The notes beneath the pieces were generated by a model, which did not search any database, was not told the DNA's origin, and was given only the letters and a program-made list of their open reading frames with translations. A stretch of 64,000 bases of DNA from Eledone cirrhosa (lineage: Eukaryota), in contig OZ024762.1 in NCBI GenBank assembly GCA_964016885.1, positions 22,692,001 to 22,756,000 of the forward strand, read 5' to 3'. This document shows, piece after piece, positions 1 to 64,000 of this stretch (position 1 is its first letter; each line of letters begins with the position of its first letter). The translations under genes were made by a program, and so were the position numbers.

Positions 1-113
1 ACAACCATCAACACAACCATCATCACCACCATTATCACCATCATGATCATCGTTTATATCTTCGTCGCCGTCGTCGTTATCGTTCATTTGTTCCTCAACT
101 TACCTCCCCCCAC

Positions 114-419
114 CAAAGCTTTAAAGACCGCTGGTACAACCATCGCAATTCATTCAATAAGGAGGCCAAAAGGAAAAGCATGACTCTCTCCGACCTGATC
201 TGGAAGCTTAAGCTAGACAGGACCCCGTACTCTCTGGCCTGGTACATAATCAGGAAAGTACCACCCGATAAATGGGGATCTTGTATATGCAAACTATGCC
301 TGAACGAGACCCTCGAGATACTAAGAGGTGGAAGCGGACTGATAAACCTCAGAACCGACTTCTTCGGGACATGCAGACACCTTAGAGCCGGGACCTTCCT
401 CAAGATATATGGACAGTAG
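114..419 (+). pseudogene. Penelope-like element (PLE) GIY-YIG endonuclease, C-terminal fragment (5'-truncated)
   Basis: The frame of ORF 180..419 extends upstream to read FKDRWYNHRNSFNKEAKRKSMTLSDLIWKLK..YSLAWYII..CKLCLNETLEIL..LINLRTDFFGTCRH. This fits the PLE GIY-YIG pattern FKxRxxxH..T.LS..IW.LK..W..C.LC..E..LN.R..CRH as I recall it. Confidence 0.85.
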
Positions 420-1626
420 CAACACAAGAAGATGTGAACTCCCCTCAAGCTATAGGGACTTCTACAGAACATGTAAACACCTCTCGGCCAGAGCTCCCTC
501 AAGCTATATGGGCAGTAACAACACCATAGGTTGTGAACTCCCCTCAAGCCATAGGGAACAACCCAGGCTGAGCAGACACCATGATAGCCTAGAGATTGAA
601 TCGGACACAGCCATTATAATTTGGCCAACATCTATATAACACAAACACTTTTTAATTTACTTGATTTCTGATTATCAAGTTCCAATTTTAAATCTTGATT
701 TCTCTTTATTAATTTGTTATTTGTTTTCTGCCCTCTTTACTGTATCACCTTATATTTATTTTTAAGTTGAGATTGATTATAACACAAACACATTTTGTTT
801 TATTATCTTATTTTAACATCTTGTCCCTCATACCAATCTATCCAACATATTTCTGACCTTGAGATTGGTTATAGCACACACACACTTTATCCTACATTAT
901 TTTCACTTCTCCATATTCATTTTCATTACTTTTTCACCAATTTTTTATTTATTCTTTATTCTCTATTTATTTATTTTCAAATTATACAAATTATATTAAT
1001 TATTTTATTATAATATTTATTTTCTGTTTTCTTCATTTATTGCCTTATATTTCTTCATATACATGGAAGAACCCCCCCCCTCCCCACCACCACCACCACT
1101 ATGAGAGATGGTGGCAGGAGAGATGAAGAAAAAACACACACTGGATACTTCTAAATTGTCAGCAGCAGCAAGACATAAGCTGACCACAACACCAACAACA
1201 CTACCAAAATAATGGTAGAGGTCAAATGTACTTAACAATAGCAAACACAAACACTACAGGGAGCCTCACCCCAGAAAGAATTCTATAGACTTCTGACTGA
1301 GGAATGCTCTCAGAACTGACCAATGGGAAGTTTGACACTTTTTTTGTTATTTTGTTCCTTTAACACCTTGTCCCTTCTACCACTTTATCAATTTTTTAAG
1401 CTAACTCCAACAATAACAACACTTAGAATGAGGAATGTTCTAATAACTGACCAATGAGAGGAGAAGAAGCCCTGTAACACTGAAATTCGTTTGTTTGAAT
1501 TAATATGATTCCATTGTGAAATAACAACCTCAGTGAAATAACAACCCAACCAGGAACTGGGCATATCAGAGTATTGACAAAATGATACACCTCAACAACA
1601 TATGTACTTGTCTATACCACATTCGG

Positions 1627-1681
1627 ACTGCCTGAAGAGGTCACAGCCAAAGATGGCTGTCACTGAAATATATTTAGCAGT
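1627..1681 (+). ncRNA. Type I hammerhead ribozyme (family A)
   Basis: ACTGC-CTGAAGA-GGTCACAGCC/GGCTGTCACT-GAAA-TATATT-TA-GCAGT: stem I, core, stem II, GAAA, short stem III, UH site. Confidence 0.8.
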
Positions 1682-1737
1682 AATAAACGAAGCTAAATTT
1701 TAAACATTTGACTTTTTATTTAACTTTATTTTATATA

Positions 1738-2590
<853 letters not shown>

Positions 2591-2859
2591 CGATAAGTAC
2601 TTGAATAATTTTGTTTTTGCTAATATAATGTCGGTAATAGATGATGAGAGAGATAGCGACAGAGAGACAGACAGACAGACAGAGAGACAAACAGACAGAC
2701 AGACAGACAGACATACAGACAGAGATGAAGAAGAGAGGAAAAAATGGTCTGAGGGAGGAGACGATAGACGAGAGAGGGGGGGGGGGGGGGGAAGCCTGCA
2801 GATTTCGTGATGAAAACATCCTTTAATGAATTCCATTACCAGAACGCAAAGTAAAAATA

Positions 2860-2994
2860 ATAATAATAATAATAATGATAAAAAAAATAATAATAATAAT
2901 AATATTAGTAAATAAGATAATGATATATAATTTCACGACAGGAACATCATCAACAACAATAATAATGCTAATAACAATAAGAACAATGACAATG

Positions 2995-3026
<32 letters not shown>

Positions 3027-4134
3027 AAGAAGAAGAAGAAGAAGAAGAAGCTGTAGAAAAAGAAAAGAAAGAAAAGAAAAAATTGAAGAAAAATGAAAAG
3101 ATGATGTACAAAAGAGATAAAGAAGAAGAAAAAGAAGCATAATACAACGAAGGAGAAGAAGAAGAACAACAAAAACTACTACAACAGCAAGAAAACGAAG
3201 AAAAAGAAAAAAAAGAAAAAAAACGAAGAAAAAGAAGAAAAAGAAGAAAAAGAACCTAAAGAAGAAAAAAGAAGAAAAAGAAGTAAAAAGAAGAAGAAGA
3301 AGAAGAAGAAGAAGAAGAAGAAGAGTAAAGGTATTTGAGGACGATCTGGTAATTGTGAAGAAACCAGTCTATTGTTTTTATGAGTTTCCGTCTCTAGCGA
3401 TCTCTTAAATGAATCGAATATATGGAAGTATTGCTGGTTTTTAGTGGTGTTGGTGTTGTAGTAGATGGTGTTGTAGTTGTAGTAGATGGTGTTGTAGTAG
3501 TAGTAGATGGTGTTGTAGTAGTAGTAGCTGGTGTTGTAGTAGCTGGTGTTGTAGTAGATGGTGTTGTAGTAGTAGTAGCTGTTGTTGTAGTTGGTGTTAT
3601 AGTTGTAGTAGCTAGTGTTGTAGTAGTAGTAGCTGTTGTTGTAGTTGGTGTTGTAGTAGTAGTAGTTGGTGTTGTAGTAGCTGGTGTTGTAGTAGTCGTA
3701 GCTGGTCTTGTAGTAGATGGTGTTGTAGTAGTAGTAGCTGTTGTTGTAGCTGGTGTTATAGTAGTAGTAGCTGTTGTAGTTGATGTAGTAGTAGTAGCTG
3801 TTGTTGTAGTAGATGGTGTTGTAGTAGCAGTAGCTGTTGTTGTAGTTGATGTTGTAGTAGTAGTAGCTGGTGTTGTAGTAGATAGTGTTGTAGTAGTAGT
3901 AGCTGTTGTTGTAGTTGGTGTTGTAGTAGATGTAAGGATGGTATTGCTGGTTTTTAGAGTAGTTGGTGTTGTAGTAGTTGGTGTTGTAGTAGATGTATGG
4001 ATGGTATTGGTGGTAGTGATGTAGTTGTAGTAGTAGTTGTATTTGGTGTTGTAGTTGTTGTTGTAGTTGTATGGTGTGTGAGGTAGGTATTGGTGGTTTT
4101 CTATTATTACTGCAGTAGCAGTAGTAGTTGTGGC

Positions 4135-4173
<39 letters not shown>

Positions 4174-4460
4174 ATTGTAGTTAGTGTTGCAGTTTTGATG
4201 TAGTAGTTGTAGTTGGTGATGTAGTTGTGATTATTGTGATGTCATTGTTGTTATTGTGGTTGTACTAGTGAAATATTAGTAGTAGTAGTAGTAGTACTAG
4301 TAGTAGTAGTAGTAGTAGTAGTAGTTGGTTTTGCAGTTGTGATGTTGTAGTAGTTATAGTTGGTGTTGTAGTTGTGATTGTTGTGATGTTGTTGTTAATG
4401 TACTTGTACTAGTGATGTAGTAGTAGTTGTAGCAGTTATGCTTTTGTTCATGTTGTTGCG
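2860..4460. repeat. (AAT)n, (AAG)n and (GTA/GTT)n low-complexity tracts
   Basis: Direct inspection. Source of the poly-R/L/V pseudo-ORFs. Confidence 0.9.
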
Positions 4461-4627
4461 ATGAAAAGCTTTCCATCCGTGCCCACCCTACCTCTTTGCC
4501 TTAGTCAGCAGAATTTACTAAGCACAAGTGCATTCAAATGTCCTATTTTTGTATTTAAAAAATGGCTCTTTGATTTCCTACATAGTGGCCTTACCACTTC
4601 ACTTAAGACATTGTTGTTGCTGTTGTT

Positions 4628-5450
4628 GTAGTAGGTGGGTTTGTTTTAGGACACTATGTCATGTTATATACATTTGGTGTTATACATACGTACTTCTTAA
4701 ATGAATCGAATATATGGAAGTATTGCTGGTTTTTAGTGGTGTTGGTGTTGTAGTAGATGGTGTTGTAGTAGGTGGGTTTGTTTTAGGACACTATGTCATG
4801 TTATATACATTTGGTGTTATACATACGTACTTCTTAAATGAATCGAATATATGGAAGTATTGCTGGTTTTTGGTGGTGTTGGTGTTGTAGTAGATGGTGT
4901 TGTAGTAGGTGGGTTTGTTTTAGGACACTATGTCATGTTATATACATTTGGTGTTATACATACGTACTTCTTAAATGAATCGAATATATGGAAGTATTGC
5001 TGGTTTTTGGTGGTGTTGGTGTTGTAGTAGATGGTGTTGTAGTAGGTGGGTTTGTTTTAGGACACTATGTCATGTTATATACATTTGGTGTTATACATAC
5101 GTACTTCTTAAATGAATCGAATATATGGAAGTATTGCTGGTTTTTGGTGGTGTTGGTGTTGTAGTAGATGGTGTTGTAGTAGGTGGGTTTGTTTTAGGAC
5201 ACTATGTCATGTTATATACATTTGGTGTTATACATACGTACTTCTTAAATGAATCGAATATATGGAATTATTGCTGGTTTTTAGTGGTGTTGGTGTTGTA
5301 GTAGATGGTGTTGTAGTAGGTGGGTTTGTTTTAGGACACTATGTCATGTTATATACATTTGGTGTTATACATACGTACTTCTTAAATGAATCGAATATAT
5401 GGATGTATTGCTGGTTTTTGGTGGTGTTGGTGTTGTAGTAGAGGGTGTTG
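4628..5450. repeat. 137-bp tandem repeat, ~6 near-identical copies
   Basis: ACACTATGTCATGTTATATACATTTGG recurs at 4651, 4788, 4925, 5062, 5199 and 5336, with a partial copy at 5718. Confidence 0.9.
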
Positions 5451-5949
5451 TAGTAGTAGCTGATGTTGTAGTAGATGGTGTTGTAGTAGTAGTTGTGCCT
5501 TAAGTCAGCAGAATTTACTAAGCACAAGTGCATTCAAATGTCCTATTTTTGTATTTAAAAAATGGCTCTTTGATTTCCTACATAGTGGCCTTACCACTTC
5601 ACTTAAAACATTGTTGTTGCTGTTGTTGTAGTAGTAGCTGGTGTTGTAGTAGCTGGTGTTGTAGTAGATGGTGCTGTAGTAGTAGTAGCTGTTGTTGTAG
5701 TAGGTGGTTTGTTTTAGGACACTATGTCATGTTATATACATTTGGTGTTATACATACGTACTTCTAATGTAGGTTACCTTACATATGCATACATAGGAAT
5801 TCACAATGTTCGTCACAGGTATGAAAATACTCTCGTGACAGGTGCAAATGTGTCCGAACACGGAAGAGCCGAACCCCCACCGTCATCGCCTCCATCTCTC
5901 TCACCCTCCCCATCTCTCTGTATTGTGAGTAAATGTGGTCCCACGTGCT

Positions 5950-7240
5950 GTCCGCATCACAACCCCGGCGAACAGAATGGAGAAGGCGTTTCCTCCGGAG
6001 GATGGTAAGGGAGATGTGCTGAAGAGCCATTCCATCTCGCGAGACTCACACCAGCGGCTACCCAGCTCAGCGCCTGTGGTGGTAAGTAGGGCGGTAGCTC
6101 TAGGATCAAGGGCACCACAAGTCACCACTGCTACAGGTAGCCTGCTCTGCACCTATGGTGGTAAGTAGGGAGGTAGCCCTAGGACCAAGGACACTAGAAG
6201 TCTCCACTGCTACAGGTAGCAAGCTCAGCACCTATGGTGGTAAGTAGGGAGGTAGCCCTAGGACCAAGGACACTAGAAGTCTCCACTGCTACAGGTAGCA
6301 AGCTCAGCACCTATGGTGGTAAGTAGGGAGGTGACCCTAGGACCAAGGACACCAGAGGTCTCCACTGCTACAGGTAGCCAGCTCTGCACCCATGGTGGTA
6401 AGTAGGGAGGTAGCCCTAGGACCAAGGACACTAGAAGTCTCCACTGCTACAGGTAGCCAGCTCAGCACCTATGGTGGTAAGTAGGGAGGTAGCCCTAGGA
6501 CCAAGGACACCAGAAGTCTCCACTGCTACAGGTAGCCAGCTCAGCACCTATGGTGGTAAGTAGGGAGGTAGCCCTAGGACCAAGGACACCAGAAGTCTCC
6601 ACTGCTACAGGTAGCCACCTCTGCACCTATGGTGGTAAGTAGGGAGGTAGCCCTAGGACCAAGGGCACCAGAGGTCTCCACTGCTACAGGTAGCCTGCTC
6701 AACACCTATGGTGGTAAGTAGGGAGGTAGCCCTAGGACCAAGGGCACCAGAGGTCTCCACTGCTACAGGTAGCCTGCTCAGCACCTATGGTGGTAAGTAG
6801 GGAGGTAGCCCTAGGGCCAAGGACACCAGAAGTCTCCCCTGTTACAGGTAGACTGCTCAGAACCTATGGTGGTAAGTAGGGAGGTAACCCTAGGGTTAAG
6901 GACACCAGAAGTCTCCACTGCTGCAGGTAGCCAGCTCAGCACCTGTGGTGGTAAGTAGGGAGGTAGCCCTATAGCCAAGGACACCAGAAGTCCCACCTGT
7001 TACAGGTAGCCTGTTCAGCACCTCTGGTGGTAAGTAGGGAGGTAACCCTAGGTTTAAGGATACCAGAAGTCTCCACTGCTACAGGTAGCCTGCTCAGCAC
7101 CTATGGTGGTAAGTAGGGAGGTAACCCTAGGGTTAAGGACACCAGAAGCCTCCACTGCCAAGGCCACAACCACAAACCTGTCGGAGGGGGAGCGACCGGT
7201 ACTTAGAGAGTTTGGCCTCCTCAGCCCGAAGTGCAACAGA
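5950..7240 (-). mobile_element. CRE-clade non-LTR retrotransposon 3' fragment (restriction-like endonuclease end) with internal tandem amplification
   Basis: Minus strand with frameshifts reads ALRAEEAKLSKYRSL/SDRFVVVALAVEASGVLNPRVTSLLTTIG ... ESREMEWLF/QHISLTILR/GNAFSIL. This fits the CRE C-terminus pattern AE..K..KY..L..F.P.AVET.G..G...E.RE..FL.QR.S.A..RGNA.SIL as I recall it. Confidence 0.75.
6062..7158. repeat. 79-bp satellite, 14 copies
   Basis: GTAAGTAGGG recurs every 79 bp from 6082 to 7109. Confidence 0.95.
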
Positions 7241-7409
7241 GTTGCTGTTGCTGTTGTTGTAGTTGTAGCTGTTGTTGTTTTCGTTGTTGTAGTTGTAGCG
7301 GTTGTGATGTTGCTATTGCTGTGATCGTAGTTGTAGCTGTTGTAGCTTGTGTTAGGTTTTTGTTGTTGTTGTTGTTGTTAAAGTTTTTATTATTGTTCCC
7401 ATGTTAAAT

Positions 7410-8170
7410 CCAGGCCTGGAAAGCCCATGTTCAAAAGCTTTCCATCCATTCCCACCCTACCGCTTTCCTTCAGTCGGCAGCGTTTACTAAGTACAACAGA
7501 ATTCAATATATCTTATTTTTCTCTATACAAAAAAAGGTGTAAGCCTGGCCTGTAAAATCTATGCTGAAAAGCTTTCCATTCGTGACCATCCTACCGCATT
7601 GCCCCAAGTTGGCAGAGTTTACTAAGTACAAGAAGATTCAATATATATTGTTTCTGTCCATAAAATTACGGTGTAGGCCTAGAAAATCTTTCTGAAAAGA
7701 TTTCCATCCCTGCCCACCATTCCGCTTTACCCCAAATTGGCAGAATTTACGAAGTAGAAGAGGATTCAATACATTTTATTTCTGGTCATAAAAACAAGGT
7801 GTAGGCCTATCAAATTTATGCTGAAAAGCTTTCCATCCGTGCCAACCCTGACTCTATAGCCAAGTCAGTAGAGCTTTTTACTAAGTAGCAGATCATTCAA
7901 TATATTTTATTTCTGTCCATAAAAACAAGGTGTAGGCCTATCAAATTTATGCTGAAAAGCTTTCCATCCGTGCCAACCCTGACTCTATAGCCAAGTCAGT
8001 AGAGCTTTTTACTAAGTAGCAGATCATTCAATATATCTTATTTCTGTCCATAAAAACAAGGTGTAGGCCTATCAAATCTCTGCTGATAAACTTTCCATCC
8101 GTGCCCACCCAACCGCTTTTCTCAAGCAGGCATAGTTTACTAAGTACAATAGCATTATTTATACATTATT
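7410..8170. repeat. ~130-bp diverged tandem repeat, ~6 copies
   Basis: AAAAGCTTTCCATCCGTGCCCACCC...TTTACTAAGTAC recurs (7828 to 7959 = 131 bp). A single related copy lies at 4462-4560. Confidence 0.85.
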
Positions 8171-8515
8171 TGGTTGCCTTTCATCCTTACGGGGTCGATA
8201 AAATAAAGTACCAGTAATGCACTGGGTAATTGCTGGCCTTGTGCCTAAAGTAGAAACAATTATTTATACATTATTTCTATCTCTAACGAAAAAACAAAAA
8301 TGATAAATAAAAACGCTGTCAGCGTTAGAAGCACTACTGCTGCATCACTTCGTTTTACAACGCCATCACTGCTTACGGTTGATCTGTGAGTAATTAACTC
8401 TAAAAGCTAAACTTTACATACCTGTAATTAGATACGTCTTCCTGGTGTTATGTTTGTTTCAATTGTCAGTCGTACTGAAATGAAATAACATTATTAGATA
8501 AAATTAGATAAAAAG

Positions 8516-8702
8516 GGTGGTGAATTGGCAGTATTGGTAGAGGGTCAGACATGCTTTCCAGCGTAGTTACGTCGCTTTACGATCTGAGTTCAAATCCCGC
8601 CGAGGTTAACTTTGCCTTTCATCCTTACGGGGTCGATAAAATAAAGTACCAGTAATACACTGGGTAATTGCTGGCCTTGTGCCAAAAGTAGAAACAATTA
8701 TT
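8516..8702 (+). mobile_element. tRNA-derived SINE (Nin/Deu-domain type, octopus-like), full length
   Basis: A-box TGGCAGTATTGG, B-box GAGTTCAAATCCC, core GCCTTTCATCCTTACGGGGTCGATAAAATAAAGTACCAG, and an (ATT) tail. A 3' partial copy lies at 8174-8262. Confidence 0.9.
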
Positions 8703-8799
8703 AGATAAAATTAACGACTGCGATATCGATCTTTAAAAAAATACATTAGAACGTTTCGTTTTGTCTTCAAATTTTGTTCACCTATTTTAAGTACACGCA

Positions 8800-12425
<3,626 letters not shown>

Positions 12426-12665
12426 TCAGGATGCAAACAGTTTTAAACTAGTTAAATCGAACAGTCTACTCGATACTTGGGATAATAGTATATTACTACA
12501 TTAGAAAAATCTTTGCCCGACGGCTGAGCACTTGCCGTTTCAGCAGCGCATTTATAAATTATATATATATAATAAACGTCTGGACGACCGATCCAGACGT
12601 ATATTATTATTGTCTGTCATCTAGAAACCTTTGGTAATGGAGTAGTTATATTTTGTGTTGTTCAA

Positions 12666-12709
<44 letters not shown>

Positions 12710-12769
12710 GAAGACTCTACTACCCTAAGTATTGAGTACTCTGCTGCGTTATGGTCCATCTTGTTATAT

Positions 12770-12826
<57 letters not shown>

Positions 12827-12884
12827 AATATAAATTCAGCGATGATCGCATTTCGGCGGGTAGAAAAAGCGAAACGTAACGCAA

Positions 12885-12937
<53 letters not shown>

Positions 12938-12981
12938 TATTATATTATAGTTATGATATTAATGTTAAACTGATTTACAGG

Positions 12982-13026
<45 letters not shown>

Positions 13027-13119
13027 ATGTGTGTGTGTGTGGTTACGTCTGCAAATATATACAGGGAGCGAGAGAGAGGGAGAAAGAGAGAGAAAAGGGA
13101 GATAGAGTAAGAGAGAGAA

Positions 13120-13163
<44 letters not shown>

Positions 13164-13654
13164 TGAGAAAAAGAGAGAGAGAGAATAAATAGTTCCCTGT
13201 ATCTTATTAATTTGTATACATTTTTATCCTCTATTTATTCTTTCTAATCTTATCATATTGTAATGCGCCATTGTCTTCTGTATCTCGGGCCTTGCGGCTC
13301 ATAAGGCTATCATCATCAACATCATCATCATCATAAGCATCATCCTGGGCATCATCAATATGCGCATCATAACCATTATAATCACTATCATCAAATACTA
13401 TTACATAGGTCAACATAACTGTTAAAATGGCGGCTCTCTCCAGGCAGATGTTTCTGTTCTGATTTGTTTTGGAAATTATACGAGGGTCTTTTATTTCTTT
13501 ATTCTTATTTTTTGTAGTTATTCATTGTTATTTTTATTGTTATTGTTATTATTACCATTATTTGTATAATTGTTATTAGTAATTTTATTTTTATCATTAA
13601 TATTATTATTTGTATATAATTATTTTCATCACTATTATTACTATCAGTATCGGT

Positions 13655-13822
13655 AAAAAGTCAGACCCCATGTTTTGCAGCATTGAGGTATGGCCCTTTA
13701 CGGTCGGAGTTCAAATCCCGCCGAGGTTAACTTTGTCTGTCATCCTTGCGGGGTCGATAAAATAAAGTACCAGTAACACACTGGGTGATTGCTGGCCTTG
13801 TATCAAAATTAGATACATTAAT
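13655..13822 (+). mobile_element. tRNA-derived SINE
   Basis: B-box GAGTTCAAATCCC plus the same core as 8516. Confidence 0.85.
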
Positions 13823-13824
13823 AT

Positions 13825-15160
13825 TAGTAGTAGTAGCAGTTGTAATAGTAATAGTAGTAATAGTAATAGTAGCAGTAGTAATAGTAATAGTAGTAGTAGT
13901 AGTAGTAATAGGAGTAGTAGCAGCAACATTAGTAGTAGTAGTAGTAGCAGTAGTTGTGGCACCAGTAGTAATGGTAGTAGCAGAAGTAGTAATAGTAATA
14001 GTAGTAATAGTAGTAGTAGCAGCAGCAATAGTAATGGAAGTAGTAGCAGCAGTAGTAATGGTAGTAGTAGCAGCAGTAGTAATAGTAGTAGTATTAGTAG
14101 CAGTAGTAGTAGTAGCAGCAGTAGTAGTAGTAGCAGTAGCAGCATTAATGGTAGTAGTAGCAGAAGTAGTAATAGTATTAGTATTAGTAGTAGTAGTAGC
14201 AGCAGTAGTAATAGTAGTAGTATCAGCAGTAATAATAGTAATAGTAGTAGTATTAGTAGTAGTAGCAGTAGTAGTAGTAGCAGTCGCAGTAGCAGTAGCA
14301 ATTATAATAGTAGTAGTAGTAGTAGTAGTAGTAGTAAGTATTAGTAGTAGCAGTAGTAGTAGTAGTAGTAGTATTTGTTGGTTCTTAATAATATGAAGAG
14401 GAAATTTTATGTCTGTGTGAATAATCCATTATTGTAATTGTGTCTCATTTAACTCTCACCCTCTACCTCTCTCTCTCTCTACCCCTCTCTCTCTACTCCC
14501 TCTCTCTCTCTACCTCTCTCTTTACCTCTCCCTCTACCTCTCCCTCTATCTCTCCCTCCACCTCTCTCTCTACCCCTCTCTCTCTACCTCTCTCTCTCTA
14601 CACCTCCCTCTGATTCGTTAATATCACTATCATCATCAAAATCAACACTATCATCAACATCATCATCATCATCATCAACACTATCATCACCATCATCATC
14701 GTTATCATCAACACTATCATCAAAATCAAAATCAACACCATCACCACCATTAACAACATCATCACCACCATTAACAACATCATCATCATCATCATTACGT
14801 CTCATGCTCTTTAACTCTCTCCCCACCTCCCCCTGATTCATTAATATCACTAATATCATCATCATCACCATTTACAATATCATCATCATCATCCTTCTCA
14901 TCACCATCATTCTCATCACCATCACCATCATCATCATTCTCATCGCCATCACCATCGTCATCATTAACATCATCATCATCATTAAGATCACCATTCTCAA
15001 TATCATCACCATCATCACCATCATTAACATCATCATAATCACCATCACCACCATCATCACCATCACCATCATCACCATCATTAACATCATCATAATCACC
15101 AACATCAACATGATTTACATCATTATCATAATTCTCATCATCATCATCATCATTAACATC
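13825..15160. repeat. (TAG/CAG)n, (CT)n and (CAT)n low-complexity tracts
   Basis: Direct inspection. Confidence 0.9.
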
Positions 15161-15163
15161 AAT

Positions 15164-15360
15164 GGCGGTGGATTGGCAGTATCGTTAGAGGGTCGGACGC
15201 CATGGTTGGCAGCATAGAGTTACGGCCCTTGCCATTCTGAGTCCAAATGCCGCCGAGGTCAACTTTGCCTTTCATCCTTATGTAGTTGATAAAATAAAGT
15301 ACCAGTAATGTACTGGTGGAAATTGCTGGCCTTGTGCCAAATGTAGAGGCAATTATTATT
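15164..15360 (+). mobile_element. tRNA-derived SINE
   Basis: A/B-box head and the same core. Confidence 0.85.
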
Positions 15361-15417
15361 GACATCAACAACATCATTCTAATCATTGACATCATCATCA
15401 TCAACATTTACATCATC

Positions 15418-16647
15418 TACATCATAAGTAACATCCCCATCACCCTCATCATAAGTAACAACCCTATCATCCTCATCATAAGTAACATCCCCATCACCCT
15501 CATCACAAGTAACATCCCCATCACCCTCATCATAAGTAACATCCCCATCACCCTCATCATAAGTAACATCCCCATCACCCCCATTATAAGTAACATCCCC
15601 ATCACCATCATCATAAGTAACATCCCCAACACCCTCATCATAAGTAACATCCCCATCACCCTCATCATAAGTAACATCCCCATCACCCTCATCATAAGTA
15701 ACAACCCCATCACCCTCATCATAAGTAACCTCCTCATCACCCTCATCATAAGTAACATCCTCATCACCCTCATCATAAGTAACATCCCCATCACCATCAT
15801 CATAAGTAACATCCCCACCACCCTCATCATAAGTAACATCCCCATCACCCTCATCATAAGTAACAACCCCATCACCCTCATCATAAGTAACCTCCTCATC
15901 ACCCTCATCATAAGTAACCTCCTCATCACCCTCATCATAAGTAACATCCCCATCACCCTCTTCATAAGTAACCTCCTCATCACCCTCATCATAAGTAACA
16001 TCCCCATCACCCTCATCATAAGTAACATCCCCATCACCCCCATCATAAGTAACATCCCCATCACCCTCATCATAAGTAACATCCCCATCACCCTCTTCAT
16101 AAGTAACCTCCTCATCACCCTCATCATAAGTAACATCCTCATCACCCTCATCATAAGTAACATCCCCATCACCACCATCATAAGTAACATCCCCATCACC
16201 ACCATCATAAGTAACATCCCCATCACCCCCATCATAAGTAACATCCCCATCACCCTCATCATAAGTAACATCCCCATCACCCTCATCTTAAGTAACAACC
16301 CCATCACCCCCATCATAAGTAACATCCACACCACCCTCATCATAAGTAACATCCCCATCACCCTCATCATAAGTAACATCCCCATCACCCCCATTATAAG
16401 TAACATCCACACCACCCTCATCATAAGTAACATCCCCACCACCCTCATCATAAGTACCATCCCCATCACCACCATCATAAGTAACATCTCCATCACCCTC
16501 ATCATAAGTAACATCCCCATCACCCCCATCATAAGTAACATCCCCATCACCCTCATCTTAAGTAACATCCCCATCACCCTCATCATAAGTAACATCCCCA
16601 TCACCCCCATCATAAGTAACATCCCCATCACCCTCATCATAAGTAAC
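15418..16647 (+). repeat. 27-bp minisatellite (ATAAGTAACATCCCCATCACCCTCATC), left arm of a large palindrome
   Basis: Period 27, giving the ISNIPITLI pseudo-peptide. Confidence 0.95.
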
Positions 16648-16729
16648 ATCATTATTAATATTATTGATTTCTTATTTTCGCTACGAGGTGTCGCTGTTAG
16701 GGGAAAAACTGTTTTTATTTTCATTGTTA

Positions 16730-16774
<45 letters not shown>

Positions 16775-16966
16775 CACATTTATTACCTTATTATTGTTAT
16801 GATTAATGATAACATAATAATAGTAATATTAATAACAATAATAATAATAAGGTAATACATGTGATAATAATAATAATAATAATAATAAAATAACAATGAA
16901 AATAAAAACAGTTTTTCCCCTAACAGCGACACCTCGCGCGAAAATAAGAAATCAATAATATTAATA

Positions 16967-18692
16967 ATGATGTTACTTATGATGAGGGTGATGGGGATGT
17001 TACTTATGATGGGGGTGATGGGGATGTTACTTATGATGAGGGTGATGGGGTTGTTACTTATGATGGGGGTGATGGGGATGTTACTTATGATGAGGATGTT
17101 ACTTATGAAGAGGGTGATGGGGTTGTTACTTAAGATGAGGGTGATGGGGATGTTACTTAAGATGAGGGTGATGAGGAGGTTATATATGAAGAGGGTGATG
17201 GGGTTGTTACTTATGATGAGGGTGATGGGGATGTTACTTATGATGAGGGTGGTGGGGATGTTACTTATGATGAGGGTGATGGGGATGTTACTTATGATGA
17301 GGGTGATGAGGATGTTACTTATGATGAGGGTGATGGGGATGTTACTTATGATGAGGGTGATGGGGATGTTACTTATGATGGGGGTGATGGGGTTGTTACT
17401 TATGATGAGGGTGGTGGGGATGTTACTTATGATGAGGGTGATGGGGATGTTACTTATGATGAGGGTGATGGGGATGTTACTTATGATGGGGGTGATGGGG
17501 TTGTTACTTATGATGAGGGTGGTGGGGATGTTACTTATGATGAGGGTGATGGGGATGTTACTTATGATGAGGGTGATGGGGATGTTACTTATGATGAGGG
17601 TGATGGGGATGTTACTTATGATGAGGGTGATGGGGATGTTACTTATGATGGGGGAGATGGGGTTGTTACTTATGATGAGGGTGGTGGGGATGTTACTTAT
17701 GATGAGGGTGATGGGGATGTTACTTATGATGGGGGTGATGGGGTTGTTACTTATGATGAGGGTGGTGGGGATGTTACTTATGATGAGGGTGATGGGGTTG
17801 TTACTTATGAAGAGGGTGATGGGGTTGTTACTTATGATGGGGGTGATGGGGATGTTACTTATGATGAGGATGTTACTTATGAAGAGGGTGATGGGGTTGT
17901 TACTTATGATGGGGGTGATGGGGATGTTAGTTATGATGAGGGTGATGGGGATGGTTCTTATGATGAGGGTGATGGGGATGTTACTTATGATGAGGGTGAT
18001 GGGGATGTTACTTATGATGGGGGTGATGGGGTTGTTACTTATGATGAGGGTGGTGGGGATGTTACTTATGATGAGGGTGATGGGGATGTTACTTATGATG
18101 AGGGTGATGGGGATGTTACTTATGATGAGGGTGATGGGGATGTTACTTATGATGAGGGTGATGGGGATGTTACTTATGATGGGGGAGATGGGGTTGTTAC
18201 TTATGATGAGGGTGGTGGGGATGTTACTTATGATGAGGGTGATGGGGATGTTACTTATGATGGGGGTGATGGGGTTGTTACTTATGATGAGGGTGGTGGG
18301 GATGTTACTTATGATGAGGGTGATGGGGTTGTTACTTATGATGAGGGTGATGGGGTTGTTACTTATGATGAGGGTGGTGGGGATGTTACTTATGATGAGG
18401 GTGATGGGGTTGTTACTTATGAAGAGGGTGATGGGGTTGTTACTTATGATGGGGGTGATGGGGATGTTACTTATGATGAGGATGTTACTTATGAAGAGGG
18501 TGATGGGGTTGTTACTTATGATGGGGGTGATGGGGATGTTACTTATGATGATGGTGATGGGGATGGTTCTTATGATGAGGGTGATGGGGATGTTACTTAT
18601 GATGAGGGTGATGGGGATGTTACTTATGATGAGGGTGATGGGGATGGTACTTTTGATGAGGGTGATGAGGATGTTACTTATGATGAGGGTGA
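16967..18692 (-). repeat. Same 27-bp minisatellite, inverted (right arm)
   Basis: Reverse complement of the left array. The unique 16648-16800 is mirrored at 16830-16966. Confidence 0.95.
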
Positions 18693-18834
18693 TTAATTTA
18701 ATTATTAATTTTATTATTATTATCACAATTAATAATAACATAATAATGATGATAATAATAATAAAATTAATATTAACATAATAATGATGTTAATAATAAA
18801 ATTAATAATAATAACAATAATTATAATAGTAATA

Positions 18835-19005
18835 ATAATTGTTTCCACTTTAGGCACAAGGCCAGCAATTATCCCAGTACATGACCGGTACTTTATTTTT
18901 TCGACCCCTGTAAGGATGAAAGGCAAAGTTAACCTTGACTCAAACCGCAAAGGGACGTAACTATGCTAGAAAGCATGGCGCCCAACCCTCTACTGCTACT
19001 GCCAA
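18835..19005 (-). mobile_element. tRNA-derived SINE
   Basis: Reverse complement of the SINE core and head. Confidence 0.85.
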
Positions 19006-19116
19006 AATGATTTCTTTACTGGCCACAAGGGCTGACATCATAATAATAATAACATTAATAATAACGTAATAATGACTTCTTTATTGCCCTTGTGGCCCAT
19101 AAAGAAATCATGATTA

Positions 19117-19290
19117 CAATCGGTAGAGGGTCGGACGCCATGCTTTCTAGCATAGTTACATCCCTTTACGGTCTGAGTTCAAATCCCGTCGCGGTTAACT
19201 TTGCCTTTCATCCTTACTGGGTCGATAAAATAAAGTACCAGTAATACACTGGGATAATTGCTGGCCTTGTGCCAAAGTAGAAACAAGTAT
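19117..19290 (+). mobile_element. tRNA-derived SINE
   Basis: B-box and core. Confidence 0.85.
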
Positions 19291-19554
19291 TACGTTATTA
19301 TTATTGTTATTATTATTACTATTATTATTATTATTATTTTTATCATTATTGATTTTATAATTATTATCATCATTATTATGTTATTATTAATTTTATTATT
19401 ATTATCATTATTATTATGTTATTTTTCATTGTTATTTTTATTACAACCTCTGTTTTTTTACACGCAGAAATGCCCATTTGTACCGTCCTGTATTGTCCTG
19501 TACTGTCCTTAATGTGTACTTTATGTAAACCCTTGTGGTTAATAAAGAAAGCAG

Positions 19555-20020
19555 TATTATGTTATTAATTTTATTATTATTATCATCATTATTATGTTAT
19601 TATTAATTTTATTATTATTATCATCATTATTATGTTATTATTAATTTTATTATTATTATCATCATTATTATGTTATTAATTTTATTATTATTATCATCAT
19701 TATTATGTTATTATTAATTTTATTATTATTATCATCATTATTATGTTATTATTAATTTTATTATTATTATCATCATTATTATGTTATTAATTTTATTATT
19801 ATTATCATCATTATTATGTTATTATTAATTTTATTATTATTATCATCATTATTATGTTATTAATTTTATTATTATTATCATCATTATTATGTTATTATTA
19901 ATTTTATTATTATTATGTTATTAATTTTATTATTATTATCATCATTAGTATGTTATTTTTGATTTTATTATTATTATGTTATTAATTTTATTATTATTAT
20001 CATTATTATTATTATTGTTA
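19555..20020. repeat. (ATT)-rich ~33-36-bp minisatellite
   Basis: TTATTAATTTTATTATTATTATCATCATTATTATG repeated. Confidence 0.85.
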
Positions 20021-20147
20021 ATTTTGGTGTTGTAATCATCGTTTCTAGTGTTACAGTCTATAGAATCGAAGTCTGTTTTGTTTCACTTGAATGCTACTGG
20101 GAAATCTGTTGAGGAGGACAACGCAAATTTGTTAATGCATTATTTTG

Positions 20148-20182
<35 letters not shown>

Positions 20183-20183
20183 A

Positions 20184-20226
<43 letters not shown>

Positions 20227-20299
20227 TATAGATAGATAGATATATATATATAGATAGATAGATATAGATATACATATATATACGTATATAGTCTTTCAA

Positions 20300-20925
20300 A
20301 TGCCACCGAAGTTAACTTTGCCTTTCATCCTTACAGGGTCGATAAAATAAAGTACCAGTAATACACTGGGATAATTACTGGCCTTGTGCGAAAAGTAGAA
20401 ACAATTATTGTCTTTCATCCATCTGGGATCGATAAGATAAAGTACTAGAGAAGCACTGGGTTCAATTTAACTGATTCTCCCCTCACTCAAATTTCTTGTC
20501 ATTGTGCCTAAATCAGAAAGCATGATCATCATTGTTAACTTTCCTCCTTCCAGGGTCGATAAATAAAGTATTAGTGAAGTACTTGAATCAATTTAACCGT
20601 CATTCCCTTAACCCTTGTGCCTAAATCAGAAACCATTATCACCGTTGTTAATTTTCCTCTGTCCAGGGCCGATAAATAAAGTACTAATGAAGTACTTGGG
20701 TCAATTAACTCGACTTTATCTTCACCTTTCTACTCAAATTGGTGACTTTGTGCCTATTGTATAAATACTTATGATCTTTATGGTATTGTGGTCGTTAGAG
20801 TGTCGGACAAACGCGTAGAATGTGTCCTGGATCTTCACGTTGTGAGTTCAAATCCCATCAGAGTCAATTTTGCTTTTCATACTTCTAAGGTCGATAAAAT
20901 AAAGCACCATTTATAAACTGGGAAC
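20300..20925 (+). mobile_element. Cluster of ~5 SINE 3' halves/copies in tandem
   Basis: GGTCGATAAA(A)TAAAGTAC-like core at ~20336, 20427, 20554, 20667 and 20889. Confidence 0.8.
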
Positions 20926-20949
20926 GATAGAATGCAAATTTCTCTTCCA

Positions 20950-21855
20950 CGTATTGCAAAAACACACAATACACACGAACATATATAGACACACATATGA
21001 ACACAAACAGACACTACACACACACACACACATAGACAGGCATATACGAGTACATGCAAATACAAGCACCCACACACACCATACACATGAACACATACAC
21101 GAACACACACACACATACGAGCAGATACAAACCTACGTACAGATACAAACATACGTACACTCACACACCGACATACAATCACGATTACACACACATACGA
21201 GCAGATACAAACACACGTACACTCACACACAGACATACAATCACGATTACACACACTTACGAGCACATACAAACACACGTACACTCACACACAGACATAC
21301 AATCACGATTACACACACTTACGAGCACATACAAACACACGTACACTCACACACAGACACATACATATAAACACTAGTACACACATATATATGAGTACAT
21401 ACAAACAAATACACACACACACACATAGTAGCATATACAAACACACAGAGACACATATACACACATACGAGCACATGCAAACACAAAAAACATAGACACA
21501 TACACACACACACAGGAGCACTTACACACAAACACGAGCTCATACAAACACAGGCACACACACGAGCACATACAAACACGCACACGAGCACGCACACGTG
21601 AGCACATACAAACACAGACACACAAAAACACACACAAACACGAACATGAGCACGTACACACAAACACGATCACATACAGACACACATACTACCACATACA
21701 AACGCACACAGACACAAACACATACGACCACATACAAATACATAGACACACACACACACATACAAACATAGAGACACACAGACACATACATTCAAACACG
21801 AGCAAACACACAGAAACACACACACACATACGAGAACACACAAACACTTACACAG
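20950..21855. repeat. (CA)-rich minisatellite including ~62-bp units
   Basis: CACGATTACACACAC at 21180, 21242 and 21304. Confidence 0.85.
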
Positions 21856-22129
21856 TGAGAGAAACTCTTTAATGAAACAAGCCAAAACATAGCAATGTCT
21901 CTCTCTCAGTATTTTTCATGTTTGTTGTCTCATTTATCCTATTAACAAGTAAAAACTAACCGCCATTACAGAAATTATCTGGGCAATTCTCATTAGCAAA
22001 TTACTTCTGACGTCATCATTTTTGTCATGGATACAACGACTCCACTATTATTCATTCAATATGGCGCCTTTCCCAACACAATACTTAAATGGCACGATAT
22101 GGCGTCAAAAATATATCTATATATATATC

Positions 22130-22810
22130 GAGGGGGTCAGCCCACAAAAATGTATACACGCGTCAATAATATTCTAATAAATATGTATATATTTTGAGGG
22201 GACATTCTCTCACTGTGTATGTGTATATGTATATATATATATGTATATATATACACACACACAGCTGTCTCCAAAAATGTATAAACAGTTCTATAGCGTT
22301 CTTGTATATATGTGTATATATTTTTAGGGCCACCCACTCTCTCTCTCTATATATATAGAGAGAAAGAGATATAAATACACACACACAGGGCATCTAAAAT
22401 AAATGGATACTCACTTTAATAGCATTCTAATAAATATGTGTATACATTTTTGGGAGCCACCCTCTCACTGTATATATATATATATATACACACACACACA
22501 GGGTATCTCCAAAAAATGTATACACACTTTAATAGCATTCTAATAAATATGTGTATACATTTTTGGGAGCCACCCTCTCACTGTCTATATATACACAAAC
22601 ACACACACACACACAGGGTATCTCCAAAAAATCTATACACACTTCAATAACATTCTAATAAATATGTGTATACATTTTTGTGGACATCTCTCTCTGTATG
22701 CATGTAGATATATACACACACAGACTCTCCCCCAAAAATGTATATACACTTTACACTTTAATAGCATTCTAATAAATATGTGTAGACATTTTTGGAGACC
22801 ACCGTCTATA
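22130..22810. mobile_element. Six tandem ~85-bp palindromic MITE-like units (Tc1/mariner-like ends)
   Basis: CAGGGTATCTCCAAAAAATGTATACAC ... GTGTATACATTTTTGGGAGCCACCCT imperfect TIRs, separated by TA/CA runs. Confidence 0.6.
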
Positions 22811-23069
22811 TATTACTATTTACATACCATACATTCACTACTGTTGCTACTACTAATGCTGCTACTACTACTATTACTACTGCCACTATTAGGGCTGCTG
22901 CTGATGCTCTCGCTAATTATTATTGAATTGTATTCTGTTTTTAGTATTGTTTCGCAGTTTATAATATATATATATATATATGTAGATAAATCTACCAAGA
23001 GTTTACGGTAGTGTCCAATCCGTATGAAGAACTCAATGTATTCCGGATATCATGGAAAGCCAGACAAGG

Positions 23070-23114
23070 AATATTGAACTAGTTTCGTTGTTGTTACAAC
23101 TCATCAGCAATATT
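23070..23114 (-). ncRNA. Type I HHR (family C)
   Basis: Reverse complement reads AATATTG-CTGATGA-GTTG/CAAC-GAAA-CTAG-TT-CAATATT. Confidence 0.85.
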
Positions 23115-23676
23115 TACCTATCTACCGGCTCTTCTGGAGAATTGTAAAAGCACATATCGTTATATGCTTTTTCTATGAAAATTAGTAGTGGGCAGACTAA
23201 TTTGCATAGAGTGTGAGTACGCACCGGTTCAGCGGAGACGATAAAAACAAATAACGAAACGAAATTATTCTGGAGAATAGAGGGAAGGTGTTCCCCCGAA
23301 AATCAGTATGACTCTAAAAACCGGTTTGTCTGTGTGTTTACATACAGAATAGCTGGGCTGCTCACAGTAAAGCAACCAGTGAAAGACTTGGTACACCTAC
23401 ATATGTATACGTGTGTGTATTCATATACACACTAGTATTTCAGTATGCATATGTAGATGTACATTTTTAACTTAATTGTTTAAGCGTCAGTCATACAAAA
23501 GTGAGTTACAAACGAAACGAAATTTAATTTCGTTTCGTTATTTGTTTTTATCGTCTCCGCTGAACCGGTGCGTACTCACACTCTATGCAAATTAGTCTGC
23601 CCACTACTAATTTTCATAAAAAAGCATATAACGATATGTGCTTTTACAATTCTCCAGAAGGGCCGGTAGATAGGTA

Positions 23677-23721
23677 AATATTGCTGATGAGTTGTAACAA
23701 CAACGAAACTAGTTCAATATT
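23677..23721 (+). ncRNA. Type I HHR (family C)
   Basis: AATATTG-CTGATGA-GTTGtaacaaCAAC-GAAA-CTAG-TT-CAATATT: 7-bp stem I, palindromic ACTAGT, GUU site. Confidence 0.85.
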
Positions 23722-24143
23722 CTTTGTCTGGCTTTCTGGAGAATAGAGGGAAGGTGTTCCCCCGAAAACCAGTATGACTCTAAAAACCGGTTTGTCTGTG
23801 TGTTTACATACAGAATAGCTGGGCTGCTCACAGTAAAGCAACCAGTTAAAGACTTGGTACACCTACATATGTATACGTGTGTGTATTCATATACACACTA
23901 GTATTTCAGTATGCATATGTAGATGTACATTTTTAACTTAATTGTTTAAGCGTCAGTCATACAAAAGTGAGTTACAAACGAAACGAAATTTAATTTCGTT
24001 TCGTTATTTGTTTTTATCCTCTCCGCTGAACCGGTGCGTACTCACACTCTATGCAAATTAGTCTGCCCACTACTAATTTTCATAGAAAAAGCATATAACG
24101 ATATGTGCTTTTACAATTCTCCAGAAGGGCCGGTAGATAGGTA

Positions 24144-24188
24144 AATATTGCTGATGAGTTGTAACAACAACGAAACTAGTTCAATATT
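24144..24188 (+). ncRNA. Type I HHR (family C), second tandem copy
   Basis: Identical to 23677-23721, 467 bp downstream. Confidence 0.85.
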
Positions 24189-24476
24189 CCTTGTCTGGCT
24201 TTCTGGTGAATAGAGGGAAGGTGTTCCCCCGAAAACCAGTATGACTCTAAAAACCGGTTTGTCTGTGTGTTTACATACAGAATAGCTGGGCTGCTCACAG
24301 TAAAGCAACCAGTGAAAGACTTGGTACACCTACATATGTATACGTGTGTGTATTCATATACACACTAGTATTTCAGTATGCATATGTAGATGTACATTTT
24401 TAACTTAATTGTTTAAGCGTCAGTCATACAAAAGTGAGTTACAAACGAAACGAAATTTAATTTCGTTTCGTTATTT

Positions 24477-24528
<52 letters not shown>

Positions 24529-24794
24529 TAAAAGATGTCTATAGAATCACAAGATAAAATATATACTATTTCCTCTCCCAATTAGCATAATTAATTATAT
24601 AAAAAATCGAATAGACCAGGCTATACGAATGAGGCTTCTATGAAGGAATCTCCGACAAACAACCAAAACTAGCGCTTCGCGTCGGCCGTAACGGAATATT
24701 TATCGAATTTGTCGACAGCGTAATCGCCTAGATACAGTCAACTAAGCAGAATTAGGTTTAAAATAAACTAGGAGAAAATAGAATACATTTAAAT

Positions 24795-24882
24795 ACCTCT
24801 ACCATGGTTTCGTCCGTGTTTTGAGTTTTCCAATAATTATGTAATAATTATATAAACTCGAGCGCCGGATTCTTCAGGAAGC
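24795..24882 (-). ncRNA. Type I HHR with long stem II
   Basis: Reverse complement reads GCTTC-CTGAAGA-ATCCG..GAGTTT..AAACTC..CGGAC-GAAA-CCATGG-TA-GAGGT. Confidence 0.7.
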
Positions 24883-25160
24883 TCGCTCATATCTAGACAT
24901 TAACTTTTTCAAAACGATCGCGCCAAGAATTCATTCCAAAATGGCTAAAAATCGTGACGTAGTCGCGGTCAAGTTGGAAGGGGTGTGGTAGTTGCTTACG
25001 ACTGGTGGCATTCTTGCTAGATATATATAAATGAAGTAATTCCGTCTGAAAGGTCCAGGAAAAAAGAGTGCTCTATGTAGGTTACAGAGATTATTAGTTA
25101 TGTAATAAACAACATAAGATAATTATTTCAAATCCACTGTCAATAAAGAGACCAGGATTT

Positions 25161-25220
25161 TTTCATTCTGATGAATGAAAGCAATTTTGGCTGCTTTCAA
25201 GAAACCCCTGGTAAATGAAA
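25161..25220 (+). ncRNA. Type I HHR (family D)
   Basis: TTTCATT-CTGATGA-aTGAAAGC/GCTTTCAa-GAAA-CCCCTGG-TA-AATGAAA. Lies in fold-back element 25030-25247, with a relative at 52178-52365. Confidence 0.8.
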
Positions 25221-25380
25221 TAATTATCTTATGTTGTTTTTTACATAACTATATATATATATATATATATATATAGTAAATGAGTGAAGAATAACATGGA
25301 TGGCTGTATAATAGGGTTTCTATATATATATACACACATGAATGTATATATATTTGTACCTATATATATGGATATATGTT

Positions 25381-25427
<47 letters not shown>

Positions 25428-25490
25428 TTGTTATTACTTTCCATATTATTTCCGTATTTTTCTAATATGCGGCTCCCCCTTATATACACA

Positions 25491-25535
<45 letters not shown>

Positions 25536-25662
25536 CTATTCTCAAGAATCGACAGATGAAACCGCAGTAATTTTATTGTACTGCGTTCTTTTCTGCATTA
25601 CCCATATATACACACACACGTGCGCGCGTGCGTGTGTGTACATATATGTATGCGTGTGAGTA

Positions 25663-25696
<34 letters not shown>

Positions 25697-25899
25697 GGTA
25701 AACTTTTACACGCTTTGATCTTTGCCGCATAACTTATTTATTCGCTTACACTGATTGAATGAAAGACTAGATCAATAACTTCGAACACGAAGAATAATTA
25801 ATCAGGTAAAAAGTGGTAATGTGATAATCAGAGACAGATTATTCATCGAAGGTATATAATTGCAATAAACGCTACCTTTGTTCACGCAGTCGTTGTTAA

Positions 25900-27370
25900 T
25901 GTTGTTGTTTTTCTGATTTGCTTTGTGGTTTTTGAAGGTGAAGATGGTGGTTGGTTATGGTTCTCTTGTTGGTTTTGTTGGTTCTGGTAATGTTTGTGGT
26001 TATGGTGATGCTGGTGTTTGTGATGATGTTCGTGGTTGTGGTGTTGATGTTGGAGGCTGTGGTGATGGTGGTGGTGGTGGTTGTGGTGATGATTTTGGTG
26101 ATGGTGATGGTGATGTTTGTGGTGGTGATGTTTTTGGTGGTGATGTTTGTGGTGGTGATGTTTGTGGTGGCGATGTTTGTGGTGGTGATGTTTGTGGTGG
26201 TGATGTTTGTGGTGGTGATCATTTTGGTGGTGATGTTTGTGGTGGCGATGTTTGTGGTGGTGATGTTTGTGGTGGTGATCATTTTGGTGGTGATGTTTGT
26301 GGTGGTGATGTTTGTGGTGGTGATGTTTGTGATGTGGATGTTTGTGATGGGGATGTTTGTGGTGGTGTTTGTGGTGGTGTTTGTAGTGGTGGTGGTGGTG
26401 GTGGTGGTGATGTTCGTGGTGGTGGTTGGTGGTGGTGGTTGTGGAGGTTGTTATGGTGGTGGTGGTGGTGGAGGTTGTGATGGTGATGGTGATGGTGATG
26501 TTTGTGGTGGTGATGTTTTTGGTGGTGATGTTTGTGGTGGTGATGTTTGTGGTGGTGATGTTTGTAGTGGTGGTGTTTGTGATAGGTGATGTTTGTGGTG
26601 CTGATGTTTGTGATGTGGATGTTTGTGATGGGGATGTTTGTGGTGGTGTTTGTAGTGGTGGTGTTGGTGGTGGTGGTGATGTTCGTGGTGGTGGTTGGTG
26701 GTGGTGGTTGGTGGTGGTGGTTGTGGAGGTTGTGATGGTAGAGGTTGTGATGGTGGTGGTGGTGGTGGTGATGGTTGTGATTGTGATGGTGGTGGTGATG
26801 GTTGTGATTGTGATGGTGGTGGTGTTTGGTAGTGGTTGTGAAGGTGGTGCTGGTGATGTTCGCGGTTGTGGTGGTTGTGATTGCGGCAGTTTTGATGATG
26901 GTAGTTGTGATTGTCGTTGTTTTGATGGTCTCTGGTTGTGATGGTGGTGTATGTGATGGTTGTGGTTGTAATAATGTTGTTAGAGGTGGTAGCTGTGATG
27001 ATGATGATGTTGATGGTGATGGGAGTTGTGATAATGGTGTTGTTGTTGGTGATGTGGGTTGTGGATTGTGATTATGGTGGTGGTGGTGGTGTTCATGTTT
27101 AACCTTAGTTCAGCCATGATCGAGTAGATCTAAAATCATTTGTTGTTGTTGTAGATGGTGGTGTTGGGGCTGCTGGTGGTGGTTGAGGTGGTGATTATAG
27201 TAGTTGTGGTGTTGGTAGTGGTTGTGGTGTATGTTGTTGTTTAACTGCAGTATTTAATGTTGCCGTTTTTCTGTTTGGATTTGATGTTGATGTAGGTGGT
27301 GCTGTAGGGTATTGGTGGTTGTTGAGGTGTTATTGGTGTTGTTATTGGTGTTGGTAGTGTTGGTGGTTAA
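25900..27370. repeat. (GGT/GAT/TGT) low-complexity tract with 15-bp GGTGGTGATGTTTGT units
   Basis: Direct inspection. Confidence 0.9.
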
Positions 27371-27580
27371 CTTCAATCATGATCAAGCAGACCTACGATC
27401 AAAGGTGTTTCACCCTGTATATCAACAAGTTTGATTTTATTCTATATAGAGATATATGAGGTATATTCTATATATCTACAGGCGGAAAATTGGCAGAGTC
27501 GTCTTCCACAATAGGCACAGATTCACCAATTCCTCAGCTTTTGTTTATATATACATGAATATGTATATACACAAACAGTA

Positions 27581-27616
<36 letters not shown>

Positions 27617-27620
<4 letters not shown>

Positions 27621-27807
27621 AACGAGTAGGACCCCGACGGCTGAGCTCAAGCCGTTTCGTTTTTTCTTTAGACCAGAATTAGCCGTCGTAAACGGCTTGA
27701 GCCCAGCCGTCGGGGTCCTACTCGTTCCTATTACCCACTCTACTACCCTAAGTATTGAGTACTTTGGTGCGTTATGGTCCATCTGGTTCCTTACCACATT
27801 TCCTTCG

Positions 27808-27810
<3 letters not shown>
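27617..27810 (+). mobile_element. Fold-back element family E (3' half-HHR plus tail) in (TA)n
   Basis: Arms GGAACGAGTAGGACCCCGACGGCTGAGCTCAAGCCGTTT and its inverse, then the tail TTACCCACTCTACTACCCTAAGTATTGAGTACT..CCTTCGT-(TA)n. Copies at 41091-41280, 46479-46630(-) and 50300-50430. Confidence 0.8.
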
Positions 27811-27881
<71 letters not shown>

Positions 27882-28154
27882 ATATATAGTAATAATACAA
27901 AATTTGAAGACTAAAATCCAAAGAGGGATCGATAAGGATAAATATATATCAAATATATAAGAACCGTAGAGCAAATATTAATGACGTAAATATTCGTTTT
28001 CATGAACCAAAGTATCGTCTTCCTGTCTTCCTCCGGCTGCAACGTTTTTTGAAATATTCACTTCTGCGTTTACAGATTGACTTTGGTAGTTTCAGAAAAT
28101 CCCGTTAAGAGTGAAAGCAGCGATTCTTTGCTTAAACTTTAATCTGTTATTTTA

Positions 28155-28306
<152 letters not shown>

Positions 28307-28539
28307 GAATATGTATATACACATTACTTATATATATATATATATAAAGTATTAAATTAAACAATGGAAATAAAAACAACAAAATCAACTTATTTTACCT
28401 ATACACATCATCGTTTTACGATCGTTTCGGAGGGTCGATCATATCGACATATTGTCTAATGTATAGCAGTTATATAACTGTATACTATCAGAATCAGACC
28501 TCTTATATAGGTTCGATCAGACCGTCTTCTTCGGAAACA

Positions 28540-28644
<105 letters not shown>

Positions 28645-28738
28645 TGTGTGTGAAAAAGTTAAACAGAAATAACAACACAATACGTACCGTATATGGAAGG
28701 AATATATTAGCTTAACGCTTGAAATAGCAGGAATAGGG

Positions 28739-28774
28739 TCTTAACATTTCGGACGCTAGTCCTTCGTCAGAAGA
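28739..28774 (-). ncRNA. Minimal type I HHR
   Basis: Reverse complement reads TCTT-CTGACGA-aGGACtagcGTCC-GAAA-TG-TT-AAGA. Confidence 0.7.
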
Positions 28775-29394
28775 AAGAATGAGAAATAAGATAGATTGAA
28801 GGGACGGGCGGGGTGGAATTGGAAAGAATGTCATCGACGTGTTGTAATATATGAAAAACAAATCAACACACGTATTTACAGGTAATATTTTGTGTTACAT
28901 AACACAACCTCTCCTTAGTTACGACAAGACAGCGTAATCATCACTGTATATTCCACCCCACCACACCATTACCCACAACATTCCCCACCCAACACCCTAC
29001 ACCCCGGGGATAATAAAGAAGAATAAGAAATACCTAAAATATGAAATATGAAATCTAAAAAAAATAATAATAATAAAATATAAAAAAAGAAGAATATATA
29101 AAAAGATTTCAATTACAAATTAAATTATTTGTTAGAGCTTGTATATGTTTTCTTTTCTTTCTGAATTTTATATGCCATGAACGATTTTTAGCCTGAGAAG
29201 AGGTTTGGTCAATAATTAAGGAATTATATTTGAGAATTAAGGAGTGGAGAAGAAAATAATTGGTTGGCGGATGCGTGGGTGAAATTTTGTTGGAAATGTT
29301 TTTGTGTTGTTGTTATTTTTATATTTCTTGAGCTGTTTGGATGTGTTTTTTAAATTTTAGTATTTCATTCTTAGTTTTTCAGTATTTTTAGTAG

Positions 29395-29560
29395 TAAGGA
29401 TCCGAATTGGTAGAGTAGTTAGAATGTCAGATAGAATTTCTTTGCGGTTTTCGCTCTACTAATTGAAATCACGCCAATGTCATCTTTACTTTTCATCCTT
29501 TCGAGGACGATAAAAAGAAGTACCAGTCTAGTACTGGGATTGATTCTTCCCCTATATTCA
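29395..29560 (+). mobile_element. Diverged tRNA-derived SINE
   Basis: Core TTTTCATCCTTTCGAGGACGATAAAAAGAAGTACCAG with a decayed head. Confidence 0.7.
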
Positions 29561-29879
29561 TTTTCTCACTCATATCTATCACTCACTCCACTGGAAGAAA
29601 TCTATTGTGCTTAGACCTGGAGAGAGAGGAGGGCTCCAAGATTAAAGTGTCCAAGACAGTCCACATGGAATCACGCGTGGGTACACAAAAGTACCCGCCT
29701 AGTACTGAGATCGAATCTTCGTCTGTATCACATTATCACTCCCCCTTATCCCCTTCCTATCATACCCCTCTCTATCTCTCACTCACATTTTTATTTCTAT
29801 CTTGGAATCCGTTACGAAAAAAAGATCAAGAAATTGCTCCGACTCCTCCCAGGGGAAAATATAATTTCCATTTCCATAC

Positions 29880-32468
<2,589 letters not shown>

Positions 32469-32866
32469 TCAAGTTATCAATAATGTAGTGATAATATATG
32501 GTTACGTTAGAGATGAACAGCGTACGTGTAGGTTTGCTCAACGAATATAAATTATATTCCGGAGAAAATGTAGAAAAGATGAATATAAAATGAAAGTGCT
32601 TTTATAAAGGAATTTGTTAGCTATTGACATATGTTTCTCTAACAGACGGAATACCTATGTATCGCTGCTTGCGTAATCATATAATGTTATGCGTAATCAT
32701 ATAATGTTAGCAAGTATTCGATAGCAAATGTATAATCAGTTGTCACTTCTACAGAGATATTGGATACATTGGAAAAAAATCAGATTAACCCACTCGATAT
32801 GGAGCCGTTAATATGCATAAGGTAAGTATATACTTTCAGACGTTCAACAATCTGGCAGGAAGGTAT

Positions 32867-32909
32867 ACGTTGCTGACGATAGCTAATAAGCTTGAAACAA
32901 GTACAGCGT
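32867..32909 (+). ncRNA. Minimal type I HHR
   Basis: ACGTTG-CTGACGA-tAGCTaataAGCTt-GAAA-CAAG-TA-CAGCGT. Confidence 0.75.
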
Positions 32910-33099
32910 TTCTTTGTCAGTGTTGAACAAACGAGCAACGATGGTTGCTAGACACTACGGCTTAATACATATATATATACCGTTTATATCATTTGTTATT
33001 GCTAAGTACATCTGACCTCTACTCTTATGTTGGTAGTGGTGTTAGTGTTAGTGTCAGCTCAAAAAGATGATAAATTGGTAAAAGGAACAAGGTGGTAGA

Positions 33100-33965
33100 G
33101 GAACTAAATAAAATAATCAAATAAAATGCCTGTGTGTTATACCCAATCTTAATGTCATAAAAATGTGTAAGTTCACTCCTCCCATTGGTCAGTTTTGAGA
33201 GCATTCCTCAGTCAGAAGTCTATAGAAATTCTTTTTGAGGTGAGGTTCCCTGTAGTGTTTGTTTTTGCTATTGTTAAGCACATCTTACCTCTACCCTTAA
33301 TTTGGTAGTGTTGTTGGTGTTTTGGTCAGCCTATGTTTTGCTGCTGCTGACATTTATAGGCATCTGTGTGTGTTTCTTCACCCAACCTGCCCCCATCTCT
33401 CGTGGTGGTGGTGGGGGTGGGGGGGGGGGGGGCGTCTGCCATGTATATGGAGAAATAGAAGGCAATAAAATGAAGAAAACAGAAAATAAATAATAAATAA
33501 TAAATAGAAAATAAATGAAAAATTAATTAATGAAAAATGAAAGATGAGAAATGAAAAATGAAAATGGAAATTGAAATATGAGAATGGAAAGTGGGAAATA
33601 GAAGTGAAGGTTCAGATAAAATAAAATGTGTGTGTGCTATAACCAATCTCAAGATCAGCAAGATGTTGAATAAAGTGGTAGGAGGAACAAAATGGTAAAA
33701 GAGAAAAACGGAATAAGATAATTAAATAAAAAGTGTGTGTGGTATAACCATTCTCAACTTAAATATAAGGCAATAAGGTGAAGAAAACAAAACAAATCAA
33801 ATGAAAAATCAAGTAAATAAAATGTGTGTGTGTTATAAAGATGTTGACTAAATTAGAAAAGCTGTGTCAGAATCAATCTCTAGGCTATCATGGTGTCTGC
33901 TCAGCCTGGGTGGGTCGCTATGGCTTGAGGGGAGTTCCCAACCTATGGTGTTGTTACTGCCCAGA
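33100..33965 (-). mobile_element. Diverged copy of the PLE 3' non-coding region seen at 505-1340
   Basis: 33181-33230 is the reverse complement of 1280-1328, and 33870-33963 the reverse complement of 508-605. Confidence 0.8.
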
Positions 33966-34276
33966 ACATTCTCCAGAACATTCCAGCCTTAAAGAATTAG
34001 CTTCTAAAGAATTTCCCTTTTCTTTAAACCATTGAACCCCACCCATCCTGCAGACACCTGTCTTACAGGCATTGTTAGTCTAGGTGATAAACTAGGATTG
34101 GTATTCCAAATTTGATTTTGTTTACAGTATTCTTTCTGCCTTTGTTAATATTATAGCTTTAAAGAATTAGCTTTTAATGAACTCCCTTTTCTTTAAATCC
34201 TTCAACCAAGGATCTCCACCCTCTCCTACCACCAGAAAGGAAGAGATATAAATACCACTACCTACTTGTACAGCCA

Positions 34277-34325
34277 GCTCCCTGATGATTTCTCACGAAT
34301 GAAACAGTTCTAGTCCTGTAGAAGC
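34277..34325 (+). ncRNA. Type I HHR (family G)
   Basis: GCTCC-CTGATGA-TTTCTCACGAAT-GAAA-CAG ttctagtc CTG-TA-GAAGC. Homologous to 46290. Confidence 0.7.
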
Positions 34326-34463
34326 TCTTCTATATTAAAACTTTTATAGTCTGCTATGTATTGAGTACCTTACTTACTGTGGTTACCACCGATTCAACCC
34401 GGAATAACATATACATATATATATATACATATATATATATAGAGACGTGTGTGTGTGGGGGCG

Positions 34464-34577
34464 GGCGCGTGGTTGAGTGATTAGAGAATCGGATTCGCAA
34501 TCGTGAGGTTGAGAGTTCGAATTACGGACCGGCTGATACGTTATGTCCTTGAGCAAGACACTTTATTTCACGTTGCT
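34464..34577 (+). mobile_element. Second tRNA-derived SINE family (CORE/Meta-like domain)
   Basis: A-box GTGGTTGAGTGA, B-box GAGTTCGAATT, then TGTCCTTGAGCAAGACACTT. Confidence 0.7.
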
Positions 34578-34953
34578 TCTTCTACCTGCAGATGCCACCG
34601 ATAGATAGTATTAGCAATTAGAAGCATTGTTTCATCGATCCGATTTGATGGAATTCGATCGACTGTCGATTCGATATATATACAGTCGAGTCCGCTTAAG
34701 AGTATATCGGATAAGAGTATAGGCCGCTTAAGAGTATAGCATAATCAATTCCCGTTTATATATTTTCTATATAATTTAGTACGAATAAGAGTATAATTAA
34801 TACGGTAAAGGAAATTGGGCTTATAATGTTTACATAACCATTTTAAAACAATTCAAAATGAAATGCGATGATGTCATTTATACAACCATTCTAAAAGCAA
34901 TTTTAAGTTTAATATATGCAAATACAAAAATAATAATTCATTATGTCATAAAA

Positions 34954-35225
34954 ATGTCTTTGAAACGCTCTGCTTTATCCATTACTCAAAACATTGCTAT
35001 TTTGGATGAATTGAAATCCGCCAAGTCACAAAATGAATTGTCTAATAAATTCAATTGCAGTCAAGCAGCCATTTCCACAATTAAAAGAAAAATGAGAAAA
35101 AATATCGAAAATTGGCTCTATCAAATATGAATTTGCATGCGAAACGTAGAAGATCAGTTGATCATCAAGGATTGGAAGATGCACTCATAAAATGGTATCA
35201 CCAAATTGCATACCAATATGTTTAA
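34954..35225 (+). pseudogene. pogo/Tigger transposase N-terminal CENP-B-type HTH fragment, frameshifted
   Basis: MSLKRSALSITQNIAILDELKSAKSQNELSNKFNCSQAAISTIKR.. then, in another frame, AKRRRSVDHQGLEDALIKWYHQ. Confidence 0.8.
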
Positions 35226-35357
35226 ATATTGCTTAATTTATCTATAATTTGCAATAATTCTTGTTGAATTTTTTGGTGTAACTTTCATTTTTTTTACTTA
35301 TAAATACATTTTAAACGATAATAAAGCAATTTTTAATCATTGAAAGACTCAAAATAA

Positions 35358-35545
35358 TAATTGTTTCTACTTTTGGCACAAGGCCAGCATTTACCCAGTA
35401 CATTACTGGTACTTTATTTTATCGAACCCGTAAGGATGAAAGCCAAAGTTAACCACGGCGGGATTTGAACTCAGACCGTAAAGGGACGTAACTATGCTGG
35501 AAAGCATGGCGTCCGACTCTCTACTGATACTGCCAATCCACCGAA
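35358..35545 (-). mobile_element. tRNA-derived SINE nested in the pogo element
   Basis: Full reverse-complement SINE between the TIRs. Confidence 0.9.
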
Positions 35546-35924
35546 TAATAATACTATGGAATATTTTTACTTAGTCCGGATAAGAGTATAGTCCGGTTAA
35601 GAGTTCCATTCCCGAGGGTATACTCTTAAGCGGACTCGACTGTATATATATGATGTCTATGTCACTGACAACGGTTATGTATCAACCTAAATGTTCTGAA
35701 GACTAGGATTTTAATTACCTGTTTAAGCATTCCCTATGCTCTAATGAATACAGACATCCCTCTGGAAGAAACTATTGTCAGCAAATAAATGTATTAAACT
35801 AAGATTTGATTGTTTTAAAAGTGTGTATCTCGGCTCTGTAATACATTTGATAATTTATCGGTAACCGGCTATTACTTAGTACTAACCTCCATATTTATAA
35901 TCGTATATTAAACATATATAAGTA

Positions 35925-36118
35925 TGGTGGATTGGCAGAATCGGTAGAGGGTCGGACGCCATGCTTTCCAGCATAGTTACGTCCCTTTACGATCTGAGTT
36001 CAAATCCCGCCGAGGTTGACTTTGCCTTTCATCCTTACGGGGTCGATAGAATAAAGTACCAGTAATGCACTGGGTAATTGCTGGCCTTGTGTCTAATGTA
36101 GAAACAATTATTATTATT
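35925..36118 (+). mobile_element. tRNA-derived SINE, full length
   Basis: A-box, B-box GAGTTCAAATCCC, core and (ATT)n tail. Confidence 0.9.
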
Positions 36119-36399
36119 ACTATATATATATATATTGGAATCGGCTATATTAGAAAGTCGAAGACACCAACCCTTACATCGTAAACCCACCCGTACATAA
36201 CACCGCCATTATCTGGACACGCTAATAAAGAAAGATTAGAACGAAATCTTAGGAAGAAAAAAAAAACTGATTTCCCATTAACCACTCCTTCCACAATAAA
36301 TCGTTTAAATCATATTAAAAGAACACACACGCAAACACACACATGCATAAACACACAAACACACAAACGTTAACAGACACAAACATAAACACATATACA

Positions 36400-36780
36400 G
36401 AAGCACACAAATTCACAAGCACACACACACACACACAGAGAAAAATTCAAAACCACACACAAACACACACTCAAAGAGACAAATTCACAAGCACACACAC
36501 ACACAGATTCACAAGCACACACACACAGAGATTCACAAGCACGCACACACAGAGATTCACAAGCACACACAGACAGAGATTCACAAGCACACACACACAG
36601 AGATTCACAAGCACGCACACACAGAGATTCACAAGCACACACACAGAGATTCACAAGCACACACACACAGAGATTCACAAGCACACACACACAGAGATTC
36701 ACAAGCACACACACACACAGAAATTCACCAGCACACACACAGAAATTCACAAGCACACACACAGAAATTCATAACGCGCA
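36400..36780. repeat. ~22-bp minisatellite ACACACAGAGATTCACAAGC
   Basis: Direct inspection. Confidence 0.85.
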
Positions 36781-37043
36781 CACACATGTACAGACAAATT
36801 CACAAGTACACAAAGTTACACACACACACACACACACACACACACGCCGATATTCATTTCAATTTAACGCCAACATTTGATCCGAAGACGTTAAGAAGGT
36901 CTTCCATTGCTGTACGGATATTTGACGATAAAAAAATATCCCTACAGAAGAAAGGACTACAACAGCGATCCGATCAGTATATATATATATATACATATAT
37001 ACGATATTAAACAAATGGAAACTATATTTATAAAACCATATTT

Positions 37044-37107
37044 ATTTCATTATACATATTTCGGCGATACCATATTAAAAATATGGCATGCCTTCTTCAG
37101 ATAAAAT
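37044..37107 (-). ncRNA. Type I HHR (family B), left arm of a 171-bp inverted repeat
   Basis: Reverse complement of 37247-37310. Confidence 0.8.
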
Positions 37108-37246
37108 ACAATATATAAGCAGTTTTATAAATAATGTTGACGTACCATAAATATTGATCAACTTTCAAGTTGGTTAACTTCTTACGTGAAAGTTGATCAA
37201 TATTTATGGTACGTCAACATTATTTATAAAACTGCTTATATATTGT

Positions 37247-37310
37247 ATTTTATCTGAAGAAGGCATGCCATATTTTTAATATGGTATCGCCGAAATATGT
37301 ATAATGAAAT
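37247..37310 (+). ncRNA. Type I HHR (family B)
   Basis: ATTTTAT-CTGAAGA-aGGCATGCCATATT..AATATGGTATCGCC-GAAA-TATGTA-TA-ATGAAAT. Confidence 0.8.
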
Positions 37311-37438
37311 AAATATGGTTTTATAAATATAGTTTCCATTTGTTTAATATCGTATATCTACTCCAAAACTTGTTGAGTGCTTTATATCAGTTATAAAATA
37401 TTTACTTGTTGTAACCCAACAATTTTAAATAAAACTTT

Positions 37439-37475
<37 letters not shown>

Positions 37476-37479
<4 letters not shown>

Positions 37480-38163
37480 GTTTCTACTTTTTGGCACAAG
37501 GCCAGCAATTACCCAGTGCGTTACTGGTACTTTATTTTATCGACCCCGTAAGGATGAAAGGCAAAGTTAACCACGGCGGGATTTGAACTCAGAATGGCAA
37601 GGGCCGTAACTCTATGCGTCAAAGCATGGCGTCCGACCCTCTACCGATACTGCCAATCCACCTCCCTCGGCGGGATTTGAACTCAGAATGGCAAGGGCCG
37701 TAACTCTATGCGTCAAAGCATGGCGTCCGACCCTCTACCGATACTGCCAATCCACCTCCCTCGGCGGGATTTGAACTCAGAATGGCAAGGGCCGTAACTC
37801 TATGCGTCAAAGCATGGCGTCCGACCCTCTACCGATACTGCCAATCCACCGCTATATAATAGTTTCTGATTAGCCACAAGGCCAAAAATGTTTGGGGAGG
37901 GAAACATCAATTAAATTGACACCAGTACATTACTGGTACTTTATTTTATCGACCCCGTAGGGATGAAAGGCAAAGTTAACCACGGCGGGATTTGAACTCA
38001 GAATGGCAAGGGCCGTAACTCTATGCGTCAAAGCATGGCGTCCGACCCTCTACCGATACTGCCAATCCACCTCCCTCGGCGGGATTTGAACTCAGAATGG
38101 CAAGGGCCGTAACTCTATGCGTCAAAGCATGGCGTCCGACCCTCTACCGATACTGCCAATCCA
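37476..38163 (-). mobile_element. Two SINEs with tandemly multiplied 94-bp tRNA heads (3 heads and 2 heads)
   Basis: GGCGGGATTTGAACTC at 37575, 37669 and 37763, and again at 37985 and 38078. Confidence 0.9.
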
Positions 38164-38210
38164 ACATATACTAATCCTACCGCTCTGTTGTAGCCCTGTC
38201 TTCAGGGCGC

Positions 38211-38393
38211 TGGATTGGCAGACTCGGTAGAGGGTCGGACGCCATGTTTGACGCATAGAGTTCCGCCCTTGCCAGTCTGAGTTCAAATCCCGCCGAGGTT
38301 AACTTTGCCTTTCATCCTTACGGGGTCGATAAAATAAAATACCAGTAATGTACTGAATAATTGCTGGCCTTGTGCCAAAAGTAGAAAGAATTA
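38211..38393 (+). mobile_element. tRNA-derived SINE
   Basis: Head, B-box and core. Confidence 0.9.
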
Positions 38394-38675
38394 TATATAG
38401 AGATATGTTATAATAATAGTAATAATTGTTTCTACTTTTGGCACAAGGCCAGCAATTATCCCAGTGTATTACTGGTACCTTGGGATAATTGCTGGCCTTA
38501 ATAATAATACAATGATGATTTGTTAAGCCTTCATAACTTTTATTGATTGGTGACGCGCGTGTCGCTATTGATCAGCTGAAGGTTCGATCTGTATCGATCT
38601 GGAATCAAGCTCATAGGGCCTCTGCTGCTATAATATATCTATCTATCTATCTATGTGTTTATTTATATATATATA

Positions 38676-38890
38676 TGCATTGTGTGGACGTGGATGTTTT
38701 CAAAAAACATCTCGAGGCCTTATCCAGGATCCTGGATGAGCCAACAGCAAGGCACAAGGGAAACCTAAGGGCAGCAGCAACGAACTCCCTCTTGCACCAG
38801 TGGCCAACCAATACAGGCTGGAGATAAACTGTGTAGCAACAAGGGCGGTGCCCACTATGGCCTCAGCCGGATGGCTGGTACAGGTAGAAG
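38676..38890 (+). mobile_element. CR1/L2-group LINE 3' end fragment
   Basis: VDVDVFKKHLEALSRILDEPTARHKGNLRAAATNSLLHQ resembles the CR1-type ORF2 C-terminus (FK..LD..L..IPDEP..AA.SNSL..Q) as I recall it. Confidence 0.65.
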
Positions 38891-39253
38891 AGTAAATATA
38901 TATTATTCTGGAGGATAATGTATTAACTTCTTGTTCCAATGAGTGGTTTGTGACTGGCTCAAACAATTCAATTGGTACCTGCTATATTGCGGCTACAACT
39001 TTAATTTGGCACTACTGGTAGAAAGGTCGGACATGCTTTCCAGCGTAGTTACGTCCCTTTACCATCTGAGTTCAAATCCCGCCGAGGTTAACTTTTATTA
39101 TTAATACTACATATATATATATATATATATAAGTTAATCCAAGTAGCGGTTTTTAGACACACCGTGTTAATCTCCACTCCATTATGTATATATATATATA
39201 TATAAATAAAATAACAGGAGGCTGGACTGGTGTAAATCCTTGAAAGGTTTATT

Positions 39254-39311
39254 ATACTATGATCATTTCAATGACCGGGTTCCATATGAATCAGGTGATA
39301 TCATCAGGTAT
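39254..39311 (-). ncRNA. Type I HHR (family H), inverted copy
   Basis: Reverse complement of 39960-40017, within arm 39201-39370. Confidence 0.75.
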
Positions 39312-39959
39312 TGGAATATAACAAAGGAATATGTAAAAAGAAAATGGGTCCGAAAAATCAGAGACAGAGAGGACGACTGACCAACTAGCTGCCTTCACCT
39401 CGGCCACCGCCCTCAAAGTGATGGCAACTCAATCTACTAATGACCATCTGGTGAGGGGGCGAAGGCTTATAATGCACTACCACCTCTCTGTCAAAGAAAA
39501 AGGGGAAGAAAGAAAGGAAGAAAGAAGAAAAGAGGAAGAAAGAAGTCAGCGTAAAGGTCACACTACAGTCATTCTAGAAAACGCCGCGAAAAATGCTACT
39601 CCAAAAAATCTATATTTAACAAAGGCATATATAATGGGTGTCTGTATGGTCTAATGTGTGAGCCGAAAATTGGAACGTTAAACTTATGTTACGAGTTATG
39701 GGATGAAATTAAATTAAAAAATATTAAATTGCAAAATGATAAATTGAAAAATAAATTATTAGAGAATTAAAAGTTAAGGTAGCGAGATTTATTTAATGAA
39801 CTTACAGAGAAAGTCTTATATGAAAAAGTTAATCCCGATAAGATATCAGGATGGGATATAGAGTAAAGATTTCGATTGTGAATCCCAGCCAGCATCTTGT
39901 TGTCTCTGTCTCTGATTTTTCGGACCCATGGTTTTTACTTATTCCTTTGTTATATTCCA

Positions 39960-40017
39960 ATACCTGATGATATCACCGGATTCATATGGAACCCGGTCAT
40001 TGAAATGATCATAGTAT
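39960..40017 (+). ncRNA. Type I HHR (family H)
   Basis: ATAC-CTGATGA-..ACCGGATTC/GAACCCGGT..-GAAA-TGATCA-TA-GTAT. Tail 40071-40206, then (TA)n. Confidence 0.8.
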
Positions 40018-40504
40018 AATAAACCTTTCAAGGATTTACACCAGTCCAGCCTCCTGTTATTTTATTTATAATTAACTCCGTATTCGCAACACCAACTACA
40101 CAAACAAAGACGGTTGAACTGCACTACGTTGAGTACTCTCCACAATATTACACCAAGATTGACCATACGGAATGACCAGTTCTATCCAGTGGTGAACCAA
40201 CAAACCTATATATATATATATATGTGTGTACACACATCTATAAGTATAATAATATATAGGTATATATAGATATATAAACGTATATAATATGTGTGGCGTA
40301 GTAGTAGTAGTAGTAGTAATAGTAGTAGTAGTAGTAATAGTAGTAGTAGTAGTAATAGTAGTAGTAGTAATAGTAGTATCTGCAGCATCGTGATTATTAT
40401 GGACGCTAGTAACAGTTTCAGGTTATTGACAGCTGACTTGGATGACCTGATGTTTCTTGAAACATAAAACACAAAATTGTAAGATGGTGGAAGAAATAAC
40501 CATA

Positions 40505-40566
<62 letters not shown>

Positions 40567-40642
40567 TCATATATATATATATATATATATAAAATAAAAT
40601 AAAATAAATAAGTCAAATGTTTAAAATTTGGCTTCGTTTATT

Positions 40643-40699
40643 ACTGCTATATATATATTTCGGTGACAGCCATCTTTGCCTGTGACCTCTTCAGGCAGT
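40643..40699 (-). ncRNA. Type I HHR (family A)
   Basis: Reverse-complement homolog of 1627-1681, within element 40590-40820. Confidence 0.8.
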
Positions 40700-40816
40700 T
40701 TGAATTAGTGTGGTAGAGACGAGTACACATGTTGTTGAGGTGTATAACTTTGCCAATACTCTGATATGCCCAGTTCCTGGTTGGGTTGTTGTTTCACTGA
40801 GGAACTGGAATCATAT

Positions 40817-40862
<46 letters not shown>

Positions 40863-40897
40863 GTGTTCTGTGTGTGCGTGTGTAGTTTGTATATATA

Positions 40898-40949
<52 letters not shown>

Positions 40950-40956
40950 TGTTATT

Positions 40957-40989
<33 letters not shown>

Positions 40990-41009
40990 ATTTATATATG
41001 TTTGTTATT

Positions 41010-41040
<31 letters not shown>

Positions 41041-41056
41041 GTTTGTTATTTATATA

Positions 41057-41090
<34 letters not shown>

Positions 41091-41094
<4 letters not shown>

Positions 41095-41277
41095 AACCAG
41101 TAAGACCCCGACGGCTGAGCTCAAGCCGTTTCGACAGCTAATTCTAGAATTAGCCGTAGAAACGGCTTGAGCTCAGCCGTCGGGGTCTTACTGGTTCCTA
41201 TTACCCACTCTACTACCCTAAGTATTGAGTACTTTGGTGCGTTATGGTCCACCTGGTTCCTTACCACATTTCCTTCG

Positions 41278-41280
<3 letters not shown>
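41091..41280 (+). mobile_element. Fold-back element family E
   Basis: Near-perfect ~110-bp palindrome centred on TTCTAGAA plus the family E tail, flanked by (TA)n. Confidence 0.8.
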
Positions 41281-41344
<64 letters not shown>

Positions 41345-41416
41345 CACATACATACAATTATAAATATATGATCACACATACACACACACACATATATATA
41401 TATATATAATCATCTG

Positions 41417-41456
<40 letters not shown>

Positions 41457-42016
41457 CATATTATTACATGAATTAATATATAATATATATTAAAATATCT
41501 GTGTATTTATGCCGTTCATGTACATTATATAATCTAGGTTTGTTGTGAAGGTGAGTGTTATAAAATATTTTAAAAACCATCACCACGTCAGATAATCTAT
41601 TATTATCCTTGTCTACACTGCGAAATTGCTCTATAGTTTTCTGTTACTGATTATAATCATCATATATTGTGCCAGCCTCTATCTCACACTCTCACCCGTA
41701 TTCAGGATAATTATCTGACTGTCCTTCTCTCTCATTATATGGATATGTATAATATATATATATATGTATATGTATGTGTATGTGTGTATGTATATATATA
41801 TATTCATAAGTGTGTGTGTGTGTAATTATATGTATATATGTATATAGACAGATACAAACGCATATATATGGATATATGTGTGCCTTTGTGTTTGAGTGCA
41901 AATATATAAATGTCTGTGTGTGTATGCGCATAAATGATATCACAAACATTAAACATTTACATACACATATGTATACAAACATATATACATACATATATAT
42001 ATATATTCATATACAT

Positions 42017-42049
<33 letters not shown>

Positions 42050-42102
42050 AATAAATATATAATAGTCCATATATATACATATACATATGTATACATATGG
42101 AC

Positions 42103-42140
<38 letters not shown>

Positions 42141-42365
42141 GTCCATATATATACATATATATATATATGTATACATATGGACTATTATATCTATATATAT
42201 ATAAATATATATATATAATACTCCATATATATATACATATATATATATATATGTATACATATGGACTATTATATCTATATATATATAAATATATATATAT
42301 AATAGTCCATATATATATACATATATATATATATATATGTATACATATGGACTATTATATATATA

Positions 42366-42400
<35 letters not shown>

Positions 42401-42646
42401 GTCCATATATATACATATATATATATGTATACATATGTATGTGTGGATTCATGAGAATCTGTAGATGTAATACGCAGCAGGAAATTATTCTTTCAACAAC
42501 TACCATAAAATTAACAAGCCATCATTTATTTTTGGACAGTTTAATACACACTTACCAATATTTTCTCTTCAAAAACCTTTTATAAATTCCATCATACTCC
42601 GCTCCTCTCCTATGTCAACCCCACTCACCCACTATATATATATATC

Positions 42647-42685
<39 letters not shown>

Positions 42686-42718
42686 CTGTGTGAGTCATGC
42701 TTGCTTTCATTATCTCTG

Positions 42719-42761
<43 letters not shown>

Positions 42762-42831
42762 GGCTCATTATCGTTTATGTCGTATGTGCTTATATATATA
42801 TACATACATACATGCGTATGAATGTATATGC

Positions 42832-42884
<53 letters not shown>

Positions 42885-43059
42885 TATACATTTATACATA
42901 TATATATATTCATATATATATATATATATTTGTATATATATTATATATATATATATATTAATATATGTATACATATATATACACCATACCCACACACACA
43001 TATATATATACACCATACACACACACACACATATATATACACCATACACACACACACAC

Positions 43060-43120
<61 letters not shown>

Positions 43121-43766
43121 TTGGTTCTCCTTCTATTGTTTTCTCAATCATGATATGCATATGTAGTGTATTCATGTGTGTATATGTCTATATGTGTGTA
43201 TATGTGTATATATATGTGTGTGTGTATGTGTGAGTGTAAGCCTTCATATTATTTGTTGCGTGTAATTAGACGTTTCTGATAGATGCTGAAGATCAGGAGT
43301 TGTTTATATGTCTGCTTTAGTTGGGATTTGCTCAAGCTCGCTTTTTCTGTCTTCCAGGTGTAGAGAGCGGATTGAGACATCGTAAACGCCGACATATTTC
43401 GACTCATACAAACACATCCATTTACATATATATGTAAAAAGCACAGAAGCCATTATCATCTAACCGGAAAAAAACACACATAAATAATAGATTGGAAATG
43501 CACGAGGCAGATTGGTTTCTATATCGACTTCACGCGTGCGTATTTCAGACACGTAAGATAATTAAGAAAGAACACATCCATCACTCGTATTGTGTTGAAC
43601 TGTGTCAGATTCTTATTTGAAGAGAAGTTAATAGCCTTGAAACATAAAGCTGAAATACATTGAGTAAAACATTTCTTTGTTCCGTTTTATCTGTTCTTTC
43701 TATATTTCTACAGAATTTTACCGTCTTTTGGAAAATTATCCGTCTTTAATTGCACACACTCATACG

Positions 43767-43806
<40 letters not shown>

Positions 43807-43947
43807 AGTTTATGTTGGTTGTATACCAACACCTCAGTATGCAGACTGGAGCACTCGACGAAGTTCGCATGTTGGTTTGGTTACTCAGGAGTAGTGTAAA
43901 ATAAAGTTAAATAAAAGTCAAATGATTAAAATTTAGCTTCGTTTATT

Positions 43948-44002
43948 ACTGCTATATATATTTCAGTGACAGCCATCTTTGGCTGTGACCTCTTCAGGCA
44001 GT
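43948..44002 (-). ncRNA. Type I HHR (family A), in tail-bearing copy 43801-44120
   Basis: Reverse complement reads ACTGC-CTGAAGA-GGTCACAGCC/GGCTGTCACT-GAAA-TATATA-TA-GCAGT. Confidence 0.85.
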
Positions 44003-44189
44003 TTGAATTAGTATGGTATAGACAAGTACATATGTTGTTTAGGTGTATAATATTGTCAATACTCTGATATGCCCAGTTCCTTGTTGGGTTGTTATTTCAA
44101 TGAGGAACTGGAGTCATATCTATATATATATAAATACATATATATATATATATGGCTGAGTATATAAATATATATATATATATAACTAG

Positions 44190-44255
<66 letters not shown>

Positions 44256-44266
44256 GTATGTATATG

Positions 44267-44298
<32 letters not shown>

Positions 44299-44448
44299 AA
44301 AATATATATATATATACTTAGCCATACGAATATATATCTATATATATATATATATTCATTAGTTAAGCAAAACAAGACCACAAATTTCACAAGGAAGACA
44401 TTATTAAAAGATTGTCAACATATTTTAGTTTGATGTAAGGAATGTAGA

Positions 44449-44489
<41 letters not shown>

Positions 44490-44727
44490 TTAATAATAAT
44501 AATGTCCGTTTACAATTGTTTCGCAACTCCATATAATATTTCTTGATCAGATGACTATATATCATTATTGATCTGGTTCAGTTGAAAATAATTAACATAT
44601 TTAAATTCACCAATCTCTCCTCTCATATGTCCATCTCTCTCTTTAAGATTGGTTACTCTTGAACTGTGTATAGATATAGATATATATAAAAAAATATATA
44701 TATATATATATATTTATATACTCAGCA

Positions 44728-44764
<37 letters not shown>

Positions 44765-44888
44765 CTCAGCCATATATATATATACACACACACGTGTATT
44801 TCTGTGTATTTATACATCATAAACATATGTTGATTTAAAACTGCACTATCAACAAGTGTTTTTTTAGCCTTCATATCATGTTCTCCTG

Positions 44889-44955
44889 TTTTATCTGATG
44901 AAAACACAAATATTATTGTTTGATGATGTTTGTTTTTGAAATGCGCATAATAAAA
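44889..44955 (+). ncRNA. Type I HHR (family F)
   Basis: Near-identical to 30362-30428. Element spans 44824-44995. Confidence 0.8.
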
Positions 44956-44987
44956 TATATTGAACTCCTTTAACCATCTTTTGATCT

Positions 44988-45044
<57 letters not shown>

Positions 45045-45940
45045 CTCAGCCATATATATATATACACACACACGTGTATTTCTGTGTATTTATACATCAT
45101 AAACAGTGCCAACAATGTTGCCAACTATATACAATATCGATTAACAATCTTCTGATATTTGGCCTGATTAATATTGACCCCTTTTCACGGTATAAGCTCC
45201 TCGTGGAGACCTTTGTACATGCCGTGCACCGCCATATATCATGGGCTGTCAACGATGCCAGGCCAAAATCCTCTGCCATTTGACATTCAAGTCATTAAGC
45301 TTTTCATTTAGCAATAGATATATCTTTAATAATTTTCGACAGGACATGATGAAGCCCTGGTGTCTGTATATGGTGTGTGTGTGTGTATGTGTGGTGTGTG
45401 TGTGGGTGTGTGTATGTGTGTGTTTCTATACTGGTGTGTGTGTGTACATATATATATACATATATACATATATACATATATATGTAAATATATATACATA
45501 TATACATATGTGTATTTGTGTGTACACACATATATATATATATATATATACATATATATGTAAATATATATACATACATATATATATATATACACACATA
45601 TATATGTAAATTTATATACATATATATATATACACACGCATATATATGTAAATTTATATAACATACATATATTTATGTATATATATATATATATATATAT
45701 ACATATATGTGTGTATATATACATAACACACATATATTTATGTATAAATATAAGTGTATATATATATACATATATGTGTGTATATATACATAACATACAT
45801 ATATTTATGTGTATATATATACATATATATATATACACATAGAGAAAGAGAGATAATAAATATATACACAAGTATATACACACAAGTACATATTTATATA
45901 CGTATGTTTACAAATAATTCATACATATATTTACACACGT

Positions 45941-45989
<49 letters not shown>

Positions 45990-46182
45990 TGAGATTTGGG
46001 CAGTGATGTCAGTAATAAATAACCTCTAACGTATACGAGGAGGTTGGGGGGGGGGGGGAGGGTCTAAACATCAACAACAACAATAATAGAAGCAGTTGAA
46101 ACATCTTCATCAACAATATCACCAACGCCACCAACAACAGTGTCAACATCATTTACCCCTTCTACCTCCGTATCATGTATAG

Positions 46183-46225
<43 letters not shown>

Positions 46226-46239
46226 ATGTTATAGAAGGA

Positions 46240-46288
46240 GCTTCTACAGGACTAGTACTGTTTCATTCAGATGAAATCCTCAGGAAGC
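46240..46288 (-). ncRNA. Type I HHR (family G), minus arm of a hairpin
   Basis: Reverse complement reads GCTTC-CTGAGGA-TTTCATCTGAAT-GAAA-CAG..CTG-TA-GAAGC. Confidence 0.75.
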
Positions 46289-46289
46289 A

Positions 46290-46338
46290 GCTTCCTGAAG
46301 ATTTCATCTGAAAGAAACAGTACTAGTCCTGTAGAAGC
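46290..46338 (+). ncRNA. Type I HHR (family G) with full stem III
   Basis: GCTTC-CTGAAGA-TTTCAtcTGAAA-GAAA-CAG tactagtc CTG-TA-GAAGC (GUA site). Confidence 0.85.
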
Positions 46339-46425
46339 TCCTTCTATAAAATAAAAAAAATTTACTCTGCCATGTATTGAGTACCTTACTTACTGTGGTT
46401 ATTCCCGACTCAACCCGGGACCTAC

Positions 46426-46482
<57 letters not shown>

Positions 46483-46626
46483 GAAGGAAATGTGGTAAGG
46501 AAGCAAGTGGACCATAACGCACCAAAGTACTCAATAGAGTGGGTAATAGGAACGAGTAGGACCCCGACGGCTGAGCTCAAGCCGTTTCGACGGCTAATTC
46601 ATTCAGCCGTCGGGGTCCTATTCGTT

Positions 46627-46681
<55 letters not shown>

Positions 46682-46691
46682 CATTACAAGG

Positions 46692-46776
46692 GGTCTGACG
46701 AGCGGCGTATTACAGAGTCAGGTCAGATTGATACAGATCGAACGTTGAGCTGATCAGTTGCGAAATGCGCGTCACC
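46692..46776 (+). ncRNA. Type I HHR with extended stem II
   Basis: GGT-CTGACGA-GCGGC..GTTGC-GAAA-TGCGCG-TC-ACC (GUC site). Tail to 46932, then TA. A truncated, GACA-mutated minus copy lies at ~38510-38625. Confidence 0.7.
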
Positions 46777-47130
46777 AACCAATAAACGTAATGAAGGATC
46801 AACCAATCATCCTTGTTATTTTATTTCACTATAATACACTCTGTCTAGCTCTACACCTCGACACAGAAGTGAACCTCAGCATCGAGTGCTCACCCTGGTG
46901 AACCTACAATAACTCCAAGTTACACTCCCTGTATATATATATCGTTTAATCATCATAATTATTTCACGGTTCTCCATGCAATCGTGACATGTAGCTAAAC
47001 TATCCATGTTACCTGGTACACGTGCTTTTGTCAGTAAACCTACGCATTGTCAATTCTACATTACTATATATATATCTGTACCTAGCTGGCGAAACGGTCG
47101 GAGCTCAGCCGTCGGAGTCCTGACTATTTT

Positions 47131-47173
<43 letters not shown>

Positions 47174-47505
47174 TTGTCTGAATCTCTGTTTTGTTCCCGT
47201 CCAAATTTGAAACTATATATATATATATATATATATAAAATATTAAAAAAATAATGAATAAAACAATGAAACAGTTCCTTATATTAAACAAAAAAAGTTC
47301 ATTATTTAACGATCGTTTCTAGGATATATATGTGTTAGAATTGGCATGCATATTCAACAGATCTATGTACAAAATTATACAAAATTATACAAACTATCAA
47401 AATTAAATATACATACCAACACATGTATACACATACATACGCATACATGGATGTGTATGTATGTGTATATATGCGTATATGTATGTGTGTATGTGTGTGT
47501 GAGTA

Positions 47506-47558
<53 letters not shown>

Positions 47559-47636
47559 TTATTATATGTGTGTGTATGTGTATATATATCTTTATATATG
47601 TGTATGTGTATGTGTGTGTATGTATGTGTGTATATA

Positions 47637-47667
<31 letters not shown>

Positions 47668-47759
47668 GTGTGTATATGTATGTATATATATATATATTTA
47701 TATGTGGGTATGTATGTGTATGTGTGTATATACATGAGTGTGTTTATATATGTGTGTAG

Positions 47760-47807
<48 letters not shown>

Positions 47808-48020
47808 TGTGAATGTATATATATATATATGTATGCGTGTATGTGTGTATATATATATATATGTGTGTATATGTGTATATGTCTATGTATTTATATGTGT
47901 ATATGTATGTGTCTCTATATGTATGCGTGTGTGTATGTGTATGTGTATTTATATGGTGTGTGTATGTATATGTATGTGTATGTATGTGTTTATGTATATG
48001 TGTATGTATATGTATGGATA

Positions 48021-48061
<41 letters not shown>

Positions 48062-48095
48062 GTATGTATATCGATGTATATTTTATATTTTACTT

Positions 48096-48136
<41 letters not shown>

Positions 48137-48731
48137 CTTGATATATTTCTTTTTTCTTTTTCTTTTCTTTTTATTTCTAAATTTATAGATACATTTATAA
48201 ATAGGCAGTCTGCTGACACCGGTGAATACTGACCTCTTCTCCCTCCCCCCACCTACTTTCTGTATCTGGATCTAAATATGTGTGGCAGTGTTTATGTGCG
48301 CGCATTAATGTCCATATGCTTATGATAATAGTATATACACATATATATGTGTGTGGGGTGTGTGTGTGTATGTGTGTTCGTGGTTGTGTGTATGTTTATG
48401 CGTATACGCGCGTGTGTGTGTGAATGTACGTATATGTGTGAGTATATGAATGTGTGTATATATTTATTTGTATATTTATATGTGTATACGTATTTTATCT
48501 GTAGATTATAAACATACAGAGACATTAGCCTTGAATTTTTGTATTTACATACATCTTTTTGGCATGCGTATGCATGTGAACATATATCTTTATGCATATC
48601 TGTGAACGAAGTTACTTACATATATACACACACCTAACTGTATAAACTTTTTGTATTTTCATCGGTCAATTTGAACTCTGTTCCCAAACAGACCTGTAAT
48701 TTTGAATTGTTGTTATTATCAATAAATATAT

Positions 48732-48885
48732 TTCATTATTTCTGAAGACGGCATATATATGTGTTGGTATGTATATTTAATTTTGATAGTTTGTATAATT
48801 TTGTATAATTTTGTACATAGATCTGTTGAATATGCATGCCAATTCTAACACATATATATCCTAGAAACGATCGTTAAATAATGAA
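48732..48885 (+). ncRNA. Type I HHR with ~115-nt stem II domain
   Basis: TTCATTATTT-CTGAAGA-..ATATATATGTGTTGG..CTAACACATATATAT..-GAAA-CGATCG-TT-AAATAATGAA, with a perfect 10-bp stem I. Confidence 0.8.
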
Positions 48886-49079
48886 CTTTTTTTGTTTAAT
48901 ATAAGGAACTGTTTCATTGTTTTATTCATTATTTTTTTAATATTTTATCTTGACTCTGTATTCCGTTTATCTTTCACCGAAAGTGATTTTTCATTGCATC
49001 TCTTCTTTCCATGATATCCGGATTACATTGAGTTCTTCATACGGATTGGACACTACCGTAAACTCTTGGTAGATTTATC

Positions 49080-49116
<37 letters not shown>

Positions 49117-49275
49117 CGTTTCTGAATTTGTTTAGCAAGATTCTTTATCTGAAATCGTGTGTTGAAACCGATATTGTTATACTTTGGGAGGGTCATGTTG
49201 CCAATAAGAAACACACGCACCATTTGGCGTAGGACAGAAGAAAGGAAAGGCACAGAAACAAAGAAAGGAATCCCC

Positions 49276-49320
49276 AGTCACTGAAGAGGTCACAGAGTGT
49301 GTGGCGAAAGGACTATGACT
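49276..49320 (+). ncRNA. Minimal type I HHR
   Basis: AGTCA-CTGAAGA-gGTCACA/TGTGGC-GAAA-GGAC-TA-TGACT. Lies between ~52-bp inverted arms at 49170-49222 and 49430-49481. Confidence 0.75.
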
Positions 49321-49875
49321 ATATATAAACAACTATCTGGTTGTGGAACCAACCAACCAGAAATTTATAACTTTGTAGATTTGTAAATTTATAAATTTAT
49401 AAATATATAATAAATTGAAGTGAAAGCATCTGGTGCGTGTGTTTCTTATTGGCAACATGACCCTCCCAAAGTATAACAATATATATATATATATATATAT
49501 AGCCTAATGGATTCCCTTGTAGTACGTACAATCTGGACACACTTACACACACCTTGGTGTTGTGACAATACTATACATCATTGCACCTCTTTTATTATTG
49601 AACATTCACGTGACTTCTACCGACCAATCAAAATTATAGTGCTTATTCACGTGACATTCAACCACCAAACAAATCACGGGCGCTCTATCTCAAAATTATT
49701 TTTGAAAACCATTTGAAATGCGCAACCGGTAAAAGACTTAAAACTTAAAACTAACACAGAATACTAACCAATACTTATTACTAATTTATACTTATTCCTA
49801 ATTAAACTATTTTTCACTGGAAAACATCTGTCAGCATTTTCTTTTCCTTTTTACTAATATATATATATATATGTC

Positions 49876-49950
<75 letters not shown>

Positions 49951-49973
49951 GTCCTAATATATATATATATGTC

Positions 49974-50067
<94 letters not shown>

Positions 50068-50155
50068 AATATATATATATATATATATATATGTCCCAAG
50101 GCTCTGATACCATCAACACTATACACACAGAGCTGGCATATCTAAGAACTGAGTA

Positions 50156-50211
50156 ACTGCCTGATGAGGTCATATCCATTCAATGGCTATCATCGAAATA
50201 TATATAGCAGT
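50156..50211 (+). ncRNA. Type I HHR (family A relative)
   Basis: ACTGC-CTGATGA-GGTCATATCCAT/ATGGCTATCATC-GAAA-TATATA-TA-GCAGT. Confidence 0.75.
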
Positions 50212-50252
50212 AAATAAAGGATTATGAGTTCATGCAATTGACTTATGTTTCG

Positions 50253-50297
<45 letters not shown>

Positions 50298-50689
50298 TTA
50301 GGAACCAGTAAGACCCCGACAGATGAGCGGGGTCTTACTGGTTCCTATTACCCACTCTACTACCCCAAGTATTGAGTACTTTGGTGCGTTATGGTCCACC
50401 TGGTTCCTTACCACATTTCCTTCGTTACATATGTATTTATATATATAGGTTTATACCTAAAATAGCCATGTTACCTGGTACACGTGCTTTTGTCAGTAAA
50501 CTTACACTTTATCAATTCTACATTACTATATATATACCTATACCTAAAATAGCCATGTTACCTGGTACACGTGCTTTTGTCAGTAAACTTACACATTATA
50601 AATTCTATACTGTTATACACACCGGACAACGTCACACAATACCACTTCACGTTTATCATCGTTTACAGTTTATTTACCTTCACTTACAA

Positions 50690-50691
50690 CT

Positions 50692-50722
<31 letters not shown>

Positions 50723-51505
50723 CTCTGTCTCTTTCCTTCTTTCTCTCTTTCCGCCTCTGTCTCTTTCGTTCTTTCTTTATGACGATTTCCTTCTCTCTTT
50801 CTATCTGCCTCTTTCATTATTTCTCTTTCTTTTTCCCTCTGTCGCTTTCGTTCTTTCTTTCATTCTTTCTTTCTTTCTTACTTTCTTTTTCCTTCTTTTA
50901 CCAGCATCAAACATACCTCCATCACCATCAACACTATCGTCATCATCAACACCACCACCATCATCAACACCACTACCATCAACAGCACCATCAACACCAA
51001 CACCACCATCAAAACCAACACCACCATCAACACCAACACCACAATCAACACCAACATCAACACCACCGCCTCCATAATCAACACCCACCTCCACCACCAC
51101 CATCAACACCACCACCACCAACACCACCACCACCACCACAATCAACACCACCACCACCACCACCACAATCAACACCACCACCACAATCAACAACACCATC
51201 ACCACCACCATCATCATCATCATCAACACATTTAACCTTCATTTAAATATTAGAGATTATTATCAATGAGTTCATACAATTACCGAAAACTCCGGTAGGT
51301 GTCTCCAAGTTCGTGATAAGTGCATTAACCTAACATGCCATCACCAGCCACCCTCCACCCTATACCCCATCCACCCTCTTCTTTCTATATAATATTCCCC
51401 CTCTCCCTTCCACTCCTTTACATCTGCCTTTCCAACATTTTTCAACCCCTTGTCTTTTTTTCCCTTCTTTCCATTCACATCTTCACAACGACTTCCTCTC
51501 ATATA

Positions 51506-51539
<34 letters not shown>

Positions 51540-51546
51540 TACTCAG

Positions 51547-51594
<48 letters not shown>

Positions 51595-51596
51595 TC

Positions 51597-51644
<48 letters not shown>

Positions 51645-51646
51645 TC

Positions 51647-51684
<38 letters not shown>

Positions 51685-51728
51685 TCATTTATTTATATAT
51701 ATATATATATATATACATATATACTCAG

Positions 51729-51761
<33 letters not shown>

Positions 51762-51796
51762 CTCATTTATTTATATATATATATATATATATACTC

Positions 51797-51852
<56 letters not shown>

Positions 51853-51891
51853 TCAGTTATTTATATATATATATATATATACTCAGCTATT

Positions 51892-51925
<34 letters not shown>

Positions 51926-52039
51926 TACGTGTGTGTGTATATATATGAGATAATCTGAAACATGACATCTATAATTTTTAATGTGTGTGTATGTATGAAA
52001 TACAATGAATATATATATAGATCCACATATAAATAACAG

Positions 52040-52097
<58 letters not shown>

Positions 52098-52124
52098 CTT
52101 ATGTATACATGGATTTATATATAT

Positions 52125-52170
<46 letters not shown>
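50690..52170. repeat. (TTTC)n, (ACC/ATC)n and (TA)n tracts
   Basis: Direct inspection. Confidence 0.9.
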
Positions 52171-52176
<6 letters not shown>

Positions 52177-52177
52177 A

Positions 52178-52365
52178 AATGAAGTAATTCCATCGGAAAA
52201 GTCCAGGAAAAAAGAGTGCTCTATGTAGGCAACAGAGCTTAATTATTATTATTATGTAATAAACAACATAAGGCAATTATTCCATTTACCAGTGGTTTCT
52301 TTTGCTTTTAAGAAACCACTGGTAAATGGAATAATTGCCTTATGTTGTTTATTACATAATAATAA
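52178..52365 (-). mobile_element. Fold-back remnant of HHR family D (3' half-HHR plus tail)
   Basis: Palindrome ~52245-52365 with GAAACCACTGGTAAATGG. Its tail is homologous to 25030-25095. Confidence 0.75.
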
Positions 52366-52461
52366 TATATATATATATATATATTATAAGGACAGATTAA
52401 AGTTTAAGCAAAGAAGCGCTGCTTTCACCCATAAGGGGATTTTAGTCTTCACATCTATTAT

Positions 52462-52520
<59 letters not shown>

Positions 52521-52825
52521 ATATTCATTACATTTCATGAGAAAGGTTTCAAAATCTTCGTACAAAAGACCTTCAGGAAACCTCCTCCATTTCCACCAAG
52601 CGTGAAACTAATATAACTGTGTAAAATCTTCCCCAGTGTTTTAATTATGTTCCCACTCTTAAGCGGGCCACATGCCTTCTGACCCTAAATAATTACCCAC
52701 ACATGTATTACCACAGACATACCAGCCTCTGGATCACTGGACTTTGTACTGCTCTCGCAATTATCAAAACCCCAATGATCAAAACCCTTTCATTATGAGC
52801 CTGTCTGATCGAAGACGACCTAGGG

Positions 52826-54592
52826 TTAAACAAACACAACAACGACAACAATAACAACGACTACAACAATAACAACAATAACAACGACATCAATAACAAT
52901 AACAACGACAACCACAACGAAAACAATAACAACAACAATAACAATGACAACAGTAAGAACAACAATAACAACAACAACAACGACAACAACAACAGCAATA
53001 ACAACGACAACAACAACGATAACTACGATAAAAGTAGCAAGAGTAAGGATAAGAAAAGTGAAACGAAAATACATGTACTGCGACGACCTTCATTCAATGG
53101 CGACATTGCTACAGTAATCACAGCAACAGCAACATTAATAACTGCAACAATTGCACAAACTACAACAACAACAACAACAACAACAACAAGAGCAATACAA
53201 ATAGACAGGGAATGAAACCAAGTTAAAACTTATTGAATAACAATAGACAGCATATAGAGATAGACATAGGGGCAGGGAAGATAGTTAGAATGATAGGACA
53301 GACAGACAGACAGACAGACAGACAGGCAGACAGACAGACAGACAGATAGATATACGGATAGATATATGATAGGTAGATAGATAGAGACAGAGAGACATAC
53401 ATACACACAGACATAGACAGACAGACAGACAGATAGAATCGAAGAGAGGGAAGTGATAGTTAGAAAATAAAAAAACAAGGAAAGAAAATCCGAAGGATAT
53501 GGAAAGAGAGACAAAGCGAGAGAGGAAGAGAGAGAGAGAGAGAGAGGAAGAGAGAGAGATTGAAAGAGAGAGAGAGAGAGATTGAAAGAGAGAAGAGAAT
53601 GAAAGAGAGAGTGAAAGAGAGAGAGAAAGAGTGAAAAAGAGAGAGTGAGAGAGAGAGTGAAAAAGAGAAAGTGAAAGAGAGAGTGAAAAAGAAAGAGTGA
53701 AAGAGAGAGAGAGAAAGAGAGAGTGAAAGAGAGAGTGAGAGAGAGAGAGAAAGAGAAAGTGAAAGAGAGAGTGAAAGAGAGAGTGAAAGAGAGAGTGAAA
53801 AAGAGAGAGAGAGATGTAATATGAAAAGAAAGAGGAAAAACCAAGTATACAAAGAACAATGGAAGAAGAGAAAAGAAAGAAAGAAAAAAGAGAAAGAAAG
53901 GAAAGAGAAAGAAAGGAAAGAGAAAGAAAGGAAAAAAAGAAAAAAGAGAGAAAGAAAGAAGAACAACAATGGTGGTGTTGGTGTTATTGGGAGCTGTTAC
54001 TGGTAGTGGTGTTGGCGGTGGTAGTTGTGGTAGTGGTTTTGGTAGTGGTGGTAGTAGTGGTGGTGGTGGTAGTGGTGGTGGTGGTGGTAGTGGTGGTTGA
54101 GGTGGTAGTGGCGGTGTTGGTTTTGGTAGTGGTGGTCGTCGTTGTTGTATTGGTGCTAGTAGTGTTGTTGTTGGTGGTTGTTGTTGTATTGATGGTGTTA
54201 ATGGTAGTGTTGGTGATGGTGTAGTAGTTGTGGAAGTGGTGATAGTGGTAGTAGTAGTTGTGGTGATGGTGTTTTTTGTTGTTGTATATTTGTTGTTGTA
54301 TGGCGGCAGTGTTGGAGGTGGTGGTCGTTATCGTGATAGTAGTAGTTTTAGTGATGGTGGAAATAGTAGTAATTGTGGTAGTGATGGTGGTAGTGGTGGT
54401 AGTAGTAGTAGTAGTAGTTTTCGGTGATGGTGGTAGTAGTAGTAATTGTGGTAGGAGTAGTAGTTGTGGTGAGGGCGGTAATATGGGTAGTGGTGGTAGT
54501 AGTTGTGGTGATGGTGCTTTTGTTGGCTTCTTTTTTTGTAAGTTCGGTTTTAGTGTTAGTGGTGGCGGTGGTGGTTGAGGTGGTAGTAGTAA

Positions 54593-54648
<56 letters not shown>

Positions 54649-55661
54649 TTTTTGTTGTTGTAGTATTAGTAGTTATGGTGCAATTGCTGTAGTGATGTGT
54701 AAGCATCTATCAATCGCTACAACGCCAAAAAGGCAAACAAAGTGCAGAAGCGAATACAAACAACATCAACAACAACAACGACAACAACAACGATACAAAG
54801 AACATTAAACAACAACAATAAAAACAACACCAACACCAACACAAACAACAGCAACAACACAAACAACAGCAACACCAACAACACAATCAACAGCAACACC
54901 AACATAAAAACAGCAACACCAACAACACAAACAACAACACCAACAACATAAACAACACCAACAACACCAACCACACAAACAAGAGCAACAAAAAAAACAT
55001 TATACAAGAGCAATAACAACAACAGCAACACCAACAAAAAACATTAAACAACACCAACAACGCAAACAACAGCAACATCAACAAAAAACATTAAACAACA
55101 CCAACAACACAAACAACAACACCAACAACACCAACAACACAAACAACAACAACACCACCAACAACACAAACAACAACACCAACAACACAAACAACAACAA
55201 CACCACCAACAACACAAACAACAACACCAACAACACAAACAAGAGCAACATCAACAAAAAACATTAAACAAGAGCAATAACAACACAAACAACAACAGCA
55301 ACACAAACAACACCAACAGCAACACCAACAACAGGAACAAAAAACATTAAACAAGAGCAATAACAACACAAACAACAACAGCAACACAAACAACACCAAC
55401 AGCAACACCAACAACAGGAACAAAAAACATTAAACAACAACAAATAACTATAATAATAATAATAACAATAATAATAAGAGTAATAATGATAGTAATAACA
55501 GTAATAATAACAATAAGAACGATGTTTGTATTCCTCACGTGTCCATAACACGCGTTCTACGCCGTACTTTTTTTGCAAGATTTATAAGAACTAACGTTTT
55601 TTTCCCTGCCTAACTTCATATGTATCTCTCTCTCTCTATGTACCTACATATGTGTGTATAC

Positions 55662-55729
<68 letters not shown>

Positions 55730-55809
55730 ATATATATATATATATCTACGTACATACATGTATATTATTATATAATTTTATGTAAATATGTATATATATG
55801 TAAGGACGC

Positions 55810-55862
<53 letters not shown>

Positions 55863-55955
55863 TACGTATAAATATTCCTATATATATATATGTTTATGTA
55901 TATATATATATGTTTATATATGTATATGTTTATATATATATATATACAAACATAT

Positions 55956-55996
<41 letters not shown>

Positions 55997-56201
55997 TATA
56001 TACATATATATATACACATATATATATGTATACACATATATATATACACACAAACATATATATATACATACATATATATATATATACATACATATATACA
56101 CACACACACATATATATATACATACATATATATCTATATACATACATACATACATATATATATATACACACATATATATATATACATACAGATATATCTA
56201 T

Positions 56202-56276
<75 letters not shown>

Positions 56277-56357
56277 TAGAGATGAAAAATGGCGTGCTGT
56301 GTTGTTGCATTTGTGATATATAAATAAAATGAAGAATTACAAATAGAAGACAGGACT

Positions 56358-56390
<33 letters not shown>

Positions 56391-56402
56391 ATACATATAC
56401 AC

Positions 56403-56434
<32 letters not shown>

Positions 56435-56546
56435 ATACACACATATATATACACACACACATATATATACATACATATACACATACATACATATACACAT
56501 ACAAACATATATATATATATATTCATATACATATATACATACATAC

Positions 56547-56577
<31 letters not shown>

Positions 56578-56893
56578 CATACATACATATACATATATAT
56601 ATATATATATAAATACAGGGAGAAAAAGAGATGAGATTTGCTCTCATATTTGCTCACACACCCTCCCCAATTTCCATTCCCTCGCGGAACTGTCCTCCAC
56701 CCCCTACCAAGACCCTCTCACTCCCTCATATAACCCTCTGCCCCTACCTCACCCCTCTACTCCTTCATATATCTCGCTGTCCCCCCCCCCTCTCTATTTC
56801 TTCATATAACTCTGCACTTCGCTTGACAAAGTTCGTTGAAATTTGTGTTCGCAGCAAGGCGCATTGAAACAATAACTCACATCCCACATTCGT

Positions 56894-56928
<35 letters not shown>

Positions 56929-56933
56929 AGCAT

Positions 56934-57009
<76 letters not shown>

Positions 57010-57082
57010 ATACGAGTATAATATACATACTTATAACCAGTTACATTTGCTTATGTATGATCCATCTTCATGAAACTTGGCA

Positions 57083-57141
<59 letters not shown>

Positions 57142-57256
57142 GAAAGGTATAGAAAGTATTGTAGCAATAAGCCAACTGTATTCCATAATATATATATATA
57201 TATACATTCATATATATATATATATATACATTCATATATATATATATATATACATT

Positions 57257-57288
<32 letters not shown>

Positions 57289-57292
57289 CATT

Positions 57293-57326
<34 letters not shown>

Positions 57327-57330
57327 CATT

Positions 57331-57375
<45 letters not shown>

Positions 57376-57379
57376 TCAT

Positions 57380-57419
<40 letters not shown>

Positions 57420-57620
57420 TCATATACATACATACATATATATCTATCTAAACATATGTATACGTATATATATATATATATATACACATACACACACACA
57501 TACACACACATACATATATACACACACACATACACATACAAATACAAATACACACATATATACACACATACATACACACATATACACACACATATACACA
57601 TATATACATATATACACACA
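52826..57620. repeat. Compound microsatellite field: (AAC)n, (GACA)n, (GA)n, (GGT/AGT)n, (TA/CA)n
   Basis: Direct inspection. Confidence 0.9.
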
Positions 57621-57770
57621 CTCCTATAATAGTGTTAGTAACTCCCATGTGAGAATGGATGATTAATCTGTCATGCCAACATCAGTAGACTACCTATGAT
57701 CGCCATATTGCAAAGGTTTTCAATTTCAACGCATGCTGACTATTGTGTTGGCGATAATATCTTTTTCTGA

Positions 57771-60490
57771 ATGATGGTAGTGGCTGAGGTGGTAGTTGTA
57801 GAGGTGGTGGTAGTTGTGGTAGTGGTAGTGGTGGTGGTGGTAGTGACGGTGGTGGTAGTGTTGGTGGTGGTAGTGGTGGTGGTGGTTGTAGTTGTAGAGG
57901 TGCTGGTAGAGGTGGTGGTAGTTGTAGAGGTGCTGGTAGTGGTGGTGGTAGTTGTAGAGGTGCTGGTAGTGGTGGTGGTAGTTGTAGCGGTGCTGGTAGT
58001 GGTGGTGGTAGTTGTAGAGGTGCTGGTAGTGGTGGTGGTAGTTGTAGAGGTGCTGGTAGTGGTGGTGGTAGTTGTAGCGGTGGTGGTGGTGGTGGTGGTG
58101 GTGGTAGAGAGGGTGGTGATGGTGGTGGTGGTGGTAGTGGTTTTAGAGGTGCTGGTAGTGGTTGTAGAGGTGCTGGTAGTGGTGGTGGTAGTTGTAGAGG
58201 TGCTGGTAGTGGTGGTGGTAGTTGTAGAGGTGCTGGTATTGGTGGTGGTAGTTGTAGAGGTGCTGGTAGTGGTGGTGGTAGTTGTAGCGGTGGTGGTGGT
58301 AGAGAGGGTGGTGATGGTGGTGGTGGTGGTAGTGGTTGTAGTTGTAGAGGTGCTGGTAGTGGTGGTGGTAGTTGTAGAGGTGCTGGTAGTGGTGGTGGTA
58401 GTTGTAGAGGTGCTGGTAGTGGTGGTGGTAGTTGTAGCGGTGCTGGTAGTGGTGGTGGTAGTTGTAGAGGTGCTGGTAGTGGTGGTGGTAGTTGTAGCGG
58501 TGATGGTTGTAGTGTTGGTGGTGGTGATGGTTGCGGTGTTGGTGGTGGTGATGGTTGTGGTGTTGGTTGTGGTGATGGTTGCGGTGTTGGTTGTGGTGAT
58601 GGTTGCGGTGTTGTTGGTGGTGATGGTTGTGGTGTTGGTGGTGGTGATGGTTGTAGTGTTGGTGCTGGTGTTGGTTGTGGTGTTGGTGGTGGTGATGTTT
58701 GTAGTGTTGGTGGTGGTGATGGTTGTGGTGTTGGTGATGGTTGTGGTGATGGTTGTGGTGGTGGTGGTGGTGGTGTTGGTTGTGGTGTTGGTGGTGGTGA
58801 TGGTTGTGGTGTTGGTGATGGTTGTGGTGATGGTTGTAGTGTTGGTGGTGGTGTTGGTTGTGGTGTTGGTGGTGGTGATGGTTGTGGTGTTGGTAGTGGT
58901 GGTTGTGATGGTTGTAGTGTTGGTGGTGGTGATGGTTGTGGTGTTGGTGGTGGTGATGGTTGTGGTTGTTGGTGGTGGTGATGGTTGTGGTTGTTGGTGG
59001 TGGTGATGGTTGTGGTGTTGGTGGTTGTGATGGTTGTGGTGTTGGTGGTGGTGATGGATGTGTTGTTGATGCTGGTGATGGTTGTAGTGTTGGTTTTGGT
59101 GTTGGTAGTGGTGATGGTTGCGGTGTGTTGTTGGTGGTGATGGTTATGGTTTGGTGGTGGTGATGGTCATGGTGTTGGTGGTGGTGATGGTTATGGTGTT
59201 GGGGATGGTTGTGGTGTTGGTGGTGGGGATGGTTGTGGTGTTGGGCGTGGTGATGGTTGTGGTGTTGGTGGTGATGATGGTTGTGGTGTTGGTTGCGGTG
59301 ATGGTTGCGGTGTTGTTGGTGGTGATGGTTGTGGTGTTGGTGGTGATGGTGGTGGTGATGGTTGTGGTGTTGGTGGTGGGGATGGTTGTGGTGTTGGTGT
59401 TGGGGATGGTTGTGGTGTTGGTGGTGGGGATGGTTGTGGCGTTGGTGATGGTTGTGGTGTTGGTGGTGGTGATGGTTGTGGTGTTGATGCTGGTGATGGT
59501 TGTGGTGTTGGTGGTGGTGTTGGTGGTGGTGTTGGTGGTGGTGATTGTTGTGGTGATGGTTGTGCTGATGGTTGTGGCGTTGGTGGTGGTGATGGTTGTG
59601 GTGTTGGTGATGTTTGTGCTGTTGGTGGTGGTGATGGTGGTGGTGTTGATGATGGTGATGGTTGTGGTGTTGGTGGTGGTGGTGTTGGTGTTGGTGGTGG
59701 TGTTGGTGGGGGTGGTGTTTGTGGTGGTGTTGGTGGTGGTGTTGGTGGTGGTGTTGGTTGTGGTGTTGGTGGTGGTGATGGTTGTGGTGTTGGTTGTGGT
59801 GTTGGTGGTGGTGATGGTCGTGGTGTTTGTTGTGGGGTTGGTGATGGTTGTGGTGGTGGTGATTGTTGTGGTGTTGGTGGTGGTGATGGTTGTGGTGTTG
59901 GTGGTGGTGGTTGTGATGGTTGTAGTGTTGGTGGTGGTGATGGTTGTGGTGTTGGTGGTGGTGATGGTTGTGGTTGTTGGTGGTGGTGATGGTTGTGGTT
60001 GTTGGTGGTGGTGATGGTTGTGGTGCTGGTGGTGGTGATGGTTGTGGTGTTGTTGGTGGTGATGGTTATGGTGTTGGTGATGGTTGTGGTGTTGGTGGTG
60101 GTGATGGTTGTCGTGTTGATGGTGGTGATGGCTGTGGTGTTGGTGGTGGTGTTGTTGTTGGTTGTGGTGTTGGTGGTGGTGATGGTTGTTGTGATGGTTG
60201 TGGTGATTATGGTTGTGGTGTTGATGGTGGTGATGGTTGTGGTGTTGGTGGTGGTGATGGTTGTGGTGTTGGTGATGGTTGTGGTGTTGGTAGTAGTGGT
60301 GATGGTTGTGGTGTTGGTGCTGGTGATGGTTGTGGTGGTGTTGGTGGTGGTGGTGTTAGTGGTGGTGGTGATGGTGGTGCTAGTAGTGGTGGTGCTGGTG
60401 GTGGTAGTAGTGGTGTTGCTGGTGGTGGAAGTAGCAGTGGTGCCGGTGGTGCTAGTAGTGGTGGTTGTTGTAGAGATGGTATTAGTAGTT
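57771..60490. repeat. (GGT)-rich field with 30-bp GTAGAGGTGCTGGTAGTGGTGGTGGTAGTT and ~24-bp units
   Basis: Direct inspection. Source of the poly-V/G pseudo-ORFs. Confidence 0.9.
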
Positions 60491-60847
60491 TTTTTGTGAT
60501 ATTAGCAACATTTTGCTGTCGAGAAACGACGTTTATATCGACTCAAGTACTTGACTGAGAATGATATGGCTGTGGATTACTCGGCCACACTCTCACACAC
60601 TCAGCGATAGAACGAGAGAATGCTCATCGTTGAGTCAACCGCAAAACCATTCCAGGTCCAAGCCTTTCACGTAATGAATATATATTTGTCGCTAATAAAA
60701 CCTTCATAATAATTAAACTATCTAAATTTACACCAATTCATTGACTATTAATACAGGTAATAAAATTAATACAGGTAATAAAATTAAATAAATTTGAAGA
60801 AGTTATGACGTTTATAACCTCTCTTGTATTCATTAATTAAGAGTTGT

Positions 60848-61367
60848 TGATTGGTAATAGAATCAGTGGAGTGTCGAACAACATGCTTTGCAGCGTATAG
60901 TTACGTCCCTTTACGTTCTGAGTTCAAATCCTGTCGAGGTTAATTTTGCCTTTAATAATTACGGGAATCGATAAAATAAAGTACCATTAACGCACTGCGG
61001 TTAATTTATTCTATTTCACCCCAGCCCCCCTCAAATTGTTGACCTTGTGCCTGAATTGGAAATTATTAAGGACCATGTATTGGCAGCAGGTTCGGTAGAG
61101 CATCGGGCAACATGCTTTGCGGCGTTTAGTTACGTCCCTTTATGTTCTGATTTCAAATGTTAGATTTGCCTTTCATTCTTACCGGATTTGATCAAATAAA
61201 GTAGCAGTAATGCACTGGGGTCGATTTAGTCGACTCCCACCTACCCAAAACTGATGACCTTGTGCCAGAATTGGAAATCATTAATTAAGGGCCGTGGATT
61301 GGTAATATCGGTAGAGCGTCGGTAAACATGCTTTGTGGCATATAGTTACATCCCTCTACATTCTGAG
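60848..61367 (+). mobile_element. Three tandem tRNA-SINE copies, the third interrupted by the RTE fragment
   Basis: Heads at ~60848, 61078 and 61292, with cores in the first two. Confidence 0.8.
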
Positions 61368-63101
61368 AGGGTCGTGGGGAAAGAGTCCTCAAACACTTCA
61401 TCCAGCGAGTCCTGTCAGAAGCAACCGTCTCTACTTGATCCGGCTGGATCTCCAAACGTGACCTGCCAAGCTCATGGATGTTATCCAACAACTTTGCTTC
61501 GTATCTAGCCTTGGCTCTCTTGCCGGCTGGTTTTGCCCGTAAAATCAGTCCACTGATACTTTCCTGAGACTCCCAGATCTTCGAGCTACAAATCTGCACA
61601 GTGATTCTTTCCTGAGACATTCTAACATCATTCCCATAGTATCGGAGCTGTGATCTCTTAATTTGGAAACGGAGCGGCTCTACCTAGAGTGTTTCTCTGA
61701 TGTCTGAGCTACAAATTTGTCCAGTGATTCTTTCCTGAGACATTCTAACATCATTCCCATAGTATCGGAGCTGTGATCTCTTAATTTGGAAACGGAGCGG
61801 CTCTACCTGGAGTGTTTCTCTGATGTCTGAGCTACAAATTTGTCCAGTGATTCTTGCCTGAAACATTCTAACCCCACACCCATAGTATCTGGGCTGTGAT
61901 CTCTCAATTCGGAAAGGTAGCGGCTCTACTTGGAGTGACTCTCTGATCTCAGAGCTACAAATTTGTCCAGTGATTCTTGCCTGAAACATTCTAACCCCAC
62001 ACCCATAGTATCTGGGCTGTGATCTCTCAATTCGGAAAGGTAGCGGCTCTACCTGGAGTGACTCTCTGATCTCAGAGCTACAAATTTGTCCAGTGATTCT
62101 TGCCTGAAACATTCTAACCACACACCCATAGTATCTGGGCTGTGATCTCTCAATTCGGAAAGGTAGCGGCTTTACCTGGAGTGACTCTCTGATCTCAGAG
62201 CTACAAATATGTCCAGTGATTCTTTCCTGAGACATTCTAACCCCACACCCATAGTATCTGGGCTGTGATCTCTCAATTCGGAAAGGTAGCGGCTCTACCT
62301 GGAGTGACTCTCTGATCTCAGAGCTACAAATATGTCCAGTGATTCTTTCCTGAGACATTCTAACCCCACACCCATAGTATCTGGGCTGTGATCTCTCAAT
62401 TCGGAAAGGTAGCGGCTCTACCTGGAGTGACTCTCTGATCTCAGAGCTACAAATATGTCCAGTGATTCTTTCCTGAGACATTCTAACCCCACACCCATAG
62501 TATCTGGGCTGTGATCTCTCAATTCGGAAAGGTAGCGGCTCTACCTGGAGTGACTCTCTGATCTCAGAGCTACAAATATGTCCAGTGATTCTTTCCTGAG
62601 ACATTCTAACCCCACACCCATAGTATCTGGGCTGTGATCTCTCAATTCAGAAAGGTAGCGGCTTTACCTGGAGTGACTCTCTGATCTCAGAGCTACAAAT
62701 ATGTCCAGTGATTCTTTCCTGAGACATTCTAACCCCACACCCATAGTATCTGGGCTGTGATCTCTTAATTTGGAAACGGAGCGGCTCTACCTAGAATGTT
62801 TCTCTGATGTCTGAGCTACAAATTTGTCCAGTGATTCTTGCCTGAGACATTCTAACCCCACACCCATAGTATCTGGGCTGTGATCTCTCAATTCGGAAAG
62901 GTAGCGGCTCTACTTGGAGTGACTCTCTGATCTCAGAGCTACAAATATGTCCAGTGATTCTTTTCTGAGACATTCTAACCCCACACCCATAGTATCTGGG
63001 CTGTGATCTCTCAATTCGGAAAGGTAGCGGCTCTACTTGGAGTGACTCTCTGATCTCAGAGCTACAAATATGTCCAGTGATTCTTTCCTGAGACATTCTA
63101 A
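61365..63101 (-). mobile_element. RTE-clade LINE 3' fragment containing a 123-bp (41-codon) tandem array, ~12.5 copies
   Basis: The unit translates IRESLQVEPLPFRIERSQPRYYGCGVRMSQERIT (RTE motif IE..QLRW.GHV.RM..ER), followed by AKPAGKR..LDNIHELGRSRL..DRTRW..LSPRPS. CCTGA(G/A)A recurs from 61611 to 63087 at period 123. Confidence 0.85.
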
Positions 63102-63154
63102 TCGCAATCCAAGCTAATGTTTGAAGGAAATGAGCGGCATTGAGTAAATAGATA

Positions 63155-63617
63155 CTATGACATGTGGTTAGAATGTCTCAGGAAAGAATCACTGGATAGA
63201 TTTGTAGCTCGGAGTTTAGAGAGTCACTCCAGGTAGAGTCACTACTTCTCTGAATTAAGAGATCACATCTCCGAAACTATGGGTATGTGGTTAGAATGTC
63301 TTAGGTACGAATCGCTGGATAGATTTGTAGTTAGGAGATCAAATAATCCCTCCAGGTAGAGCTGCTACTTATCCGAATTGAGAGATCACAGCTCCGGTGC
63401 TATGGGCATGTGATTAGAATGTCTCAGGAAAAAAGTCACAGGATAGATTTGTAGCATGGATATCAGAGATTCATTCCAGGTAGAGCTGCTACTTTGTTAC
63501 TTCTCCGAATTGAGAGATCACAGCTCCAATACTATGGACATGTGGTTAGAATGTCTCAGGAAAGAATATCTGGATTGAGAGATCACAGCTTCGATACCAT
63601 TGGCATGTGTTTAGAAT
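63155..63617 (+). repeat. Diverged inverted copies (~3.7) of the 123-bp RTE-derived unit
   Basis: GTTAGAATGTCTCAGGAAAGAATC repeats. Translates LLRIERSQLQYYGHVVRMSQERI. Confidence 0.85.
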
Positions 63618-64000
63618 ATTTAGAAAATAATCTAGCAATTGCAACTCCAGTGAGAGTGAATCTAGTATCAAATGATTACTAAGCTAACTCTGTAAGCACT
63701 GGACCATGAAGCCCACAAAAGCAGCACTCAATATACGCAATGACCATCATTTCCTTTAAAATGTAGTTTTGAATTTCGGCCAGGAAATATATGTTTAGGA
63801 CATAAGCCTATAAATTGATAAGAAAACGTTTAGTAAATTATTGAAATATTAAATTGTTGTGGTGTGTAAGGTAATTCTTTTGATCTTCCATTTGCTGATA
63901 CCACCATGAAATACGCAATTTGAAAATTCTCAGTAACAGCTATCGATTAAAGATTAAACAAAGTTTTGATCTCCTAGAGAGAGAGAGAGAGAAAGAGAGA

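Follow-up and report, generated by a model that had tools for sequence, protein, structure and literature searches.

Locus 1 (22981-24479) joins the end of one ribozyme-bearing repeat family, B, to the body of another, C. We consider, with moderate confidence, that it is one hybrid insertion, in which reverse transcription of the top strand began on a family-B RNA and switched to a family-C RNA, a two-RNA reading drawn from this one locus as assembled. The feature is real, an ordinary family-B tail together with a probably rare two-family hybrid insertion. Its parts are of known kinds, namely non-autonomous Penelope-like elements (PLEs) or retrozymes, their tails, and twin priming. Throughout, the window denotes the whole stretch of DNA analysed, 64,000 nt.

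Structure of the hybrid locus

Locus 1 consists, in order, of (TA)n, a reversed B tail, a 213-nt inverted C arm, 2.6 sense copies of C and (TA)n again. The left (TA)n run (22964-22981) is the likely insertion target, and the tail fragment, the last 79 nt of the B tail (22981-23059, minus strand), reads into it. This fragment has the TTGAGTTC motif and the terminal hairpin and lacks the ACTC arm. The inverted C arm (23055-23267, minus strand) equals monomer positions 23525-23736 and contains a type I hammerhead core at 23107-23083. It is followed by the C tandem (23268-24479, plus strand), 2.6 copies of a 467-nt monomer with cores at 23684-23708 and 24151-24175, which ends in GTGAGTTAC, a hairpin and the right (TA)n run (24480-24526, from (TA)n mapping). 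Tail and arm overlap by a 5-nt microhomology, CTTTC (23055-23059, minus strand), common to the B tail and the C monomer and taken here as the putative switch point.

The C hammerhead combines the core CTGATGA...GAAA with a 7-bp stem I, a 5-bp stem II and a palindromic ACTAGT stem III. It resembles the Rfam model Hammerhead_HH9 with E values of 8e-8 to 2e-7 (1.7e-7 at 23054-23125, minus strand), all below the gathering score, at which the Rfam scan returned no match. Family C contains two full units of 466-467 nt, each with a type I hammerhead, and a Pfam search of its reading frames returned no match. The four C segments carry eight scattered private changes in about 1430 nt. The inverted arm shares none of those of monomer 1 or monomer 2, and thus fits one template; judged from the sequence, the differences are such as might be expected from a single multimer or circle copied once.

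The first-pass annotation had reported that two unrelated ribozyme bodies share a nearly identical 79-nt tail, and BLAST within the 64-kb window bears out the match: the reverse complement of 22981-23059 agrees with 49005-49083 at 78 of 79 positions (E 9e-36), with an abrupt loss of identity at the 5' edge and entry into (TA)n at the 3' edge. Both bodies are present, each with a hammerhead-like fold, and local alignment against 200 shuffles (p 0.23 and 0.58) agrees that they are unrelated. The distances it gave from body to tail are also correct, the C hammerhead almost adjoining one copy and the other copy following the hammerhead at 48732 after about 120 nt. That TTGAGTTCT occurs in both copies is true and trivial, since both copies are the same sequence. 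Three features go beyond that description. The first 5 nt of the 79-mer, CTTTC, also occur in the C monomer; the C ribozyme next to it lies in an inverted arm, attached to a tandem of 2.6 copies; and family B has a longer extension, of 135 nt, to which the 79-mer contributes only a part.

Several other identities for the shared segment were rejected. All three reading frames from hammerhead through tail are broken in both contexts, which rules out a coding remnant spanning them. The 79-mer as a stable fold by itself was likewise ruled out (z about -1), and 43767-43812, considered as a diverged third copy, is mostly TA run, the tail there being that of another family. Exact-pattern scans of metagenome contigs found neither the tail nor the C core (0 matches each).

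The window has 33% GC, an animal-type composition and 43% of its length masked as simple repeats, with many short elements within (TA)n runs and 27 loose matches to a hammerhead core; some of its SINE-like repeats may resemble ones from octopus. It also contains minisatellite arrays with 137-, 79- and 27-nt units (4635-5765, 6059-7158 and 15366-17920), the 27-nt array flipping orientation midway. A 123-nt tandem array at 61568-63574 includes an inverted diverged block and an open frame of 320 codons, its weak Pfam matches being probably repeat artefacts. An 80-nt element at 52385-52464 resembles just the two ends of a 270-nt element (27889-28158) joined together.

The shared segment as the end of family B

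The body of family B (48500-48948, plus strand; 5' limit not fixed) carries a long-stem-II hammerhead recognised by inspection and folding (stem I 48732-48886, core 48742-48867, plus strand), with a 10-bp stem I, a stem II of about 115 nt (fold z -5.6) and a palindromic ACGATCGT stem III. An Rfam search of the family returned no hammerhead match; the ribozyme (stem II region 48749-48863) is thus invisible to Rfam and is high-copy in the sequencing runs. Some reads omit 73 nt of stem II (48777-48851), and about 30% of X24 reads have A at position 48875, where the cut is predicted. The inverted arm of the B element (47238-47429, minus strand) equals about 48754-48948, starts in (TA)n at the short end and has no tail. 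About 1 kb of mixed GT/AT microsatellite (47430-48500) separates the two arms. A look-up of RNA data sets containing the family-B stretch listed none.

Public sequencing runs were compared with 48500-49090. Those with data were X1, X2 and X24, of which X24 is reduced-representation data; X21 gave 0 reads. Two ends of family B emerged, about 135 nt apart. Many copies stop at the short end, 48948, where 432 X24 reads, 7 X1 contigs and 2 X2 contigs end into (AT)n, and the inverted arm begins at exactly this position. The long end, 49083, meets a (TA)n run (49083-49114, from (TA)n mapping). Between them lies the tail (48949-49083, plus strand), a 56-nt linker followed by the shared 79 nt. One 169-nt X2 contig covers 48919-49087 with zero differences. 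Depth in X2 is 43.4 across linker and tail alike, up to 49039 (about 106 for the contig ending at 48948), and in X24 it is continuous over 48920-49090 (about 880-1500). Body, linker and tail are thus spanned together by both reads and contigs, which shows the tail to be native to B. The 79-mer is the last 79 nt of the family's own extension of about 135 nt, not a free module. The pair of ends fits a Penelope-like "tail".

The only mismatch in the 79-mer, T at 49023 and A at locus 1, coincides with a polymorphism, A at 49023 being a common family-B allele (559 of 1334 X24 reads, 42%). Linker positions 48951-48965 are predicted to pair with 49019-49035. With the A allele this pairing reaches -21.5 kcal/mol, a value that 27 of 1500 random 61-mers equal (moderately unusual); with the T allele it is weak, 164 of 1500 doing as well. 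As the predicted pairing joins the linker to the first half of the 79-mer, the copy at locus 1 appears severed inside a B hairpin.

Tails and a shared motif across the window

Ten two-armed elements of eight families were picked by eye, and in all ten a short end stands opposite a long one, the tails measuring 60-140 nt. Elements of this build lie in TA runs at 36994-37441, 39205-40206, 46214-46426, 30088-30465, 25027-25249, 52179-52364, 27619-27808, 41093-41278 and 49115-49478. Within the window, tails are family-specific apart from short motifs. When the 24 terminal 45-mers of 12 hand-picked elements were compared, the only cross-family match was that between the long end of B and the left end of locus 1, and 4 of the 24 matched nothing else.

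The exception is a motif resembling TTGAGTTC, which sits 50-78 nt from the long end in unrelated tails. With at most one mismatch it occurs in 4 of 8 other families, a number attained in 0 of 5000 shuffles (mean 0.23), and with at most two in 6 of 8 (mean 2.25; p 0.005), families H and J requiring three. Tails with a TTGAGT(A/G/T)C-like motif, often with ACTC just after the short end, are those at 37361-37441, 40067-40206, 46363-46426 and 27729-27808, at 30088-30176 and 43803-43898 on the minus strand, and the B tail itself (48946-49082 in this comparison). In 6 of 9 tails ACTC is present among the first 16 nt (mean of shuffles 0.76, with 0 of 5000 as high), a pattern chosen after looking, and it is able to pair with GAGT in several predicted folds. 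ACUC...GAGU may therefore be a recognition stem common to these families, its base marking the short start site, and a candidate enzyme-binding signal.

One hairpin family also shows short and long ends and the tail motif (27619-27808, 41093-41278, 46481-46628, 50294-50425 and 12707-12764). Its member at 12707-12764 is a solo tail fragment between TA runs, and a pattern search of 27619-27808 and its relatives gave no hammerhead core.

The junction and a proposed mechanism

The CTTTC overlap maps to positions 23732-23736 of the C monomer, and the sense arm begins at 23734. In template coordinates, the inverted arm abuts the 5' end of the sense arm, so that the two divide the C template almost exactly; breakpoints within 3 nt of each other would arise by chance in about 7 of 467 cases (arithmetic estimate). 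The overlap is 5 nt at the second priming site, and there is none at the inversion junction, 23267/23268. Microhomology of at least 5 nt was found at 324 of 53705 random C/B junctions. Abutting arms and microhomology at the second primer define twin priming in LINE-1 (PMC2912911; 10.1101/2024.08.27.596794). A stop hotspot at the base of the hammerhead could produce the same coincidence of breakpoints without twin priming.

Relative to the predicted ribozyme cuts, the join is displaced downstream by 18-22 nt in C and by 130-134 nt in B. It coincides with neither of them, and ligation of ribozyme cleavage products was rejected on that ground. Guidance of the switch by pairing of C RNA with the B tail was rejected as well: 159 of 467 C positions, and 35% of 3000 random 30-mers, equal its -10.7 kcal/mol.

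A sequence of five steps would account for the locus. The endonuclease of an autonomous element would nick both strands of a (TA)n run. One strand would prime on the 3' end of a C RNA (24479) and copy 2.6 monomers of a multimer or circle, halting at monomer position 23734, just 3' of hammerhead stem I. The other strand would prime on a B RNA bound alongside, at its long start site, and, after 74-79 bases, jump through the CTTTC overlap onto the C RNA. In this jump the short B cDNA, whose last bases are GAAAG, would pair with CUUUC in the part of the C RNA not yet copied, next to the end of the first cDNA, and 213 nt of C RNA would be copied from it. Joining of the two cDNAs would complete the insertion. 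The arrangement itself, both junctions, B's ownership of the tail and the family-specificity of tails within the window are shown; this order of events, the nature of the B piece as nascent cDNA and the rarity of the join are what we infer. The earlier suggestion of a reverse transcriptase that begins with one RNA and changes template to a second agrees with the 5-nt microhomology and the twin-priming geometry.

A Penelope-like protein of the green anole cuts and extends both strands, uses two start sites and is predicted to form a dimer (PMC11167929), and template jumps have been proposed for rotifer PLEs (PMC3846280). In the window, a family-D copy (11318-11542) has the geometry of locus 1 within one family, its left arm being an inverted tail alone (about 65 nt; 11318-11390); because such a tail-only arm exists, very short top-strand products do occur. 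None of the 71 window ORFs scanned (71/71) contains a reverse transcriptase or GIY-YIG domain. An autonomous partner within the window was accordingly rejected, no ORF being RT-like and the only Pfam matches falling on a tandem repeat.

Frequency of the join and alternative origins

A B tail could instead have been present before C arrived. A short B copy or solo B tail would already have lain in the TA run, and C would have inserted by twin priming with the genomic B end, cut or resected, as its second primer, the rest of B being lost. Such an origin would explain the microhomology just as well, and the abutting arms too; nesting of elements in TA runs is seen throughout the window, and the solo tail fragment of another family at 12707-12764 gives an example of the proposed target. 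It would, however, need the DNA to be cut or resected a second time at a site other than TA, yet every one of the 12 curated elements has its two ends within TA runs. The right flank has no B remnant, only matches of 13-24 nt at E 0.02-0.06. The fragment has no private change, its single difference being the 42% allele, and only 849 of 7660 X24 reads are at least 99% alike to the 48500-49090 copy, so the B fragment seems as young as the C insertion. We regard this origin as unlikely, with a small but real share of the probability.

The remaining accounts depend in part on how often the join occurs. Depth in X24 is 1006 at 49003 and 1090 at 49009, which makes a net gain of 84 in 1090 reads (about 8% of tail reads); allowing for reads that end there, the step at the junction is estimated at no more than about a tenth of X24 tail reads. 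The rise belongs to a gradual climb from 833 (48996) to 1334 (49023), with many tail-bearing reads lacking the linker; scattered 5' truncations or divergence of the linker may account for this climb. X2 has no step at the junction, and no loose end at 49004-49010 is among the 18 listed, where the smallest X24 entry holds 252 reads. A low-frequency recurrent C/B join elsewhere is possible, and a single-locus chimera is the likeliest state of the pairing.

It is improbable, on this evidence, that C body and B tail form an amplified chimeric subfamily, or that tails are exchangeable mobilisation modules comparable to those of SINEs, as the first-pass annotation proposed. The fragment does retain the motif and the terminal hairpin, a similar motif in unrelated tails means that one enzyme may serve several families, and X24 tail depth exceeds linker depth. 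Nevertheless, the tail is family B's own end, and the 79-mer is cut mid-loop without its 5' arm. C gives no substitute for the missing ACTC arm, 159 of 467 monomer positions pairing with the tail as well as the observed one. The other repeated families examined keep their own tails (one cross-family pair among 24 termini), and the sequencing runs show no step in X2 and at most the small one in X24. C appears to have a motif-bearing end of its own, a weak likeness with two mismatches 46 nt from the end, and the coincidence of the junction with the start of the sense arm is left unexplained. In the window and the runs compared, no complete 3' module was found on many copies of two unrelated bodies; at locus 1 it is incomplete.

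Very improbable, finally, are a rearrangement after insertion (microhomology-mediated deletion or recombination of neighbouring B and C), an assembly chimera, and a single long pLTR of which B and C would both be parts. Penelope copies often show microhomology-mediated deletions (PMC3846280), and the junction is taken from the assembly, but these accounts give the breakpoint no reason to match the start of the sense arm, an arm lacking monomer 1's private changes is not a fold-back of that monomer, and the 467-nt monomer repeats without any B sequence, B and C being unrelated.

Implications

The hybrid insertion favoured here bears on how PLEs make inverted one-tailed insertions, which is still an open question. 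A natural insertion with ends from two families would demonstrate separate priming of the strands and the use of one enzyme by unrelated families. More speculatively, and in our view rather doubtfully, one PLE enzyme dimer might routinely load two RNAs, one per strand, via an ACUC...GAGU stem; retrozyme circles such as C would then borrow their second start site in trans, a source of new ribozyme/tail combinations and families. Should the tail motif hold across the genome, it would offer a binding signal that could be tried in the in vitro assay already established, and a means of pairing retrozymes with the autonomous elements that serve them. On the host, a lone rare chimera within repetitive DNA would have little effect.

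Comparison with known systems

SINEs share 3' ends with their partner LINEs, the 3' signal recruiting the enzyme in trans. The shared tail motif described here may recruit an enzyme similarly; however, SINE tails are fixed family-wide, whereas the C/B pairing appears rare and its tail is truncated. Searches by title and abstract opening, in a collection with few subscription papers, gave no cross-family PLE chimera and no ACUC...GAGU tail motif. PMC3846280 reports no cross-mobilisation, but that concerns its EN+ and EN- types.

Twin priming, or "twin priming and switching", in LINE-1 resembles locus 1 in that an inverted 5' arm abuts the sense arm with microhomology at the second site, and an occasional extra switch, or two RNAs in one insertion, is also described (PMC2912911; 10.1101/2024.08.27.596794). 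The enzyme class differs, locus 1 has a TA target and lacks poly(A), and its second primer ends in the tail of another element, not in plain target DNA. U6/LINE-1 and other chimeric retrocopies likewise fuse two RNAs, one of which supplies the start site (PMC4476161; PMC6789731; PMC2104539). RNA ligation, as in PMC6789731, would predict a join at ribozyme cut sites, in contrast to the join seen here.

PLEs have a pseudo-LTR (pLTR), an inverted arm and an optional tail (PMC8557442; PMC3846280; PMC11167929). Like the elements described here, they show type I hammerheads with a palindromic stem III and partial tandems, as well as inverted 5'-truncated arms, AT-rich targets and an extension at only one end that matches two start sites. 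Differences are the lack of an ORF here and the longer tails (60-140 nt against 30-40 nt published); moreover, the tailed end of locus 1 derives from another family. Families B and C have these marks of non-autonomous PLEs: a type I hammerhead with a small palindromic helix III in both (C below the gathering score, B by inspection), a partial tandem or inverted arm (2.6 copies and a 213-nt arm in C; 47238-47429 in B), and a tail at one end only (B ends 48948 and 49083).

Animal non-LTR retrozymes have been proposed to be non-autonomous PLE derivatives (PMC7229834; bioRxiv 10.64898/2026.07.22.740005). Like family C with its 467-nt units, they are low-GC tandems in which every unit carries a type I hammerhead and none encodes a protein. 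In the parts consulted of these accounts, inverted arms, tails, TA targeting and cross-family joins are not described. On its sequence, family C would belong with the non-LTR retrozymes, with tandem non-coding units that each carry a type I hammerhead.
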